Of a stretch of DNA of 64,000 nucleotides, positions 1-64,000 are shown piece by piece (positions within the stretch are counted from its first letter, which is position 1; each line of letters begins with the position of its first letter). The stretch is from Bacteroidota bacterium. Its GTDB lineage: Bacteria; Bacteroidota; Ignavibacteria; UBA10030. Under the pieces are notes generated by a model. That model worked only from the letters and a program-made list of their open reading frames with translations, searched no databases and was not told where the DNA came from. The position numbers were made by a program, and so were the translations under genes. The DNA is taken from the NCBI GenBank assembly GCA_035291905.1, contig DATDRF010000103.1:2805-66804 (forward strand), in the 5' to 3' direction.

Positions 1-2457
1 TCCTATACTCTCTGGCGGGACGTTGGCGCAGATTCGACAAGCACCGCTGATACGATCCAACGCGGCAGAATCTATTACTACCGCGTTCGGGGCTATTCCG
101 CAGCCGATACATCGTCGTACGCTGCAGAGGACTCGGCGTTGGCTCCGCTGTATGCTCCTTCGAATCTTGTCGCTTCCACCGTTTCGTCGTCCAGCATCGG
201 ATTGTCATGGCAGAATTCGTCGGATGCCAGAACCGGCTACAAGGTTGAACGAAAGGCCGGCTCCGGCGGATCTTACACGGAGATTACCACGCTCGGCGAC
301 GTGAGTTCCTATTCTGATAATACACCTGCATCCGGGACGCAGTACTACTACCGATTGCGATCATACACATCGGAACTGAATTCTGAGTATTCGAACGTGG
401 ATAGTGCCTTGACGGCATTAGGCAAACCACAGAGTATTGCCGCCAATCCCTCCAGCGTGACAAACGGATCCGTCACGATCAGTTGGTCAGGTCCAAGCGG
501 TGCAACAAACGCGTGGTACAGCATCGACGCACCTCCCTCGAGCGGCCTGTCAACTCAGATGCCGCTGGTCGCGAATTCGTTTGTTCTCTCGAGTCCCCCC
601 ACGGGCGCGCGATGGGTGTTCGTCGCCCTTGAGAATACCGAAGGTTTCACCGATTATACCGCATATGATTCCGTGCTGACACAGTTTGACAACGTCGACC
701 CGGTGATCACCGATCAGTCGGTTCTTCCGACCATTGAGATTACGGGGACGAATGTCAGCACTCCGACTTCAGTCACTCTTCAGGCCCAGATCGTAAAGCC
801 TTCGGGAATCGCCAGCTTGCTGCTTCCACAACTGGAATATAAAAAGACGAATTCGGCGACCATAATAATCGTGCCGTTCCAGAACCTGGAAGGCGGAAGC
901 CTCAATCTTGGGAATCTCAACTCCCTCTTCCTGACGATTGGAAAACCGAACGGGCTCGAATACCGGATCACTGCCTCGGACGCAGCAGGCAACACGGCGG
1001 CCACCGTCTGGAAATCGTTCACCGTATTTGTGAACACTCCTCCCGTCAGCGATTTCGTGCCTCCTGCCGCAGGGACTACCGATGACATCACCGCACTGGT
1101 CACCAACTACCGGCTCTTCTCCGTACCGTATGACCTCTCGGATAAGAAACCCGGAGCATACATGGAAAAAACGATCGACGGACTCGGACCTCATGCAGAG
1201 GAGGGTGTGAACTACTACCATTGGAGAATGCAGCGCTATTTCAATGCCAACTATCAGGATTATGAGGATTTCAAGAGTCTGGATGTTCTGACTCCCGGGA
1301 CCGCATTCTTCCTCCTCTCTCGTGTGCAAAAAACTATCACCTTTGGAAGCGGGAATCTGGTCAAAGCGTCGGATATGTACAACAACGGAATCCAGGTAAT
1401 TGCAGGCTGGAATCTGATTGGCAATCCGTTCCCGGATGATTTTCCGGCCGATAGCCTCTTCGTCCTGGCAGGTTCCATAGCGAACAAAGCGTACTACGAC
1501 GGGACGGGACCGGATGGCGGTTGGTATAAGACCGCCCCGCAGATTAACACGCTCAAGAAGTGGGAAGGGCTTGCGATCAACGTCACCCAGAATACAACCC
1601 TGAGGTTCAAGGCAGTTCCGCAAACGAGTGAAGAGGAATTGCCCCCGATTCCGATGGCGATGTCTGCTGAGAAGGTCATTGGAGAGAAGAAAGAGGGCGG
1701 GTGGCTCATGAAAATCGATGCTCATCGTTCGGGCACCCCTGTGGTCGACGTAGGGAACATGATTGGAGAAGCACCGAACGCTGAAGAGGGCTATGATCCG
1801 TTCGACAGCTTCCAGCCGCCGCTTATTCCCGGGAAATCTCTCGCTTTGTACTTCAAGAACCAGGACGGGGCCATGTCGAGCGACATAAGGCCGATTCAGA
1901 CAAACGGATCCTCCTGGGAAATGAAGGTGATGACAGGTGACCGGGGTGCGAGAGTGAAGATCGGGGTGAGCGATGTCGTTGCCCTTCCGGATCTGGCTCT
2001 TGAGGCTTATATGCTCGATATCGATGACCATATGGCCTATGACTTGAGAGAGCGGCGGAACGTCGAGTTCGGTTCGAAGGAAGGAACCCGCAATTTCAGA
2101 ATTGTTGTAGGGTCGAAGGGATATGTCGACAGCGTGAGTGCAAGCCTCGGCATCGATCTCGTTCCGCAGGTCTTCATGCTGTATCAGAACTATCCCAATC
2201 CGTTCAATCCCGAAACCGCATTGAGGTTCTGGTTGCCGAGTGTCGCTTCTGTCTACAAAGTCACGCTCAAGGTGTACAACATCATTGGGCAGGAAGTGTC
2301 GACGCTCATCGACCGTGACATGAAGGCGGGATACTATGAGACGACCTTCAGCGGACGGAACATGGCATCCGGAACGTACATCTACCGCCTGACGGTGGAC
2401 GGCGGAACAAAGGAAACGTCGTTTAGCTCCGTAAAGAAAATGGTGATGGTGAAGTAA
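1..2457 (+). CDS. Fibronectin type III repeat protein with T9SS (Por) C-terminal sorting domain; 5' partial, reading frame open to window start
   Basis: Track ORF 139..2457 has no upstream stop in the same frame; translation from nt 1 reads ...GRIYYYRVRGYSAAD..., an FN3-like strand repeated later (QYYYRLRSY). The C-terminal ~85 aa (NYPNPFNPET...YKVTLKVYN...GTYIYRL) matches the Por secretion tail pattern. No N-terminal signal peptide inside the window. Confidence 0.75.
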   Translation, partial: SYTLWRDVGADSTSTADTIQRGRIYYYRVRGYSAADTSSYAAEDSALAPLYAPSNLVASTVSSSSIGLSWQNSSDARTGYKVERKAGSGGSYTEITTLGDVSSYSDNTPASGTQYYYRLRSYTSELNSEYSNVDSALTALGKPQSIAANPSSVTNGSVTISWSGPSGATNAWYSIDAPPSSGLSTQMPLVANSFVLSSPPTGARWVFVALENTEGFTDYTAYDSVLTQFDNVDPVITDQSVLPTIEITGTNVSTPTSVTLQAQIVKPSGIASLLLPQLEYKKTNSATIIIVPFQNLEGGSLNLGNLNSLFLTIGKPNGLEYRITASDAAGNTAATVWKSFTVFVNTPPVSDFVPPAAGTTDDITALVTNYRLFSVPYDLSDKKPGAYMEKTIDGLGPHAEEGVNYYHWRMQRYFNANYQDYEDFKSLDVLTPGTAFFLLSRVQKTITFGSGNLVKASDMYNNGIQVIAGWNLIGNPFPDDFPADSLFVLAGSIANKAYYDGTGPDGGWYKTAPQINTLKKWEGLAINVTQNTTLRFKAVPQTSEEELPPIPMAMSAEKVIGEKKEGGWLMKIDAHRSGTPVVDVGNMIGEAPNAEEGYDPFDSFQPPLIPGKSLALYFKNQDGAMSSDIRPIQTNGSSWEMKVMTGDRGARVKIGVSDVVALPDLALEAYMLDIDDHMAYDLRERRNVEFGSKEGTRNFRIVVGSKGYVDSVSASLGIDLVPQVFMLYQNYPNPFNPETALRFWLPSVASVYKVTLKVYNIIGQEVSTLIDRDMKAGYYETTFSGRNMASGTYIYRLTVDGGTKETSFSSVKKMVMVK

Positions 2458-2485
2458 ATCGAATTACTATTTGCAGGAGTCGTTC

Positions 2486-4990
2486 ATGAGAAGGTACCAG
2501 ATTGTATTCCTCCTGATTCTAATGGTCTGCCTGACCGCATTGGCTCAGGATTTCCGGCAGGACTGGCCGCGCATCATGGTTCTTTTTGACGAGAAGGTTG
2601 ACGGACAGCCTGTCGACGCGAGAATCGTCGCAACCCGATTGGAAGAGATCTTCCTCGAAAAAGGATTCCGTCTGGTGGATAAGGCGCAATTTGAGGCTGT
2701 GACCACCCGTGACATTGCGTTGGCCGAATCAAACCCGATGCGCGCCAAGGAGATCGGACTTCGTTATGGCGCTGAATGGGTGATCGTTGGGAAGGTTGAG
2801 GCGAGCTTTGACGCGGAAAAAGTGTTCTATGGCATAACGAACTATGAGTACGCGTCGAAAGGGAGCGGCAAGATCATTATCACCGATACCGGCGAGATGA
2901 TCGCAGTAACCTCCAAGAACACAAAGAAGAGCGCGACGGGAAAGAGTTCGGCGTCCACCGGGAGCCTGAATGCGCTCGGGGATCTCATTGCGAACGACCT
3001 TTACGTGAAATCCAGGGTCCGGATGAAGCAGGAGGAATCAGGCCCGCGGTTCATTCAGATAGCAATGGTCGGATTGGATGCCAAGATGATAGCACAACTG
3101 GAGAAATCGCTTCCGCAGGATCTGCCGATCATTAACTATTTGAAGCTTCGTTATTTTGAGAAAGACGGCGCTGTGTTTGACGCGAACGTTAATGGAACGA
3201 TTGATGACCTTAGACGTGAACTCGGAAAACGGTCGGACCTTGCGATTATCGGCTTCACCGGATCACGGGTGGATATCAGCACCAAGGAGAACGAGGAAAA
3301 AGCACGGGGCTCGGTTGTGGCAAGCCCGTTGGAGATAACGCAGTTTGCAGTCGAAAATATCTTCCCGTCCCAGGTGAATTACTACGCCTACAATTCCCTG
3401 GCGACCATTGAGGTCGAGAATTCGTCGAAGTCTGAGATTCGCAATGTGAAGGTCTCCGTCTTTGTGCCGGGATACATGAATCTGCCTTCCGAACAGATCG
3501 TTCCGAAAGTGGACCCGGGTTCGAAGCAGACCTTCAAACTTTCAGCCACGTTTGACGCGAAGCAGCTCTATACGCTCAGTGCAAACGCAACGGCTCAGGC
3601 AAAGGTTGAGCTGAGCTACGTCTTCAATGGTCAACCTCAGACACGGAGTCTGGTGCGCCCGGTGACGTTGTATAACAAGAACACAATCAGCTGGCGACGA
3701 GGCGAGTCGATCGGTGCGTTCATAACGGACACCGATGATGCCGTCGTGGGATTCTCCCGTTACGTCGTGGGAAGCGTGGGCGGAAGCGATATTCTGAAAT
3801 CATCAAAACTCCCGCGGCAGGTCATCAATGCGATGGCTGTCTGGAATGGCGTCAGAGCGTACGGTATCAATTATGTTTCCGACCCATGGAAAACTGCCGA
3901 AGGAGAAATCCTCGACCAGATCCAATATCCGCGTGAGACCCTCTCCTCGAAAACGGGTGACTGCGACGATTCTTCGGTTCTTTTGGCTGCGTGCCTTGAG
4001 AATATCGGGATTAGAACAAAGCTGATCGGTACGAGCGATCATATCTTCATCATGTTCGACACGGAACTTTCTCCCAAGAACGCATATCTCTTGTCTCTTG
4101 ATGAGAAAGAGGTGATTCCGTATGAAGGGACCGTCTGGGTTCCGCTTGAAACCACAATGATCAATGAACCATTCCCGAAAGCCTGGCGAATGGGCGCCCA
4201 GGAGTACTACAAGAACGTCGAATCGGGCGGGAAGATTGAGATCATCGACACGCGCAAGGCGAAAGAGGCTTTTCCTCCGGCCAACCTGCCTGCATCGGCA
4301 AGGCCTTCCTCACCTTCTGCTGAAAAAATCATTCAGCTGGCATCAGCCGATCTTACGGATTACGAATACCACCAAAGTCAGCTGCTCGGTTTGGCCGACA
4401 GGATGAAGACAAGCGAGAATCCGGCCGACAAAAACAAGGCCGCGATGACGTGCGCGAAGGCAGGGGATTACGAGTCTGCTGTGGCAGCATTGGCAGGTGT
4501 CAACACCCCTGGTGCGTACAACACGCTCGGAAACGTGTACCTGATGAAGAACGAGCTCCCGACCGCACAGGAGTTCTACCAGAAAGCTCTTGCGATGACG
4601 ACGGATGACGGGGGAGTCTACATGAACTTTGGTTTGGCCCGATATCTTTCGGGTTCGGAAGAAGACGCGATGGAGTCGTTCCAGGTTGCGATATCGAAGT
4701 ACGAGTCCCGGGAAAAAGCTCTTGAGGTTCTTGGACTCGAGCGCATCAATGAGGTGCTGGGAACAAGGGCTGCGGGAAAATCGGAAGTCCAGGTCTCCAA
4801 GGCGGACATCTTCGCCCTGATCGGGAGATCACTCCAGAATGTCCCCGACAAGGGGAAATCGCTCGCTCAGGCATCACGTGTTCGCGAGAAATACAAGGAT
4901 CAGCAAAACAAGTACGTGTTTGGAGGCCGCCGCGGTGCGGATCCGACACAGATTGCGAGCATTAAGGAGTTCCTGTACTGGAAAGAGTAA
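2486..4990 (+). CDS. Lipoprotein with transglutaminase-like Cys-His-Asp core and C-terminal TPR repeats
   Basis: ATG at 2486 gives signal peptide MRRYQIVFLLILMVCLTALAQD (the track ORF begins at TTG 2471). The motif TGDCDDSSVLLAACLENIGIRTKLIGTSDHIFIMFD resembles the transglutaminase-like cysteine protease catalytic core. C-terminal 200 aa are TPR-like (AYNTLGNVYLMKNELPTAQEFYQKAL...). Confidence 0.5.
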   Translation: MRRYQIVFLLILMVCLTALAQDFRQDWPRIMVLFDEKVDGQPVDARIVATRLEEIFLEKGFRLVDKAQFEAVTTRDIALAESNPMRAKEIGLRYGAEWVIVGKVEASFDAEKVFYGITNYEYASKGSGKIIITDTGEMIAVTSKNTKKSATGKSSASTGSLNALGDLIANDLYVKSRVRMKQEESGPRFIQIAMVGLDAKMIAQLEKSLPQDLPIINYLKLRYFEKDGAVFDANVNGTIDDLRRELGKRSDLAIIGFTGSRVDISTKENEEKARGSVVASPLEITQFAVENIFPSQVNYYAYNSLATIEVENSSKSEIRNVKVSVFVPGYMNLPSEQIVPKVDPGSKQTFKLSATFDAKQLYTLSANATAQAKVELSYVFNGQPQTRSLVRPVTLYNKNTISWRRGESIGAFITDTDDAVVGFSRYVVGSVGGSDILKSSKLPRQVINAMAVWNGVRAYGINYVSDPWKTAEGEILDQIQYPRETLSSKTGDCDDSSVLLAACLENIGIRTKLIGTSDHIFIMFDTELSPKNAYLLSLDEKEVIPYEGTVWVPLETTMINEPFPKAWRMGAQEYYKNVESGGKIEIIDTRKAKEAFPPANLPASARPSSPSAEKIIQLASADLTDYEYHQSQLLGLADRMKTSENPADKNKAAMTCAKAGDYESAVAALAGVNTPGAYNTLGNVYLMKNELPTAQEFYQKALAMTTDDGGVYMNFGLARYLSGSEEDAMESFQVAISKYESREKALEVLGLERINEVLGTRAAGKSEVQVSKADIFALIGRSLQNVPDKGKSLAQASRVREKYKDQQNKYVFGGRRGADPTQIASIKEFLYWKE

Positions 4991-5016
4991 AACAAGCGAC
5001 GTTTGCCGTCGGTATA

Positions 5017-5051
5017 TCCCCCGTCCTTTCCACAGGGCGGGGGATTTTTTT
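5017..5051 (+). terminator. Rho-independent terminator-like hairpin after the 2486..4990 gene
   Basis: TCCCCCG (5017-5023) pairs with CGGGGGA (5038-5044); loop tcctttccacaggg; followed by a T7 run at 5045-5051. Confidence 0.5.
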
Positions 5052-5119
5052 GTTGGGAAAGGCCATGCATAAGGACCTTCATTGCAGGTCTGCCCATTTT
5101 TGGCTATTTTCCCCCTGTA

Positions 5120-6430
5120 ATGCCCTCCAATATCATCGCAATCGTCGGACGTCCCAACGTCGGTAAATCAACACTCTTCAATCGTATTCTCGGTTTTCGG
5201 GAAGCCATTGTCCATGATGCCCCCGGTGTAACCCGCGATCGTAAATACGGCGATGCAGAGTGGGCAGGGACACAATTCACCGTCATCGATACCGGCGGCT
5301 ATGTCCCGCGCTCTGAAGATGTCTTCGAACTGGCGATTCGCGAACAGGCACAGATTGCGGTCGAAGAGGCCGACCTTGTCCTCTTTATGGTCGATGCAAA
5401 AGATGGGATCCTTCCCCTCGACAAAGAGATCGCTGGAATACTGAGGAAGTCCGAAAAACCCATTCTCCTTGTCGTAAACAAGATCGACTCCGCAAAACAG
5501 GAGATGAACTCGGCCGAATTCTTTGCGCTTGGGCTCGGGGATCCGATCAGCATCTCGGCCCTTGGCGGCCGTCAGATCGGCGATTTCCTGGATGAGGTTA
5601 CCTCGCACTTCAAGGCCGAGTCGCCGGAACCACCCGGTGAGAAGCCTCTCCGAATCGCCGTCGTGGGGAAGCCCAACGTTGGCAAGTCCTCTCTCGTCAA
5701 TGCGCTTCTGGGGAAGAAGCGCCAGGTTGTCACGGATATCCCGGGGACGACCAGAGATCCCATCGATTCAATCCTCACTTACCAAGGGGAAGAAATCGTT
5801 TTGGTTGACACGGCCGGACTCAAGAAAAAAAGTAAAGTGGCCGAAAGTGTGGAATTCTACAGTGCGTTACGCACGCTGAGAAGCATTGAGCGCAGTGACG
5901 TGGTTGTTATCCTGCTTGACGCGTCACGCCCCATCGATCATCAGGATCTTCATATTGTCGAAAGCACGGTACAGCGCAAGAGGTCAGCCCTCATTGCCGT
6001 CAACAAATGGGATCTGATCGAAAAAGACTCCAATACGGTCAAGGCGTTTGAACAGGCAATATCGATGGACCTCGGCATGTACGACTATTTTCCTGTCGTG
6101 TTTGTCTCTGCGCTGACAAAGCAGCGGGTTTCCAAAATTATCGACATGGCAAAAGAGATCGAACAGGAGCAGTCAAAGAGAATAAAGACGGGGGAGCTTA
6201 ATGATACCCTTCTTGCGGAAATAGAAAACTATCCCCCAAAGACCTCATCTCCAAAAGAGATCAAGATAAAGTATGTGACGCAACTGAAGACGAAACCTCC
6301 GTTGTTTGGGTTCTTCTGCAATGAGCCGAAACTCGTTCAGGAATCGTACAAACGATTCCTATCCAACAAGATCAGGGAACACTTTGGATTCAAAGGTGTT
6401 CCCATCACCATCATGCTGAAAAAGAAATGA
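5120..6430 (+). CDS. der: Ribosome-associated GTPase Der (EngA), tandem GTP-binding domains plus KH-like C-terminus
   Basis: IIAIVGRPNVGKSTLFNRI and second G-domain IAVVGKPNVGKSSLVNALLG; DTGG/DTAG and NKxD motifs. Internal ATG at 5120 (MPSNIIAIVG) chosen over the track start at 5003. Confidence 0.9.
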   Translation: MPSNIIAIVGRPNVGKSTLFNRILGFREAIVHDAPGVTRDRKYGDAEWAGTQFTVIDTGGYVPRSEDVFELAIREQAQIAVEEADLVLFMVDAKDGILPLDKEIAGILRKSEKPILLVVNKIDSAKQEMNSAEFFALGLGDPISISALGGRQIGDFLDEVTSHFKAESPEPPGEKPLRIAVVGKPNVGKSSLVNALLGKKRQVVTDIPGTTRDPIDSILTYQGEEIVLVDTAGLKKKSKVAESVEFYSALRTLRSIERSDVVVILLDASRPIDHQDLHIVESTVQRKRSALIAVNKWDLIEKDSNTVKAFEQAISMDLGMYDYFPVVFVSALTKQRVSKIIDMAKEIEQEQSKRIKTGELNDTLLAEIENYPPKTSSPKEIKIKYVTQLKTKPPLFGFFCNEPKLVQESYKRFLSNKIREHFGFKGVPITIMLKKK

Positions 6431-7806
6431 AGCGAAGGATCCTCGTCATCGGAGGAACGGCAGCGGGGCCGAGTGCCGCAAGTAAGGCGAAACGGACGGA
6501 TCCGGACGCCGAAGTCATCATGTTCGAGCAGGGGGATGATATTTCGTCCGGAATTTGCGAGATGCCGTACTATGTCGGCAATGTTGTCGATGATGTGAAG
6601 AAGCTGACTTCCTTTACGCCTGAGAGGCTTGAGAAGGAAAAAGGAGTGATAGTTCGCGTCAGGCACCACGTCGACGAGATTTCTCCTTCAAGCAGGAAGA
6701 TCGCCGTTCGGAACCTTGATTCTGGCAAGGTGCGGGAAGAACGTTATGACAGCCTGGTGATTGCCACAGGTTCCCGCCCCCGTTCAATAGGATTAGCCGG
6801 TGAGAACGCAAGGAACGTCTTTCACGTCAAATCTCTCGAGGGAACAATTGGCTTGAAGAGGGTCCTGGCGGATGAGAAGCCCGGATGCGCGGTCATTATA
6901 GGGGGTGGGTATATTGGGATGGAGATGGCTGAAGCGTTGGCGGCCAACGGCCTCCGGACAACCCTGCTTCACCGTCACAATCTGCCGATGATGGGTCTGG
7001 AAGAGGAGTCGCAGAAGGCGGTTGCCGTTGAACTCGCCGCTCATGGGGTGGAGTTCGTTCCGAACGTGTCTGTGCAAGCTCTGGCTCACAACCCCGGCGG
7101 AAGCGTCTACGCAGTGAAAACGGCAGAGCGTACGTACGATTGCGATCTGGTTGTGATCGCGGCGGGGGTTGAGCCGAATACCTCGCTTGCCGCCGAATCG
7201 GGAATTCGCCTCGGGCAACATCGCGGGATCCTTACGGATCAGCGACAGACTACGTCTGATGATTCGATCTATGCAGCAGGAGATTGCTGCGAGGTGCGGA
7301 ATCTCGTAAGCAACAGATTCTCCTATATTCCGCTTGCGACAACAGCAAGCAAGCAGGGTTGGACGGCAGGAGAAAATGCGGCAGGAGGGAGCGCAGTGTT
7401 TAAGGGGGTGATTCGTGCTATCGGCGTGAAGATATTCGACCTCCAGGTAGCCCATGTCGGTCTTAGCTCAAAGGAGGCTCGGGAATCGTCTTTTGATCCC
7501 GTGGTTGAACATATTGAAGCTCCTTCGAAAATCTCGTTCTACCCGGGGAGTGAACGAGTGCATATTATCGCTGTCGCCGATAAATCATCCGGCAGGGTTC
7601 TCGGAGCCAACGTATACGGCAGAGAGGGGGCCATCATGCGGGCAAATGTCCTCGCGGTTGCCATTCAGCACGGGCTCACCGCGGACGAAGTTTCCAGGTT
7701 GGATCTGATCTACACACCGCCGTATGCTCCTTTGTGGGACCCCGTCTTGGTACTCGGAAATCAACTTCGAAAGAGAATCGAGAATGAAAAACCTGGTCAT
7801 CATTGA
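6427..7806 (+). CDS. FAD-dependent pyridine nucleotide-disulfide oxidoreductase, CoA-disulfide reductase/NADH oxidase family
   Basis: N-terminal Rossmann motif RILVIGGTAAGPSAASKA, single redox Cys in SSGICEMPYYV (compare SFANCGLPYY of CoADR/Nox), second NAD(P) Rossmann VIIGGGYIGMEMAEA. ATGA overlap with the der stop. Confidence 0.8.
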   Translation: MKRRILVIGGTAAGPSAASKAKRTDPDAEVIMFEQGDDISSGICEMPYYVGNVVDDVKKLTSFTPERLEKEKGVIVRVRHHVDEISPSSRKIAVRNLDSGKVREERYDSLVIATGSRPRSIGLAGENARNVFHVKSLEGTIGLKRVLADEKPGCAVIIGGGYIGMEMAEALAANGLRTTLLHRHNLPMMGLEEESQKAVAVELAAHGVEFVPNVSVQALAHNPGGSVYAVKTAERTYDCDLVVIAAGVEPNTSLAAESGIRLGQHRGILTDQRQTTSDDSIYAAGDCCEVRNLVSNRFSYIPLATTASKQGWTAGENAAGGSAVFKGVIRAIGVKIFDLQVAHVGLSSKEARESSFDPVVEHIEAPSKISFYPGSERVHIIAVADKSSGRVLGANVYGREGAIMRANVLAVAIQHGLTADEVSRLDLIYTPPYAPLWDPVLVLGNQLRKRIENEKPGHH

Positions 7807-8410
7807 ACATCCTCTTGTCAGACGCGACCTGTCGATCTTGCGCAACAAGAAGACGCCGAGCAATATCTTCAGAGCCGTTCTCCGCCGCACGGCGAGCCTG
7901 ATGGCTTATGAAGTGACGATGGACCTGGAGCTGAAGAAGACCGTTATCCGGACCCCGCTGGAGAAGACACCCGGATACCAGGTAAAACGGTCGATAGTTC
8001 TTGTCCCGATCCTCCGCGCCGGCCTGGGCATGGTCGGTGGATTTGTCGAAGTGCTTCCCGACGCAAGGGTGGGCCATATTGGCCTGTATCGGAATGAGGA
8101 GACGCTGCAGCCTGTTGACTACTATTTCAAGGTTCCGAAAAGACTTCAGGACGCGATGGTTCTTGTGCTGGACCCCATGCTTGCCACGGGGGGAAGCGGT
8201 GTAGCAGCGTTAGACTACCTCAAGAAAAGGGGAGCGCGTCATCTGCGCTTCGTGAGCCTCGTCGCCGCTCCTGAGGGGGTCCGTGCAATTCAACGGGGCC
8301 ATCCCGATGTGAGAATCTATACCTGTGCATTGGACCGAAAGCTGAATGAGCACGGGTACATTCTCCCGGGACTTGGCGATGCCGGCGACAGAATTTTTGG
8401 GACCGAATAG
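7784..8410 (+). CDS. upp: Uracil phosphoribosyltransferase
   Basis: MKNLVIIEHPLVRRDLSILRNKKT... and LVPILRAGLGM, DPMLATGGS PRPP-binding motif; 208 aa from the ATG at 7784. Confidence 0.85.
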   Translation: MKNLVIIEHPLVRRDLSILRNKKTPSNIFRAVLRRTASLMAYEVTMDLELKKTVIRTPLEKTPGYQVKRSIVLVPILRAGLGMVGGFVEVLPDARVGHIGLYRNEETLQPVDYYFKVPKRLQDAMVLVLDPMLATGGSGVAALDYLKKRGARHLRFVSLVAAPEGVRAIQRGHPDVRIYTCALDRKLNEHGYILPGLGDAGDRIFGTE

Positions 8411-8415
8411 CCGAA

Positions 8416-9456
8416 GTGAAGACTCTCGCCGTCATAGTGTGTTTGTGTTCTATGGTGTACGCCAACGGGCCGTTTCAAAAGGTTCCCTCGCGCGTCATGG
8501 ACTCATTGTTGACAAGTGGGATCGACCAGACGCTCCGTCAGGAGTATGAAGCAGCCGGGAAGACGTTTCAGCTTGTCGTGCGGGAATTTCCGGACCATCC
8601 CGCCGGATTTCTCTATCAGGCTGCATTGATGCAAACCATGGCAATGGATTATGACCTTCAGATCGAACGTACCCCGTTCGACTCTCTGCTCGCTCTGGCC
8701 CTGGAAAGGTCGTCAGCGATGATAGACCGCGAGCCTGATTCGCCATGGGGCTACTACTATCGGGGTACCATGCTGGGCTATGACTCGTATGCCCGCGCTT
8801 TGCGCGGTGACTGGTTCGGTGCAGCGAGCAAGGGAATGTCGTCTGTCTCGGACTTTCATCATGCGGTGGAATCTGATTCCTCGTTCTTTGATGCCTACGC
8901 GGGGATTGGAACATACTACTATTGGAAAACCAGAAAGATCGAATTCCTTACATGGCTTCCCTTCGTCGGCGACAAACGAGAGGAGGGGATCGAGCACCTT
9001 TTCCTTTGCATCGAAAAGGGGGAATACAACAGATACGCTGCAATGAGCTCTCTTCTGTCGATCTATCTGGACAAGCAATCGTATGAGGAGGCGGTATACC
9101 TGGCGAGGGAGGCACTTCGAGCCTATCCGGCGAACCGCCTGTTTCTCTGGAGCCTTGCCGCCTCTCTTGAAGGCCTGGCAGATACGACCGGAGCGTTGGT
9201 GGCGTACAATCTGCTTCTCGAGGCGATGGTCAATGATCGGCGGGAAAATTCGTACAATGAGCTTGTGTGCCGTCTCAATATGCTCAAACTGGAATCAGGT
9301 CGGAAACTTCCTCAAACTCTGAAACCGGACATTGACAAGATTTTTGCACTCAAGTCCAGGATGTTCCCCGGACATTTAGAGATGCGGGCAGAGGCAAAAT
9401 TCGAGGAGACCATTCGGATTCGCGACATGCTCTTGAAACAGGCAGAACCGAGATGA
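8416..9456 (+). CDS. Secreted hypothetical protein with TPR-like helical repeats
   Basis: GTG start, signal peptide MKTLAVIVCLCSMVYA; helical repeat composition, no catalytic motif recognised. Confidence 0.45.
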   Translation: MKTLAVIVCLCSMVYANGPFQKVPSRVMDSLLTSGIDQTLRQEYEAAGKTFQLVVREFPDHPAGFLYQAALMQTMAMDYDLQIERTPFDSLLALALERSSAMIDREPDSPWGYYYRGTMLGYDSYARALRGDWFGAASKGMSSVSDFHHAVESDSSFFDAYAGIGTYYYWKTRKIEFLTWLPFVGDKREEGIEHLFLCIEKGEYNRYAAMSSLLSIYLDKQSYEEAVYLAREALRAYPANRLFLWSLAASLEGLADTTGALVAYNLLLEAMVNDRRENSYNELVCRLNMLKLESGRKLPQTLKPDIDKIFALKSRMFPGHLEMRAEAKFEETIRIRDMLLKQAEPR

Positions 9457-9513
9457 AAGTGTTGTGAAGAACAAAGCCGTAGCGAAAGACGTTGTAGGAA
9501 TGAACGTCAAAAG

Positions 9514-11703
9514 ATGATCAACGGACAATACAAGAAGAAGCTCGACGACCTGATCGCCGTCTGCCAGAGGAATCTGAGAGTGGTGGATGTCGACCTCATT
9601 ACGCGGGCTTTTTCCATGAGTCTCGAAGCGCACAAGCACGACCTGCGCGCATCCGGAGAGCCGTATTTTCACCACCCCTATGAAGTTGCGATGGTGGTTG
9701 CCAAGGAGGTCGCGTTGGACGATGTGTCGGTCGCCGCTGCATTGCTCCACGACGTCGTTGAAGACACGCGGTTCAGTCTCAAGGACATCAAGGAGGAGTT
9801 TGGCCCGACGATCGCGGAAATTGTCGACGGTGCCACGAAAATCAGCGACATCTTCAGAAGCCACGAAGTGACCCAGGCTGAGAACTATCGCAAGCTGCTT
9901 CTCTCCATGGTCAACGATATCAGGGTGATGCTCATCAAGTTTGCCGATCGTCTCCACAATATGCGGACCCTGGAATATCTCTCTCCTGAGAAGCAGGAAC
10001 GTCTCGCGCGGGAAACGCTTGAAATATATGCCCCGTTTGCACATCGATTCGGATTGGCAAAAGTGAAATGGGAATTGGAAGACCTGTCGTTCAAGTATCT
10101 CAATCCCAAAGAGTACGACGAAATCGCCAGGCAGCTGAAGTCACACAGGCGGGAACGGGAAAACTATATCAAGAAATTCAGCGCGCCGATCAACAAGCGC
10201 CTCGGTGACGAGAATTTCGAATATGAGATGGAGGGGCGACCGAAACACCTGTACAGTATCTATCAGAAAATGCTTCGCCGCAAGAAACCCCTCGATGAGA
10301 TCTACGATCTTTTTGCCGTTCGCTTCATCCTCGATACCAAGGATAACAACGACTGCTTCATCGCATACGGGATTATCACAGAGCTCTACAAGCCGATTCC
10401 GGAACGGTTCAAGGACTATATCTCGTTGCCGAAGAAGAACGGATATCAGTCGATCCACACGACGGTGGTAGGTCCGCACGGTAAACTGGTGGAAGTACAG
10501 ATTCGCACAAAAGGAATGCACGAGATCGCCGAAAAAGGAGTCGCCGCCCACTGGATGTACAAGGAGAGCAAGTCATCGCTGGACAAGGAACTGGAGGGAT
10601 GGATCAACTGGGTAAGGGAGATTTTCGAGCAAAAGAGCGATGATGCCCCGAAAGAGCTCATGGAGAGTTTCAAACTCAACCTTTACCAGGATGAGATCTA
10701 CGTCTTCACGCCGAAGGGCGATCTGAAGATTCTGCCGCGCAATGCCACTCCGCTCGACTTTGCCTTTGAGATTCATTCGAACGTCGGTTTCCACTGCATC
10801 GGGGCAAAGGTGAACGGAAGAATCGTACCGCTCAACTCCCTGTTACGCAGCGGAGATCAGGTCGAGATCATAACATCCAAAACTCAGGCCCCTAATCCGG
10901 ACTGGGAAAAATATGTCGTTACGCACAAAGCGAAAAGTCACATCAGAAGATGGATTCGGGAAGAGGTGCGAAAGCGCGTGGAGCAGGGCCGTGCGTTATG
11001 GGAGAAGAAAATCAAGAAACAGAAGGTCCATGTCAATGAGGACGATTTGCTGAAACTCGTGCGGTCTGTTCATATTGACAATCTGCAGCAGTTCTATCTC
11101 TCGCTTCTGGATGAAGGAGTCGATTCCGACACTTTGATAGAACAGCTCGTAATGAGATTGAAACATCCTGAATCGGTGGAATCGGGAAGAAGCAAAGACA
11201 TGCCCCGCTCTCTCTTTACAAAGTTTGTGGATACGGCACGGGATATCGCAAGCGGGATCTCGATTCTCGGAACCAGCGACTCGTTCATGCATCAATACGC
11301 AAAATGCTGCAATCCCATTCCCGGTGACGAGATCGTCGGCTTTGTCACGGTCGGGGAGGGAATCAAGATCCATAAGAAAGACTGCAAGAATATCGTCATG
11401 CTCCGGCTGGCGGAGAGTGAACGCATTGTCGATGTCGAATGGCCGAAAGCACAAGGGGCCGATTTTCTGGTGGCGATTCGTATCTCCGGAAAAGACCGGA
11501 CGGGACTCCTCAGCGATGTGACGCACGCAATTTCCAACGTGCAGAATACCAACATCAGAAGCGTGAATATGGATTCGAAGGGCTCACTGTTCGACGGTCA
11601 GATCATTCTCTATGTCAAGAACACTGATCATCTGACAAAGATCGTCGACAAAATAAAGAAGGTCGCTGGGATTGAAGAGGTGGAGCGCTTTCAGGGACAT
11701 TAG
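9514..11703 (+). CDS. rel: Bifunctional (p)ppGpp synthetase/hydrolase Rel/SpoT (HD, synthetase, TGS, ACT domains)
   Basis: HD hydrolase motif HHPYEVAMVV...LLHDVVEDT, synthetase region YQSIHTTVVGPHGKLVEVQIRT, TGS (YVFTPKGDLKILP) and C-terminal ACT; 729 aa. Confidence 0.9.
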   Translation: MINGQYKKKLDDLIAVCQRNLRVVDVDLITRAFSMSLEAHKHDLRASGEPYFHHPYEVAMVVAKEVALDDVSVAAALLHDVVEDTRFSLKDIKEEFGPTIAEIVDGATKISDIFRSHEVTQAENYRKLLLSMVNDIRVMLIKFADRLHNMRTLEYLSPEKQERLARETLEIYAPFAHRFGLAKVKWELEDLSFKYLNPKEYDEIARQLKSHRRERENYIKKFSAPINKRLGDENFEYEMEGRPKHLYSIYQKMLRRKKPLDEIYDLFAVRFILDTKDNNDCFIAYGIITELYKPIPERFKDYISLPKKNGYQSIHTTVVGPHGKLVEVQIRTKGMHEIAEKGVAAHWMYKESKSSLDKELEGWINWVREIFEQKSDDAPKELMESFKLNLYQDEIYVFTPKGDLKILPRNATPLDFAFEIHSNVGFHCIGAKVNGRIVPLNSLLRSGDQVEIITSKTQAPNPDWEKYVVTHKAKSHIRRWIREEVRKRVEQGRALWEKKIKKQKVHVNEDDLLKLVRSVHIDNLQQFYLSLLDEGVDSDTLIEQLVMRLKHPESVESGRSKDMPRSLFTKFVDTARDIASGISILGTSDSFMHQYAKCCNPIPGDEIVGFVTVGEGIKIHKKDCKNIVMLRLAESERIVDVEWPKAQGADFLVAIRISGKDRTGLLSDVTHAISNVQNTNIRSVNMDSKGSLFDGQIILYVKNTDHLTKIVDKIKKVAGIEEVERFQGH

Positions 11704-11706
11704 CGG

Positions 11707-12150
11707 ATGAACAACGATCAGGGACGAATTCTGGGGATAGACTATGGGACGCGGCGGATCGGTTTGGCGATCAGCGATCCGCTGCGTATTCTAGCCACCT
11801 CGTACGGAGTGCTGCTGAACGGACCTGAGGTTGTCAAAGAAATAGACGCCATATTGGAACGAGAAAAGATTGCCGTGATCGTTGTGGGAATGCCTTTGAG
11901 CCTCAGCGGGAAGAAGACGGCAAAAGCTCATGAGGTCGAGGCCTTCGTTGAGACGGTGCGGAAAGGATGCCGGGCTGAAGTGGTGTTTTGGGATGAACGG
12001 TTCACGACTTCGATGGCGCGCCGGTCACTGTTGACAATGGGGACGAAGAAGAAAGAGAGACAGGACAAAAGCGGAAGAATCGACTCGATGGCTGCCGCCA
12101 TCATGCTTCAGGGGTTTCTCGACAGTACAAAGAAATCAATGAGCTGCTGA
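11707..12150 (+). CDS. ruvX: Holliday-junction resolvase-like YqgF/RuvX
   Basis: ILGIDYGTRRIGLAISD N-terminal RNase H-like motif; 147 aa. Confidence 0.85.
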   Translation: MNNDQGRILGIDYGTRRIGLAISDPLRILATSYGVLLNGPEVVKEIDAILEREKIAVIVVGMPLSLSGKKTAKAHEVEAFVETVRKGCRAEVVFWDERFTTSMARRSLLTMGTKKKERQDKSGRIDSMAAAIMLQGFLDSTKKSMSC

Positions 12151-12152
12151 TC

Positions 12153-13085
12153 ATGGACATCGGAGAGCCTGAACAACAGTCCGATTTGCAGATCGAGGAG
12201 CCTCCTCGCCGCACGTGGCAGGGATCTGTCAAACGTAAGTGGCTGCTCTTGTTGGGCATTGCGCTGGGAATGTGGTTTTTGGTGGAACTTGTGACGCTTC
12301 CCTTCGGCCCGATCGTGCAGTTGGAGAAAGAGAATCCGCGTGAAACCGCCTTCATGATTGAACAGGCTGAAGAGGCGCATAAATCTGGGAGAAGGTTCCG
12401 TGTCGTCCAGAAATGGGTTCCGTTGTCACAAGTGCCGAAGGATGTCGTCAATGCCGTGATTGTTGCGGAGGACGGTCTGTTCTGGAGTCACAGCGGGTTT
12501 GACTGGTTTGAATTCAAAGAGTCGATGGAACGAAATCTTACAGAAGGCCGCGCTGTGCGGGGTGCAAGCACGATCACGCAGCAACTCGTGAAGAATCTCT
12601 ACCTTTCTCCTTCCAAGAATCCACTGCGCAAAATGCGCGAATGGGTCCTCACCTGGTGGATGGAGCAGAATCTCACGAAAAGCAGGATTCTTGAGATCTA
12701 CCTGAATGTCATCGAGTGGGGAAGGGGTATCTACGGAATCGGAGCGGCCGCCCAATGGTACTTTGGAAAACCGGTCAACGAACTTACGAGGGAAGAAGGT
12801 ATACGGCTGGCGGCGGTGATTCCAAATCCGACGCAACGTGGAGCGAATGATGAATCGAACTACATGCAGCGACGAATGGCGATTATTCTCAAACGGATGG
12901 CCGCGCGGGGAATGGTGAAGGATAGCATCGACGCAATGATGAAAGACAGCGTCGAGCAAATGATGGAAGACAGTGTTGAGCAAATGATGGAAGACAGTAT
13001 CAATGTAATACCGATAGACAGCCTTGATGGAATGGCGAAAGACAGCCTTGATGGAATGGCGAAAGACAGCCTCGATGGACTATAA
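12153..13085 (+). CDS. mtgA: Monofunctional biosynthetic peptidoglycan transglycosylase (GT51) with N-terminal membrane anchor and unusual repetitive C-terminal tail
   Basis: GT51 motifs AVIVAEDGLFWSHSGFDW, RGASTITQQLVKNLYLS, RKMREWVLTWWMEQ; TM helix WLLLLGIALGMWFLVELV; last ~60 aa are 9-aa tandem repeats (KDSVEQMME x2, DSLDGMAK x2.5). Confidence 0.8.
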   Translation: MDIGEPEQQSDLQIEEPPRRTWQGSVKRKWLLLLGIALGMWFLVELVTLPFGPIVQLEKENPRETAFMIEQAEEAHKSGRRFRVVQKWVPLSQVPKDVVNAVIVAEDGLFWSHSGFDWFEFKESMERNLTEGRAVRGASTITQQLVKNLYLSPSKNPLRKMREWVLTWWMEQNLTKSRILEIYLNVIEWGRGIYGIGAAAQWYFGKPVNELTREEGIRLAAVIPNPTQRGANDESNYMQRRMAIILKRMAARGMVKDSIDAMMKDSVEQMMEDSVEQMMEDSINVIPIDSLDGMAKDSLDGMAKDSLDGL

Positions 13086-13087
13086 AG
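12931..13087 (+). repeat. Tandem array of about six 27-bp units (each beginning GACAG), two sub-families
   Basis: GACAG recurs at 12940, 12964, 12991, 13018, 13045, 13072. Units gacagtgttgagcaaatgatggaa (x2) and gacagccttgatggaatggcgaaa (x2, plus a truncated third unit gacagcctcgatgga) are near-identical at DNA level. Confidence 0.8.
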
Positions 13088-13734
13088 ACATTGATACACT
13101 CCTCGATGAGGGAGAGGGATTTCAGGTCGAATTCAAGCGGAAGGTCTCTACTGCCGAAAAGATTGCCCGGACCCTCATTGCCTTTGCCAACACGAAAGGC
13201 GGTACCATCGTTTTCGGCGTGGACGATGATAAATCCATTGTCGGTGTCGACAGCGAGAAGGCCGAGATAGAAATGATTCAGACCGCGGGTGGTTTTCTGT
13301 GCGATCCGCCGATCGAAATGCAGGTCGACATCATCCCGTATAGGGGAAAAGATGTTGTTGCGGTGACGGTCGAGGAAAGCAAGGTCAAGCCTCATTATCT
13401 CGTCGGTAAAGCAAACGGGTCCGATGATGCCGATTCAAAAGTACTCATTCGGGTGAAGGACAAGACGGTGGTTGCCAGCAAAGAGGTGATAAGAATTCTT
13501 GAAGCGGAAAATCCGGAAGCCCCTCCGCTGAGAATTGCCATAGGCGAGGTTGAACGTCGGCTTTTGGATCACCTGGATAAGAGCGACAGGATTACCGTGA
13601 AGGAATTCAGCAAGCTTGTCAACATTTCGCATCGACGGGCATCACGGACGCTTATTCAACTTGTGAGGGCGGGAGTGCTGAGGATTCACACACATGAAAA
13701 AGAAGACTTCTACACCCTGGCGTTTGATCAATGA
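13075..13734 (+). CDS. AlbA_2 (Schlafen-like, divergent AAA) domain protein with C-terminal winged-helix; putative transcriptional regulator
   Basis: DTLLDEGEGFQVEFKRK...KIARTLIAFANTKGGTIVFGVDD is the AlbA_2 signature; C-terminal ITVKEFSKLVNISHRRASRTLIQLV looks HTH-like. ATG 13075 chosen (track start 13024 lies inside the tandem repeat). Confidence 0.6.
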   Translation: MDYKDIDTLLDEGEGFQVEFKRKVSTAEKIARTLIAFANTKGGTIVFGVDDDKSIVGVDSEKAEIEMIQTAGGFLCDPPIEMQVDIIPYRGKDVVAVTVEESKVKPHYLVGKANGSDDADSKVLIRVKDKTVVASKEVIRILEAENPEAPPLRIAIGEVERRLLDHLDKSDRITVKEFSKLVNISHRRASRTLIQLVRAGVLRIHTHEKEDFYTLAFDQ

Positions 13735-14309
13735 TTGCCTGCCTCCCTCCAGACCCGGGAGAAGTGAAAGACCGCAATACCGTAGGCGACCGAGACATTG
13801 AGTGAATGTTTCTTTCCGTGCATCGGAATGTCGATCGCAAAATCACAAAGCCTGATCAGGGATGGGGAAACCCCCGTGACTTCGTTCCCCAGGACGAGAC
13901 AAAGGGGGAAGTCCTTCTTTGTGACGTCGAAATACGGAATGCTTTGATCGGTTTGTTCCAGGCAGCAGATCTTCAAACCTTCCGACTTGAGCGTCTTCAG
14001 CGATTCAACGGGATCGTTCGTGTGGGACCAGGGGACGTTCGACGTTGCACCCAGGGCCGTCTTTTCAATTTCCTTTCGCGGCGGGGTGGGTGTATAGCCG
14101 CCGAGGAGGAGATGCTGAACCAAAACGCCGTCGGAAGTGCGAAAGATTGAGCCGATGTTGTAGAGACTCCGGACATTGTCGACGAGAACCGTGAGGGGAA
14201 GTCGATCCGGCCGTTGAACAGGTTCGTTTTCTTGTCTTTTTTGGGAAATTTCATCTGTGCTGAGCTTCCTCATGCTGCAAAGGTATCTGTATTTCCCCGA
14301 AAATGGCAA
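13728..14309 (-). CDS. SpoU/TrmH-family RNA 2'-O-methyltransferase
   Basis: SPOUT motifs LVLGNEVTGVS and HSLNVSVAYGIAVFH; alternative ATG at 14273 (MRKLS...) possible. Only minus-strand CDS in the window. Confidence 0.7.
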   Translation of the reverse strand: MPFSGKYRYLCSMRKLSTDEISQKRQENEPVQRPDRLPLTVLVDNVRSLYNIGSIFRTSDGVLVQHLLLGGYTPTPPRKEIEKTALGATSNVPWSHTNDPVESLKTLKSEGLKICCLEQTDQSIPYFDVTKKDFPLCLVLGNEVTGVSPSLIRLCDFAIDIPMHGKKHSLNVSVAYGIAVFHFSRVWREAGNH

Positions 14310-14401
14310 GGTTGCCTTAGGGTTAAATTGGGAGAATGTGAATGAAAGTTGCCTGCCACGCAGGATTTTGCTATATTTCTAGACAATAGAGTTTTGGGTA
14401 C

Positions 14402-15076
14402 TTGAAGAATATCGTCATTGCCATCGACGGGCCCGCGGCAGCGGGAAAGAGCACAACCGCCCGACGGGTCGCCAAGATCCTGGGATATCTTCATATTGAC
14501 ACTGGAGCGATGTACAGGGCTCTTACGCTGAAGGTGTTGCAGGCGAAGGTTCCGCTGGGATCAGCCGCTGAGATCCAGAAGCTTAGCGAGGCAACGACCG
14601 TCCGCCTCGAACGCCGCGACGGAGAAAACAGAGTTCTTGTTGACGGGCACGATGTCACTGCCGATATCAGGACCCCGGCGGTGACGAAAGCCGTCAGCAA
14701 GATCAGCAGCTATGCCTTTGTCCGACAAGTCATGGTGCGGGAACAAAGGAAGCTGGCTCAGGCCGGCGGGGTTGTCCTCGAAGGGAGAGACATTGGGACG
14801 GTTGTTCTCCCGGACGCCGATTTGAAAATTTTCATGGTTGCGAACGTTGCCGAGCGGGCAAAACGCCGGAAAAAAGAACTTGCGGAAGCCGGAGTAGAAG
14901 TCGACGAAGAGACGCTGGTTGATGAGATCAACAAAAGAGACCGGCAGGACACCACAAGGGAAGTAAGCCCGCTCCGTAAGGCACCTGATGCCATTGAACT
15001 CGATACTTCCTCGATGACAATCGAGGCCCAGGTTCAATTCATTGTCAACAAAGCGCAAGAGAGGCTGAACACGTGA
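14402..15076 (+). CDS. cmk: Cytidylate kinase
   Basis: IVIAIDGPAAAGKSTTARRVAKILGYLHIDTGAMYRA; start is TTG per the track frame. Confidence 0.8.
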   Translation: MKNIVIAIDGPAAAGKSTTARRVAKILGYLHIDTGAMYRALTLKVLQAKVPLGSAAEIQKLSEATTVRLERRDGENRVLVDGHDVTADIRTPAVTKAVSKISSYAFVRQVMVREQRKLAQAGGVVLEGRDIGTVVLPDADLKIFMVANVAERAKRRKKELAEAGVEVDEETLVDEINKRDRQDTTREVSPLRKAPDAIELDTSSMTIEAQVQFIVNKAQERLNT

Positions 15077-15966
15077 AGGTCACTGTCGATAAGTTCTCGG
15101 GCTTCTGCTGGGGAGTGGTCCGAACGATTGAGATCGCAGAGCAGGAGCTTGAGGAGGGAAAACCCCTCTATTCCCTCGGAGAGATCATTCATAATCCGAT
15201 GGAAATCGAACGACTCGGTGAAAAAGGGCTCACAACGATCGACAGGGGGGATTTCGAAAGATTGAAGGGCGCCAAGGTCCTTGTTCGGGCACATGGAGAG
15301 CCGCCCGAGACGTACAAGCACGCGAGGGATCTCGGCATAACGATTATTGACGCTACGTGCCCCGTCGTGACAAAGGTGCAGGAGCGGATAAGAAAGTTCC
15401 ACCTTGACGGCTACCAGGTCGTGGTTTTTGGAAAGAAAGACCACGCGGAAGTCGTCGGCCTCGTGGGTCAGACAAACGGCGAGGCGATCGTCGTGAGGTC
15501 TGAAAAGGAACTGGACGGCATCAGGCTCGACAGGAAGACAGTTCTCTTCTCTCAAACGACGATGGACAAGCCGGCGTTTCATCGATTGAAGGAAGAGCTT
15601 CAAAAACGGATTAAAGACCTCGTCGTCGGTTCGATTGAAGATGAAGCGATCGAGTTTCATGCAAAGGATACGATTTGCGGGCAGGTCTCGGGAAGAGACA
15701 AGAAATTACGGGAATTTGCGCGGAGCAACGATGTTGTGATCTTCGTGGCAGGAAAACACAGTTCCAACGGAAAGGTCCTCTTCGATATAGCAAAAGAGGA
15801 GAATCCGAAGACATTTTTTATCGAACGCGCGTCGGAGATCTGCCGTGAATGGTTCGACGGTGCGGAAACTGTCGGAATAAGCGGGGCGACTTCAACGCCG
15901 CAATGGCTTATGGAACAGGTCAAGGTTGCGATTGAGCATTTGGTACCTCAACCTGCAACGGTCTGA
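15073..15966 (+). CDS. ispH: 4-hydroxy-3-methylbut-2-enyl diphosphate reductase
   Basis: GFCWGV, DATCPVVTKV, conserved Cys ligands; GTGA overlap with cmk. Confidence 0.9.
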   Translation: MKVTVDKFSGFCWGVVRTIEIAEQELEEGKPLYSLGEIIHNPMEIERLGEKGLTTIDRGDFERLKGAKVLVRAHGEPPETYKHARDLGITIIDATCPVVTKVQERIRKFHLDGYQVVVFGKKDHAEVVGLVGQTNGEAIVVRSEKELDGIRLDRKTVLFSQTTMDKPAFHRLKEELQKRIKDLVVGSIEDEAIEFHAKDTICGQVSGRDKKLREFARSNDVVIFVAGKHSSNGKVLFDIAKEENPKTFFIERASEICREWFDGAETVGISGATSTPQWLMEQVKVAIEHLVPQPATV

Positions 15967-16106
15967 GAATTTTAGTCATCAATAATCCACTAACATATAA
16001 CACTTGCATTCTCATGCTGAATTGCCGGATGGCGCATTCCCGATGACTGACTGCGTTCCGCAACAAGGCATGATCCGTTAACGCGGGTAATGTTGTAGGA
16101 GGTTGA

Positions 16107-17855
16107 ATGGTAGAGGCACAAAGCGGCACGAAAGACATGGACGAGCGGGAATATTCCGAATCTGAATACAAGGAACTTACCAAGCTCTACGAAAGCACCC
16201 TGAATTCCATCAGCGAGGGTGAGATTGTCAAAGGGAAGGTCGTTCACATAGCGGATAATCAGGTTACCGTTGATATCGGCTTCAAATCGGAAGGTACAAT
16301 TCCGGCGAGCGAGTTCCCACATATCAAGGAAATGAAGATCGGGGATGTGATTGAGGTTTTTCTTGAATCCGTCGAAAATAAAGACGGCCAGCTGATTTTG
16401 TCTCGCAAACGTGCTGACTTCATGCGAGTATGGGAGAGAGTCGTCAAATCGTTTGAAACCGGAGAAGTCCTCAAGGGCCGGTGCATGCGGAGAACGAAAG
16501 GCGGAATCGTCGTGGACCTTCTCGGTATTGATGCGTTCCTGCCGGGGTCTCAGATCGACGTGCGTCCTGTCAGGGATTTCGATGCATTTATCGGTCGAGA
16601 AATGGAGTTTAGAGTTGTGAAGGTGAACCATCCGTCCGAAAACGTGGTGGTGAGCCATAAGGTGCTGGTGGAAGAAGAGCTGGCCGGGCAGCGTAAGGCT
16701 ATCCTTGACAGCCTCGAGAAGGGCCAGATCCTGGAAGGTCACGTCAAAGCAATAACGGACTTCGGCGTTTTTGTGGACCTCGGCGGAGTGGACGGTCTCG
16801 TTCACATTACAGACCTCTCCTGGGGCCGGGTGAATCACCCGTCGGAAGTCGTCAAACTTGACCAGACCATCAACGTTGTCGTCCTGGATTTTGATCAGGA
16901 GAAGAAGAGAATTTCCCTTGGATTGAAGCAGCTCCTGCCTCATCCGTGGGAGAATATAGAGACCAAGTACCCCGTTGGCACCAAGGTGAAGGGTAAAGTG
17001 GTTTCTCTCACCGACTATGGAGCATTCGTCGAAATTGAAAAAGGAATCGAGGGGCTCATCCACATTTCCGAAATGAGCTGGACCCAGCATGTGAAGCATC
17101 CTTCCCAGATGGTTTCCATGGGACAGTTTATCGATGCCGTGATTCTTTCTCTCGACAAGGATGGGAAGAAGATTTCGCTCGGCATGAAACAGCTTGAGCC
17201 GGATCCGTGGAATACGCTGCTGCAGAAATACCCGGTGGGATCCCGCCACGTGGGTGCGGTCCGCAACCTCACGAATTTCGGCGTGTTTGTCGAGCTGGAA
17301 GAGGGTGTCGACGGATTGGTCCATATCTCCGATCTCTCGTGGACCAAGAAAATACGTCACCCGGGCGAAGTGGTGAAGAAAGGGGACAAAATCGACGTTG
17401 TGATTCTCAATATCGACGTCGATCAGCGTCGCATCTCCCTTGGGCACAAGCAAATCCAGGGGAATCCGTGGGATGCATTCGAAGCGGCCTACAAGGTCGG
17501 CACGGAGATCGAAGAGAGCAAGATCGTTCGGATCATTGAAAAGGGCGTGATCGTCGAGCTCCCGATGGGCGTCGACGGATTCGTCCCGCTTTCTCAGATT
17601 TCCCAGACTCCGGTCAAGAGCATCAACGAGTCCTTCAAGCTCGGTGATTCTCTGCCACTCAAGGTCATTGAGTTCGACAAGGACAGCAAGAAGATCGTCC
17701 TCTCAGTCCTCGAGTTCCTTCGGGGTAAGGAACAGAAACTGGTCGACGATTACGTGAACAATCACAAGCTCTCCCCGATGACTCTCAAGGACATGATGGC
17801 GGCGTCTGTGGGCGGTACGGAAACAACGTTTTCCGAAGATCTCAATTCTCACTAA
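16107..17855 (+). CDS. rpsA: 30S ribosomal protein S1 (six S1 domains)
   Basis: Repeated S1 motifs (GxV..I.dfGaFV.l..g..GLvHiSe); AGGAGG 7 nt upstream; 582 aa. Confidence 0.9.
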   Translation: MVEAQSGTKDMDEREYSESEYKELTKLYESTLNSISEGEIVKGKVVHIADNQVTVDIGFKSEGTIPASEFPHIKEMKIGDVIEVFLESVENKDGQLILSRKRADFMRVWERVVKSFETGEVLKGRCMRRTKGGIVVDLLGIDAFLPGSQIDVRPVRDFDAFIGREMEFRVVKVNHPSENVVVSHKVLVEEELAGQRKAILDSLEKGQILEGHVKAITDFGVFVDLGGVDGLVHITDLSWGRVNHPSEVVKLDQTINVVVLDFDQEKKRISLGLKQLLPHPWENIETKYPVGTKVKGKVVSLTDYGAFVEIEKGIEGLIHISEMSWTQHVKHPSQMVSMGQFIDAVILSLDKDGKKISLGMKQLEPDPWNTLLQKYPVGSRHVGAVRNLTNFGVFVELEEGVDGLVHISDLSWTKKIRHPGEVVKKGDKIDVVILNIDVDQRRISLGHKQIQGNPWDAFEAAYKVGTEIEESKIVRIIEKGVIVELPMGVDGFVPLSQISQTPVKSINESFKLGDSLPLKVIEFDKDSKKIVLSVLEFLRGKEQKLVDDYVNNHKLSPMTLKDMMAASVGGTETTFSEDLNSH

Positions 17856-17915
17856 GATTCATGGAAAACAGGGAAAGAGTTGTTCGAGTACTTCGGACAA
17901 CTCTTTTTCATATTC

Positions 17916-19241
17916 ATGGGTAGAGTCGCTCTCCATACACTGGGCTGCAAGCTGAATTTTGCTGAAACCGCCACGATTGCCCGGCAGTTCACTCAGCGCG
18001 GCTTTGAAGTTGTCGATTTCGGCAAACCGGCCGATGTCGTGGTCCTCAATACCTGCACTGTTACGGAAAAGGCTGATCGCGAATGCCGCCAGCTCGTCCG
18101 GCGGGCATTGAGGCGCTCGCCCGATGCCTTCGTGATCGTCACGGGATGCTATGCCCAACTCCAGCCGGAGCAGATCGCCTCTATCAAGGGGGTCGATCTT
18201 GTCCTTGGTTCAAAGGAAAAATTCAGCGTTTTCGATCACGGAGTGTTTGTCAAGAGAACGATTCCCGACATTCGCGTGTCGTCTCTCGCTGCGGCTGATT
18301 CCGTGGCGATGGCCGATTCTTCCGGATATGACGACCGCACGCGCGCATTTCTGAAGATACAGGACGGCTGTGACTACCATTGTTCGTTTTGCACAATCCC
18401 TCTCGCACGAGGCTCAAGCCGCAGCGCGCCGGTTTTCGAAGTGATCGCTCGCGCCCGAGAAATCGCAGAAAAGGGATACAAGGAGGTTGTGCTCACGGGC
18501 GTGAACGTCGGTGACTACCAGTCGGGCAACAGCGAGAAGCTCATCGATGTTCTTCGGGCACTGGAGTTCGTTGACGGAATCGAAAGAATCAGGATCAGCT
18601 CCGTTGAACCGAATCTTCTGAACGATGACCTGCTTCGATACTGGCTTGATTCGCGCAAGGTGTGCAATCATTTTCACATCCCCCTCCAGTCGGGATCGGA
18701 TCCGGTTCTGAAGAGTATGCGAAGGAGATACAACCGGGATTGGTATGCCGGAAGGATGGCCGCCATCAAGGCAGCAGACCCCGATGCAGGGATTGGTGCC
18801 GACGTCATCGTGGGTTTCCCGGGCGAAACTGACGCCTTGTTCGATGAGACATATCAATTTCTTGTGGATCAACCCCTTTCGTATCTTCATGTTTTTAGTT
18901 ATTCTGAGCGTAGTAATACCACGGCAGTCCGTCTCGATGACAAAGTTGATCCGAAGGTCAGGAATGAACGAAGTGAACGGTTGCGGATCCTGAGCGAGAA
19001 GAAGAGACGGGCCTTCTACGAAGGTCTGAAAGGGAGAAGGGTCAGGGTTTTGTTCGAGTCTCCTTTGCACGACGGAATTCAGACGGGGCTGACCGAAGAA
19101 TACGCCAGGATTCACGCACGCTGGGACGAATCGCTCGAGAATCGGATGAGAAACGTTCTGGTGAATGAGATCCGTGGCGGGGATTGTATCGGAGATATTA
19201 TGAGTCAGGCGGATGTACGCAAAGAAAGTCTGGTTGCATGA
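17916..19241 (+). CDS. mtaB: tRNA t6A37 methylthiotransferase MtaB-like radical SAM enzyme (MTTase N-domain, radical SAM, TRAM)
   Basis: VALHTLGCKLNFAET (MtaB-type N-terminus), radical SAM CDYHCSFCTIPLARG, C-terminal TRAM-like region; ATG at 17916. Confidence 0.8.
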   Translation: MGRVALHTLGCKLNFAETATIARQFTQRGFEVVDFGKPADVVVLNTCTVTEKADRECRQLVRRALRRSPDAFVIVTGCYAQLQPEQIASIKGVDLVLGSKEKFSVFDHGVFVKRTIPDIRVSSLAAADSVAMADSSGYDDRTRAFLKIQDGCDYHCSFCTIPLARGSSRSAPVFEVIARAREIAEKGYKEVVLTGVNVGDYQSGNSEKLIDVLRALEFVDGIERIRISSVEPNLLNDDLLRYWLDSRKVCNHFHIPLQSGSDPVLKSMRRRYNRDWYAGRMAAIKAADPDAGIGADVIVGFPGETDALFDETYQFLVDQPLSYLHVFSYSERSNTTAVRLDDKVDPKVRNERSERLRILSEKKRRAFYEGLKGRRVRVLFESPLHDGIQTGLTEEYARIHARWDESLENRMRNVLVNEIRGGDCIGDIMSQADVRKESLVA

Positions 19242-19951
19242 GCACGGCCCGGGCGATTGTGGCGTTAACGATTGTTGCCGCCAGCACAGGGCTGTGCCAA
19301 TTCAGGCAGCGGCCGCAGCTCACTGAAATGAATCTTGATTCTTATCAGGATCCGGTCGGAGCGGACTCGAAAAAGTCGGTACTTCTGGGTGTTACCCTTT
19401 CCCTGATTCTCCCGGGAGCCGGCGAATGGTACGCAGGGAATCTCTCTACCGGAAAGTATTTCATGGGGGCAGACGGCATTTTGTGGCTTTCGTATGCCGG
19501 AATCTCGCTGCGCGGGAGCTGGATAAGGGACGATGCCCGGTTGTTTGCCGGCCGGCATGCAGGTGCGTCCGTGGAGGGGAAAGAGGAACAGTTCGAGGTT
19601 GACATCGGAAATTTCCAGTCGACAGACGAGTATAATCAGGCAAAACTGCGCAACAGGGAATTCGACCTCATCTACGATAAGCCGGGATATTCGTGGAATT
19701 GGAACACCGAGAAGAATCGTCTTGAATATCGGGCCGAGAGGATCAGGAGCGACGAATACTTTCAGAATGCTAAGTTCATTGTTGGCGCCCTCGTGATTAA
19801 CCGTGTGATTTCTGCATTCTCTGCCTGGCGGTCGGTGAATAGGCATAACAAAGCACTCGACAGCAGCGGTGGTTGGGATATCAAGGCAGAGGTTCAGGGT
19901 GGGCTCCCCGCCAATCAAGGCCTGACGATCAGCCTCAGTAGATCGTTCTGA
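19238..19951 (+). CDS. Hypothetical secreted/membrane protein (DUF5683-like)
   Basis: Signal peptide MSTARAIVALTIVAASTGLC; LILPGAGEWYAGN motif; ATGA overlap with mtaB. Confidence 0.45.
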   Translation: MSTARAIVALTIVAASTGLCQFRQRPQLTEMNLDSYQDPVGADSKKSVLLGVTLSLILPGAGEWYAGNLSTGKYFMGADGILWLSYAGISLRGSWIRDDARLFAGRHAGASVEGKEEQFEVDIGNFQSTDEYNQAKLRNREFDLIYDKPGYSWNWNTEKNRLEYRAERIRSDEYFQNAKFIVGALVINRVISAFSAWRSVNRHNKALDSSGGWDIKAEVQGGLPANQGLTISLSRSF

Positions 19952-19975
19952 CGACAAAAGGTCCAGACAATGGGA

Positions 19976-20000
19976 GTCCCGCTCTGAGGCGGGATTTTTT
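19976..20000 (+). terminator. Rho-independent terminator-like hairpin
   Basis: TCCCGC / GCGGGA stem with loop tctgag, followed by a T6 run; sits between 19238..19951 and truA. Confidence 0.45.
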
Positions 20001-20004
20001 GTTT

Positions 20005-20736
20005 ATGAGAACGGTGAAATTGACACTGGAATACGACGGTACGGATTTCTCCGGCTGGCAATTTCAGTTGAACGCCCGCACAGTCCAGGGCGTGCTTGAA
20101 TCAGCACTTCGGGAGCTCTTGCAGCAGGAACTGACTGTTTTTGGGGCGGGCAGAACGGATGCGGGCGTCCATGCACGCGGTCAGGTCGCTCACTTTCTCA
20201 CCACGAATGCGATGGGACTTCGTGATCTTCAAAAGAGCTTGAACGCACTGTTGCCGGCCGATGTCGTTGTCCGGTGCGTTGAGGAAGTTGACGAAAAGTT
20301 TCACGCCCGATATAGCGCGTTGTGGCGGAGTTATCGATACACCATCTCCCAGGAACCGATTGCCCTGGGGCGGATGTACGCCTGGTTCTGGTCGCAACGA
20401 CTTGACGAGGAGCTGATGGGACAATGTGCCCGCATGATTCTTGGAGAACATGATTTTCAGGCGTTTTCGAAGGTTGAGACTGAGGTCAAACATTTCCGCT
20501 GCACCGTCAGGCTTGCGGAGTGGAAAAGAACCGATAGCTCTCTCACATTCGATATCGAAGCCAATCGATTCCTCTACGGAATGGTGAGAGCCCTCGTTGG
20601 TACGATGGTGGAAATCGGCAGGAGGTACCGTCCGTTGGATGATTTTCAACGAATCATGGATTCCCGTGATCGGAGGCAGGCAGGAATGGCGGCCCCTCCC
20701 GGCGGATTAGTACTGGAAAAGGTATCATATAGATGA
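20005..20736 (+). CDS. truA: tRNA pseudouridine(38-40) synthase
   Basis: LTLEYDGTDFSGWQ and GAGRTDAGVHARGQVAHF catalytic Asp motif. Confidence 0.85.
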   Translation: MRTVKLTLEYDGTDFSGWQFQLNARTVQGVLESALRELLQQELTVFGAGRTDAGVHARGQVAHFLTTNAMGLRDLQKSLNALLPADVVVRCVEEVDEKFHARYSALWRSYRYTISQEPIALGRMYAWFWSQRLDEELMGQCARMILGEHDFQAFSKVETEVKHFRCTVRLAEWKRTDSSLTFDIEANRFLYGMVRALVGTMVEIGRRYRPLDDFQRIMDSRDRRQAGMAAPPGGLVLEKVSYR

Positions 20737-20746
20737 GGACAAGAAC

Positions 20747-21562
20747 ATGAATCGTAAGATAGCAGCCGCTCTGCTTGTGGCCGGTCTTTCGATTTCACTC
20801 GGTTGTATTGGAGCACTTGGCCTGAATCTCTTTCCCGATTCGAAGGACATTGAATTGGGAAAACAGATCGATCGGGAGATCCGGCAGAATCCAAAGGAAT
20901 ACCCGATATTGACAGGACATCCGGAAGTGAACCAATACGTTGAGTCAATAGGGCAAAGGATCCTGGCCTCTCCCGGGATCAAGAAGAGAGCACTTTACGC
21001 ATATACATTTGAAATAATCCACGATGACAGCACGATTAACGCCTTTTGTACTCCCGGCGGATATATCTACGTCTATACGGGTCTGCTCAAGTTTTTGGAC
21101 AATGAGGCCGCCTTGGCCGGAGTACTGGGCCATGAGATTGCCCATGCCGAACGACGGCATGCAACCCTGAGGATGAGCAGTGCATATGGAATCGAAGTGC
21201 TCCTTGCCATTGCCCTGGGGGAGAACCCGGGTGAGCTTGTCCAACTTTCGGGAAATCTCTTTGCCGGGCTGGGTCTTTTGGTGAACAGCAGATCCGACGA
21301 GACAGAGTCGGATACGTATTCGATGAGCTATCTCGAAGCGACCCCCTATTATCCGGGAGGAATACGATTCTTCTTCGAGAAGATCTCGTCAGGAGGACGA
21401 GGCGGCGGAGGCGCTTTTGAAAGGCTTCTGTCGACGCATCCGTTGCCTCAGGATCGTATAGAGCATGTGACGAATCTCCTGAACCAGAAAGGTAATCCTG
21501 TGGCCAACGAAGGAAACCTCTTCACTTCGCGTTATCAGGACATGAAGAGGCACTTGCCCTGA
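20747..21562 (+). CDS. M48-family zinc metallopeptidase lipoprotein
   Basis: Lipobox LSISLGC; HEIAHAERRH (HExxH) plus downstream ETESD glutamate ligand region. Confidence 0.75.
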   Translation: MNRKIAAALLVAGLSISLGCIGALGLNLFPDSKDIELGKQIDREIRQNPKEYPILTGHPEVNQYVESIGQRILASPGIKKRALYAYTFEIIHDDSTINAFCTPGGYIYVYTGLLKFLDNEAALAGVLGHEIAHAERRHATLRMSSAYGIEVLLAIALGENPGELVQLSGNLFAGLGLLVNSRSDETESDTYSMSYLEATPYYPGGIRFFFEKISSGGRGGGGAFERLLSTHPLPQDRIEHVTNLLNQKGNPVANEGNLFTSRYQDMKRHLP

Positions 21563-21604
21563 AGAACTGTTGAAGCTTTTGGTATATGCGGACGGAGTAT
21601 TTTG

Positions 21605-22621
21605 ATGAGCACGCTTAATGATGCCGTTGCGAAAATCGCGGAAGGAAGGAATCTCACAGGGCAGGAGGCCGCCCTGGCGATGAACGAGATCATGTCCGGT
21701 GAGGCCCCGGAGGCCTTGATAGCGGGATTCCTGATCGGTTTGCGTGTCAAAGGAGAGACTGCCGAAGAGATCGCAGGATGTGCAGGAGTGCTGCGAAGCA
21801 GGGCTGTTACGATCAGGACAAAACATCGCAATGTGGTAGACACGTGCGGAACAGGAGGGGACGGACTTGGAACATTCAATATATCGACAACGGCCGCCAT
21901 CATAGCGTCGGGAGCCGGTGTTCCGGTGGCAAAGCACGGTAATCGGGCTGTCTCCAGCGCATGCGGAAGTGCGGATGTCCTTTCGGCGCTGGGGGTGAAG
22001 ATCGACGTGGGACCCGAGAAGGCAGCGGAGATTCTTGATGAAATCGGCATCACATTCCTTTTTGCGCCGCTGATGCACAGTGCAATGAGGCATGCAGCCA
22101 AGGTGAGGAAGGAATTGGGTGTCCGGACGATCTTCAATATACTTGGACCTCTCGCGAATCCGGCAGGTTCGAAACGCCAGGTTCTGGGAGTTTATGATAG
22201 CCGAATAGGTCAGAAGATGGCCGAAGCCCTTCTGGAAATAGGCTCGGAACATGCCCTGGTAGTTCATGGAGAAGGAGGAATGGACGAATTGTCGGTCTTG
22301 GGGAAAACATTGGTCTGGGAGCTCCGTAAGGGCGAAATAAGGCAATATAGCGTCGATGCGTCTGATTTTGGGTTTCCAAAGTCGTCGATTTCTGAGTTAA
22401 GAGGGGATAGCCCCGCCGGGAATGCTGAGATTACGCGGAGCATCCTTTCCGGGAGATCAGGTGCTCCCAAGGATGTTTCCCTTATTAATGCTGCCGGGGC
22501 GATTCTGGTTTCTGGGTTGGCGGAGACGCTCACCGAAGGGCTCGAGATGGCCCGCGAATCCGTCGGTTCGGGAAGGGCGGCTCGTAAACTCCAGGATTGG
22601 ATTTCGTCATCAAATAGCTAG
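21605..22621 (+). CDS. trpD: Anthranilate phosphoribosyltransferase
   Basis: GLRVKGETAEEIAG, DTCGTGGDGLGTFNISTTAAII, KHGNRAVSS. Confidence 0.9.
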   Translation: MSTLNDAVAKIAEGRNLTGQEAALAMNEIMSGEAPEALIAGFLIGLRVKGETAEEIAGCAGVLRSRAVTIRTKHRNVVDTCGTGGDGLGTFNISTTAAIIASGAGVPVAKHGNRAVSSACGSADVLSALGVKIDVGPEKAAEILDEIGITFLFAPLMHSAMRHAAKVRKELGVRTIFNILGPLANPAGSKRQVLGVYDSRIGQKMAEALLEIGSEHALVVHGEGGMDELSVLGKTLVWELRKGEIRQYSVDASDFGFPKSSISELRGDSPAGNAEITRSILSGRSGAPKDVSLINAAGAILVSGLAETLTEGLEMARESVGSGRAARKLQDWISSSNS

Positions 22622-22630
22622 AGGATTTTC

Positions 22631-23473
22631 TTGAAATCTTTGCGTCAAGTCGTTAAAGAATTACTAGTTAGAAGCCGTCTCCTCAAGTCCGAATTATCGG
22701 AAAAAGACCTGCGGGAGGTGCTCGAGGCAGGCACTTTGAGCGGTGCCTTGGATAAGACCGAGCATGAGCTGATAACAAGCATCTTCGAGTTTACGGATAC
22801 GACGGCCAAGGAGATAATGGTCCCCCGGCCTGATGTCGTGGCTCTCGATATCAATAGCCCCCGGGATTTCCTTGTGCGGAAGGTTGTCGAGGAGGGGTAT
22901 TCCCGGCTGCCCGTTTATGACGGGAGCATGGACCACATTGTCGGGATCATTTACAGCAAGGACCTCCTGAGCCTGCTTGAGCACCGCGACCTCATTATCC
23001 TTCAGGACATCATCCGTCAACCCTATTTTGTCCACGAATCCAAGAAGATAAGTCAGCTTCTGAGGGAATTTCAGCAAAAAAAGGTTCACCTGGCGATCGT
23101 GATCGACGAATTCGGCGGAACAGAGGGGATTATCACGATGGAGGATATCCTGGAGGAGATCGTCGGCGAGATTCATGACGAGTATGACGAGGTCAAGAAA
23201 GCAGTGGAGAAAGCAAGCGACGGGTCCGCCATTGTTGATGCAAACCTTGGCATCTCTGATTTCAACGAACAATTCCGTGCAAATGTACCGGAGGCGAGCG
23301 ACTATGGAACGCTGGCCGGCTATCTTCAAAAGACCACTGGCAGGCTTCCTGACCTCAACGAAGTGATCCGGCACGGGGGATTCTCTTTCACGATTCTCAG
23401 CAAAACAGCCCGGCGACTGAGGCAGGTAAAAGTGACTCCACTTTCGCGGAAGAAGGATCCTGAGGCAAAATGA
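22631..23473 (+). CDS. CBS-pair plus CorC_HlyC (transporter-associated) domain protein, CorC/YbeX-like, no DUF21 membrane domain
   Basis: Tandem CBS motifs (IMVPRPDVVALD..., VGIIYSKDLL) then C-terminal CorC_HlyC region (EDILEEIVGEIHDEYDE); TTG start per track; embedded between trpD and trpC. Confidence 0.7.
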   Translation: MKSLRQVVKELLVRSRLLKSELSEKDLREVLEAGTLSGALDKTEHELITSIFEFTDTTAKEIMVPRPDVVALDINSPRDFLVRKVVEEGYSRLPVYDGSMDHIVGIIYSKDLLSLLEHRDLIILQDIIRQPYFVHESKKISQLLREFQQKKVHLAIVIDEFGGTEGIITMEDILEEIVGEIHDEYDEVKKAVEKASDGSAIVDANLGISDFNEQFRANVPEASDYGTLAGYLQKTTGRLPDLNEVIRHGGFSFTILSKTARRLRQVKVTPLSRKKDPEAK

Positions 23474-24249
23474 CCGGGTTTTTGACACGCATCCTTGCAG
23501 CCAAGGAAGAAGAAGTCGCGACGAAATCACGCAAGAGGCCCCTGAAGGATCTGAAGAGATCGATTCGCTCGCTTCCGGCAGTGAGGAGTTTGGCATCCGC
23601 ACTGAGAACGCCGCGAATGTCGATCATCGCGGAAGTCAAGAAGGCTTCACCATCTGCGGGCGTTCTGACGTCAACATTTGACCATCGCTCGCTCGGACGG
23701 GAATACGAGGCAGGGGGTGCGGCAGCCCTTTCGGTTCTCACGGACAGAGAATTCTTCCAGGGCTCGCTGGAGTTCCTGAAGGACATTCGGTTGGTCGCGG
23801 CACTGCCCATCCTTCGCAAAGATTTCATCATCAAGGAATATCAGATTTACGAGACAAGAGATGCAGGAGGAGACGCGGTGCTCCTCATTGCCAGGATTCT
23901 CGAACAATCGACTCTCAGGGAGTTCTACGAGCTAGCCGGAGCGATAGGCCTTCAATCCCTTGTTGAAGTACATGATGAGAAGGATGTAGAGAAAGCCAAT
24001 GGAATAGGGGCGTCGATCATTGGAATCAACAACAGAGACCTTTCTGACTTCTCTATCTCGCTCGACCGATCGTTGAAACTCAGACCGCTCTTGCATTCGG
24101 GTGCGATCGCGGTCAGTGAAAGCGGTATCCGTACAAAAAGCGAAGTGAAAATTCTCAGGGAAGCCGGGTTTAATGCAGTGCTGGTCGGTGAGGGGCTTGT
24201 GAAAAGTTCAGATCGCCGTCAGGCAGTCCGTGAATTGATCTTGGAATGA
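23470..24249 (+). CDS. trpC: Indole-3-glycerol phosphate synthase
   Basis: SIIAEVKKASPSAG, LRKDFIIKEYQI, IGINNRDL. Confidence 0.9.
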   Translation: MTGFLTRILAAKEEEVATKSRKRPLKDLKRSIRSLPAVRSLASALRTPRMSIIAEVKKASPSAGVLTSTFDHRSLGREYEAGGAAALSVLTDREFFQGSLEFLKDIRLVAALPILRKDFIIKEYQIYETRDAGGDAVLLIARILEQSTLREFYELAGAIGLQSLVEVHDEKDVEKANGIGASIIGINNRDLSDFSISLDRSLKLRPLLHSGAIAVSESGIRTKSEVKILREAGFNAVLVGEGLVKSSDRRQAVRELILE

Positions 24250-24250
24250 C

Positions 24251-24913
24251 ATGCAGCAGGATCTCTTTGTAAAAATCTGCGGGATTACGAATCTGGAGGA
24301 TGCCCAGTTTGCGGTGCGTTGCAAGGCTGATGCGCTCGGGTTTATCTTCTACAAGCCGAGCGATCGCTACATCGCTCCGGCAAAGGCACGCGACATCGTC
24401 GACAACGTCCCCGATTTCGTTTCAAAGGTTGGAGTCTTTGTTGATGCTGAACCGGCTTACATCCATGAGGTGATGAAGACCGTGAACCTGAGCGCAGTGC
24501 AATTGTACGGGAACGAAGGGGCCGATGATCTTGTGGGCTATGAAACGAGCGTGATCAAAGTATTCAGGGTGAAACCTGATTTCGACGTTCAGGTGATGCG
24601 CAGTTACGTGGTCGATGCGTTTCTTCTCGATACACACTCGGAAGCGAAGATGGGAGGAACGGGGCGGACGTTCGATTGGAACATCGCGGTGAGGGCGAAG
24701 GAGTTTGGAAAGATTATTCTTTCGGGCGGATTGACGCCGGATAATATCGAAGCTGCGGTCCGGTTGGTGCAGCCTTATGGGGTTGATGTAAGCAGCGGTG
24801 TCGAACGGGAGACCGGGAAAAAAGATCCGTGGAAGGTTCGTGAATTTATTGCCAGGGCAAAGGGAGTTCCGTTGCAGTACAGCGAGTTCAATGAGGAGGA
24901 GGGTGGTGAATAG
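24251..24913 (+). CDS. trpF: Phosphoribosylanthranilate isomerase
   Basis: [22 protein letters not shown]. Confidence 0.85.
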
Positions 24914-26102
24914 TCCGGTGCTTCCAGATAGCAAAGGCCACTTTGGTGCTTACGGCGGTCGGTTTGTGCCCGAGACCCTCTTGCATGCCGCGGAGGAACT
25001 CACCCGGCTGTATGAAAAGCTGAGGGAGGAAGAAGAGTTCCAGAGTGAAGTCAAATACTATCTCAAAAACTACGTGGGCCGTCCTACGCCGTTGTATCTT
25101 GCGAAAAGACTTTCGGATCGGCTTGGCGGGGCACGGATCTACCTCAAGCGGGAGGATCTCTGCCATACGGGTGCGCATAAGATCAATAACACAATAGGCC
25201 AGATGTTGGTTGCCCGTCGAAGCGGGAAAAAAAGGATCATTGCAGAAACGGGGGCCGGTCAGCACGGAGTAGCCACCGCGACGGTCTGCGCCTTGTTCGA
25301 CCTCTCATGCGTGGTTTATATGGGCGTCGAGGATATGAGACGTCAATCGGTAAATGTCGATCGAATGAAGCTCCTGGGAGCCGAAGTTGTTCCCGTTTCC
25401 TCTGGGAACGGCACGCTGAAAGACGCGACCAGTGAAGCGATTCGCGACTGGGTGGCCAATGTTGAAACGACGTTCTATGTGATCGGGTCTGCCGTTGGAA
25501 TGCATCCCTATCCAATGATGGTGAGAGACTTTCAGAGCGTGATTGGAAACGAGACCAGGGAACAAATCCTCGAGGCAGAGGGGAGGCTTCCGGATGCTAT
25601 CATCGCTTGTGTGGGTGGGGGAAGCAATGCAATAGGGATGTTTCATCCGTTTCTTCGGGAACCCGGGGTTAAGCTGATAGGAGTGGAAGCGGCCGGGCTG
25701 GGGCTGGATTCGGGAAAGCATGCGGCCTCACTCGCAAAAGGTGTCCCCGGGGTTCTGCATGGCGCCATGCAGTATCTGCTTCAGAATGAAAACGGGCAAA
25801 TCCGGGTTCCGCATTCCATTTCAGCCGGGCTCGATTATCCCGGCGTAGGGCCTGAACATTCGTACCTCAAAGATCAAAAGCTTGCCGAGTACGTTTCGGT
25901 GACGGATGAGGAGGCCCTTGAGGCATTTGCCTTTCTCTCTCAAGCGGAAGGGATCATTCCCGCGCTCGAGTCTGCACATGCGCTTGCCTACGCAGCCAAG
26001 CTCGCGCCTGCGATGAGGAGCAACGACATCGTCATCATCAATCTTTCCGGAAGAGGGGATAAAGACTTGATGACATTCTTCAACGCGCGTGGAGCCACAT
26101 AG
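24891..26102 (+). CDS. trpB: Tryptophan synthase beta chain
   Basis: [30 protein letters not shown]-lysine region [17 protein letters not shown]; ATG 24891 chosen (track start 24798). No trpA follows. Confidence 0.9.
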
Positions 26103-26273
26103 TCCGCCACAATCGCAGCCTGCCGGCATAACCAACGACGATTTGTAGAGACGGAGAAAAGCAGGTATCTTTCTTCAGCGCAAAAGAAGCGGTGGCAGTG
26201 CAACTTTGTCTCTGTGACCGCGAAGAAATATTGTGTCCGGCGGGAAATTCACCGTGGTTAAGAACGGATAAGG

Positions 26274-27866
26274 ATGGAAGAATCCCTTACAAGGAAGGTT
26301 GCCCGAAATACCGGATTCAGCGCCGCCGGGTATTTCGTTTCTGTTGCAGCGCTCTTCTTTCTTACGCCGTATGTCATCGGAAAATTGGGCGCTGAGTCTT
26401 ACGGCATTTGGGTTCTCGTCACGATCCTCGCGGGCTATTGGGGACTGTCCGACTTTGGAATAGGCCTTTCATTTCAAAAGTTTGTTGCAGAATATCACAC
26501 TCTCCGGGATGTAGAGTCGATCAACAAGGTCGTCAACAGCGGATTGGCTTTTTATTGCCTCCTGGGGATCGCTGTTCTCCTCATCGCTCTTCCGCTTATC
26601 GATCCTCTCTTGCATCTTGTTCAGATTCCTGTCTTGTCATTAGACGAGGCCCGGATCGTTTCCTTTATTGCGGTGGTGAACCTCGCGATTGCCAACCCCT
26701 TATCGGTTTTCTCCGCAGCGCTTATGGGAATGCAGCATATCGATCTGACGCGAAAGATCGAAATGGGAGTCGTCGTCATTCGTGTTCTGCTCTACGTCTT
26801 TGTCCTCATTCAAGGATGGGGGATCATGGGGCTGATTCTCTCCGAAACTGCTCTGGTGTTACTGAACGCCGCGTTAAACTACTCGTTCCTGGGCCGTCGG
26901 TTCCCGGAATTACATCTGCAGCCATGGAAACTGGACATACCTGTTTTCCGGAAACTCTTCTCGTACGGAAGTAAACTGCAGGTATCACGCCTGGCGGAAA
27001 TGGTGGCGTTTCAATTCGACCGCATAATTGTTTCCAACTTCATTGGACTCCAGTTTGTTGTCCAGGCGGACGTTGGCGGAAAACTGTTGAGTCGAATGAG
27101 AGCACTACCGTTGAACATGTTATCCACACTCCTCCCGGCCGTATCACAACTTGACGCGCTGAACCAAACGCAGAGAATCCATCTCGCGTTTGAACGGTCG
27201 ACGAAGTACCTCGCGTGCTTCGCCGTGCCGATGTTCCTGTTTGTTGCTTCGTTTGCACATCTCATTATTTGGGTGTGGCTTGGCGATTCGTTCGTCATGG
27301 CAGCATACTCACTGCAAATCCTAACCCTCGGCTATTTGTTGAACGTTCTCACCGGAACGGTGTCATTCGTGTTGCAGGGGATGGGCGATGCTACTACACA
27401 AATGAAAGTGACCCTGGCTCAAACAATCATGAATATCGTGTTCAGCATCGGATTTGTCATGGCCTTTGGATATTATGGTGTAATGATTGGTACGTCTCTC
27501 TCGTTGACTATCAGCTCAATCTATTTTGGCATTGCATTTAATAAAAGGATCGAAGGCTCGTTTCGACGAATTCTTGCCATTCTGGTGCAACCACTCATCG
27601 CGTCGGGGGCAGGCATCCTCCTTGCCATGGTTCCATGGGCCGTCGGCGGATTCTACCCTCACGAACGAATCGCTGATGCGGGGCTCCTCGTCATGTGCGG
27701 GATCCTCTTCTTCCCCGTATATTTCGTGGTTCTTCGAATGGGTAAATACTTCGATGCGTGGGACTCAGAATTTCTCCTTCGCATATCGCCCCGGCTCGCC
27801 TTGGTGAGCAGACTCATTGTCTCGCAGCGCCCGGCGCCGTCTGGCCACCACATCACTCCGCCGTGA
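26274..27866 (+). CDS. Polysaccharide biosynthesis Wzx-like flippase (MOP superfamily), 12 to 14 TM segments
   Basis: Multi-pass hydrophobic profile; N-terminal KVARNTGFSAAGYFVSVAALFFLTPYVIGKLGAESYGIW typical of O-unit flippases. Confidence 0.7.
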   Translation: MEESLTRKVARNTGFSAAGYFVSVAALFFLTPYVIGKLGAESYGIWVLVTILAGYWGLSDFGIGLSFQKFVAEYHTLRDVESINKVVNSGLAFYCLLGIAVLLIALPLIDPLLHLVQIPVLSLDEARIVSFIAVVNLAIANPLSVFSAALMGMQHIDLTRKIEMGVVVIRVLLYVFVLIQGWGIMGLILSETALVLLNAALNYSFLGRRFPELHLQPWKLDIPVFRKLFSYGSKLQVSRLAEMVAFQFDRIIVSNFIGLQFVVQADVGGKLLSRMRALPLNMLSTLLPAVSQLDALNQTQRIHLAFERSTKYLACFAVPMFLFVASFAHLIIWVWLGDSFVMAAYSLQILTLGYLLNVLTGTVSFVLQGMGDATTQMKVTLAQTIMNIVFSIGFVMAFGYYGVMIGTSLSLTISSIYFGIAFNKRIEGSFRRILAILVQPLIASGAGILLAMVPWAVGGFYPHERIADAGLLVMCGILFFPVYFVVLRMGKYFDAWDSEFLLRISPRLALVSRLIVSQRPAPSGHHITPP

Positions 27867-27880
27867 ATTGAAGAAAGACT

Positions 27881-28852
27881 ATGGCTGAAACGTCTGTCAT
27901 TATCGTAAACCTCAATGGGAGAGAGCATCTGGAGGCTTGTCTTAATTCTCTTTTCAGACAGACGTATTCCGATTGTGACGTTGTTCTCGTGGACAACGGA
28001 TCGACTGATGGATCGATTGAATTCGTGAAAACCCGATTTCCGAAAGTGAATGTGCTTCAACTTGGGAGGAACACGGGCTTTGCTTATGCAACAAATAGGG
28101 GTATTGAACAAACCGCGTCCTCTTTCGTCGCATTACTGAACAATGACATCGAAGTTGACCAAAGGTGGCTTGAGAGGCTGGTCAGCACACTCAAAGGTTC
28201 CCCCGAGGCGGGCGCCGTTGCCTGCAAGATGTTGAACTTCTCCAACCGATCTGTCATCGATGCAGCGGGAGATGCCCTGACAAGGGCGGCGATGGCAGAA
28301 GCGAGGGGGCATGGCCATCCGGATCGGGGGCAGTATGATCAGGCAGACTACATTTTTGGACCGTGCGCGGGCGCCGCAGTGTACAAGAGAGAGGTGTTTG
28401 ACCAGATTGGCCTGTTTGATGAGAGCTTCTTTGCCTTTTATGAGGACATCGACCTGGATTTTCGCATGCAGTCTTCGGGGTGGAAGGTGCTCTACGAGCC
28501 CTCCGCCCTTTGTTATCACAAACGCGGAGCTACAGTTCGCAAGATGCAGAGAATGGCGGTGATGCTTCATGTTCGCAACAATATTTTCTATGTTGTCAAG
28601 AATATCCCCGGAAGGACGATTGTTCGCCGTTTTCCTGCAATTCTTGCTTCGAGGCTGAAGGTCTGGTTGGCCTACGTCCGCAACGGCAACGTAACAGGGG
28701 TTCTACGGGGAATAGCTGAAGCGGTTCTGAAGATGCCTGAAATGTTGTCGAAGCGAAAAGCTTTGAAGGCCCGGAGAAAAGTCTCTGTCGTGTACATAGA
28801 GTCCCTGATGAATTTTGTTCCGCATCGAACGCCGCCGACCGATGGGCTCTGA
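27881..28852 (+). CDS. Family 2 glycosyltransferase
   Basis: SVIIVNLNGREHLEACLNSL...VVLVDNGSTDGS; DxD region. Confidence 0.8.
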   Translation: MAETSVIIVNLNGREHLEACLNSLFRQTYSDCDVVLVDNGSTDGSIEFVKTRFPKVNVLQLGRNTGFAYATNRGIEQTASSFVALLNNDIEVDQRWLERLVSTLKGSPEAGAVACKMLNFSNRSVIDAAGDALTRAAMAEARGHGHPDRGQYDQADYIFGPCAGAAVYKREVFDQIGLFDESFFAFYEDIDLDFRMQSSGWKVLYEPSALCYHKRGATVRKMQRMAVMLHVRNNIFYVVKNIPGRTIVRRFPAILASRLKVWLAYVRNGNVTGVLRGIAEAVLKMPEMLSKRKALKARRKVSVVYIESLMNFVPHRTPPTDGL

Positions 28853-28873
28853 TTCCACCGAGGAGTGCTGTCT

Positions 28874-29695
28874 ATGGTTTCGATTCTGAAAAAGGCATTG
28901 AAGCGTCGTCTCAACGAGCGCCAATGGGAGGCTCTCCGGAATACCTTCGTCAGGGCCTGGTCGCGGCTCCGAAGCGGAGATCTCGCAACGCTGGCTACCA
29001 TGCACAGGACGGATAAGTGGAACTTACATTGGTACGCGCAGCATTATGAAAGACATTTCGGACACTTTCGGAAAAAGAGACTGAAGGTTCTCGAGATCGG
29101 CGTCGGGGGATATGCGGACCCGCATGCTGGAGGCAGCTCATTGCGAATGTGGAAGTACTACTTTCCGAAGAGTATGATCTATTCAATTGACATCTATGAC
29201 AAATCGGCTCTGCAGGAGAAAAGAATTGCGATCTTCCGGGGGAGTCAATCCGACGAAGCGTTCCTTCAGAATCTAGGCAGAGACATCGGGTCGCTGGATA
29301 TCATTATCGATGATGGCAGCCATGTCAATAGAGATGTAATTCGGACTTTTGAAATTCTCTTTCCGACTATGAAGCCCGGTGGCATCTATGTTGTGGAGGA
29401 CACGCAGACATCGTACTGGGAACCCTTCGGCGGTGACAGTGTCGACTTTGCCAATCCTCGCACGATAATGAACTATTTCAAGAGACTGACCGATAGTCTC
29501 AATTATCAGGAATTCGACAAGCCCGGGTATGAGCCGACATACTTTGACAAGAACATCGTGTCAATCCATTTTTATCACAATCTTGTGTTCGTCTACAAGG
29601 GTAAGAATAACGAGGGGAGCAATGCTGTTGTCAATAATGTCCTTCAGCGGTCAACACTTGACCTCTCAGGAGTAGAGCCTGCAAGTCCGAGATGA
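28874..29695 (+). CDS. Class I SAM-dependent methyltransferase (TylF/MycF / Methyltransf_24-like), probable sugar O-methyltransferase
   Basis: LEIGVGGYADPH...IIIDDGSHVNRDVIRTFEILFPTMKPGGIYVVEDT; GAGGAG RBS 9 nt before ATG 28874. Confidence 0.55.
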   Translation: MVSILKKALKRRLNERQWEALRNTFVRAWSRLRSGDLATLATMHRTDKWNLHWYAQHYERHFGHFRKKRLKVLEIGVGGYADPHAGGSSLRMWKYYFPKSMIYSIDIYDKSALQEKRIAIFRGSQSDEAFLQNLGRDIGSLDIIIDDGSHVNRDVIRTFEILFPTMKPGGIYVVEDTQTSYWEPFGGDSVDFANPRTIMNYFKRLTDSLNYQEFDKPGYEPTYFDKNIVSIHFYHNLVFVYKGKNNEGSNAVVNNVLQRSTLDLSGVEPASPR

Positions 29696-29699
29696 ACAA

Positions 29700-30668
29700 A
29701 TGACTGGGATAAACGCTCAATCGGGATACGCGACTGATCTTTCTATTATCATTGTCAACCATGATACGCGTGAACTGCTGAGCGATTGTCTGCATTCGCT
29801 GAAGATGGAACGCGAATCACGTCCCCTCCAGGTGATTGTTGTCGACAACGGCTCGCATGACGGCAGCCCGGAAATGGTGGAGCATGATTTTCCACATGTG
29901 CGCCTCATACGCAATGAAACCAACGAAGGATTTGCCAAACCGAATAACCAGGGCCTCGCCCTTGCCGAAGGCCGCTACTGCCTGCTCCTTAACAGCGACA
30001 CGATCGTCAGGCCCCATGCATTGAGAACTCTGGTGAACTTCATCGACAATCATCCGGATGTCGGCGCCTGCGGTCCCCGATTGGTGAATCCTGACGGGAC
30101 GCTGCAGCGCTCGTGCAGGAGTTTTCCGTCATTGTGGAGACACTTCTGCGACATGTCCGGGCTCGAGAATCTCTTTCCAAACAGTGTGTTCGGGAATTTT
30201 GAGAAGCGGTTTGATCATGACCGCGATGCCGAGGTCGATCAACCGATGGGTGCAGCCCTTCTTGTGAGATCGGATGTCATCCGGCAGGTTGGTTATCTCG
30301 ACGAGCAATTCAAGATCTACTACAACGAAGTGGACTGGTGCAAAAGGATCAAGGATTCAGGGTGGAAGATCTCTTTCGTTCGGGATGCTGAGATCGTTCA
30401 CTATGGCGGAAAGACGACTGAGATCACCAATCGGTCGATGGAACAATTCGATGAAATGACAAGAAATACTCTGCGATATTATGAAAAGCACTCGGGTTTC
30501 GCCGGAGCTGCGGGCTACAGGATGCTCCTCGTCGCGGGATTCAGCGTTCGGGTAGCGCTGTGGACAATAGTCTCGATGCTGAGACCGAGTCCATCCGTAA
30601 GCTCGCGGCTCATGTTCGCAAGGAAATTCCTTTCGATCGGATTCCGTGGATCGCCGGCGCCCCGATGA
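29700..30668 (+). CDS. Family 2 glycosyltransferase
   Basis: LSIIIVNHDTRELLSDCLHSL...VIVVDNGSHDGS. Confidence 0.8.
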   Translation: MTGINAQSGYATDLSIIIVNHDTRELLSDCLHSLKMERESRPLQVIVVDNGSHDGSPEMVEHDFPHVRLIRNETNEGFAKPNNQGLALAEGRYCLLLNSDTIVRPHALRTLVNFIDNHPDVGACGPRLVNPDGTLQRSCRSFPSLWRHFCDMSGLENLFPNSVFGNFEKRFDHDRDAEVDQPMGAALLVRSDVIRQVGYLDEQFKIYYNEVDWCKRIKDSGWKISFVRDAEIVHYGGKTTEITNRSMEQFDEMTRNTLRYYEKHSGFAGAAGYRMLLVAGFSVRVALWTIVSMLRPSPSVSSRLMFARKFLSIGFRGSPAPR

Positions 30669-31543
30669 CTACTGATATGAAAGTCTCCATCATCGTTGTG
30701 AACTTTAACGGTGCCAGACACACCCTCGCATGTGTCGCATCGATTCGCGCGTTTGCTCCGTCGTGCGAACACGAAATCATTGTCGTCGACAACAAATCAT
30801 CCGATGAGGAGAGGGATGAGCTTGTCCGACATTTGCCTGACTGCACGATCCTCTTCAGTGGAACGAATCTTGGTTTCGGGGGGGCAAATAATCTTGGGGC
30901 GAAGCATGCCCAGGGAGAGTTTCTCTTCTTTCTCAACAATGATACCCTCCTTACCACCGACACCCTCTCCCGGTTGGTCGATGAACTGGACCGGAATCAC
31001 ACCATAGGAATCCTGGGGCCGGCTTTGCAGAACGCTGATGGTACATTTCAGATGTCGTTCGGGCTTTTTCCTTCGCTGATCAGCGAGTGGCAAACGAAAA
31101 GACTGGGAAAGAGATTCAACCATCGAAACATCAATGTGAAAGAGGTTGTCGAGGATTGGATGCACGAATGGATCACCGGCGCGGCATTGATGATTCGCAA
31201 GGAGTGCTTCGATCGTCTTGGCGGATTCGACCCGTCATACTTCATGTACTTCGAAGATGTCGATCTCTGTTATCGGGCGTACCAGTTCGGATGCGGAATA
31301 GGATATGACGCCGATTGTTCCCTCGTTCACCTTGGGGGCATGAGTTATTCTTCGGGCGAATCCGTTGTTCAGTCAGAGTATCGCAGGAGTCAGTTGAGAT
31401 TCTATGATAAGTTTCGCTTTCGGCCAGAAAGACTACTCTTGCGGGTCTATCTTTTCTTAGAAGCTTTGCTCGGTCTTTTCAGGTCGGGAAAGCAGACGGC
31501 TGCGGCCGTCATAGGATTGGTTTTCAAATACCACGGGAAATGA
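30665..31543 (+). CDS. Family 2 glycosyltransferase
   Basis: VSIIVVNFNGARHTLACVASI...IIVVDNKSSDEE; ATGA overlap with the preceding GT2 gene. Confidence 0.8.
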   Translation: MTTDMKVSIIVVNFNGARHTLACVASIRAFAPSCEHEIIVVDNKSSDEERDELVRHLPDCTILFSGTNLGFGGANNLGAKHAQGEFLFFLNNDTLLTTDTLSRLVDELDRNHTIGILGPALQNADGTFQMSFGLFPSLISEWQTKRLGKRFNHRNINVKEVVEDWMHEWITGAALMIRKECFDRLGGFDPSYFMYFEDVDLCYRAYQFGCGIGYDADCSLVHLGGMSYSSGESVVQSEYRRSQLRFYDKFRFRPERLLLRVYLFLEALLGLFRSGKQTAAAVIGLVFKYHGK

Positions 31544-31552
31544 TCTCATCAC

Positions 31553-32659
31553 ATGGCGCAGATTACCATTGATGCCAGAAAATACTTCGACTTTGGCATC
31601 GGAACATATATATGCCGGTTGACAGAAGGCCTTGCCAGGCTGCGATCAAGTCATTCCTTTCGGCTGCTGGTCGCTCCTGGAGATGAAAAGAAAATCGTTC
31701 CTCCGGTGGGATGGGAGCTTGAAGTGGTCCCGTACGGCAAATATTCAGTGAGTGAATTCTTTCTTCTGGGCAAGAGGGTAAAGCCGAAGAAGGGGAAATG
31801 GATTTTCCATTCCCCTCACTATACACTCCCATTCGGACTGAAAGGCCGCTCAGTTGTGACAATCCACGATCTGATTCATGTGCGATTCCCTCAATTCTTC
31901 TCGGCTGCAAAGCGGGTGTACGCTTACGCAATGATCGGGAACGCCATCAGGGAAGCCCGATTTGTGATCACAGATTCGGAATTCACGAGGCGGGATATTT
32001 TGAGGCTGTTCCCTGCCCGCGCAGACAAGGTGATCGCCGTTCATCTTGGCGTCTCCAACAAATTTCGAATTCTCGCGAAGACTGAGAAAGCACACTTCAA
32101 AGCCCGGCATGGCCTCGAACGTCCGTATATCCTCTTCGTGGGAAACGCCAAGCCGCACAAGGGGATTCCAACACTTCTTCATGCATTTGCACAACTCTCA
32201 GCCTCATTCCGGGAGTTTGATTTGGTCTTTGTCGGTGGTCGACCTGATCAGGACGATTACATCCGCGCCATGTTGGAGGCAACTGGAATTGAAAACAGAA
32301 CAAAGATGTTGGGAAACATTTCCGGAGAAGATCTCGTGCGTGCATACAACTGCGCCGAAATGCTCGTCATGCCCTCGTTGTATGAAGGATTTGGACTTCC
32401 CGCGTTGGAGGCGATGGCATGCGGACTCCCTGTGGTGGTTTCGGACGCCGGGTCGCTTCCTGAAATCGTTGGCGATGCAGCTGCGATCTGTCATGCCGGG
32501 AATCCCGACTCTCTCGCGGACTCGATGGAGTCGATCCTGCGCGACCCGCGTCTTCGAGGCGATCTGATCGAGCGCGGAAAGCGTCAGGTCCAAAAATATT
32601 CATGGAAGGAAACTGCCGTGAAAACGCTTGATATCTACGAGAAAGTCTTGGCAGAGTGA
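31553..32659 (+). CDS. Family 4 (GT-B, group 1) glycosyltransferase
   Basis: C-terminal [33 protein letters not shown] signature. Confidence 0.8.
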
Positions 32660-32736
32660 GTCTTCCGGTGAGACGCTCTCCTCGAAAATGTGCAGGATTA
32701 TGATCATATTGGAACCGATAGAGTTCTTTGTGCGCA

Positions 32737-33327
32737 ATGAAAAAGAATATTGAACGCGTCGGCATATTCGGGGGAACATTCAATCCTCCTCACATGGGGC
32801 ATCTCCTGATTGCAGAGCGCGCAAGGGAGACAGCAGAGCTCAAGAAGGTTATTTTTATTCCTGCGTTTCAACCGCCTCACAAGGTAGGCCGTGAGATTAT
32901 CCCGCCGAAACATCGGCTTGAGATGACCAAACTTGCCGTGAAGGGGAATCGCTGGTTCGAGGTTTCCGACATTGAAATGCGCCAGGCCGGCATATCCTAC
33001 ACGGTTCAGACATTGCGCGTGCTCAGAACCATGCTGCCCGGGACAGAATTGTTTCTGATTCTCGGTTCGGACAGCCTGGCGGAGTACGACAGCTGGAAAG
33101 AACCGGGTGAAATACGGGCAATGGCCGACCTTCTTGTCTACGCTCGCGGAAACGAATCGACGAACCATCTGCCGCCCGGCGTCGAATTGGTTCGTGGACC
33201 GATGGTCGGAATCTCCTCGACCGACATCCGAAGCAGAGTCTCAAGGAGTATGTCCATCCGGTATCTTGTCCCGGCTTCCGTTGAAAGCTACATCAGGAAA
33301 CACCGCCTCTACCACCCACACCCATGA
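32737..33327 (+). CDS. nadD: Nicotinate-nucleotide adenylyltransferase
   Basis: RVGIFGGTFNPPHMGHL (HxGH nucleotidyltransferase motif). Confidence 0.85.
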   Translation: MKKNIERVGIFGGTFNPPHMGHLLIAERARETAELKKVIFIPAFQPPHKVGREIIPPKHRLEMTKLAVKGNRWFEVSDIEMRQAGISYTVQTLRVLRTMLPGTELFLILGSDSLAEYDSWKEPGEIRAMADLLVYARGNESTNHLPPGVELVRGPMVGISSTDIRSRVSRSMSIRYLVPASVESYIRKHRLYHPHP

Positions 33328-35522
33328 TTTCGAAAGACGAGATACGGCGAATCATCCGCACCGATCATCACGATCCGTTCTCAGTTCTTGGCATCCATCA
33401 AGATGACGGCGGAATTGCGGTTCGTGCTTTCCTTCCCGAGGCTGTATCGGCTTTTGTGGTCGAGAAAAAGGGGAATAAGAAAGCCGAAACCCGGATGGAG
33501 AAACTTGACGATGGGGGATTCTTTGAAGCGCGGTTCCCCGATCGGACATCGGTATTTTCTTATTCCCTCAAGCGCGTTGAACGTGACGGAAGTACAGCGA
33601 CGTTTGAGGATTCTTATCGTTTCCTGCCGACACTGACCGAATTCGATCTGCATCTCTTCGGCGCAGGGGATCATCATCATCTTTATGAGAAGCTCGGCGC
33701 GCATTATGCGGAAGTCGAGGGCCTCGGGGGAGTGCAGTTTGCGGTTTGGGCTCCTAATGCCCGGAGTGTGAGTCTTGTCGGCGACTTCAACGGATGGGAT
33801 CGGCGCAGGCATGCCATGCGGGTCCTGGGATCATCCGGAATATGGGAAATCTTTGTCCCGGGACTTGCAGAAGGCGAGCTGTACAAGTACCAGGTGAAAA
33901 CAAAAGACGGCCGTCTGCTGGATAAGACTGATCCGTTTGGATTTGCCATGGAAACAAGACCGAGGACAGCGTCCCGTGTCGATTTTCTGCATCATCATCG
34001 CTGGCAGGACAAGGCTTGGCTGGATAGAAGGGCTTCTGAGGATATCATGGCGAGACCTGTTGCCGCCTATGAGATCCACCTGGGATCGTGGATGCGCGTC
34101 ACCGAAGAAGGGAACAGGTGGCTGACGTACAGGGAACTTGCAGAGAAGTTGATTCCCTATGTTCGTGAACGCGGTTTTAACTACGTAGAGCTGCTTCCCA
34201 TCCTCGAACACCCTCTTGATGCATCGTGGGGGTATCAGGTGACCGGTTACTTTGCACCGACGAGCCGTTTTGGCCGCCCGGAAGATTTCATGTTCTTTGT
34301 AGACCAATGTCACCAGAACGGAATTGGAGTGATCCTCGACTGGGTGCCGGCGCATTTTCCCAAGGACTCCCATGCGCTGGGGCAATTTGACGGAACGGCG
34401 TTGTATGAACACGCCGACCCGCGCAAGGGAGAACATCAGGATTGGGGGACGCTGATTTTCAATTATGGAAGGAATGAAGTACGTAACTTTTTGTTGAGCA
34501 GCGCACTCTTCTGGCTTGATAAATATCACCTCGACGGCATTCGCATCGACGCGGTCGCATCGATGCTGTATCTTGACTATTCACGGAAGGAGGGGGAGTG
34601 GCTCCCGAACAAATACGGAGGCCGCGAGAATCTGGAGGCACTTGATTTCCTCCGCCATTTGAACGGTGTCGTTCATCAGTATTTCCCCGGCGTCCTGATG
34701 ATTGCTGAGGAATCGACCGCCTGGCCCGGCGTTACGAACGGTCTCGAATTCGGCGGCCTTGGGTTCGATCTGAAATGGAACATGGGATGGATGCATGACA
34801 CGCTGGAGTACTTTTTGAAAGATCCCATCTACCGCTCGCATCACCAGGGGAAACTGACATTTGCGTTGCTGTATGCGTTTACGGAACGGTTCATGCTTCC
34901 TCTCTCGCATGATGAGGTCGTCCACGGGAAGGGATCGCTGCTGAGGAAGATGCCGGGAGATGACTGGCAGAAGTTCGCCAACCTGAGGCTGCTGCTTTCG
35001 CTCATGTACACGTTCCCTGGGAAGAAACTCCTGTTCATGGGAGGCGAATTGGCGCAATGGGATGAGTGGTATCATGAACGTTCGCTCGATTGGCATTTAT
35101 TGAACTACGGCCCGCATAAGGGCGTTCAACGGCTGATCGACGATCTGAATCGGCTTTACTGCAAAGAGCAGGCGCTGCATCAGGTCGATTTTCATTATTC
35201 GGGATTCGAGTGGATCGATTTTCACGATGCATCGAACAGTGTGATATCGTTTGAGCGAAAAGCGGCCGATGCGAGAGAGCGCGTCATTGTCGTCCTGAAT
35301 TTCACTCCGATTCCGAGGGACAACTACCGGGTCGGCGTCCCTGAAAAATCGGCCTATGCGGAGCTTCTTAACAGCGATTCGCAGTTCTACGGTGGAGGAA
35401 ATATCGGTAACATCGGTATGATCGAATCAGTGGATGTTGCGATGCATGGCCGTCCTTATTCGCTTCCGTTGGTGTTGCCGCCGCTGGCTGCGCTTGTCCT
35501 TAAGGTTAAAACCCGGAAGTAA
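33324..35522 (+). CDS. glgB: 1,4-alpha-glucan branching enzyme
   Basis: CBM48 plus GH13 catalytic region (GVILDWVPAHF, GIRIDAVASMLY, FTPIPRDNYRVGVP); 732 aa; ATGA overlap with nadD. Confidence 0.9.
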   Translation: MISKDEIRRIIRTDHHDPFSVLGIHQDDGGIAVRAFLPEAVSAFVVEKKGNKKAETRMEKLDDGGFFEARFPDRTSVFSYSLKRVERDGSTATFEDSYRFLPTLTEFDLHLFGAGDHHHLYEKLGAHYAEVEGLGGVQFAVWAPNARSVSLVGDFNGWDRRRHAMRVLGSSGIWEIFVPGLAEGELYKYQVKTKDGRLLDKTDPFGFAMETRPRTASRVDFLHHHRWQDKAWLDRRASEDIMARPVAAYEIHLGSWMRVTEEGNRWLTYRELAEKLIPYVRERGFNYVELLPILEHPLDASWGYQVTGYFAPTSRFGRPEDFMFFVDQCHQNGIGVILDWVPAHFPKDSHALGQFDGTALYEHADPRKGEHQDWGTLIFNYGRNEVRNFLLSSALFWLDKYHLDGIRIDAVASMLYLDYSRKEGEWLPNKYGGRENLEALDFLRHLNGVVHQYFPGVLMIAEESTAWPGVTNGLEFGGLGFDLKWNMGWMHDTLEYFLKDPIYRSHHQGKLTFALLYAFTERFMLPLSHDEVVHGKGSLLRKMPGDDWQKFANLRLLLSLMYTFPGKKLLFMGGELAQWDEWYHERSLDWHLLNYGPHKGVQRLIDDLNRLYCKEQALHQVDFHYSGFEWIDFHDASNSVISFERKAADARERVIVVLNFTPIPRDNYRVGVPEKSAYAELLNSDSQFYGGGNIGNIGMIESVDVAMHGRPYSLPLVLPPLAALVLKVKTRK

Positions 35523-35630
35523 ATGGTTCTCTTTCCCGTTACCGGAGGAGCAAGTCTTCTTGTCTTTTGACGAAATTCTTTCTACCATGAATGAAATTGT
35601 CGCTTAAGTAATCTATCCGAGAATCACCGC

Positions 35631-36359
35631 ATGCCTGCAAAACCCCTCCGCCTACTTGTTGTTGATGACCAGGATTCATTCCGAATGAGCCTCGAAATCG
35701 CGCTGACAATGTCCGATAAGCACGAGGTGACAATGAGTGACTCCGGTGAAGATGCGATTGAGAAACTGAAGGCCGATCAGTTTGATGTCGTTCTTTTGGA
35801 TTACAAAATGCCGGGTCTCTCGGGCCTTGACGTCCTTGCGTGGATGCACGAGAACAGGGTCGATTCGCCGGTGATCATGCTTACCGCAGCCGGATCGGAA
35901 GAGGTGGCTGTCGAAGCGATGAAGTTGGGTGCCTACGACTACCTTTCAAAAGAGCACATTGAAATCGATCGCCTTCCTCTGGTTATCAACAGCGTCTTTG
36001 AACGGTACCTCTACAGAAGAGAGGTCTTGCGCCGCGAGCGGGAAGAACATCAAATGCGGCAGCAACAGCAGGATCTCGCCTCGCTGCAAATGTTCCAGAA
36101 TACAGTCAGCTCGATCGGACAGTTTGTCAACAACAGCCTCGCCGTACTGTCAAAAAGAATAGCTGAGACCGAAACGGACCTTCTTCAGTACGTGACAAAC
36201 GACGGGCGCAAGTCGTTTCGCGATTCCTTCTCAGCCCTGAAACAGGATTTCGATGTTGCATTTTCAGGCCTCAAGTCCATGTTGGACCTTACGACCCTCG
36301 TTACTCAAAAACTCGAAGGGATCCAGAACCCAAAGAGTACCGACCAGCCGAAGCAGTAA
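35631..36359 (+). CDS. Response regulator: CheY-like receiver plus about 120-aa helical C-terminal domain of unknown type
   Basis: LRLLVVDDQDSFRMSL...VVLLDYKMPGLSGLDVL...VIMLTAAGSEE...KLGAYDYLSKE; no recognisable DNA-binding output domain. Confidence 0.75.
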   Translation: MPAKPLRLLVVDDQDSFRMSLEIALTMSDKHEVTMSDSGEDAIEKLKADQFDVVLLDYKMPGLSGLDVLAWMHENRVDSPVIMLTAAGSEEVAVEAMKLGAYDYLSKEHIEIDRLPLVINSVFERYLYRREVLRREREEHQMRQQQQDLASLQMFQNTVSSIGQFVNNSLAVLSKRIAETETDLLQYVTNDGRKSFRDSFSALKQDFDVAFSGLKSMLDLTTLVTQKLEGIQNPKSTDQPKQ

Positions 36360-36368
36360 TCCGCCGCG

Positions 36369-38057
36369 ATGCCGAATCGGCTTTCCACCCGCCCCGCAAA
36401 GCTCCCTCGGGACGACAATCAACGGTCAAAAAAAGAACTTCTCAAAGAACTGAGAATGCTTCGCCGTCAGTACGTGAACTTGAAAATCCTCAAGTATGAG
36501 CACGACAAAGCTCTTGCAGCGCTGAAGGAAAGCCAGGAGAAGTATCGCAGAATTGTCGAAAGTGCGAGCGACATCATCTACCGAACAGATGAGCGCGGGT
36601 ATTTCACGTACGCCAATCATGCTGCAGTTCGGATCATCGGGTATCCGATCAAGGAGATTTTGGGCAGGAATTACATGGAGCTCCTCCGCCCGGATTATCG
36701 TAAGAAAGCGTATCGTCACTACACGATGCAAACAGAACAGCGGATCCCGAGCACCTACTTCGAATTCCCCGCCGTGTCAAATGAGGGTGAGACTGTTTGG
36801 CTTGGACAGAACGTTCAGCTGATCATGCAAGGGAAGAAGATCGTCGAACTGCAGGCGGTCGCAAGGGATATCACTGAGGTCAAACGCGCGGAGGAAGAAA
36901 GAGCTCGTTTGGAGGTTCAGCTTCGCCAGTCCCAGAAAATGGAATCGATCGGGAGGCTTGCCGGCGGCATAGCTCACGATTTCAACAACATCCTGGGAAT
37001 TATTCTCGCCCATGTCAGTCTCCTGGAGCGTTCCGATCTTCCTGCCGAACAAAAGTCTTCAAGTATCGAAGCCTTGAACAGGACAGTCGGATGAGCCAAG
37101 GGAATGGTCGGTGAACTCCTGACCCTGGCGCGAAAGAGCGAACCATCATTGGAGTATCTGGATGTCGAAAAGGCAATTCGGGAATTTGCCCCGGTCATCG
37201 AGGGGACATTCCCGCGGTCGATTTCATTGTCGATTCGATGTACGCGGGGATTGCCCGGCATCGACGCCGATCCGAACCAATTTCACCAGCTTCTCCTCAA
37301 TCTGTTTGTGAACGCGCGCGATGCCATGCCCAATGGGGGGAAGATCGAGGTGACAACCGAACAATATTTCGGCGAGTCTGTGCGGATGATATTTCGGGAA
37401 GCGGAAGAAACGCCGTACGTCGGGATCAGGGTGAAAGACACGGGCATCGGAATGGACGAGTCCACGAGGGTGCGTATCTTCGAGCCGTTCTTCTCTACAA
37501 AGCCGCAGGGAAGAGGAACGGGCCTTGGGTTGGCTGTGGCATACGGAATCATCAAGAGTCACCGTGGATTTGTCGATGTGGAAAGCAACCCGGGAAAAGG
37601 ATCGACGTTCTTCTTGTTTTTTCCGAAGGGGGTCCGCACTCCAAGGGCGGCTGCGCCCGTGCGGAAACAGGCAACTACCCCCGGTGGGAATGAGACGATT
37701 CTCTTTGTCGAGGATGAAGATCTCCTCCGTGAAGTCATATCGAAGATACTGAAAGAAAAGGGGTACACGGTCCTTGAGGCAGTGGACGGAATAGGGGCGG
37801 TCGATGTATTCATGAAGAATCATAAGCAGATTGACCTTGTGCTTTCCGACTTCGGATTACCGAAACTCGGCGGATGGGAAGCGTGCATTACGATGAAGGA
37901 AATCAAACCTGAGGTGCGGGTCATTCTGGCGAGCGGCTTTATTGAGCCGGCAGTCAGGAATGAAATGGCAATAGCGGGAATCACAACGTTCGTCCAGAAG
38001 CCTTACGTCCCTGACGAGGTTCTGCAAAACATCAGGGAATTGATGAAAAAGGGATGA
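36369..38057 (+). pseudogene. Hybrid sensor histidine kinase (PAS, HisKA, HATPase_c, REC) interrupted by an in-frame TGA at 37092-37094
   Basis: Track ORFs 36369..37094 and 37104..38057 are in the same frame. The stop falls inside the HisKA helix: ...IAHDFNNILGIILAHVSLLERSDLPAEQKSSSIEALNRTVG*AKGMVGELLTLARKS.... Downstream are N/G1/G2 boxes (NARDAMPNGG, DTGIGMDE, GTGLGLAV) and a receiver (ILFVEDEDLLREV...LVLSDFGLP). Confidence 0.6.
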
Positions 38058-38065
38058 CGTTTTCT

Positions 38066-38259
38066 GGTAGTGGGTCAGTTTGATGTAATCTTCAACGCGA
38101 AGGCGCAGAGGTCGCAGCCGACCATTCCGCCATATTGAAATGGTGAATTGATCACTTCGGCAGGCAGGTCTGCGTCCTCCCCGCCTGCCTCAAAGATCTT
38201 ATTGAGGCGGGCAGGCGCGACTCTGCGTTGTAGTCTAGTATTGAAACTGACCCACTACC
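38066..38259. mobile_element. MITE-like nonautonomous element copy A (194 bp): 16-bp perfect terminal inverted repeats, 8-bp target-site duplication CGTTTTCT
   Basis: Left TIR GGTAGTGGGTCAGTTT (38066-38081) is the exact reverse complement of AAACTGACCCACTACC (38244-38259). Direct repeats CGTTTTCT lie at 38058-38065 and 38260-38267. Internal core cacttcggcaggcaggtctgcgtcct and gcgactctgcgttgtagtcta is shared with copy B at 55594-55750. Confidence 0.7.
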
Positions 38260-38419
38260 CGTTTTCTTGAAGTCAGGGTGAAAGTTTTGTATTTTCCATT
38301 ATTGCACGCGCCCGTACCCGCCAACATCACCCACGAACGCTTTTTTTGTGAGTGGCAGTGATTTTTGAGCGTCCCGCCACAAGGCGGGATCTGGACAAGT
38401 GCTTCAAAGAATTTCATAG

Positions 38420-38493
38420 CCCCCGTAGCTCAGATGGATAGAGCAGCGGTTTCCTAAACCGCTTGTCGGACGTTCGAGTCGTCTCGGGGGCAC
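38420..38493 (+). tRNA. tRNA-Arg (anticodon CCT)
   Basis: Acceptor GCCCCCG/CGGGGGC plus discriminator A; D arm GCTCAGATGGATAGAGC; anticodon arm GCGGT-TTCCTAA-ACCGC (CCT); T arm GGACG-TTCGAGT-CGTCT; CCA not encoded. Confidence 0.9.
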
Positions 38494-38505
38494 AATCGGT
38501 TTCAC

Positions 38506-38568
38506 CGTTGTCGGACGTTCTCAGCCGTAGGCTGATCCGCCTTTGGCGGAGAGTCGTCTCGGGGGCAC
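38506..38568 (+). repeat. Direct duplicate of the 3' 34 nt of tRNA-Arg (33/34 identical), interrupted by a 30-bp insert forming two perfect 6-bp hairpins
   Basis: ccgttgtcggacgttc (38506-38521) and gagtcgtctcgggggca (38552-38568) match tRNA positions 38459-38493. The insert 38522-38551 is tcagccgtaggctga plus tccgcctttggcgga. No 5' acceptor strand upstream, so this is not a complete tRNA. Confidence 0.75.
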
Positions 38569-38723
38569 TATCTCCCGGGAATTTTGTGGGATTCGGAGTG
38601 ATTTGGATTTGCTTCCCTCATTGACTTTTTGGGGAAAAAGCGCAACTATGAAAAACATGTTTTCGGCCCCTCCCGCCGCAAGACTTCTCCACTGAGATCT
38701 CACTACTGGAACGGAGAGTTGTT

Positions 38724-40364
38724 GTGGATTCATCCCAAGCACTGAATGCCCTTCACTTCGGAAGAGTAGACGCAGAAACCGATTACCGGCTCAGCCAATG
38801 CTTCGTTGGGACAGAGATGCTTCGTCAGGCCCTGCTTCCCCAACATTCGCTCTTCATCGGCCCCAAGGGATCAGGGAAGAGCGCCCTCTTCAGACTTCTC
38901 TGCGATGACCTCGGTCCATGGAAATCGCTCCTGCCCAAGGGATATGAGATCATCTACAGAATCCCGGCCACCGGACTCCAGAGTGAGAAATACCTCTCGG
39001 GAGTCGACCTTGACGAGTTGAGCCCCCAGACGGCAAACGATTTTCGGTCTTTCTGGCTCCTGTATATCGGCCTCAAGACTGCGACGACCCTGGTGGAAGA
39101 CCAGCGGATGCAGCATCTTGCGTCACATGCAGAGAATAGTCGGATCAGGGAACAATACGCATCGTTGTCGCGTATTGTGAGAACGCTCGGTCTCGTCGAA
39201 GCGGCAAATTCCGTGGAAAAGATCAAACAGAAGATCGACAGTCTGATCGAATCCCCCGAGAATTCTCTGCCAATTTCGGGAGAAGTGGGGAAACGGCTGT
39301 CGGTGAGTTTCCGCAACCGCACCGGGATCGCCATTATCACGCTGCTCGATATCATCGACGGCCTCCTGCAGGAAACAAAATGCCTTTCCTGGATCCTTCT
39401 CGACAAGCTGGATCTCCTCTTCTTTGATGACATCACCAAACTGCGGACATCGATAGCCGGTTTGGTGCAGCTTCTTGTGGAATACAGCGACCGGTTCAAG
39501 AACATCCATTTCAAAGTCTTTCTCCGAAGGGATATTTATAAGCAGCTGCGGATTGTCAACAAATCTCATCTTGTCAGTTACACCCATGACATGAGATGGC
39601 GAGGGCCGTGGCTGATCAAGCTGTTGGTCGCGCGTGCGGTTTCCGACGAGCGTGTGCAAAAACACTGCGAGTCAATTGTGGGTGAACAAGTCGATGTCGG
39701 AAAGGTCATCAACGGCACCGACGAACTTGTCTTGAAGGTGTTTTATTCGATTTTCGAGGAGCGAATGGGGATCATCAAGCGGGAAGGATTCGGCCCGCAC
39801 ACGCACGAGTGGATTCTGAAGAGGCTGGTCGACGGACTTGGAATGAGCTTCCCGAGAGAGATTATCCATCTTGGGAACGTCGCTGTTCAGAGACAACGTG
39901 AGATTATCCGGAGAGAGGGCCTCTCGGAGCGGAGCAAGCTGGTTGGGGGGAGAGCTCTGCGCAAGGCATTCGATGCGGTGTCTGCGTACCGTTGTGACAC
40001 CTACCTCAACTCGGAGTTTCCTCACCTCGCCGGGCACATCGATGCCTTCCGCGGAAAAGAGGTATCGACGTTCGAGCGCGACGAATTGTATCGCGCCTTT
40101 GAAGAGTTACAGCCCAGCGGCGACGACGCAATCAGAGCTGTTCACGACGTAGGGCTCATTACTCCGATAGGAAAGAACGTCGATTCAGCGCTCAAGTTTG
40201 AGGTCCCTCTGCTGTACCGAAGTGGGCTCGGTATTGTTGAACGCAAGCTGAAGAAACGAAATCGGAAAGTTCGTTCGATGGAAGAGAAGAAGCCGCAGCA
40301 ATCGGAATACTCCAAGCCTGAGAAGAACGAACAGGAAGAAATGAACATCCCGCTTTCTCTCTGA
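38724..40364 (+). CDS. Orphan P-loop NTPase of unrecognised family (546 aa) with lysine/glutamate-rich C-terminal tail
   Basis: Walker A FIGPKGSGKSALFRLL (SMC/RecF/ABC-like GxxGSGKS), candidate Walker B WILLDKLDLLFFDD; GTG start with GGAG upstream; tail KKRNRKVRSMEEKKPQQSEYSKPEKNEQEE; no TM segments. Confidence 0.55.
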   Translation: MDSSQALNALHFGRVDAETDYRLSQCFVGTEMLRQALLPQHSLFIGPKGSGKSALFRLLCDDLGPWKSLLPKGYEIIYRIPATGLQSEKYLSGVDLDELSPQTANDFRSFWLLYIGLKTATTLVEDQRMQHLASHAENSRIREQYASLSRIVRTLGLVEAANSVEKIKQKIDSLIESPENSLPISGEVGKRLSVSFRNRTGIAIITLLDIIDGLLQETKCLSWILLDKLDLLFFDDITKLRTSIAGLVQLLVEYSDRFKNIHFKVFLRRDIYKQLRIVNKSHLVSYTHDMRWRGPWLIKLLVARAVSDERVQKHCESIVGEQVDVGKVINGTDELVLKVFYSIFEERMGIIKREGFGPHTHEWILKRLVDGLGMSFPREIIHLGNVAVQRQREIIRREGLSERSKLVGGRALRKAFDAVSAYRCDTYLNSEFPHLAGHIDAFRGKEVSTFERDELYRAFEELQPSGDDAIRAVHDVGLITPIGKNVDSALKFEVPLLYRSGLGIVERKLKKRNRKVRSMEEKKPQQSEYSKPEKNEQEEMNIPLSL

Positions 40365-40383
40365 CCCCCCCCCCTAAAAAATA

Positions 40384-40413
40384 AACCGACTGATTTTGTC
40401 AGTCGGTTTTTTT
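40384..40413 (+). terminator. Rho-independent terminator, first of two consecutive hairpins
   Basis: AACCGACTGA (40384-40393), loop ttttg, TCAGTCGGTT (40399-40408), then a T-run. A second hairpin ACTGGTT-gggagg-AACCAG plus T5 follows at 40414-40437. A C10 homopolymer precedes at 40365-40374. Confidence 0.65.
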
Positions 40414-40655
40414 ACTGGTTGGGAGGAACCAGTTTTTGAACCCGCCGAAGCGAGCTCAAACTCACTACCCAAGATAGAAGATTGCCTCGATCAAGCTGTG
40501 ACAAAAGTCACCAGAGACGGGTTGCCGGAAAAATCCTTTCGCTCACGTGTCCGCAGTAGATAGTCCTAGGGAGGAAACGGTTTCCTTGATTTCGAAGAGA
40601 AGTTTGGTACATTGGACTGCTGCCAAGAGAATTCCACATCAACGCTTTAGGGCCC

Positions 40656-42353
40656 ATGCGTCTATCAAAGAGCTTCGTTCCCACCCAAAAAGAGATACCT
40701 GCCGATGCCAGCATAGCCAGCCATCAACTGATGCTCAGGGCAGGGCTTATGCGTCAACTGACCGCCGGGGTCTACGCCTATCTTCCCCTTGGCTATCGTG
40801 CCATGATGAAGGCCATGAACATCCTGCGGGAGGAAATGAACCGGATAGGGGGGCAGGAATTCCATTTCCCGGCTCTCAATCCCGAAAGCCTCTGGATCCA
40901 AACAAAGCGAAGAAACATCCCCAATCTCATCCTGAGCATCAAAGAGAGAGACCTTGTGTTGGCCCCCACCCACGAGGAGGTGGTAGGCTGGCTCGCGGCA
41001 ATGCATATCCAGTCTTACAAGGATCTCCCTCAGATCTGGTACCAGATCCAAACCAAGTTTCGTAATGAGCCCAGACCGCGCTCCGGAGTCCTTCGCGGAA
41101 GGCAGTTCATCATGAAGGATTCCTACAGCCTCGATTCGTCTCCGGAGGGATTGGACCTTAGCTATGAAGCGCATGCAGAAGCATACAAGAAAACCTTCAC
41201 GCGCTGTGGCCTCAAATTTTTTGTCGTAGGCGCCTCGAGCGGTGCAATGGGAGGAACCGGCTCACAGGAATTCATGATCGAGTCTGAAGACGGAGAGGAC
41301 ACGGTGGTCCTCTGCGGCAGATGCGAATATGCGGCAAACCTCGAAGTCGCGCGATCGAATATCAAAGAAGTAGGTCGATCTTCAGGCTCCGAAGCCATCA
41401 AAGAAATACATACGCCCAATGTTCGCACGATCGATGACCTCGCATCGTTTCTCCACATGGATCATGAGCACCTTGCCAAATCGGTCGTCGTGAGGCACAA
41501 CGATACCCCCGTTCTTGCGCTCATGGCCGGAAATGATCAGCTGAATGAATCGAAGCTCCTGGCTGCCCTTGGGGGAGGCGAAGTGAAAGCGATTCAACCT
41601 GATGAACTGAAGGCCCTGACGGGTGCGGACGGCGGCTCCATTGGGCCAATTGGGCTGAAGGGATTCAGAATCATTGCTGACAAAAGACTGGAAGGAGCAA
41701 ACGGCCTTGTAAGCGGGGCCAATAGGAACGACTACCATCTGGCCAACATCGATTTTCAGCGCGATGCGAGGCCGGACGGGTATTTCGATCTGAGGACGGT
41801 CGAATCAGGAGAGCCGTGCCCGCAATGCGGTTCTGTGCTGAAGGTGACGCACGCGATTGAGATCGGACATATCTTCAAGCTGGGGACGAAGTACTCGGAA
41901 GCTCTGGGAGCGACATTCCTCAATGAAAACGGCGCTTCAAAACCGATAGTGATGGGAAGCTACGGGATCGGGGTCGAACGGATCATCGCCACGCACATTG
42001 AACAGAGCCACGACAAAGACGGAATTATTTGGAACAAGGCCCTCACGCCCTTCGATGTTCATATCATTGCAGCGAGCATGAACAACAAGGACGCCGTCCT
42101 CATTTCCAACAAACTCTACAAGTCTCTGACGGAGGAGGGGATCGAAGCGATCTTTGACGAGCGTCCCAATGTCACGGCGGGATTCAAATTCAAAGATGCG
42201 GATCTGTTGGGGATTCCCCTTCAACTCATCGTCGGAGAAAAAGGGCTGCGCAACAATAAGGTCGAAATAAAGAAACGACGTTCGGGAGAACGAATTCTCG
42301 TCGCGATCGATGAGGCGGCTGAAATCGTGAAGAAGCTTCTTGAATCGGAATGA
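40656..42353 (+). CDS. proS: Prolyl-tRNA synthetase
   Basis: Class II aaRS motifs, HQLMLRAGLMRQLTAGVYAYLPLG N-terminus, bacterial-type editing insertion; 565 aa. Confidence 0.9.
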   Translation: MRLSKSFVPTQKEIPADASIASHQLMLRAGLMRQLTAGVYAYLPLGYRAMMKAMNILREEMNRIGGQEFHFPALNPESLWIQTKRRNIPNLILSIKERDLVLAPTHEEVVGWLAAMHIQSYKDLPQIWYQIQTKFRNEPRPRSGVLRGRQFIMKDSYSLDSSPEGLDLSYEAHAEAYKKTFTRCGLKFFVVGASSGAMGGTGSQEFMIESEDGEDTVVLCGRCEYAANLEVARSNIKEVGRSSGSEAIKEIHTPNVRTIDDLASFLHMDHEHLAKSVVVRHNDTPVLALMAGNDQLNESKLLAALGGGEVKAIQPDELKALTGADGGSIGPIGLKGFRIIADKRLEGANGLVSGANRNDYHLANIDFQRDARPDGYFDLRTVESGEPCPQCGSVLKVTHAIEIGHIFKLGTKYSEALGATFLNENGASKPIVMGSYGIGVERIIATHIEQSHDKDGIIWNKALTPFDVHIIAASMNNKDAVLISNKLYKSLTEEGIEAIFDERPNVTAGFKFKDADLLGIPLQLIVGEKGLRNNKVEIKKRRSGERILVAIDEAAEIVKKLLESE

Positions 42354-42356
42354 ACC

Positions 42357-43802
42357 ATGTCTCAAACAGGAACCTTGGTAAACGAAGCTCACCCTTTATT
42401 CATCGGCGGTGAATGGAGGATCACGGGCATTCAATCTGCTGAGGCCCAGATGAAAGTCGGCGACAGGGGAACAACGTATTCTCTCGCCGGCCCCAAAGAG
42501 GCGGACGAAGCTGTCAGAAGGGCACTCGAAGGATGGGCCGATGTGCGGGAGCTTTCAAGTTTTGACAAGTCGGAGATTCTCTTGCGGATCTCCGAAGGGA
42601 TTCAGGCAAAAAGAGAGAGCCTGGCCGGGCTCGTCACGGAAGAGGTCGGGAAATCGATCCAGTTTTCCAGAGTTGAGGTCGACCGTGCCGTTACCACGTT
42701 CCGGCTTGCCTCCGAAGAGGCGAAGCGGATCGGTGGAGAGGTCCTTCCGCTTGACCTTCTCCCTGCTTCATCGGGACGGTTCGGCTTTGTGAGGAGGTTC
42801 CCCGTCGGCCTTGTTCTCGCAATCTGTCCTTTCAATTACCCCATCAATCTGGCGGCACACAAGATCGGTCCTGCAATTGCTGCAGGGAATGCCGTTCTGT
42901 TCAAGCCCGCCCCGCAGGCGCCTGGCAGCGCGATGGAACTCACGAAGATCATCGAAGCGTCGGGTTTCCCGATGAAGGCGTTCAGCACGTTGCCATGCTC
43001 AAACGAGGTTGCGGAGAAACTTGTCACCGATGACCGTATAGCTATGGTTTCCTTTACCGGCAGTGCTGCGGTGGGATGGAGAATCAAAGGCCTGGCCGGA
43101 AAGAAAAAAGTGCTCCTGGAACTGGGTGGGAATGCGGGCGCAATCATCGACGAATCGGCGGATCTTGAGGATGCGGTCCGAAAGAACGTCATGGGTGCAT
43201 TCATCTATGCAGGCCAGGTGTGCATCAAGGTCCAGCGGATATTCATCCACGAGAAGATCTTTGACTCGTATGCAGAGAAATTTGTTGAAGCGGCGAAAGG
43301 GATCAAGTGCGGAGACCCTAAGAGCGGTGAGACCGTCGTAGGCCCGTTGATCGATGATGCTGCGGCTGATCGTGTTGAGCGCTGGATTGCAGACGCCGTA
43401 AAAGGTGGCGCAAAGATTTTGACGGGCGGTTCAAGGAAGGGCAGGTTGATCGAGCCCACGGTACTTGTTCACACTGCCCGTACCTCTGACGTCTATTGGC
43501 ATGAAGTCTTTGGCCCTGTTGTGACCCTCCAGCCTTTCAAGAGTTTTGACGAAGCAATCGATCTGGTGAACGACTCGCGCTATGGATTGCAGGCGGGAGT
43601 GTTCTCAAACAATCATCAAAACATACTCCGGGCTTATCACCGCATCCAGACGGGGGCGGTTATTGTGAATGACAATCCCACGTATCGAATCGATCATATG
43701 CCTTATGGCGGAACCAAGGATTCCGGGTTCGGGAGAGAAGGGGTAAAATACGCCATCGAAGCGATGACGGAGCCCAAATTGCTGGTCCTTCGGACCTCGT
43801 AG
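42357..43802 (+). CDS. NAD(P)-dependent aldehyde dehydrogenase family protein
   Basis: ELGGNAGAII (catalytic Glu region) and FIYAGQVCIKVQRIF (catalytic Cys), FTGSAAVG. Confidence 0.8.
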   Translation: MSQTGTLVNEAHPLFIGGEWRITGIQSAEAQMKVGDRGTTYSLAGPKEADEAVRRALEGWADVRELSSFDKSEILLRISEGIQAKRESLAGLVTEEVGKSIQFSRVEVDRAVTTFRLASEEAKRIGGEVLPLDLLPASSGRFGFVRRFPVGLVLAICPFNYPINLAAHKIGPAIAAGNAVLFKPAPQAPGSAMELTKIIEASGFPMKAFSTLPCSNEVAEKLVTDDRIAMVSFTGSAAVGWRIKGLAGKKKVLLELGGNAGAIIDESADLEDAVRKNVMGAFIYAGQVCIKVQRIFIHEKIFDSYAEKFVEAAKGIKCGDPKSGETVVGPLIDDAAADRVERWIADAVKGGAKILTGGSRKGRLIEPTVLVHTARTSDVYWHEVFGPVVTLQPFKSFDEAIDLVNDSRYGLQAGVFSNNHQNILRAYHRIQTGAVIVNDNPTYRIDHMPYGGTKDSGFGREGVKYAIEAMTEPKLLVLRTS

Positions 43803-43819
43803 TCACATCCGGTTTTTTC

Positions 43820-46800
43820 ATGTCAGAATTCATCCACCTTCATAATCACTCTCATTACAGTCTGCTCGATGGGGCGTCCACGATCGAAGGGATCGTGCAT
43901 GCCGCAGTCGAACAGAACATGCCCTCCGTCGCGCTCACCGATCACGGTGTGATGTTTGGCGCGATCGAGTTCTACAAGAAGGCAAAGAAGGCCCATATCA
44001 AGCCGATCCTTGGCTGCGAGGCGTACATCGTCACAAAGGGAAGCCGGAAGGAGAGAACAGCGACCCCGGCGGGTGCGGGACAGGGAAAGGGAAGAGGGGC
44101 CTATCATCATATCCTTCTTCTCGCCAAGAATGAGGTGGGGTATCGCAACCTGATAAAACTCTGCACCCTGGGTCACACCGAGGGATTCTACTACAAGCCG
44201 CGGATCGACGCTGAATTACTTTCCCAGTACAAGGAAGGAATAGTGGCAACGTCAGCGTGTCCCGGAGGAGTCGTCAACGGGCAACTTGTCAACAATGACT
44301 ATGACGAGGCGCGCTCGTATGCCTCACTCTATAAGGACATCCTTGGAGAAGATTTCTATCTCGAGATTCAGAATCATGGAATGGATGTTGAGCGCCCGAT
44401 TCTGGCGAATGCCCCGCGCCTTGCCCGGGAGCTGGGGATCAAGCTGGTAGGAACGAACGACTGCCATTATATCAAACGGTCGCATGCGCTGCCGCACAAC
44501 ATCATGCTCTACATTCCCGAGGCGAGCAGCACCAACGTTCCCGACTACACAACGCTGAGATATGGTACGGATCAGCTCTATTTCAAATCGGCGCGTGAAA
44601 TGGTCGATGTCTTTAAAGACTTCCCGGAAGCCGTGTCATCGACACTGGAAATCGCGGAGAAGTGCAACCTCGAGCTCGATCTGAAGAAGAGCCACATGCC
44701 GATGTTCCCCATCCCGGCCGATGCCGGAGCCGACACGTTGGAGGGGTATCTCGACAAGCTTGCCACCAAAGGGCTCAAGAAGAAGTATTCCTACATTCCC
44801 CCCGAAACGGAGCAGCGGCTTCACCACGAGCTCGCCGTGATCAAGAAAATGGGGTATGCCGGATATTTTCTGATCGTCCAGGACTTCATCAACGAAGCGC
44901 GTCGCATGGGCGTGCGTGTCGGTCCCGGCCGCGGGAGCGCCGCAGGAAGTCTCGTCTCCTATGTCCTTGGCATCACGGATGTAGATCCGCTGCAGTATGG
45001 CCTCCTGTTCGAGCGATTCCTGAATCCCGATCGGGTCAGCATGCCGGATATTGACATCGATTTTTCCGACGACAAGCGCGACAAGGTGATCGAATACGTC
45101 CGGACGAAGTACGGAGGGGACTCAGTCTCCCAGATTATCACGTTCGGCACCCTCTCGACGAGGGCGGTCATCAAGGATGTCGGCCGTGTCCTGGGGATCC
45201 CTTTGAGCACGATCGATTCCATTACAAAACAGATTCCCGTTTTTCAGGGAAAAGTGACCCCCGTTGCGGAGGCGCTGGAGACGATTCCTGAATTGAAATG
45301 GATGAAGGAAAGCCCGGACGAAAAGATCAAGATGTTGATCGATACCGCGCTTGTGCTTGAAGGAATGAACAGGAATGTCTCAACGCACGCCGCCGGCGTC
45401 GTTATTGCCCCGGGAGACATCAGCGATTACGTTCCTATGTACAAAACCCCGCAGACCGATCTCATGACGCAGTACAACATGAAGGATCTCGAAGATGCGG
45501 GATTGTTGAAGATGGACTTCCTGGGTCTCAGGACGCTGACGGTCATCGACAATGCCCTTCGGCTTATCAAAGAGAATCACGGAACGGATCTTGACCTTGA
45601 TGCCCTTCCCGGAGACGACCCCAAGACCCTCGAGCTCTTCTCCAAGGGGCAGACCGTCGCCGTGTTTCAGTTTGAGAGTACGGGCATGCAGGATTATCTC
45701 CGAAAGCTGAAACCGTCCTCCGTGCATGATCTGGTGGCGATGAACGCTCTGTATCGTCCCGGGCCGATGGAGAACATTCCCGACTTCATTGACCGCAAAC
45801 ATGGAAAGAAGACGATAGAATATCTCCATCCGAAGATGGAGGAGACCCTGAAGGAGACGTATGGGATCATCGTCTACCAGGAACAGGTGATCAAGATCGC
45901 AAGCGACGTGGCGGGTTTCAGCCTCGCCAAGGCCGATCTTATGAGAAGGGCGATGGGGAAGAAAGACAAGTCCCTGATGGCCGAACAGAAGAAGGAATTC
46001 GTTGTCGGGGCTCTTTCAAACGGGATCGACAAGAAGACCGCTTCAGAAATCTTTGACCTCATCGAGAAGTTTGCCTCGTACGGTTTCAACAAATCGCACA
46101 GCGTTGCCTATTCCGTGCTGGCCTACCAGACGGCCTATCTGAAGGCACATTACCCTGCCGAATACATGGCTGCGACGTTGACGAGCGAGATCGGGGATAC
46201 CGACAAGATTGTTCTCTTTATCGACGATTGCCGCAAGATGGGCATCGACGTTCTTCCGCCTGATGTGAACGAAAGCAGGGTCGATTTTGTCGTCACGCCG
46301 AAGGGAATTCGTTTTGGATTGAGCGCGATCAAGAATGTCGGTGTGGGCGCCGTCGAACAGATCGTACTTGTGAGGGGAGAGGGGACAAGATTCAACGACC
46401 TGTTTGACTTCTGTGCGAGAGTGGACCTGCGGGCCGTGAATAAGAAAACCCTGGAAAGTCTCGTGCTGGCAGGTGCATTCGACTCTCTCCATGAAAACCG
46501 TGCCCAGCTGTTTGAGTCAATAGAACGAGCTTCCGCGTACGGGCAGAAGGTCCAGGAGGCCAGAGAGCGGGGCCAGTCGAGCCTTTTCGAGACCGGCGCA
46601 GCGAAAGTGCAAATGAGGCCCTCCCTGCCGTCCGTCGAGCCCTGGTCCGAGGCGGAGAAACTGTCAAAGGAGAAGTCTGTACTGGGATTTTACGTTTCAG
46701 GCCATCCGCTCAGGAAATATGAGGAAGAGATCATCGCATTCTCGAACGTGCGGCTGGGTGAGCCGGGCAGTGTGAATCCTCAGGCGTCGGCACGTGTCTG

Positions 46801-47284
46801 TGGCATCGTTTCGGCGGTAAAAAAGAAGATCGACAAGCGCGGAAATCTGATGGCATTCGTCTCTTTGGAAGACTTCACGGGAAAAGGGGAATGCATTGTT
46901 TTCTCGGACGCATTTCAGAAATACTCGTCTGTTCTCACTCCCGACGCCATGGTGATGGTGATCGGGAAAGGAGAGGTCAGCGGCGACACGGTGAAGATCC
47001 TCGTCAACGAAGTGATTCCCATGGAACAGGTGAGGGAAAAGTTTACGAGGAGCGTCAACCTTCTCGTCGATCTGGACAAGGTGAGCGAGAACACCGTCAT
47101 CGAGCTGAGGAAGGTTCTCGAGGAACACAGGGGCAAGTGTCTTTGTTATCTCACCGTGACAGGTGGCGGATTACAGAGGAATTCACTATATTTAACACGG
47201 AGACATGTCGTGAACCCGGACGGAGCCTTCCTGGCAGCTATCAGGCAACTTCTGGGCCCTACAGCAGTCAGACTACAAGGCTAA
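43820..47284 (+). CDS. dnaE: DNA polymerase III alpha subunit
   Basis: N-terminal PHP domain FIHLHNHSHYSLLDG, polymerase core, OB fold; 1154 aa. Confidence 0.9.
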   Translation: MSEFIHLHNHSHYSLLDGASTIEGIVHAAVEQNMPSVALTDHGVMFGAIEFYKKAKKAHIKPILGCEAYIVTKGSRKERTATPAGAGQGKGRGAYHHILLLAKNEVGYRNLIKLCTLGHTEGFYYKPRIDAELLSQYKEGIVATSACPGGVVNGQLVNNDYDEARSYASLYKDILGEDFYLEIQNHGMDVERPILANAPRLARELGIKLVGTNDCHYIKRSHALPHNIMLYIPEASSTNVPDYTTLRYGTDQLYFKSAREMVDVFKDFPEAVSSTLEIAEKCNLELDLKKSHMPMFPIPADAGADTLEGYLDKLATKGLKKKYSYIPPETEQRLHHELAVIKKMGYAGYFLIVQDFINEARRMGVRVGPGRGSAAGSLVSYVLGITDVDPLQYGLLFERFLNPDRVSMPDIDIDFSDDKRDKVIEYVRTKYGGDSVSQIITFGTLSTRAVIKDVGRVLGIPLSTIDSITKQIPVFQGKVTPVAEALETIPELKWMKESPDEKIKMLIDTALVLEGMNRNVSTHAAGVVIAPGDISDYVPMYKTPQTDLMTQYNMKDLEDAGLLKMDFLGLRTLTVIDNALRLIKENHGTDLDLDALPGDDPKTLELFSKGQTVAVFQFESTGMQDYLRKLKPSSVHDLVAMNALYRPGPMENIPDFIDRKHGKKTIEYLHPKMEETLKETYGIIVYQEQVIKIASDVAGFSLAKADLMRRAMGKKDKSLMAEQKKEFVVGALSNGIDKKTASEIFDLIEKFASYGFNKSHSVAYSVLAYQTAYLKAHYPAEYMAATLTSEIGDTDKIVLFIDDCRKMGIDVLPPDVNESRVDFVVTPKGIRFGLSAIKNVGVGAVEQIVLVRGEGTRFNDLFDFCARVDLRAVNKKTLESLVLAGAFDSLHENRAQLFESIERASAYGQKVQEARERGQSSLFETGAAKVQMRPSLPSVEPWSEAEKLSKEKSVLGFYVSGHPLRKYEEEIIAFSNVRLGEPGSVNPQASARVCGIVSAVKKKIDKRGNLMAFVSLEDFTGKGECIVFSDAFQKYSSVLTPDAMVMVIGKGEVSGDTVKILVNEVIPMEQVREKFTRSVNLLVDLDKVSENTVIELRKVLEEHRGKCLCYLTVTGGGLQRNSLYLTRRHVVNPDGAFLAAIRQLLGPTAVRLQG

Positions 47285-47296
47285 CAAGGAGAAGGA

Positions 47297-47620
47297 ATGA
47301 AACCAGTAACATTGACGGATGAAAATTTTCAAACGGAAGTATTGGGTTCCGACAAGCCGGTTCTCGTGGATTTTTGGGCTGAATGGTGCGGGCCATGTAA
47401 GATGATCGCCCCTGTGGTGGAAGAGCTGGCGAAGGAATATGACGGTACCCTCAAGGTCGGCAAAGTCGATGTGGACGCGAACCAAAAAGTCTCGATGCAA
47501 TTCGGCATTCGCAGCATTCCCACACTGCTTATCTTCAAAGGCGGCAGAGTGGTGGATCAGGTGATCGGCGCAGTTCCCAAGCGAGCACTTGCGGACAAGA
47601 TCTCAAGACATATCAACTGA
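47297..47620 (+). CDS. trxA: Thioredoxin
   Basis: [10 protein letters not shown] active site; 107 aa. Confidence 0.9.
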
Positions 47621-47634
47621 ATACGGAATACTCA

Positions 47635-47681
47635 AATGCGAGAGGGCCCGGCGGTCGTACGGCTTCTCGCATTTCTATTTT
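47635..47681 (+). terminator. Terminator-like hairpin downstream of trxA
   Basis: AATGCGAGA (47635-47643) pairs TCTCGCATT (47665-47673) with a GC-rich 21-nt loop, followed by T-rich tctatttta. Confidence 0.4.
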
Positions 47682-47779
47682 ATCGGGAACTCGCAGGAGG
47701 AAGCGTTCGGACTGGAAAGTGGAAATTGCATTCCTCCTTCCGCATTCCGCAATCCGAATTCACACTTTGAAAGTACCCC

Positions 47780-49558
47780 ATGGTAACCACATTCGATAAA
47801 CGAACTCATACGTGCGGAGAATTGAGGAAGGAGCATGTTGGTCAAACGGTGACCCTCACGGGATGGGTCGACGTGCGCCGTGATCTTGGGGGACTTGTAT
47901 TCATCGACGTGCGCGACCGTTACGGCAAGACACAGGTGGTATTCTCTCCTCAGGTCAGTTCGGAAACATACGCAGCTGCGCAGACGCTGCGGTCCGAATT
48001 TGTGATTTCAGTGACCGGCAAAGTTCAACTTCGGCCTGCGGGTGGCGAGAATCCGGAACTTCCGACCGGCCAAGTTGATGTCGCGGGGACAAAGCTTATC
48101 ATCATCAATAAGTCGGAGACGCCTCCTTTTGCAGTAGCGGATGAACTTCAGGTCGCAGAGGACCTTCGGCTGAAATATCGCTACATCGACCTACGGCGGC
48201 CTGTGATGCAGCAGAACCTCGCGATTCGGCATCGCGCGTGCCAAATTACCCGTTCATATTACGATCGGAACGGTTTTCTGGAGATTGAGACACCGGTTCT
48301 CATGAAAAGCACGCCGGAGGGTGCGCGTGATTTTCTTGTTCCCAGCAGAATTCAGACCGGGAAATTCTACGCTCTTCCACAATCGCCGCAAACCTATAAG
48401 CAGATATTGATGGTGGCAGGATTCGATCGTTACTTTCAGATCGTCAAGTGCTTCCGCGATGAAGACCTTCGCGCAGATCGGCAGCTCGAGTTCACGCAAA
48501 TCGATGTTGAAATGTCTTTTGTCGATGAGAGCGATGTCCTGACGATGACCGAGGGTTTGATGAAGGATTTGCTCAAGGGGATCGTCAATCACGACGTCTC
48601 CCTTCCTTTTCCGCGATTGACCTACAAGGAGGCCATGGAGCGGTTTGGAAGCGACAAACCCGATACTCGCTACGGATTGGAACTTCGCGATTGCTCGAAT
48701 CTTGTAGCGAAGAGCCAATTCCGCGTTTTTCGCGACGCCGTCGAAAAAGGTGGCTTCGTGGCCGGATTGGCAGTCCCCGGCCTTTCAAAGTCCACGCGAA
48801 GTCAGATTGACGGATTGACCGATCTTGCGAAGTCGCTCGGCGCAGGGGGACTCGTCACCATGAAAATAGAGGCGGGGAAATTCGAAAGCTCCATTGACAA
48901 ATTTGTATCCCAGGATGAGAAAAAGGGAATTGCCGAATGGCTGGGAGCAAACGACGGTGATCTGTGCCTCTTCGTCTCGGGGCCATGGCAGAAAACGTAT
49001 TCGGTACTCGGAGCCCTTCGGATTGAAATGGCCCGGCGCCTGAACCTCGTGGATGGAAAGAAATGGAACCTCCTCTGGGTCGTCGATTTTCCGCTTCTTG
49101 AGTACAGCCCGGACGAACAACGGAACGTCGCGGTTCACCATCCCTTCACTTCGCCAAAACCGGAAGATGTACGGCTTCTCGATACTGATCCTTTGAAAGT
49201 GAGGGCGCGGGCATATGACCTGGTCCTGAATGGGAACGAAATAGCGGGCGGAAGTATCAGGATCTTCGATTCCGCTCTGCAGAGCAAGATGTTTCATCTG
49301 CTTGGCATTGAAGCAGAAGAAGCGAAACAAAAGTTTGGCTTTATGCTGGACGCATTCAAGTACGGGGCGCCGCCGCACGGCGGGATAGCCTTCGGCCTGG
49401 ATCGCATCGTCATGCTGTTGACCGGTGAGGAGTCGATACGGGATGTCATTGCATTTCCCAAGACGACAAGCGGAATGTCGCTCATGGATGATTCTCCGTC
49501 GACGGTTGAACGGCCGCAATTGGACGAACTGCATATTCGCGTCATCGAGAAAAAATGA
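47780..49558 (+). CDS. aspS: Aspartyl-tRNA synthetase
   Basis: OB anticodon-binding N-terminus, class II motifs (FRDEDLRADRQLEFTQID, GGSIRIFD, GLDR); 592 aa. Confidence 0.9.
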   Translation: MVTTFDKRTHTCGELRKEHVGQTVTLTGWVDVRRDLGGLVFIDVRDRYGKTQVVFSPQVSSETYAAAQTLRSEFVISVTGKVQLRPAGGENPELPTGQVDVAGTKLIIINKSETPPFAVADELQVAEDLRLKYRYIDLRRPVMQQNLAIRHRACQITRSYYDRNGFLEIETPVLMKSTPEGARDFLVPSRIQTGKFYALPQSPQTYKQILMVAGFDRYFQIVKCFRDEDLRADRQLEFTQIDVEMSFVDESDVLTMTEGLMKDLLKGIVNHDVSLPFPRLTYKEAMERFGSDKPDTRYGLELRDCSNLVAKSQFRVFRDAVEKGGFVAGLAVPGLSKSTRSQIDGLTDLAKSLGAGGLVTMKIEAGKFESSIDKFVSQDEKKGIAEWLGANDGDLCLFVSGPWQKTYSVLGALRIEMARRLNLVDGKKWNLLWVVDFPLLEYSPDEQRNVAVHHPFTSPKPEDVRLLDTDPLKVRARAYDLVLNGNEIAGGSIRIFDSALQSKMFHLLGIEAEEAKQKFGFMLDAFKYGAPPHGGIAFGLDRIVMLLTGEESIRDVIAFPKTTSGMSLMDDSPSTVERPQLDELHIRVIEKK

Positions 49559-50925
49559 AATCGAAAAAAGGCATTATCAGAATAGCTTCGGGCCAGGGTT
49601 TCTGGGGTGATCTCCTGACTGCTCCGCGCGATCAGGTCACGAAGGGGCCGATCGACTATCTCGTGATGGACTATCTGGCCGAAGTGACGATGTCGATCAT
49701 GCAGAAGCAGAAGCGGAAGGACCCCAAGCTCGGTTACGCAAAGGATCTCGTGGAACTGTTCGGGGAGATTGGAAAAGACTGCATCGACAAAGGGATCAAG
49801 ATCATCACGAATGGCGGTGGAGTCAATCCGGTTGCATGCAGCGACGCAATCCTTTCGGTGGCACGATCCAAAGGCATCACCAAATTGAAGGTGGGCGTTG
49901 TCCTCGGCGACGATATCCTCGGAAGCATCGACGAACTTCAGTCAATCGGAATTGATCTGGAGAACATGGAGTCGGGGGAAAGCATGCTTTCCATCAAGGA
50001 CCGTCTTCAGAGTGCAAATGTGTATTTTGGGGCCGGCCCGATCGTTACGGCTCTTGCCGGAGGAGCCGATATCGTTATTACTGGAAGAACGACCGATACG
50101 GGATTGACCCTTGCTCCGATGATTCACGAGTTCGATTGGGATCATCAGGATTGGAACAAGATTGCAGCGGGGACGGTTGCAGGACACATTCTGGAATGTG
50201 GCGGTCAGGCATCCGGGGGAAATTTTTCGGCTGATTGGAAATCGGTGCCAGGACTAGCTCGCATCGGCTTTCCGATCGCAGAGGCACACCCCGACGGGAG
50301 TGTGGTGATTACAAAGCATGAAGGTACCGGGGGATTGGTGAGTGCCCAGACGGTGAAAGAACAGCTGGTATACGAAATCGGAGATCCGCGCTCCTACATC
50401 ACGCCGGACTGTATCGCAGACTTCACGTCGATTCAGCTGGAAGAGGAAGGCCCGAACAGGGTGAAGGTGCATGGTGTCAAGGGGAAAGCGGCAACCGATT
50501 TCTACAAGGTTTCCATGTCGTATCTCGACGGATATACCTCTGTTGCCACACTGACTTACACCTGGCCGGAGGCGCTGGAAAAAGCGAAGAAGGCGGATGC
50601 AATCCTCAGGATGCGCATTGCCGATCTCGGCCTCGAGTTCGAGGAGATGCGAACGGAGTATCTGGGATACAACTCGTCTCACGGGCCGCTCGCGCCGAAG
50701 GTTGGTGATCCGAATGAAATCGTTCTGCGCGTGGGCGTAAGAGGGCAGGACTACAAAGCCGTTGAGCGGTTTGGCAAGGAGATCGCTCCGCTCATCCTTA
50801 CAGGACCTCCCTCCGTCACGGGATTTGCCGGCGGTCGTCCGAAGCCGAGCGAGGTGATTTCGTATTGGCCCGCTTTGATCCCCAAGACCGCTGTTCATCC
50901 AAAGGTGATCGTGAAGGGACTATGA
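49555..50925 (+). CDS. AtuA-like protein (DUF1446, acyclic terpene utilisation family), function unknown
   Basis: N-terminal IRIASGQGFWGDLLTAPRDQVTKGPIDYLVMDYLAEVTMSI resembles the AtuA family N-terminus; ATGA overlap with aspS. Confidence 0.65.
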   Translation: MKSKKGIIRIASGQGFWGDLLTAPRDQVTKGPIDYLVMDYLAEVTMSIMQKQKRKDPKLGYAKDLVELFGEIGKDCIDKGIKIITNGGGVNPVACSDAILSVARSKGITKLKVGVVLGDDILGSIDELQSIGIDLENMESGESMLSIKDRLQSANVYFGAGPIVTALAGGADIVITGRTTDTGLTLAPMIHEFDWDHQDWNKIAAGTVAGHILECGGQASGGNFSADWKSVPGLARIGFPIAEAHPDGSVVITKHEGTGGLVSAQTVKEQLVYEIGDPRSYITPDCIADFTSIQLEEEGPNRVKVHGVKGKAATDFYKVSMSYLDGYTSVATLTYTWPEALEKAKKADAILRMRIADLGLEFEEMRTEYLGYNSSHGPLAPKVGDPNEIVLRVGVRGQDYKAVERFGKEIAPLILTGPPSVTGFAGGRPKPSEVISYWPALIPKTAVHPKVIVKGL

Positions 50926-51254
50926 AGGTACAATTGCTCAAAATTTGCCATGGAAGGTCCGGTGACAAGGGCGATACGGCAAATGTGGGACTGATAGCAA
51001 GGAAGAAGGAATACTATCCGCTGATTGAACAGCTTGTGACGGCGGAAAAAGTGAAACATCATTTCCAGGGGATTGTTGAAGGCGATGTGGAGCGGTTTGA
51101 GCTTCCGAATCTGTGGGCTTTAAACTTTCTCCTGCACCATGCCTTGGGCGGGGGCGGGACAAAATCGCTTAAGAATGATGCGCAGGGAAAAACACTGGCT
51201 GCGGCCCTCCTTCGGATGGAGATTGAGCTCCCCGAGGGGACTGTGATCGAATAA
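50922..51254 (+). CDS. Small conserved partner protein of AtuA-like genes (DUF4387-like), 110 aa
   Basis: ATGA overlap with the DUF1446 gene; [39 protein letters not shown]; identification by genomic association recalled from memory. Confidence 0.5.
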
Positions 51255-51271
51255 TCAGGAGCGAGTTACAG

Positions 51272-52372
51272 ATGTTCGAAGATCTGAGAGAAAAACTGAA
51301 AGAAGAGAGAGAGCGCCTGACAGCGCTTCGATCGTATCTGAACCTCGATGCGAAAGAGGCTGAGGCTGCGGCATTGCAGGAACAAACGACCACCCCTCAC
51401 TTCTGGAACGACAATACGAACGCTCAGAAGGTCATCCAGGAACTCAACAGTCGGAAGGAGTGGATTGAAGCCTGGAAGAAACTCCAGTCTCTTGCCGACG
51501 ACACAGGAGCCTTTATCGATCTGGCTGAAGAAGGCAACGAGTCTTCCGCGGCTGCGGATATTGAGAAGGACCTCGGCAGGCTCGAGGCAGAAATCAAGGC
51601 ATTGGAATTCAGAAACATGCTGAGCGGTGAGGATGACGAAAAGAATGCCCTGGTCACCATTCACTCGGGTGCAGGCGGAACGGAATCCCAGGACTGGGCG
51701 GAGATGCTCCTGAGAATGTATACCCGTTGGTGCGAAAAGAATCATTTCAAGGTAAGCCTTGTTGAACTGCTCGAAGGCGAGGGGGCGGGCATCAAGAATG
51801 CTACGTTTGAAGTAGTGGGAAAATTCGCCTACGGGTATTTGAAGGCCGAAAGCGGCGTTCATCGCCTCGTGAGAATCTCTCCCTTTGACGCTAACGCACG
51901 CCGGCACACTTCTTTTGCTTCGGTTTTTGTCTATCCCGAGGTAGAGGATGATGTGGAGGTCGAGATCAATCCTGTCGATCTCAAAATCGACACGTATCGG
52001 TCAGGGGGAAAGGGTGGACAGAATGTCAACAAAGTCGAGACTGCAGTTCGCATCACGCACGTCCCGACCGGAATTGTCGTGGCCTGCCAGCAGGAACGAT
52101 CGCAGTTTCAAAACCGCGAGCGAGCGATGAAAATGCTGAAGTCGCGCATCTATCAAGCCAGAAAAGAAGAGGAAAAAGCGCGGATGAGTGCGATTGAAAG
52201 CACGAAGAAGAAGATCGAATGGGGGAGTCAGATCCGTTCGTATACGTTTCAGCCGTACACGCTTGTCAAGGATCACCGGACGGGCGTTGAAACAAGCAAT
52301 GTGCAGGGAGTCATGGATGGCGATATCGACGAGTTTATTAAGAGCTACCTCCTTGAGTCTTCCAAAGCATAG
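51272..52372 (+). CDS. prfB: Peptide chain release factor 2 (single continuous frame, no +1 frameshift site)
   Basis: SPF motif ([18 protein letters not shown]), GGQ ([20 protein letters not shown]); N-terminus continuous ([19 protein letters not shown]). Confidence 0.9.
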
Positions 52373-52405
52373 CGATTCGCTGAACCCCCGGGAAATGCCC
52401 CGCCT

Positions 52406-53629
52406 ATGAGTGTCTCTTTCTTTATTGCCCGCCGCTATCTCCGCTCTCGCCGCAACAGTGGATTCATTTCATTTATCACGTTCTTTGCGATTGTGGGTGT
52501 CACGCTTGGCGTGGCGACCCTGATCATTACTCTCTCCATCCTGCGAGGATTTGAGCGGACGATCAAAGAGAACGTCGTCAGCTTTACGGCCCATATTCAG
52601 GTTTACGGATTTCAGAGCCAGGTGCTCAATAATCCCGAGGTCTCCATCAGAAAAGTGAAACAGCGTTATCCCGAGGTCATTGCCATGGCACCGTACGTCT
52701 CCCGTGAAGGGATGATCAGGTCAGAAGAAGGGATCGACGGCGTTCTGGTCAAGGGTATCGACCCTGCCAACGACATCTCGGCGGCAAAAGGACATCTTGT
52801 CTCGGGGCAGTACGACCTGGGCCGCCGCGAATCGGGCGTTCAACCGATTGTCATCGGTCAGCGTCTGGCCGATCGTCTGCATGCCTCCGTGGGGAGCAAG
52901 CTTCTTGTCTTCGCACTCGGCGGATATTCATTGACCCTCTCCCAGACGCGCGTGATGCAGTTCGAAGTCTCCGGGATCTACGAGACGGGAATGGAAGAAT
53001 ACGACGCAAGTTATGTGTACGTCAACCTTGGCAATGCGCAGCGGCTCTTCGAGTTTGGAAATGCAGTTTCGGGATTTGACATTCTCGTGAGCGATATTGA
53101 CAAGATATCGTTGCTGGCGCAGGACATTCCTGCCGATCTCGGTTACCCCCATTACGCCCGAACGATGTATCAAACATACCGCAACCTTTTTTCCTGGATC
53201 GACCTTCAAAAGAGCCAGATCCCCATCATTCTCGCCCTGATCATCCTCGTCGCCACAGTCAATGTCATCGGCACATTGTTGATGATGGTGATGGAGAAAA
53301 CGAATGACATTGGCGTACTGCAAACCGTCGGTGCGACGCCGTCGACGATCAGAAGAGTGTTCCTGTATCAGGGATTGTTGATCGGCATTGTCGGGACAGT
53401 TGCAGGAAATGCTCTTGCCTATGCCCTGTGCTGGATCGAGATGAACTATCGCCTGATTTCGCTGCCGTCCGGCGTTTACTACATGACCCATGTTCCCATT
53501 GACCTGAGCTGGTGGAACTTTGCCCTGGTGAGCGTTGCGGCTATTGCGCTCTGCTATATGTGTTCAGTGATACCTTCTCGCCTTGCCGGAAAGCGCGATC
53601 CCGTTGAGCTCCTTCGGTTTGCATCATGA
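52406..53629 (+). CDS. Lipoprotein-releasing system permease, LolC/LolE family (FtsX-like)
   Basis: FIARRYLRSRRNSGFISFITFFAIVGVTLGVATLI N-terminus, large periplasmic loop, C-terminal FtsX TM bundle. Confidence 0.8.
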   Translation: MSVSFFIARRYLRSRRNSGFISFITFFAIVGVTLGVATLIITLSILRGFERTIKENVVSFTAHIQVYGFQSQVLNNPEVSIRKVKQRYPEVIAMAPYVSREGMIRSEEGIDGVLVKGIDPANDISAAKGHLVSGQYDLGRRESGVQPIVIGQRLADRLHASVGSKLLVFALGGYSLTLSQTRVMQFEVSGIYETGMEEYDASYVYVNLGNAQRLFEFGNAVSGFDILVSDIDKISLLAQDIPADLGYPHYARTMYQTYRNLFSWIDLQKSQIPIILALIILVATVNVIGTLLMMVMEKTNDIGVLQTVGATPSTIRRVFLYQGLLIGIVGTVAGNALAYALCWIEMNYRLISLPSGVYYMTHVPIDLSWWNFALVSVAAIALCYMCSVIPSRLAGKRDPVELLRFAS

Positions 53630-54852
53630 AACTTGAACAAGCCATAGCGCTCCGTTATCTGAAGTCGAAACGCAAGGTAGGGTTTGTCACCGTCATCTCA
53701 TTTATTTCTATTGTCGGTGTTACCATCGGCGTGGCTGCTCTGGTCATCGTCCTTTCAGTGTTCAACGGTTTCAACGGCTTGGTCACATCCATTCTGACGG
53801 AATTCGATCCTCATTTGAGGGTCGAACGGCTTAGCCCCGGAGATCAGGCCGACTACGACCGCCTCTCATTCTTTCTCTCCTCGGATAGCGATGTCCAGGG
53901 ATTCGCCCCCTTCGTGTCCGGGAAAGCGCTCATCGTTTCACGAAACATGAATCGGGTCATCAACGTGAAGGGGCTTGATGAAACGCTTGTTGACAAGGTT
54001 TCCGGATTACGGGATAAACTCGTGCTCGGCGAACTCGATTTTCAGGCGAGGAACGGCTCGGGGATGGTCATAGGACTCACCTTGGCCGACAGGCTTGGAG
54101 TCGTCGTGGGGGATACACTTTCCGTGGTCAGTCCGGCAGGCTCGGAGTTTGCGCTGCTCCAGATTGGCCAACCCCTCATCCGCCGATTTGTGGTTTCGGG
54201 CATCTATGAGTCGAACAACAAGGAGTACGATGCGTACTATGCGTACGTCGGTTTGGATGCGGGCCGCGCGCTCTTTAGCCTGGGGAATCAGGTCCAGGGA
54301 GTGGAGATAAGGTTGAGCGACATCGACGTGACCAGTCAGTTTGAAGGGCGGATGAGGACGAACTTCGGCTCGGATTACCGAATCCTGACGTGGTACGACT
54401 TGCATCGGGAACTCTATTCTGTCATGCAGATCGAACGCTGGATGGCGTACGTGATCCTGTGCATGATTGTCGGTGTTGCGTCGTTCAACCTCCTCGGATC
54501 GCTCACAATGTCTGTGATCGAGAAGACGCGCGATATCGGGATTCTCAAAACAATGGGGGCCACACGGGAAATGATCCAGAAGATTTTCATGAACCAGGGC
54601 CTGTTCGTGGGAATCCTCGGATCTCTGTTCGGAGTCCTCTTGGGAGTTCTGGTTGTCTATCTGCAACAAGAGTTTCATTTGGTTCCGCTTGATCCTACAG
54701 TTTATATCATTCCTGCCATTCCGGTCGAATTGCACGTCATGGATCTCATCTTGGTTTCTCTCACCGGGATCGGACTTTGTTCGGTCGCTGCATACTATCC
54801 GGCACGCAGGGCCGCGGCCCTTGTCCCGGTGGAGGCTATTCGATGGGAGTAA
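53626..54852 (+). CDS. Lipoprotein-releasing system permease, second LolC/LolE paralogue
   Basis: IALRYLKSKRKVGFVTVISFISIVGVTIGVAALVI; same architecture; ATGA overlap. Confidence 0.8.
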   Translation: MKLEQAIALRYLKSKRKVGFVTVISFISIVGVTIGVAALVIVLSVFNGFNGLVTSILTEFDPHLRVERLSPGDQADYDRLSFFLSSDSDVQGFAPFVSGKALIVSRNMNRVINVKGLDETLVDKVSGLRDKLVLGELDFQARNGSGMVIGLTLADRLGVVVGDTLSVVSPAGSEFALLQIGQPLIRRFVVSGIYESNNKEYDAYYAYVGLDAGRALFSLGNQVQGVEIRLSDIDVTSQFEGRMRTNFGSDYRILTWYDLHRELYSVMQIERWMAYVILCMIVGVASFNLLGSLTMSVIEKTRDIGILKTMGATREMIQKIFMNQGLFVGILGSLFGVLLGVLVVYLQQEFHLVPLDPTVYIIPAIPVELHVMDLILVSLTGIGLCSVAAYYPARRAAALVPVEAIRWE

Positions 54853-55559
54853 CGAGACGGCACATCTTCGTGAAAGCCGAGAACCTCTGGAAGGAGTTTC
54901 CGACGGGTAAAGACGAAACACTTCAGGTCCTGAAGGGGGTCGATATTGAGATCAAACAGGGAGAAATCGTCGTTATTATCGGTCCTTCGGGATCGGGCAA
55001 AAGTACGCTTCTTCACATTCTTGGAGGCCTTGACCGTCCAACCTCCGGCCTGGTGTCTGTCGGGGGAAACAACATCTTCACGTTCAGTGAAGAGGAGAGG
55101 GCGACGTTTCGCAATACCAAGCTGGGATTCGTTTTTCAGTTTCATCACCTTCTTCCAGAGTTCACCGCTCTTGAGAATGTCGCCATGCCCGGGCTTGTCA
55201 AAGGTGAATCCCTCAAAAGTGCCCGTCCGCGTGCGGAACTCTTACTGACAGAGGTAGGCCTTGCCGAACGATTGGATCACAAGCCGAGTGAGCTTTCCGG
55301 CGGTGAACAGCAAAGGGTGGCTGTGGCGAGGGCGCTGATGAACGATCCGTTGTTGGTGCTGGCGGATGAACCGTCGGGAAATTTGGACGAAGAGAACGGC
55401 CTCAAGCTGCATCGACTGCTTGTCGATCTCGCCAAGAAGCGCGGGCTGACGTTCCTTATTGCCACGCATAATCCGGACCTGACACGAAGGGGGGATCGTG
55501 TTATGAAACTTGGCGACGGAAAACTCGGCCCTTCACGCGCCGGTGCCCATATTGTCTAG
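54843..55559 (+). CDS. lolD: Lipoprotein-releasing system ATP-binding protein
   Basis: Walker A GPSGSGKSTLL, signature LSGGEQQRVAVARAL, Walker B LVLADEPSGNLD; ATG 54843 chosen (track start 54777). Confidence 0.85.
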   Translation: MGVTRRHIFVKAENLWKEFPTGKDETLQVLKGVDIEIKQGEIVVIIGPSGSGKSTLLHILGGLDRPTSGLVSVGGNNIFTFSEEERATFRNTKLGFVFQFHHLLPEFTALENVAMPGLVKGESLKSARPRAELLLTEVGLAERLDHKPSELSGGEQQRVAVARALMNDPLLVLADEPSGNLDEENGLKLHRLLVDLAKKRGLTFLIATHNPDLTRRGDRVMKLGDGKLGPSRAGAHIV

Positions 55560-55593
55560 GCGGTTCGTCGCGGGTCGCGGCAATGCAGTCTTG

Positions 55594-55750
55594 GGTAGTG
55601 TCTCAATTTGGATGTAGTTCTTAACGCAGAGACCTGCCTGCGTGCCGACGATCCCAAGTCGAAATTCCCGATGAGTGTTCACTTCGGCAGGCAGGTCTGC
55701 GTCCTTTGCGACTCTGCGTTGTAGTCTATAATCGAAATTGAGACACTACC
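55594..55750. mobile_element. MITE-like nonautonomous element copy B (157 bp): 16-17 bp perfect TIRs, 8-bp target-site duplication CAGTCTTG
   Basis: GGTAGTGTCTCAATTT (55594-55609) is the reverse complement of AAATTGAGACACTACC (55735-55750). Direct repeats CAGTCTTG lie at 55586-55593 and 55751-55758. Shares TIR head GGTAGTG and the internal core with copy A; internal inverted repeat cgcagagacctgcctgcg / gcaggcaggtctgcg. Confidence 0.7.
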
Positions 55751-55887
55751 CAGTCTTGACTTTTGTTCAGAAAAAAGTAAATTATCATTGACCCCGCCGA
55801 CAGTTTCTCCCCTGACTGTCTGCATCATTGGGTCGGGCCCGGCGTTTCCCCAACGCTGGGCTTTTTGTTACGACAACAAGGAGTACC

Positions 55888-56169
55888 ATGGCTCGGGAAC
55901 AAAAGTCGCAAAAGAGAAAGACCGCAGTTCATACGCTCCCGCTTACGAAGCGGAACTATCAGATTCTGGGCGGTGCATTGGTTTGCATCGCCGCAGGGTA
56001 CTTTGCCCTCGGACAGGAACCCTGGGATGGGTTTCTCCCTCTCATTGTAGCCCCGGTGTTGTTGGTGCTCGGGTATTGCGTACTTGTCCCATTTGGGATC
56101 TTATACCGAAAAAAGGGTGAGCAGCCGGGGACAGCAGAACCGGCTGAAGAGATCAAGACTCCTGCTTGA
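55888..56169 (+). CDS. Small membrane protein (2 TM), hypothetical
   Basis: AAGGAG 6 nt before ATG 55888; hydrophobic stretches ILGGALVCIAAGYFALG and LPLIVAPVLLVLGYCVLV. Confidence 0.5.
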   Translation: MAREQKSQKRKTAVHTLPLTKRNYQILGGALVCIAAGYFALGQEPWDGFLPLIVAPVLLVLGYCVLVPFGILYRKKGEQPGTAEPAEEIKTPA

Positions 56170-56225
56170 AGATCGGCGCTTTTTTCTGTAATTTGCAAAA
56201 AGTTTCGGGCCATTGAGCCCGTCGC

Positions 56226-56297
56226 GGGCGTGTAGCTCAGGGGTAGAGCATCTGCCTTTTAAGCAGAGGGTCGGTGGTTCGAGCCCACCCACGCTCA
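56226..56297 (+). tRNA. tRNA-Lys (anticodon TTT)
   Basis: GGGCGTG-TA-GCTCAGGGGTAGAGC-A-TCTGC-CTTTTAA-GCAGA-GGGTC-GGTGG-TTCGAGC-CCACC-CACGCTC-A. Confidence 0.9.
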
Positions 56298-56370
56298 CAA
56301 CTGGAAAATTGGAAATTGTAAAAGGAACATTTCAATTTTCAATTACCAATTTTTCAATTCTCAATGTTAG

Positions 56371-56454
56371 GCCCGGATGGTGGAACTGGCAGACACACCG
56401 TCTTGAGGGGGCGGCGCCTGAAAAGGCATGCGAGTTCAAGTCTCGCTCCGGGCA
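56371..56454 (+). tRNA. tRNA-Leu (anticodon GAG), type II with long variable arm
   Basis: Acceptor GCCCGGA/TCCGGGC plus A; anticodon arm CCGTC-TTGAGGG-GGCGG; T arm GCGAG-TTCAAGT-CTCGC. Confidence 0.85.
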
Positions 56455-56487
56455 CAACGGTCAACCAATATAAAGGAGGTCGGACTA

Positions 56488-57255
56488 ATGAGAAGAGGTC
56501 TTTTTGTGCTGATGTTGCTCATGGTCTTTTCGGTTCTTCTGAACGCCCAATCGCCCAGCGATGATCAGAAGAATGAGGCAAAAAAGCTGTTCAACGAGGC
56601 CAATGGTCTGTTTCGTGCTGGCAACTACCTTGCAGCTCTTGAAAAGGGCAAGGCTGCGCTCACCATAGAAGAGGACCATCGATATCATTACCTGGTGGGG
56701 CTTTGCTATAAGAACAGCAAACAATATGACAATGCCATTGCGTCTTTTTTTGCGTCAATAAAGGTGACGCCAAACTTCCCAGGAAGCCACAACGCGCTCG
56801 GCGGGGTCTATCTTGTTCAGGGAAACTACGATCAGTCTATCGAATCATTCAAGACTGCTTTGAAATACGATTCGAAGCTGAAACCGTCCCTTGCGGGTAT
56901 CGTCGAAGCGTACGCCGGGAAAGTGCAGCAGCTGCTGGAAGCGGGAAAGTTTGAAGAGGCCGGGACCATGGCAGACGAGGCCCTTCAGCAGCATTCGGAT
57001 AACAGTAAACTCTATCTCGTTGCGGCCCGGGTATACAACAGGCTCGAAAACGCTGAAAAGGCCCTTGAAGCGGCAAATCAGGCCCTCAAGTTCAAGAAGG
57101 GAAAGTCAAAAGGGGCCGAGTATTTTGAGATAGGGGTCGCCTACAAGAAGATGAAGGAGTACGACAAAGCCCGAAGCGCATTTGGCGAAGCACGCAAGGA
57201 TGTTGCCTACAGCCGCAATGCGCAATACGAGCTTGACGGATTAAAGGGGAAGTAA
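56488..57255 (+). CDS. Secreted TPR-repeat protein
   Basis: AGGAGG RBS, signal peptide MRRGLFVLMLLMVFSVLLNAQS, several 34-aa TPR units (AKKLFNEANGLFRAGNYLAALEKGKAAL...). Confidence 0.6.
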   Translation: MRRGLFVLMLLMVFSVLLNAQSPSDDQKNEAKKLFNEANGLFRAGNYLAALEKGKAALTIEEDHRYHYLVGLCYKNSKQYDNAIASFFASIKVTPNFPGSHNALGGVYLVQGNYDQSIESFKTALKYDSKLKPSLAGIVEAYAGKVQQLLEAGKFEEAGTMADEALQQHSDNSKLYLVAARVYNRLENAEKALEAANQALKFKKGKSKGAEYFEIGVAYKKMKEYDKARSAFGEARKDVAYSRNAQYELDGLKGK

Positions 57256-57277
57256 GAGAGTCTTGCGAACCGACGAA

Positions 57278-57306
57278 GGGACGATGGAAGTCGTCCCTTT
57301 TTTTTT
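57278..57306 (+). terminator. Rho-independent terminator
   Basis: GGGACGA (57278-57284) pairs TCGTCCC (57291-57297), loop tggaag, followed by a T10 run. Confidence 0.7.
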
Positions 57307-57317
57307 GATGATAGCAA

Positions 57318-57932
57318 ATGGATTCCGCGAATAACGCTCTTACAGAGAGAGAACGGTGCTGCATTTCGATTGCAGCACTCTTTGCGCTTCAACGGCGCAC
57401 CGATGCATACCATTTGTTGCGGGTAATCCTCAGGAGGTATTCGTTCCCCACGGTGTTTCTCGAGGAACTCTTCGTCCACCTTTCTCTTGTGCTCGGTTTT
57501 CCCGCGATGCTTGAAGGCCTGGAGTTTGTGAGAACAATTCGACCGGCGGATACGAGGAGAGTAAGGAAAAGGCCGTCCGGAGGAGGGAAGAAGATACTCG
57601 GACGAATCTACGGTGCGCAAACCAAAAAGCTTCTTCAGAACATCAGTCGCATTCATCCCGATGCGCGATCGATGATTGTGAACGACGTCTATGGGAGGGT
57701 CTTCGCGCGGCCGGGGCTTTCGCTGAAAGAACGCGAACTGATCAATGTGACAGTACTTGCTCTCCAGGGACTCGATCGCCAACTCTATTCTCATCTGAGA
57801 GGTTCGCTTCGCCTCGGCTTTCATGTTGCGACGATGCGTGAAGCGCTGGTGCTCGTCCAGAGGGTGAGCAAACGAAAGATGCGAACAGCCCGTTCACTCC
57901 TTCGCGTGGTTGTGTCTCAAAGGAAGAAGTAG
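57318..57932 (+). CDS. Carboxymuconolactone decarboxylase (AhpD-like) family protein, two CMD-like halves
   Basis: Two regions resembling CMD helices (FLEELFVHLSLVLGFPAMLEGL; GLSLKERELINVTVLALQG); weak assignment. Confidence 0.5.
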   Translation: MDSANNALTERERCCISIAALFALQRRTDAYHLLRVILRRYSFPTVFLEELFVHLSLVLGFPAMLEGLEFVRTIRPADTRRVRKRPSGGGKKILGRIYGAQTKKLLQNISRIHPDARSMIVNDVYGRVFARPGLSLKERELINVTVLALQGLDRQLYSHLRGSLRLGFHVATMREALVLVQRVSKRKMRTARSLLRVVVSQRKK

Positions 57933-57946
57933 TAACTTCGGCTCTG

Positions 57947-58219
57947 ATGAGTACCGCCGCGCACATTGTTGTCAGAGGATTGGTGCAGGGGGTGGGATTT
58001 CGTTATTTTGTCGCACGGAACGCGGACCGGTTTAACATCCGGGGGTATGTCAAGAATCTCTACAATGGTGACGTTGAAATCGTTGCAGAGGGGGAGAGGG
58101 GCCCGATTGAAATGCTCATTAAAGAGGTCAAGGTTGGCCCACGATCAGCCCAGGTGGCCGATTGCATCATCGAGTGGGCAAATCCCGCCAATTCGTTCAA
58201 AGGATTTGAGATCAGGTGA
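57947..58219 (+). CDS. acyP: Acylphosphatase
   Basis: VRGLVQGVGFRYFV and GYVKNLYNGDVEIVAEG signature motifs; 90 aa. Confidence 0.8.
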   Translation: MSTAAHIVVRGLVQGVGFRYFVARNADRFNIRGYVKNLYNGDVEIVAEGERGPIEMLIKEVKVGPRSAQVADCIIEWANPANSFKGFEIR

Positions 58220-58737
58220 AACCCTTCCGTCACGTTCGAACCGGCATCGGCTACGATGTTCATGCATTTGGCCCGAAAAGGAAATTGATTCTGGGGGGCG
58301 TCCGAATCCCCTCGTTGTTGGGCCTTGAAGGGCACTCAGACGCCGACGCTCTCCTGCACGCCATCGGTGATGCCTTGCTTGGCTCCGCTGGTCTCGGGGA
58401 TATCGGCAGACACTTTCCGAACACCAACCGACGCTACAAAAATATCTCAAGCCTGCGGTTGGTTCGCGCAATTGGCGTTATGATCAGGCAACATGGCTAC
58501 CTCATCGGCAACATTGATACAACCGTCGTGCTCGAAAAACCGAGGCTGGCGCCGTATGTTCCGGCCATGCGGAAAGCGATCGCCCGGGCTTTGAAAATCA
58601 AGCCTGCACAGGTTTCTGTGAAAGCGACGACCAACGAGAACCTTGGATTTATCGGTCGCGGTCAGGGATGCGCCGCTCTTGCCGTTGCCACAATCTTCCC
58701 TTCAGACGAGAAGACCGGTGCAGGAATTCGTCGATAG
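58216..58737 (+). CDS. ispF: 2-C-methyl-D-erythritol 2,4-cyclodiphosphate synthase
   Basis: RTGIGYDVHAF, GHSDADALLHAIGDALLGS, IGNIDTTVVLEKP; GTGA overlap with acyP. Confidence 0.85.
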   Translation: MKPFRHVRTGIGYDVHAFGPKRKLILGGVRIPSLLGLEGHSDADALLHAIGDALLGSAGLGDIGRHFPNTNRRYKNISSLRLVRAIGVMIRQHGYLIGNIDTTVVLEKPRLAPYVPAMRKAIARALKIKPAQVSVKATTNENLGFIGRGQGCAALAVATIFPSDEKTGAGIRR

Positions 58738-59344
58738 CCTCGCCACGCTTCACCCCGTCTGGATCTACGCCGCTGTCGCGGGTATATGCTATATCGAAAA
58801 CATCCTTCCTCCCTTTCCCAGTGATGTGTTGGTCGTAGCCGCGGGGTCCTTGATCGGTTTCGGTCGGGTTGACTTTGTGGTTGTCCTGCTGGTCGCAACC
58901 GCGGGAAGCACTCTGGGATTCATGACGATGTACAAGATCGGTGACTGGTTCGGCGATCGTATTCTTGAAGTGGGAAAGATCCGATTCATCCCCATCGAGA
59001 ATGTCCACAAAGTCGAATCGTGGTTTAGGCGCTATGGATACTGGGTCATTATCGCCAATCGGTTCCTGGCCGGGACAAGAGCCGTTGTGTCGTTCTTTGC
59101 GGGAATGTCGGAACTTTCTCTCTGGCGGACAACGATCCTCTCATTTGCCAGCGCAATGGTGTGGAATTCCATTCTCATCCTGTCAGGAAAGACTCTGGGA
59201 GATAACTGGTCCGAGATTCTCGTCTATCTTGAGACATACAGCAAAGTCGTTACATCGGTCCTCGTCGTTGCAAGCCTCATTCTGGTCGCGCGGTATTTCT
59301 ACAAGAGACAGCGGCAGGCATCCAATGGAGGAGCAGGCAAGTGA
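58709..59344 (+). CDS. DedA/TVP38-family membrane protein
   Basis: ENILPPFPSDVLVVAAG and FIPIENVHKVESWFRRYGYWVIIANRFLAGTRAV DedA signatures; start inferred as GTG 58709 (no ATG until far downstream), overlapping the ispF 3' end by 29 nt. Confidence 0.65.
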   Translation, partial: RRPVQEFVDSLATLHPVWIYAAVAGICYIENILPPFPSDVLVVAAGSLIGFGRVDFVVVLLVATAGSTLGFMTMYKIGDWFGDRILEVGKIRFIPIENVHKVESWFRRYGYWVIIANRFLAGTRAVVSFFAGMSELSLWRTTILSFASAMVWNSILILSGKTLGDNWSEILVYLETYSKVVTSVLVVASLILVARYFYKRQRQASNGGAGK

Positions 59345-59368
59345 TCATGGCCTCGGGAGGACGGTCCG

Positions 59369-59962
59369 TTGAGTGAAGTATTGTACGGTATCGATGTCGC
59401 CCTCTTTCGCTTCCTGAACGGGACGATTGCCAATCCCGTGTTTGACTTCATCATGCCTTTCATCACGGATCTGAATAAACAGCCGATTGTTCTCATCCTG
59501 GTGGCGGCAGCGTTGTTCTGGATCTCGATGAAGGGGGGAACGACCGGAAGATGGGCGGCGATCCTGCTCGTTCTCACGATCGTCGTTAGTGACCAGTTGA
59601 ATAGCTCAGTCATCAAGCATCTTTTCATGAGAGCCCGCCCATGCCATGTGTTGGACGACGTCCATTTGCTGGTCAGTTGCGGAAGCGGCTACTCATTTCC
59701 CTCTTCCCACGCTGTCAATAACTATGCCGCAGCAACGGTCCTTGCCTACTTCTACCGCAAATGGCTCTGGGGGTTCGCAACGTTTGCGGGTGTCGTGGCT
59801 TTTTCCCGCGTGTCCGTCGGTGTTCACTACCCCTTCGATGTTGTCGCCGGATCGATTCTCGGCGTGTTGGTCGGAGCGGTCATAGTGTTCTTGTATCAGT
59901 ATGCCGTAAGGTACTGGAAGGAACGTCACAGTCCGGAGAATTCGAATGACACTCCTCGTTGA
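59369..59962 (+). CDS. PAP2-family phosphatase (undecaprenyl-diphosphatase/PgpB-like)
   Basis: PAP2 motifs KHLFMRARP, SFPSSHA, SRVSVGVHYPFDV. Confidence 0.75.
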   Translation: MSEVLYGIDVALFRFLNGTIANPVFDFIMPFITDLNKQPIVLILVAAALFWISMKGGTTGRWAAILLVLTIVVSDQLNSSVIKHLFMRARPCHVLDDVHLLVSCGSGYSFPSSHAVNNYAAATVLAYFYRKWLWGFATFAGVVAFSRVSVGVHYPFDVVAGSILGVLVGAVIVFLYQYAVRYWKERHSPENSNDTPR

Positions 59963-61601
59963 ACAGGTTGATGAACGCCGCCGTCGAAGACTGTATGCAT
60001 TTCTTTGCGTCGTGTCGGGCGCGCTTCTCGGGTTTGCGTTTCCGCCGTCTCCGCTGTATTCGCTGGCCTACGTCGGGCTTGTGCCGTTCCTCTTCCTTTT
60101 CGAACGGTTCGAGAAAATCGGCACTCTCCTTCGGTACTCGTACCTCATGCTCTTTGTATTCCACGCCGTTACGGTCTACTGGGTCAGCGGGTTCACGCAC
60201 CTTCGAGACCAGTACCTCATATTGTCGGGTGTCGGCCTGCTTGCCGTTAACCCGATGTTCTACTGGCTCCCGCTTCTTGCCGCTTATCTGGTCAGAAAGA
60301 GATTTGGAGAAACGGCGTGGTTTGTCGCGTTCCCGTTCTTCTGGGTAGGATTCGAATACTTCCATTCCCTTGGCGAGTTCTCATTCCCGTGGCTCACGCT
60401 CGGGAACAGCCAGGCATACGACATCAACAGGATTCAGGTCGCCGAGGCGGTTTCGGTGTACGGGATCTCGCTTCTTATCGTCGCTTTCAATGTCATTTCC
60501 TATGCTTTCATACGGAACGTTGCGCTTCAACAATGGAGATTCACCGAGGCAAGGAGTCTGACACTTTTATCTGCTCTCGTACTTCTTTATGTCGTTCCAT
60601 TTGTCATTGGAGCCACCTTGCTGAAGCACTACGACCTGCCGCCTGACGGACGTCCCGTGAGCGTGGGTATCGTTCAGCCGAACATCGATCCTTTCGAAAA
60701 ATGGGGAGAGGGAAGCGAATCACGATGGGAGTCGTACACCCGTCAGTTGAAGTTGTATTTCGGAGAGATGCGGAAGCTCTCGGCCGATTCGCTCGATCTC
60801 ATCGTGCTGCCCGAGACGGCAATTCCTTTCCATATCCTCCTTTCGCAAAACACCGGGTACTACAATCTGTTCAAACACGAAGTTGATTTTGCGAACACTC
60901 CCGTGTTCACGGGACTTGCCGATGGCTATTACACCGACTCGGCTCATGCATCTGTCACCGCAATGAAAGCCGGAGATGCGTACTTCGAATCGTTCAATTC
61001 TGCCACTCTCTTTCTTCCTTATGTAGGGAACGGTCCCGTGTATCATAAGGTTGTTTTGGTGCCGTATGCAGAACGGGTTCCTTATGCAGAAACATTTCGG
61101 TTTCTTATTGAACCCCTTAAATGGGGCGTTGGGATCAGCAGCTGGGGGAAAGGGACAGAGCAGTATCTCTACGATCTGAAGCTCCGTAACGGGGATTCCA
61201 CATCGTTTTCCGGAATGATCTGTTACGAATTGATCTACCCGGAGTATGTCCGGGAGTTTGTGCGAAAAGGAGCGAAGTTCCTTGTTGTCATCTCCAATGA
61301 CAGCTGGTGGGGGAATACCTCGGGGGCGTATCAGCTTGCCGCGTACACGGCGATCCGTGCGGTGGAAACGCGGCGCTGGATTGTGCGTTGTGCCAACGGT
61401 GGAATCTCAGGTGTCATTGATCCTGCAGGAAGATTGATTTCGGGAACGTCGATGTACGAGGCGGTAACGTTCTCCGAGAACATCAAAGCAATGGAAACGG
61501 AGACATTTTTTGTGAGGCATGGAGACATTGTCGGTAAAGGTTCGCTCTATTTGTCGTTGTTGATTGTTATCGTCTGTTTTGTCAGAAAGAAGAAACCATG
61601 A
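59946..61601 (+). CDS. lnt: Apolipoprotein N-acyltransferase
   Basis: N-terminal multi-TM domain plus C-terminal CN-hydrolase domain (catalytic Cys in [11 protein letters not shown]). Confidence 0.85.
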
Positions 61602-62635
61602 AACCGCAAATGATTGATCTTCGAAGTGATACGGTTACGAAACCTTCTCAGGAAATGCGAAAGGCGATGGCTGAAGCGGATGTTGGTGATGATGTATTCG
61701 GGGAAGACCCTACGGTGAACCGGCTGCAGCGTTCTGTGGCAACATTGCTGGGAAAAGAAGATGCTCTCTTTACGCCCACAGGCGTCATGGCAAACCAGGT
61801 CGCCATCAAGTGCCACACGCAGGCAGGCGATGAGGTCATTGTGGAGAGGGACGCTCATATCTTGAACTATGAAACAGGCGCTCCCGCAATGCTTTCCGGA
61901 GTGCAGCTCCTCACAATTCCCGGAACTCGGGGGATCCTCAGGTCCGAGCAGCTCGAAAGCGCGATTCGGCCGCCGGCGTATTACATGACTCGTACAGCAC
62001 TGCTCTGCCTTGAAAATACTCACAATCGAGCGGGGGGTACCGTCTATCCGCTTGATGAAATAAAACGGATCCGGTCGCTGATGATTCGTCACAACATTCC
62101 CATGCACTTGGACGGGGCCCGCATTTGGAATGCGTGGATGGCCTCGGGGATCCATGCGAAGGAGTACGCACGATACTTCGATTCTGTTTCAGTCTGTTTC
62201 TCCAAAGGATTGGGAGCTCCCGTTGGCTCGGCCCTCGTCGGAAGCAAAGAGTTCATCGCCCGGGCGAGAAAGACCCGAAAGATCTTCGGTGGCGGGATGA
62301 GACAGGCAGGTGTCCTTGCTGCGGCGGCCCAGTACGCGATAGACAAGAATATCAGGCGGTTGAAAGAAGATCATGAGAAAGCCCGGTTTCTTGCAGTCGA
62401 ATTGAGCCGTGTCAGGGACTTTGCCGTCGACCTGGAAAGCGTCCAGACGAATATCATTATCGTTGATGTTGCGGGAACAAAAAAGCCGTCTTCAAAGGTT
62501 CTAGCAATGCTGCGCTCCAAGGGCGTTTTCTTGACCGATGCCGGACCGACGACTATTCGCGCCGTGACCCATATGGATGTTTCGATGGAGCAGGTCCAGC
62601 AGGCAGCATCCATTATTCAGAGACTCTTTGCATGA
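61598..62635 (+). CDS. ltaE: Low-specificity L-threonine aldolase
   Basis: [38 protein letters not shown]-lysine region [14 protein letters not shown]. Confidence 0.8.
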
Positions 62636-63108
62636 CGGACAACCGATTCGATCTCTCGCTTTTCCAGCACACAATTCCCGTGCAGGTTCGTAACTACGAG
62701 GTGGACTGGCAGGGGGTCGTGCACAATGCGGTCTATCTTCTTTATTTTGAAATTGGCCGTGTGGACTATTTCAAACACATCGGGGCCTCCCTGGAACTGG
62801 GGAATGTGCGGGGAGAGAACAAGGTGGTTCTCGTTCGGAATGAAATCGACTACAAGCTGCCGGTGAGCTTCGACGCTGAGTTGAAAGTGCATACCAGGAT
62901 CTCCAGGATCAAGAATACAAGCTTCTGGATGGAAGGGGCCCTGCAGCTCTCCTCGAGCGGAGCAATTGTCGCGACGAACGTTGCATATCACGTGTGGTTG
63001 GATCAACATACAGATCGGCCGAAGGATGTAGGGGATGAGTTTCGAAAACTCGTCGAAAAGCATGAGGGGGACCGTTGCGCAATTCATTGGCCGGTCCGTA
63101 AGGCATGA
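62632..63108 (+). CDS. Acyl-CoA thioesterase, 4HBT/YbgC-like hotdog fold
   Basis: [22 protein letters not shown] hotdog active-site region; 158 aa. Confidence 0.65.
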
Positions 63109-64000
63109 CTTCCTTTGAAGAGTTTTCTGAATTGTGCAAGCAGGGGAATGTGATTCCCGTCCACGAAACTCTGCGATTGGACACGGAAACACCCGTCTCG
63201 GTTTACCTCAGGATCAAAGATCAGGACCGGTATTCCTTTCTTCTCGAGAGCGTAGAGGGCGGGGAGTCGGTTGCACGGTATTCCTTCCTTGGATTCAATC
63301 CCTTCATGAAATGTGAAATCCGCGGCGGAGATCTTTCCGTCGAGGCGCTTCATGACGATGTGACGGTTCTCCCAAAGCTCGCAGCGCCCGGCATGGATCC
63401 GGTCGAAGCCCTCAAGGCGATTTTTGCTCATTTGAAGACGGTCCGGATTCAGGGCCTTCCGAGGTTCTCCGGCGGGGCGGTCGGTTACTTCGGGTATGAA
63501 TGCATAAGGCTCGTCGAGAACATTCCGCAGGCTCCCGGGACGACGCTCGCCATTCCCGATGCAGTCATGCTTTTCTTCGACGTTGTTCTCGTCTTCGACA
63601 ATGTCACTCATTCGATCACGCTTGTTTCAAATGCCTACGTTCCGGAAGGGGAACACCGCGCCGATTTTCTCAGGCGGGAATATGACAAGGCCCGGGCCGA
63701 AATAGAGTCTCTCAAGTCTCTTCTCCGGACTCCTCCTCATGAAAGGAACATTGAGGCAATGAGAACGGGCGGTGCGGAGTTTGTTGCTTCCAAAGCAGAC
63801 TTTTGCAGGGGAGTCGACCGGGTAAAGCAATACATCTCAGAGGGAGACGTCTTCCAGGTTGTCCTTTCGCAGCAGGTTCGCATGAGCTCGGCGGCCGATC
63901 CTTTCACGGTCTACCGCAATTTGAGAACTATCAATCCCTCTCCTTACATGTACTTCCTTCGCATTGACGACCTTTCCGTTATCGGATCGTCTCCCGAAAT
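63105..64000 (+). CDS. trpE: Anthranilate synthase component I; 3' partial, continues past window end
   Basis: ATG 63105 (ATGA overlap). Translation [67 protein letters not shown]... ending ...DLSVIGSSPE matches the TrpE N-terminal half. Absent from the ORF track because there is no stop inside the window. Confidence 0.8.
   Translation, partial: MTSFEEFSELCKQGNVIPVHETLRLDTETPVSVYLRIKDQDRYSFLLESVEGGESVARYSFLGFNPFMKCEIRGGDLSVEALHDDVTVLPKLAAPGMDPVEALKAIFAHLKTVRIQGLPRFSGGAVGYFGYECIRLVENIPQAPGTTLAIPDAVMLFFDVVLVFDNVTHSITLVSNAYVPEGEHRADFLRREYDKARAEIESLKSLLRTPPHERNIEAMRTGGAEFVASKADFCRGVDRVKQYISEGDVFQVVLSQQVRMSSAADPFTVYRNLRTINPSPYMYFLRIDDLSVIGSSPE

Follow-up and report, generated by a model that had tools for sequence, protein, structure and literature searches.

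The single gene between tRNA-Arg(CCT) and proS in the window (the whole 64,000-nucleotide stretch that was analysed) encodes a P-loop ATPase of the Sll1717 family, within a slowly evolving, chromosomally fixed subfamily confined to some Ignavibacteria lineages. The protein is best explained, with a probability of roughly one half, as an ATP-dependent switch that works with REC proteins of a two-component pathway, its gene having been gained once and inherited vertically thereafter. Stable inheritance and recurrent two-component neighbours make a resident role in signalling or regulation more likely than recently acquired anti-phage cargo. A preliminary description of the locus had presented it as an orphan of unrecognised family and a possible eroded defence island; that label is removed here, and the gene is placed in a family with a curated model and in a defined class of fold. 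The analysis also supplies a first comparative-genomic context for the uncharacterised Sll1717 family.

Family, motifs and predicted fold of the ATPase

The protein matches the NCBIfam model NF047389 ("P-loop ATPase, Sll1717 family") at 160.4 bits (cutoff 75; E = 7.7e-47), with residues 12-481 aligned to model positions 1-417 of 454. The family takes its name from Synechocystis Sll1717, and a literature search for Sll1717, PF24389 and PDC-M28 returned nothing. The protein is also no orphan, since at least 239 full-length homologues with 50-85% identity occur in Ignavibacteria-type MAGs (mean column identity 59%). They form three to four clusters at 50% identity, beyond which the scores drop: 866/676 bits, then 362, then about 290. 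Because the subfamily was detected in only ~40 GTDB species genomes, it is lineage-restricted rather than core. Each genome carries one to three paralogues, every one of them at its own stable locus, and the clades of the ATPase tree match distinct, stable housekeeping contexts. The nearest relatives of the window ATPase are chromosomal paralogues within the same bacterial group.

The motifs that define the ATPase core (Table 1) are conserved throughout. The window protein has the Walker A lysine, the Walker B aspartates (D227/D230), R268/D270 and P377/R378, none of which varies in a superfamily alignment of 71 sequences; this agrees with the earlier reading of a Walker A near the N-terminus and a Walker B about 200 aa later. 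The Walker B has the NACHT/STAND-like hhhhDxxD form. The ATPase is predicted to be catalytically competent, and the conserved end of strand 4, with R268/D270, is a candidate sensor-1 or arginine-finger region. The helical insertion is the most variable structured region, with a majority fraction of 0.54 (0.45 for residues 125-200) compared with 0.72-0.82 elsewhere. The low-complexity C-terminal tail, previously described as K/E-rich, is indeed K/R/E-rich after residue 505, with 12 K/R and 8 D/E among 41 residues; it is poorly conserved, and the pLDDT of residues 508-546 lies below 50.

The structural model predicts an AAA+ fold related to ORC/Cdc6, archaeal ATPases and STAND proteins, followed by a winged-helix-like domain in the C-terminal part. 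Its best fold matches are Cdc6, ORC subunits, MuB and TnsC, and further neighbours are RdrA, BrxC and Avs. The SMC/RecF/ABC-style identity initially assigned to the protein is ruled out by this fold and by Pfam matches that are only of P-loop length (ABC_tran, 13.9 bits with a cutoff of 25, residues 43-65). The combination of an LSGGQ signature with a Pfam ABC_tran or SMC_N match, by which ABC-type ATPases were recognised, was not found in the protein. A PDB sequence search with the single protein gave no match, a PDB search with two family profiles gave P-loop-level matches only, and the BFVD viral structure library yielded generic AAA ATPases only.

Table 1. Coordinates of features at and around the ATPase gene (positions in the window)
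Feature	Position	Strand	Remarks
Response regulator (RR), REC + C-terminal helical domain without Pfam match	35631..36359	+	probable functional partner; Pfam
Hybrid PAS-HisKA-HATPase-REC histidine kinase (HK)	36369..38057	+	in-frame TAG at 37092-37094 in the window
tRNA-Arg(CCT)	38419..38493	+	conserved upstream neighbour of the ATPase in clade A
Polymorphic 75-bp segment producing the att-like tRNA 3'-end duplication	38476..38550	+	missing from same-species contigs L002 and L003
Candidate ATPase promoter, TTGACT, 17 nt, AACTAT	38621..38649	+	inferred from alignment of 7 species
Invariant leader motif CCTCCCGCCGCA	38669..38680	+	loop and 3' arm of a small hairpin, ~45 nt before the ATPase start
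Sll1717-family AAA+ P-loop ATPase gene (Ignavibacteria subfamily, clade A)	38724..40364	+	546 aa, GTG start
Walker A GPKGSGKS, residues 46-53	38859..38882	+	K48/G49/G51/K52 invariant in the 71-sequence superfamily alignment
~110-aa helical insertion between strands 2 and 3 of the ATPase core, residues 104-217	39033..39374	+	DSSP on the model
Walker B WILLDKLD, residues 223-230	39390..39413	+	W223, D227 and D230 invariant
Conserved strand-4 end KVFLRRDIY	39513..39539	+	R268/D270 invariant in the superfamily alignment
Invariant P377-R378(-E379)	39852..39860	+	candidate sensor-2 arginine, lid/helical region
C-terminal winged-helix-like domain, residues 446-505	40059..40238	+	from the model and fold matches only
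Low-complexity tail, basic then acidic, residues 506-546	40239..40361	+	predicted disordered
Bidirectional intrinsic terminator, 12-bp stem + T-run	40383..40416	.	preceded by the C10 tract; hairpin at 40383-40409

The tRNA-Arg(CCT)/proS junction and the inheritance of the gene

The 546-aa ORF is a genuine gene. The start is conserved in six other species, with GTG or ATG as the codon, and a GGAGA sequence precedes the GTG by 6-11 nt. Gene and tRNA calls confirm that it is the sole gene between the tRNA and proS (40656), as had been reported, and the reported GTG start and C10 tract (40365-40374) are likewise correct; the tract has an identical length in four other same-species contigs (L001-L004). 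Of two terminators described downstream, the strong bidirectional hairpin with its T-run was recovered and the second was not found. The candidate promoter scores 8/12, under the threshold of the promoter scan, and its TTGAC/GACTTT box is kept across clade A in an alignment of seven species. The leader motif is identical in seven species and its flanks vary; the hairpin to which it contributes shows two compensatory pairs. A riboswitch-like reading of this leader was abandoned because the folding z-score was not significant. In an Rfam scan of the locus and of the pseudo-tRNA loci, the tRNA was the sole match.

The att-like duplication of the tRNA 3'-end, to which the preliminary description had attached the gene, is real (38463-38497 repeated at 38508-38520 and 38551-38572), but it is produced by a polymorphic 75-bp indel that lies wholly upstream of the ATPase. 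This segment is the remnant of a pseudo-tRNA element, of which a larger homologous version occupies the same site in other species, in tandem in the sister-lineage contig L064. Both repeat copies (38463-38572) precede the ORF, with no copy downstream, so the repeats do not bracket the gene; they precede the ATPase promoter in every species, which places the gene outside the repeat-bounded segment. Element and gene also occur separately, the element without the ATPase in L064 and L065 and the ATPase without the element in L005. The MITE-like element noted upstream does exist (38066-38259); its 16-bp inverted ends are perfect, and a related copy lies at 55594-55750. The element is missing in L005. 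The TIR-like remnant claimed downstream could not be recovered with up to three mismatches allowed. Called genes and Pfam matches reveal no integrase or recombinase within 10 kb on either side of the ATPase, mobility and defence genes are likewise absent within 10 kb, and no nuclease or effector partner is seen near it. The repeat, the larger element at the same place in related species, the variable junction content among lineages and the MITE immediately upstream are what one would expect if the ATPase were leftover cargo of a tRNA-integrated mobile island that has since lost its integrase and partners and left the att-like repeat behind. The position of the gene outside the repeats, its independence from both the element and the MITE, the lack of a third repeat copy or a recombinase, its native composition and its chromosomal closest relatives make this the least probable of the explanations considered, and one that we regard as highly improbable.

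The preliminary description had proposed comparing the composition of the gene with that of its flanking genes, and this comparison shows no foreign signature: GC is flat at 0.53 across the region, the codon log-likelihood of the ATPase gives z = 0.02, and its GC3 lies within ~1 sd of window genes. The gene is under purifying selection: six SNPs occur within the species, and every one is synonymous. Six other species keep the order RR-HK-tRNA-Arg(CCT)-ATPase-ProS-DnaE, and across them identity is 66-79% for the ATPase, 72-82% for ProS and 72-87% for DnaE; divergence of the ATPase thus tracks that of its neighbours ProS and DnaE. It is present in all seven clade-A species and in four same-species contigs. 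Neither the sister lineage (L064/L065) nor the outgroups L068 and L080 have the ATPase at the junction, and in the outgroups the tRNA abuts proS. Absence from the sister lineage indicates that the gene is not essential and points to a single, ancient gain with vertical descent thereafter. The ATPase was probably inserted once between tRNA-Arg(CCT) and proS in the ancestor of a family-level clade and has been vertically inherited since. The proposed insertion at a tRNA gene therefore seems likely as a historical event, with stable vertical inheritance since then. Conserved synteny with proS, together with confident placement in some housekeeping ATPase family, had been named as the outcome that would speak against a defence or mobile-island origin; the synteny is conserved and no known housekeeping family was matched, so only half of that combination is found. 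In clades A and B the ATPase lies near tRNA-Arg, with ThiI or ProS nearby. A role in tRNA biology was considered and set aside as indistinguishable from inherited synteny.

Two-component neighbours and the candidate functions of the ATPase

Genes encoding REC or other two-component proteins recur beside subfamily ATPases in at least six arrangements. Up to 750 bp from the ATPase the density of REC genes is 1.46 per 10 kb, and at 1.5-10 kb it is ~0.31 per 10 kb; the enrichment is a rough figure, since REC genes occur widely and the loci lack phylogenetic independence. At one locus (L054) a CheY-like gene is translationally coupled to the ATPase gene, with a 4-nt stop/start overlap; in the L171/L172/L011 lineage a full-length orthologue of the window RR (62% identity) follows a 63%-identical ATPase at a distance of 48-99 nt; and at P0028 and P0031 an OmpR-type RR and HK adjoin the ATPase and TM245, a conserved 245-aa membrane protein. 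The RR-HK pair and the ATPase have a common phyletic pattern at the tRNA-Arg locus. The REC association is missing in clade C (~20 loci) and partial in clade B. The neighbourhoods of homologues had been suggested as a place to look for a conserved nuclease or effector partner that may have been lost here; the recurrent neighbours are two-component or REC genes, and none is a defence gene. An OmpA-like neighbour in clade C2 was rejected as a Zorya component, its PADLOC ZorB matches being judged generic to OmpA/MotB domains.

The RR upstream of the tRNA is the probable functional partner of the ATPase, as the gene neighbourhood suggests. ATP at the Walker A/B site would cause a conformational or oligomeric change, and the winged-helix-like domain and basic tail of the modelled C-terminal region may bind nucleic acid. 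The switch would cooperate with the RR and the hybrid kinase, and the ATPase would serve as an output or co-factor of their pathway; the RR carries no Pfam-recognised output domain. Several observations sit less comfortably with a signalling role: the wider superfamily is accessory or conflict-like, a PDC-M28C match exists, the subfamily is lineage-restricted, and the kinase has a premature stop in this window, where its TAG codon is a polymorphism. A more specific proposal, which we put forward only tentatively and consider doubtful, is a new type of two-component output module. Here a REC-helical RR (elsewhere a CheY-like protein, or an OmpR-type RR/HK with TM245) would act via a separate winged-helix ORC/Cdc6-STAND-like ATPase domesticated from a phage/plasmid conflict NTPase family (Sll1717 or DS-41-like). 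If RR and ATPase are coupled, a conflict-type NTPase would have been recruited into cellular signalling, and the pair would provide a simple system for REC control of STAND/ORC-like switches. The Sll1717 family comprises a mobile branch, in prophages and plasmids and possibly related to DS-41, and a second branch that is a fixed part of Ignavibacteria chromosomes and is associated with two-component signalling. Nothing in the ATPase findings is contrary to known biology.

A defence role stays a live rival because distant members of the superfamily occur in prophages and defence-like plasmid regions and weakly resemble PDC-M28C and DS-41. On that account the ATPase would be an anti-phage or abortive-infection NTPase that acts as a single-gene system fixed in the chromosome, domesticated from phage or plasmid Sll1717 genes; as a STAND-like sensor it would recognise a component of the phage and block infection through ATP-dependent oligomerisation. 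We consider this possible but on balance unlikely. Nineteen full-length relatives (24-31% identity), all assigned to NF047389, lie within prophages or phages beside terminase, portal, integrase or Zot genes, in variable contexts, while plasmid relatives adjoin an AbiEi-domain gene with an N6-methylase and, in another case, hsdR. The PADLOC model PDC-M28C, which has no curated cutoff in the set used, matches residues 208-468 at positions 158-420 of 480 (E = 8.8e-14; relatives down to 1.6e-19). DS-41 ("AAA2", WP_033812887.1) is a single-gene anti-phage system of ~502 aa validated in E. coli in the DefensePredictor paper (PMC13092281), and matches to the NCBIfam model DS41_1 (NF053860) are colinear but sub-threshold, at 17.9 bits (E = 0.0012; equivalog cutoff 370) for the window ATPase; prophage-borne Sll1717 members reach 2.6e-16. 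The fold neighbours RdrA, BrxC and Avs, the gain of the gene by a tRNA and its absence from the sister lineage are compatible with such a role, and the variable helical insertion could act as the sensor. However, divergence equals that of ProS and DnaE, synteny is stable in every clade over long evolutionary distances, composition is native, polymorphism is synonymous only, and the surrounding genes have housekeeping or two-component roles and never form a defence island. The protein has neither an effector domain nor a partner; tblastn of cultured phage genomes with the ATPase gave no match, and no plasmid relative is closer than 36% identity. Compared directly with 399 of the 502 residues of DS-41, neither the subfamily profile (probability 4.8%) nor BLASTP with the ATPase (E = 0.45) gave a significant result, and the broad Sll1717 profile reached a probability of 33% (E = 4.5e-4) over its N-terminal 93 columns only, aligned to the first ~100 residues of DS-41. 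PDC-M28 itself is a candidate that awaits validation. Its genes A and B do not accompany the ATPase, which is flanked by RR, HK, tRNA and ProS, and the A/B models matched none of the neighbours that the PADLOC scan covered, namely the RR, TM245 and the OmpA-like gene.

The best fold matches would also suit a strict DNA-transaction AAA+ protein, either an ORC/Cdc6- or DnaC-like replication factor or a MuB/TnsC-like target selector, as would the position of the gene 3.5 kb upstream of dnaE and the fusion of some distant relatives to ParA/MinD-like ATPases. Many close homologues carry a precomputed match to Pfam PF24389 (ORC-CDC6-like), but the window ATPase scores 19.7 bits over residues 27-281 (E = 3.9e-4), below the gathering threshold of 27. 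The closeness to dnaE is a by-product of the insertion of the gene at the tRNA/proS junction and is not seen in the other paralogue clades; a replication role based on dnaE proximity was accordingly rejected. With no transposase or partition genes nearby and the ATPase dispensable in the sister lineage, such a function seems very unlikely.

Comparison with known systems

The window ATPase shares with other NF047389 proteins a length of ~480-550 aa, a single-gene architecture, an FG..AE.E N-terminal motif and the GxKGSGKS, hhhDxLD, RxD and PRE motifs. It differs in belonging to a tight and separate subfamily with a basic/acidic tail and stable chromosomal loci by two-component genes, whereas the typical family members found are prophage- or plasmid-borne in variable contexts. 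DS-41 likewise consists of one P-loop ATPase gene (~500 aa), and its motifs follow the same order (GxxGxGKSA, hhIDKLDE and SPRELI), in which SPRE corresponds by eye to P377-R378-E379; DS-41 is an accessory E. coli gene, in contrast to the stably inherited chromosomal ATPase described here. The likeness to PDC-M28 lies in the gene C HMM match, which is stronger in relatives, but coverage is partial and PDC-M28 is a multi-gene candidate. RADAR RdrA, BREX BrxC and Avs/NLR STAND ATPases align with TM-scores of at most 0.34 and are much larger, with sensor/effector domains or partner genes that the window ATPase lacks. ORC/Cdc6 initiators and the archaeal ATPases SSO1545 (2fna) and PAB2304 (2qen) share only 11-15% sequence identity with it and do not have the additional helical insertion between strands 2 and 3.

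MalT/AfsR-type STAND and NtrC-type REC-AAA+-HTH regulators join a P-loop/AAA+ switch to a DNA-binding helix-turn-helix, under REC control in NtrC. Pfam detects no Sigma54_activat, LuxR or SARP domain in the ATPase, and its REC partner would be a separate polypeptide, with coupling suggested by gene neighbourhood. The analogy to these regulators would be a functional one, in which the three functions are distributed over neighbouring genes, a REC-only RR and an AAA+ protein with a winged-helix-like domain.

The ATPase and its protein family

The ATPase is the only gene between tRNA-Arg(CCT) and proS, as follows from the positions of the two (table below), and its position, length and start codon agree with the preliminary description. 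Six other species also start this gene with GTG or ATG, and a GGAGA box precedes the start by 6–11 nt. The Walker A and Walker B motifs are genuine: K48, G49, G51, K52, D227 and D230 are invariant in alignments of 35 subfamily and 71 superfamily sequences, as are W111, W223, R268, D270, P377 and R378. The low-complexity tail reported as K/E-rich is present as a K/R/E-rich, predicted disordered region. Downstream, the C10 tract was recovered, and of two reported terminators one was found.

The ATPase scores 160.4 bits against NCBIfam NF047389, "P-loop ATPase, Sll1717 family" (curated cutoff 75 bits), and has at least 239 full-length homologues at 50–85% identity in a database search, all from Ignavibacteria/Bacteroidota MAGs where named. 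Its description as an orphan of unrecognised family was therefore mistaken. So was the label "ABC-like", since matches to ABC and SMC models are confined to the P-loop. A Pfam ORC-CDC6-like match is below threshold, and the PADLOC candidate PDC-M28C matches partially (E = 8.8e-14). In an exhaustive profile search, the wider superfamily comprises 1,605 clusters at 50% identity, of which the Ignavibacteria subfamily accounts for 3–4, with a sharp fall in score beyond them. The ATPase is a conserved and unremarkable member of an AAA+ family that is named but functionally uncharacterised.

Two further features are particular to clade A of the ATPase tree, which includes the window protein. Its members finish, behind the variable tail, with a conserved (E/D)(E/D)xNIP motif that could serve as a short linear interaction motif; the ending is missing in other clades or replaced by MN. 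In the leader, a 12-mer is invariant in 7/7 clade-A species while the surrounding intergenic sequence varies. It lies in a small hairpin with an anti-Shine-Dalgarno-like CCUCC in the loop, and translational control is one possibility for its role. Only a related sequence, CCCTCCCG, is present in the L171 lineage.

Features of the ATPase locus, with selected features of related loci (window positions unless a locus is named)
Feature	Location	Strand	Remarks
GlgB (glycogen branching enzyme)	33324–35522		between NadD-like gene and RR
RR (response regulator)	35631–36359	+	
HK (hybrid histidine kinase)	36369–38057	+	
In-frame TAG in HK	37092–37094		
MITE-like element	38066–38259		upstream of ATPase, between HK and tRNA; perfect 16-bp inverted ends
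Related MITE-like copy	55594–55750		
tRNA-Arg(CCT)	38419–38493		
Extra 75-bp segment	38476–38550		
Pseudo-tRNA remnant	38494–38572		
Pseudo-tRNA copies	L064 1140–1310, 1445–1615; L065 1196–1415; L006 9527–9705; L007 9758–9900; L009 2129–2330		
Leader 12-mer	38669–38680		CCTCCCGCCGCA
ATPase ORF	38724–40364	+	546 aa, GTG start
Walker A	residues 46–53		GPKGSGKS
Walker B	residues 223–230		WILLDKLD
Acidic-NIP motif	40335–40361		residues 538–546
C10 tract	40365–40374		3′ of ATPase
Terminator	40383–40409		strong, bidirectional
proS	from 40656		
TM245	L013 2932–3669; L015 9107–9844; L173 3878–4615	−	examples; clade B loci (L012–L062)
ParA/MinD-like fusion	L170 4114–6786		

Inheritance of the locus and the tRNA-Arg(CCT) junction

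Foreign composition had been raised as a check on the mobile-cargo proposal, and the gene proved native: GC is flat at about 0.53 across the region, codon usage does not depart from the window average (z = 0.02), with GC3 at 0.647 (0.613 ± 0.029 in the window). Composition thus speaks against a foreign or mobile ATPase. Four other same-species contigs encode an identical protein, and all 6/6 SNPs within the ORF are synonymous. The order RR-HK-tRNA-Arg(CCT)-ATPase-ProS-(Aldh)-DnaE is kept in six other species, where ATPase identity (66–79%) tracks that of ProS (72–82%) and DnaE (72–87%). Scanning a single genome for each GTDB species yielded 59 loci. Clades of the ATPase tree coincide with distinct, stable contexts of ordinary chromosomal genes: ProS in clade A, a divergently paired membrane protein in clade B, an aminotransferase, or FAD-oxidase/Fe-S/OmpA-like genes upstream with ThiI downstream. 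Two or three paralogues coexist in many genomes. Integrase, nuclease and defence genes were not seen near the ATPase or at the relatives' loci examined; no relative was present in the cultured phage genomes searched, and a plasmid search gave none above 36% identity.

The clade-B membrane protein (TM245; ~245 aa, multi-pass) lies ~200 bp upstream of the ATPase paralogue at at least 22 loci, is absent from the window, has no Pfam or PADLOC match and could act as that paralogue's partner. tRNA genes occur close to clade-B loci too: tRNA-Arg(ACG/TCG), often adjoining a CheY-like gene, 0.2–3 kb upstream on the opposite strand (L013, L014, L015, L017, L025, L026, L053), or tRNA-Glu/Gln downstream (L022, L056). 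This proximity in both clades is a curious recurrence, not separable from inherited synteny. GlgB, which in this species separates the NadD-like gene from the RR and is missing there in the other clade-A species examined (L005–L008, L010), adds another lineage-specific insertion to the neighbourhood.

In a comparison anchored on ProS in metagenomes, the tRNA directly abuts ProS at two loci (45–60 nt; L068, L080), is separated from it by a pseudo-tRNA element alone at L064 and L065, and by other chromosomal genes at L103 and L110. ATPase carriers are monophyletic in the ProS tree, with L064/L065/L066 as sister group. The most parsimonious history would be a single ancient insertion at the junction followed by vertical inheritance; this much of the proposed tRNA-island cargo finds support, and the rest of the island reading does not.

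The reported att-like duplication of tRNA-Arg exists, with two copies of the tRNA 3′-end repeat in each of the window and two same-species contigs (L001, L004), but it does not bracket the ATPase, since both copies lie upstream of it. These three carry the extra 75-bp segment flanked by an 18–22-nt direct repeat; L002 and L003, of the same species, have a plain tRNA-Arg, a polymorphism consistent with deletion between the repeats. In other species, a pseudo-tRNA element of ~160 nt directly follows tRNA-Arg(CCT); it is a copy of tRNA-Arg that begins in the D/anticodon stem and extends to the 3′ end; its anticodon loop holds two inserted hairpins and its T-loop a small one. Compensatory changes occur in 10/38 predicted pairs, and Rfam gave no match. 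Among 170+ loci, the element was found at this one only; L064 has it as a tandem pair, and the window retains a remnant. It may be either a mini integrative element in decay or a structured RNA not described before. Because element and ATPase occur apart (element alone in L064 and L065, ATPase alone in L005) and the ATPase is always distal to both repeats, the scar at this tRNA records a separate history.

The upstream MITE-like element is likewise real, with terminal inverted repeats GGTAGTGGGTCAGTTT plus a variant with 3 mismatches and a second copy elsewhere in the window; the downstream TIR-like remnant was not recovered by a search allowing up to 3 mismatches. The copy between HK and tRNA has a shorter, different interior in L003, and the element is absent from the related species L005.

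Two-component neighbours and candidate functions

Genes with a receiver (REC) domain are the commonest neighbour family of ATPase loci, in at least six arrangements, at 1.46 per 10 kb within 750 bp versus about 0.31 at 1.5–10 kb, a comparison that ignores kinship. The RR-HK pair repeats the presence/absence pattern of the ATPase: it lies upstream of the tRNA in clade A and is absent from L064/L065 and from L110, which retains the GT4-NadD-like-tRNA order. At L011/L171/L172 the ATPases share 61–63% identity with the window protein, and the window RR has a full-length orthologue there (62% identity, non-REC helical half included), 48–99 nt downstream of the ATPase. In the outgroup L054, in a setting of EF-G-like, HIT and LeuRS genes, a 129-aa CheY-like gene follows so closely that its start overlaps the ATPase stop codon, and at P0028 and P0031 an OmpR-type RR and HK precede TM245 and the ATPase. 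Because the association is missing in clade C and the enrichment ignores phylogeny, we grade the linkage as moderate; that the RR-ATPase pair has survived rearrangement with both members equally diverged offers the best functional clue on hand. A conserved partner was sought in homologues' neighbourhoods with a split outcome: two-component genes recur, and a nuclease or effector-type defence partner does not. The window HK is broken by an in-frame TAG at a position where the intact 562-aa gene of L001 has AAG (Lys); the difference reflects a nonsense polymorphism or else a sequencing error.

We assign a probability of roughly one half to the ATPase being an ATP-dependent, probably nucleic-acid-binding switch that works with the adjacent two-component system. 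The coupling, if real, would represent a new kind of two-component output, one that derives from a conflict-type NTPase. That the gene is instead a fixed single-gene anti-phage NTPase seems rather unlikely to us. Distant Sll1717 members with 24–31% identity over their full length lie inside real prophages or phages, adjoining terminase, portal, protease, Zot and integrase genes in variable contexts with no conserved partner, and plasmid relatives adjoin an AbiEi-domain gene with a methylase, or hsdR. Together with partial matches of distant members to NCBIfam DS41_1 (up to 2.6e-16), these contexts suggest that the superfamily plausibly includes defence genes. Some distant proteins, of 860–920 aa, carry an N-terminal ParA/MinD-like ATPase fusion (P0176, P0179, P0241, P0266, P0268 and L170); one, on a Nostoc plasmid, lies beside a type I R-M hsdR gene and a recombinase gene.

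The known system for comparison is DS-41 ("AAA2"), a single gene of ~502 aa whose anti-phage activity was validated in E. coli (PMC13092281). The window ATPase reaches only 17.9 bits against the DS41_1 cutoff of 370, too low for membership of DS-41, and the DS-41 sequence has no significant match to the subfamily profile; against the broader Sll1717 profile, DS-41 aligns over the N-terminal 93 columns only (E = 4.5e-4, probability 33%).

Follow-up and report, generated by a model that had tools for sequence, protein, structure and literature searches.

Between a lolD-like gene and the gene for a 93-aa protein, the 64,000-nt window (the whole stretch of DNA analysed here) carries a 157-nt palindromic sequence, and the locus raises the question of whether this is a mobile element, and of what kind, or a fixed regulatory structure. 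A sequence-only reading had proposed a recently active MITE family with two copies in the window, copy A and copy B, the latter being the 157-nt sequence. The family is real and recently active, and it is an element of a well-known kind. With a probability of roughly 90%, copy B is a non-autonomous DNA transposon (a MITE) that belongs to a small, lineage-restricted family and encodes no gene. The features of copy B are as follows.

55586-55593, no strand: left target-site duplication, CAGTCTTG, 8 bp, from repeat comparison
55594-55750, plus strand: MITE copy B, 157 nt; strand set by the internal core
55594-55609, plus strand: left terminal inverted repeat (TIR), GGTAGTGTCTCAATTT, 16 nt, end type I
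55680-55705, plus strand: core common to copies A and B, CACTTCGGCAGGCAGGTCTGCGTCCT, 26 nt, holding a (GCAG)n tract
55708-55728, plus strand: right sub-terminal block common to copies A and B, GCGACTCTGCGTTGTAGTCTA, 21 nt
55735-55750, minus strand: right TIR, exact complement of the left TIR
55751-55758, no strand: right target-site duplication, CAGTCTTG, ending in the TTG of a conserved -35 box

Most of the anatomy described in the sequence-only reading was reproduced: the two 16-nt TIRs are exact reverse complements, the same 8 bp stand on both sides, and the core and the right sub-terminal block are identical in copies A and B. The distances and neighbours were also correct, with copy B starting 35 nt past the lolD stop (55559) and ending 138 nt short of the start codon (ATG, 55888), and with tRNA-Lys and tRNA-Leu following the 55888 gene. 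The internal inverted repeat had been given as 16 bp; it is actually 12 nt when perfect (55630-55641 versus 55687-55698), or 17 nt with a 2-nt bulge. The arms reach 22 nt at 95% complementarity. Allowing up to three mismatches, the TIR motif matched four times in the window versus 0.39 expected from shuffles, and these four matches were both ends of copy A and both ends of copy B. An 8/8 match between flanks arises in the window with an empirical chance of ~3e-5 per site. Copy B folded as a single long hairpin (-75.9 kcal/mol, z = -9.3); copies A and B each formed one long hairpin on either strand (z of -7 to -9.3), both strands folding equally well because the sequence is a DNA palindrome. 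The Rfam 15 covariance models gave nothing overlapping copy B even at E <= 10, and only tRNAs passed in the window. Six-frame and profile protein searches for coding capacity returned only spurious ORFs called over other copies.

Copy B was missing from the orthologous site in three relatives (L039, L040 and L041), whose small protein is 90%, 79% and 71% identical to that of the window. The spacer between lolD and the downstream gene measured 173, 140 and 163 nt in these relatives versus 328 nt in the window, and the alignment dropped copy B exactly, resuming at a single CTGTCTTG or ...CTTG. In L039, with a nucleotide identity of ~84% to the window, the empty site holds one CTGTCTTG; relatives at ~84% identity and below were without copy B. 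The second copy in the window gave an empty site at much closer range. Its features are these.

38058-38065, no strand: left target-site duplication of copy A, CGTTTTCT, beginning right after a response-regulator stop codon
38066-38259, plus strand: MITE copy A, 194 nt, end type II (GGTAGTGGGTCAGTTT), with an additional internal hairpin module
38260-38267, no strand: right target-site duplication of copy A, CGTTTTCT, 8 bp

Site A was empty in contig ERZ27254869:k141_265256 (L038 and L004), which carries copy B and over 25 kb agrees with the window at 99.8-99.97% identity. The empty site in L038 reads ...GGGATGA CGTTTTCT TGAAGTC..., with a single copy of the target, and the two BLAST segments that join L038 to the window at site A overlap by precisely the 8-bp target. 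Copy A was unaltered in L049. A 152-nt allele with the duplication and ends of copy A and a different interior was found in L050, and the right part of the L051 site was as in L050. In total, three alleles occurred at site A among strains at least 98.9% identical. They show directly that the family moved recently and that its interior changes fast. Related strains had been proposed as the place to look for empty-site alleles, and they supplied precise empty sites for both window copies; these two sites settle mobility, and the presence or absence of copy A between strains 99.8-99.97% identical bears out the claim of recent activity. As the family is polymorphic between strains ~0.1-0.2% apart in an uncultured Bacteroidota/Ignavibacteria-like population, it is usable as a strain marker.

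A separate 57-nt indel between strains lies at 38494-38550, just past tRNA-Arg(CCT) (38419-38493). The window, L049 and L052 carry the insert, which L050 and L051 lack. Its last 18 nt repeat the 3' end of the tRNA (GAGTCGTCTCGGGGGCAC), and it resembles the attachment-site footprint of an integrative element.

A census of copies with inspection of their flanks, as had been suggested, recovered about nine insertion loci on metagenome contigs of the 53%-GC lineage, plus a further one in a Bacteroidota MAG of 43% GC, the count being approximate as the composites L035, L007 and L009 may be assembly chimeras. Perfect 8/8 duplications of differing sequence flanked the element at five independent sites: A (CGTTTTCT), B (CAGTCTTG), C (AAACAGAT), D (TCATCTTG) and F (CAATTCAG), which is five of the five intact sites. 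At a sixth site, that of the 43%-GC MAG copy, the flanks matched at 7/8 positions. Copies beyond the window were as follows.

L019: copy C, flanks AAACAGAT (8/8), from the metagenome pattern scan
L019, 14751-14918: second copy in this locus, 3.6 kb from copy C, running off the locus end
L031: copy D, 233 nt, flanks TCATCTTG (8/8), from the spurious-ORF profile search
L032-L034: copy E, decayed, right end truncated, from the spurious-ORF profile search
L036 and L037: copy F, a 92-nt derivative without the core, flanks CAATTCAG (8/8), from the spurious-ORF profile search
L035: copy G, a 292-nt composite with non-matching flanks, from the spurious-ORF profile search

These copies were reached by several routes. 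The metagenome pattern scan returned 18 loci, 15 of which were chance matches inside genes. Further copies were reached with a profile of the spurious ORF that gene callers translate over the element, after which the encoding contigs were fetched. The scan of reference genomes with the core gave one related element, in the 43%-GC Bacteroidota MAG (L001), and one unrelated match. A look-up of the downstream small protein yielded 22 contigs of the same population, all 22 with copy B. No further copies were found by nhmmer over the 442 kb of fetched loci, and an exhaustive HMMER search of 1.84 billion representative proteins, a route that depends on ORFs being called over copies, returned only the five ORFs already known. 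Scans of viral contigs with the core and two end types gave nothing, or chance matches without an inverted partner, and blastn against plasmid and phage records gave no match. According to the gene tables of the fetched loci, all copies are intergenic. The family looks lineage-restricted and, by the ORF-profile census, rare. It had been called genome-wide, a term that is only an extrapolation from two copies per 64 kb and about nine loci. The element had no match in the libraries searched, and the family was previously uncatalogued.

The repeat also leaves its mark on assemblies. Among the 10 site-B contigs listed, five begin inside copy B, and two of those five join the right half of copy B to another left half or flank. 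Such contig breaks and chimeric joins are typical of a multi-copy repeat, and the family is a practical cause of both in metagenome assemblies of this organism.

L035 8487-8778 and L036 10049-10140 have their left flank and left element end in common; L036 holds the 92-nt element with a perfect duplication, and L035 the 292-nt composite with another right flank and flanks matching at 4/8. Two copies have either recombined here, or the assembler has joined them into a chimera through the repeat. The second L019 copy has its interior inverted relative to copy C and carries a 'left-type' sub-terminal arm in place of the expected 'right-type' arm, which suggests arm exchange; the two L019 copies are separated by housekeeping genes only, with no transposase or composite transposon. 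The copies of the 43%-GC Bacteroidota MAG type occupy L001 4272-4442 and L030 73-243. The sequence left of the L001 element (GATAGATATGCAAATGTAATAAGG...TTTTAAATGT) recurs right of the L030 element, which suggests local tandem duplication of a ~260-nt unit, or wrap-around at a contig end.

Taken as a MITE, the element shows TIRs, duplications of fixed length, multiple copies, no coding capacity and precise empty sites. Its movement would depend on a DDE-type transposase encoded elsewhere that binds both GGTAGTG... TIRs and mobilises the element in trans, cutting the target with an 8-bp stagger and joining the element in; repair of the gaps would leave the 8-bp direct duplication. The copies themselves show interiors that change fast by deletion or slippage between short repeats, with the ends staying constant. 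The sequence-only reading had also considered an element without further copies or partner IS that is conserved as a fixed regulatory sequence at the orthologous site: additional copies were found, empty sites exist, and the partner IS was not found in the sequences searched.

The surroundings of site B bear on whether copy B acquired a local role. The upstream gene had the LolD equivalog as its best NCBIfam match at 286 bits, just under the curated cutoff of 307.75 bits, and is preceded by two LolC/E-type permeases. The downstream gene (ATG 55888) encodes a protein of 93 aa whose homologues carry PF11297 (DUF3098-type) and are labelled as coming from MAGs of Ignavibacteriales, Bacteroidia and Bacteroidota. 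From the homologues of the neighbour genes, the host, with a GC content of 52.8%, is an uncultured member of the Bacteroidota/Ignavibacteria group. Two features that are not part of the element lie between copy B and this gene.

55756-55783, plus strand: predicted sigma-70-like promoter, TTGACT-16-TAAATT, directly downstream of copy B
55790-55869, plus strand: RNA-like block of two hairpins with C-rich loops, ending in an intrinsic terminator at 55835-55869

Both promoter hexamers are kept in L039, L040 and L041 (TTGACT, a 16-nt spacer, TAnATT), with a variable spacer sequence, and the lolD stop of these relatives stands 6-41 nt before the -35 box. The target of copy B was the 31-nt spacer between the lolD-like stop and the conserved promoter. 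Copy B had been placed in the promoter or 5' UTR of the 55888 gene. It is not in the 5' UTR; it does lie immediately upstream of the conserved promoter, the -35 box of which (TTGACT) overlaps the right duplication. Because the duplicated target holds the TTG of the -35 box, the insertion left the promoter complete.

Copy B might have been co-opted, its hairpin or the new upstream DNA altering the stability or termination of lolCDE mRNA, or the downstream promoter, and the insertion being kept for that effect. This appears unlikely. The clade of at least 99.7% identity has copy B fixed, in 22 contigs out of 22, and the element abuts a promoter conserved across relatives and forms a very stable hairpin; drift alone, however, is expected to fix an insertion in so narrow a clade, and with the native -35 box regenerated by the duplication the promoter need not change. 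The ends of IS6/IS26 elements carry an outward -35 box and often make hybrid promoters (PMC6807381, PMC7986276), and the end of copy B has TTGAGA at the equivalent position, but no usable -10 stands at the right distance from either end, and the outward hybrid promoter was rejected for site B. The suggestion that copy B acts as a terminator for lolD also failed, as no terminator-like site lies in the element or at its end and the nearest one is downstream, at 55835-55863. No promoter next to copies A, D or F turned up in scans; targeting of insertions to positions just upstream of -35 boxes was accordingly rejected as well, being seen at B only. For copy B as a MITE, the most likely outcome at this site would be a very stable 157-nt hairpin added to any read-through transcript of lolCDE, and replacement of the DNA upstream of the -35 box, with effects on the neighbour genes that can only be inferred. 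The insertion at site B was probably near-neutral.

Copies of the family span 92-292 nt. The alignment of all copies was a mosaic of constant ends with a sub-terminal arm of ~25 nt, followed by optional modules. The size variants look like nested internal deletions of a ~290-nt master resembling E or G, with deletion junctions at short repeats such as CTGCGT. The variants F and A' (the L050-type allele of site A) lack the 'conserved core', which is therefore not needed for persistence. Within the core, the (GCAG)n tract (55686-55695) varied between strains, reading GGCAGGCAGG in the window and L004, GGCAGGCAGGCAGG in most other contigs (the site in L003, L005, L006, L012 and L029) and TTCGACAGG in the left half of one copy (L007), which indicates slippage inside the element. 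An internal TTGCGA-15-TATAAT was rejected as a promoter, its spacer being short and its -10 not kept in other copies.

Three end types were distinguished: type I (GGTAGTGTCTCAATTT), type II (GGTAGTGGGTCAGTTT) and type III (AGTAGTGTATCAGTTT). The two TIRs of a copy matched at 16/16 positions in A, B, C, F and G and at 14/16 in D, and the two ends of the MAG copies differed by 4-5 mismatches. In end types I and II the two ends of a copy pair without any mismatch. Copies A and B differ at three positions per arm, yet each pair is perfect. Since D has two mismatches and the MAG copies four to five, selection does not generally act on arm pairing, and the differences are consistent with subfamilies. 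The 53%-GC and 43%-GC organisms have an identical end type III, and a 21-nt core, CTTCGGCAGGCAGGTCTGCGT, is common to the 53%-GC lineage and the 43%-GC MAG.

From the core and end type III held in common at 53% and 43% GC, the matched arms of A and B, and the arm of the second L019 copy, it could be supposed that a foldback intermediate (hairpin or cruciform) homogenises the arms, or that a transposase or host factor binds the core, the family being then more than a passive parasite. We regard this as rather improbable. If true, it would mean an unusual mechanism of transposition or repair for an IS6/IS1-like system that makes simple insertions.

It is very improbable that copy B acts as a structured RNA or as an immobile hairpin with a cis-regulatory function, the matched arm changes being a product of selection on base pairing. 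The absence of the element from the orthologous site in relatives and in a near-identical strain largely refutes this, and every intact copy has target duplications. The fold z-scores of -7 to -9 that favour it were obtained on both strands, but equal folding of both strands is as for a DNA palindrome. The 21-nt core in common with the 43%-GC MAG also favours it, but variants F and A' are wholly without the core, and there was no Rfam match. As for the perfect pairs in spite of three differences per arm between A and B, pairing is lost in D and in the MAG copies, and compensated arm differences were ruled out as a general proof of RNA-pairing selection on account of these two to five mismatches. 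REP/BIME and IS200/IS605 systems insert without a target-site duplication and have no true TIRs, and a REP/BIME-like or IS200/IS605-type palindromic element (PATE), moved as ssDNA by a Y1 (HUH) transposase that recognises hairpins, is scarcely credible, since the mosaic interior rich in hairpin modules and the long overall foldback that recall it are contradicted by 8-bp duplications at five of five intact sites and by ends that match those of DDE-type IS.

For the MITE, an IS6/IS26-like or IS1-like transposase would be most compatible with the GGnnnTG ends and 8-bp duplications, as inferred from the end sequences. An autonomous partner with matching ends was not found in the window, the 442 kb of fetched loci, the viral contigs or the plasmid and phage records, and the gene tables listed no transposase gene in any fetched locus. 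The ends of IS6/IS26 elements have G at positions 1, 2 and 7 (GGnnnTG), a trait in common with the IS1 family (PMC6807381), and internal cTGTt and caaa motifs with TGT fully conserved, and the elements make 8-bp duplications (PMC7986276). End types I and II start with GGTAGTG, with G at positions 1, 2 and 7, and type III starts with AGTAGTG. The type I end (GGTAGTGTCTCAAT) has the G positions, TGT and CAA; the counterparts of cTGTt and caaa are GTGTC...CAAT in type I, GTGTA...CAGT in type III and GTGGG...CAGT in type II, in which TGT is lost. MITEs of the IS6/IS26 family in ISfinder include MITEBth2 and MITEHarch3, with published sizes of 227 and 336 bp (PMC6807381, PMC7986276). The present family is like them in its 8-bp duplication, its GG start with G at position 7, TGT at positions 6-8 (end types I and III), CAA at positions 11-13 (type I), a -35-like hexamer inside the end, and a similar size range. 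It differs in that no IS6-type transposase was found nearby, type II has TGG for TGT, 'caaa' is CAAT or CAGT, the arms have ~40 nt of imperfect complementarity versus IS6 repeats of 14-20 nt, and it resides in an uncultured Bacteroidota/Ignavibacteria-like lineage. The classical product of IS6/IS26 transposition is a cointegrate and not a simple insertion (PMC7986276), and simple insertions of the MITE would therefore need an extra resolution step.

Compared with the ends of IS1A of E. coli K-12, the end of copy B resembled one (GGTAATGACTCCAACTT) better than shuffles did (p ~0.001-0.003), and the end types of A, D and the MAG copies showed no significant similarity to them. This likeness, significant for copy B only, is a lead. 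IS1 makes duplications of 8-9 bp, most often 9 bp. GG tips with 8-bp duplications also agree with IS1595 and ISL3. The family is like IS1 in its GGnnnTG tips, which are found in the IS1 family (PMC6807381, citing Siguier 2015), and in an 8-bp duplication within IS1's range of 8-9 bp; it differs in that IS1 mostly makes 9-bp duplications and in that no InsAB-like gene was found here. The GGTAGTGNNTCANTTT ends, together with the 8-bp duplication, offer a handle for finding an active transposase in the lineage.

The family does not change the general understanding of how MITEs work. Foldback MITE families include Correia/NEMIS of Neisseria, ERIC, RUP and MITEAba12, which are short, non-coding and intergenic, with TIRs and duplications. 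Hairpin transcripts in operons, size variants by internal deletion, and adjacency to promoters or terminators are found in such classical families. The present family is likewise composed of short non-coding intergenic elements with TIRs and duplications, but it has no sequence relationship to them (no Rfam, plasmid or phage match), and its duplication is 8 bp, that of Correia being TA and that of MITEAba12, a classical bacterial MITE (PMC6382973), being 9 bp.

The conserved promoter and the small-RNA-like block that adjoin copy B may deserve more interest than the element itself, within this spacer. The conserved block spans 55756-55869, with orthologues at L039 2869-2979, L040 2682-2794 and L041 2863-2975. 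Its RNA-like part of ~80 nt has the loops UCUCCCC and UUUCCCCAA, and its terminator ends 18 nt before the DUF3098-type gene. The ~80-nt block matched no Rfam family, giving only sub-threshold matches to sRNAs with C-rich loops (anti-hemB, NmsRb). It was more conserved across the relatives than the flanking proteins, with compensatory changes at two base pairs, and could be an undescribed small RNA or leader.
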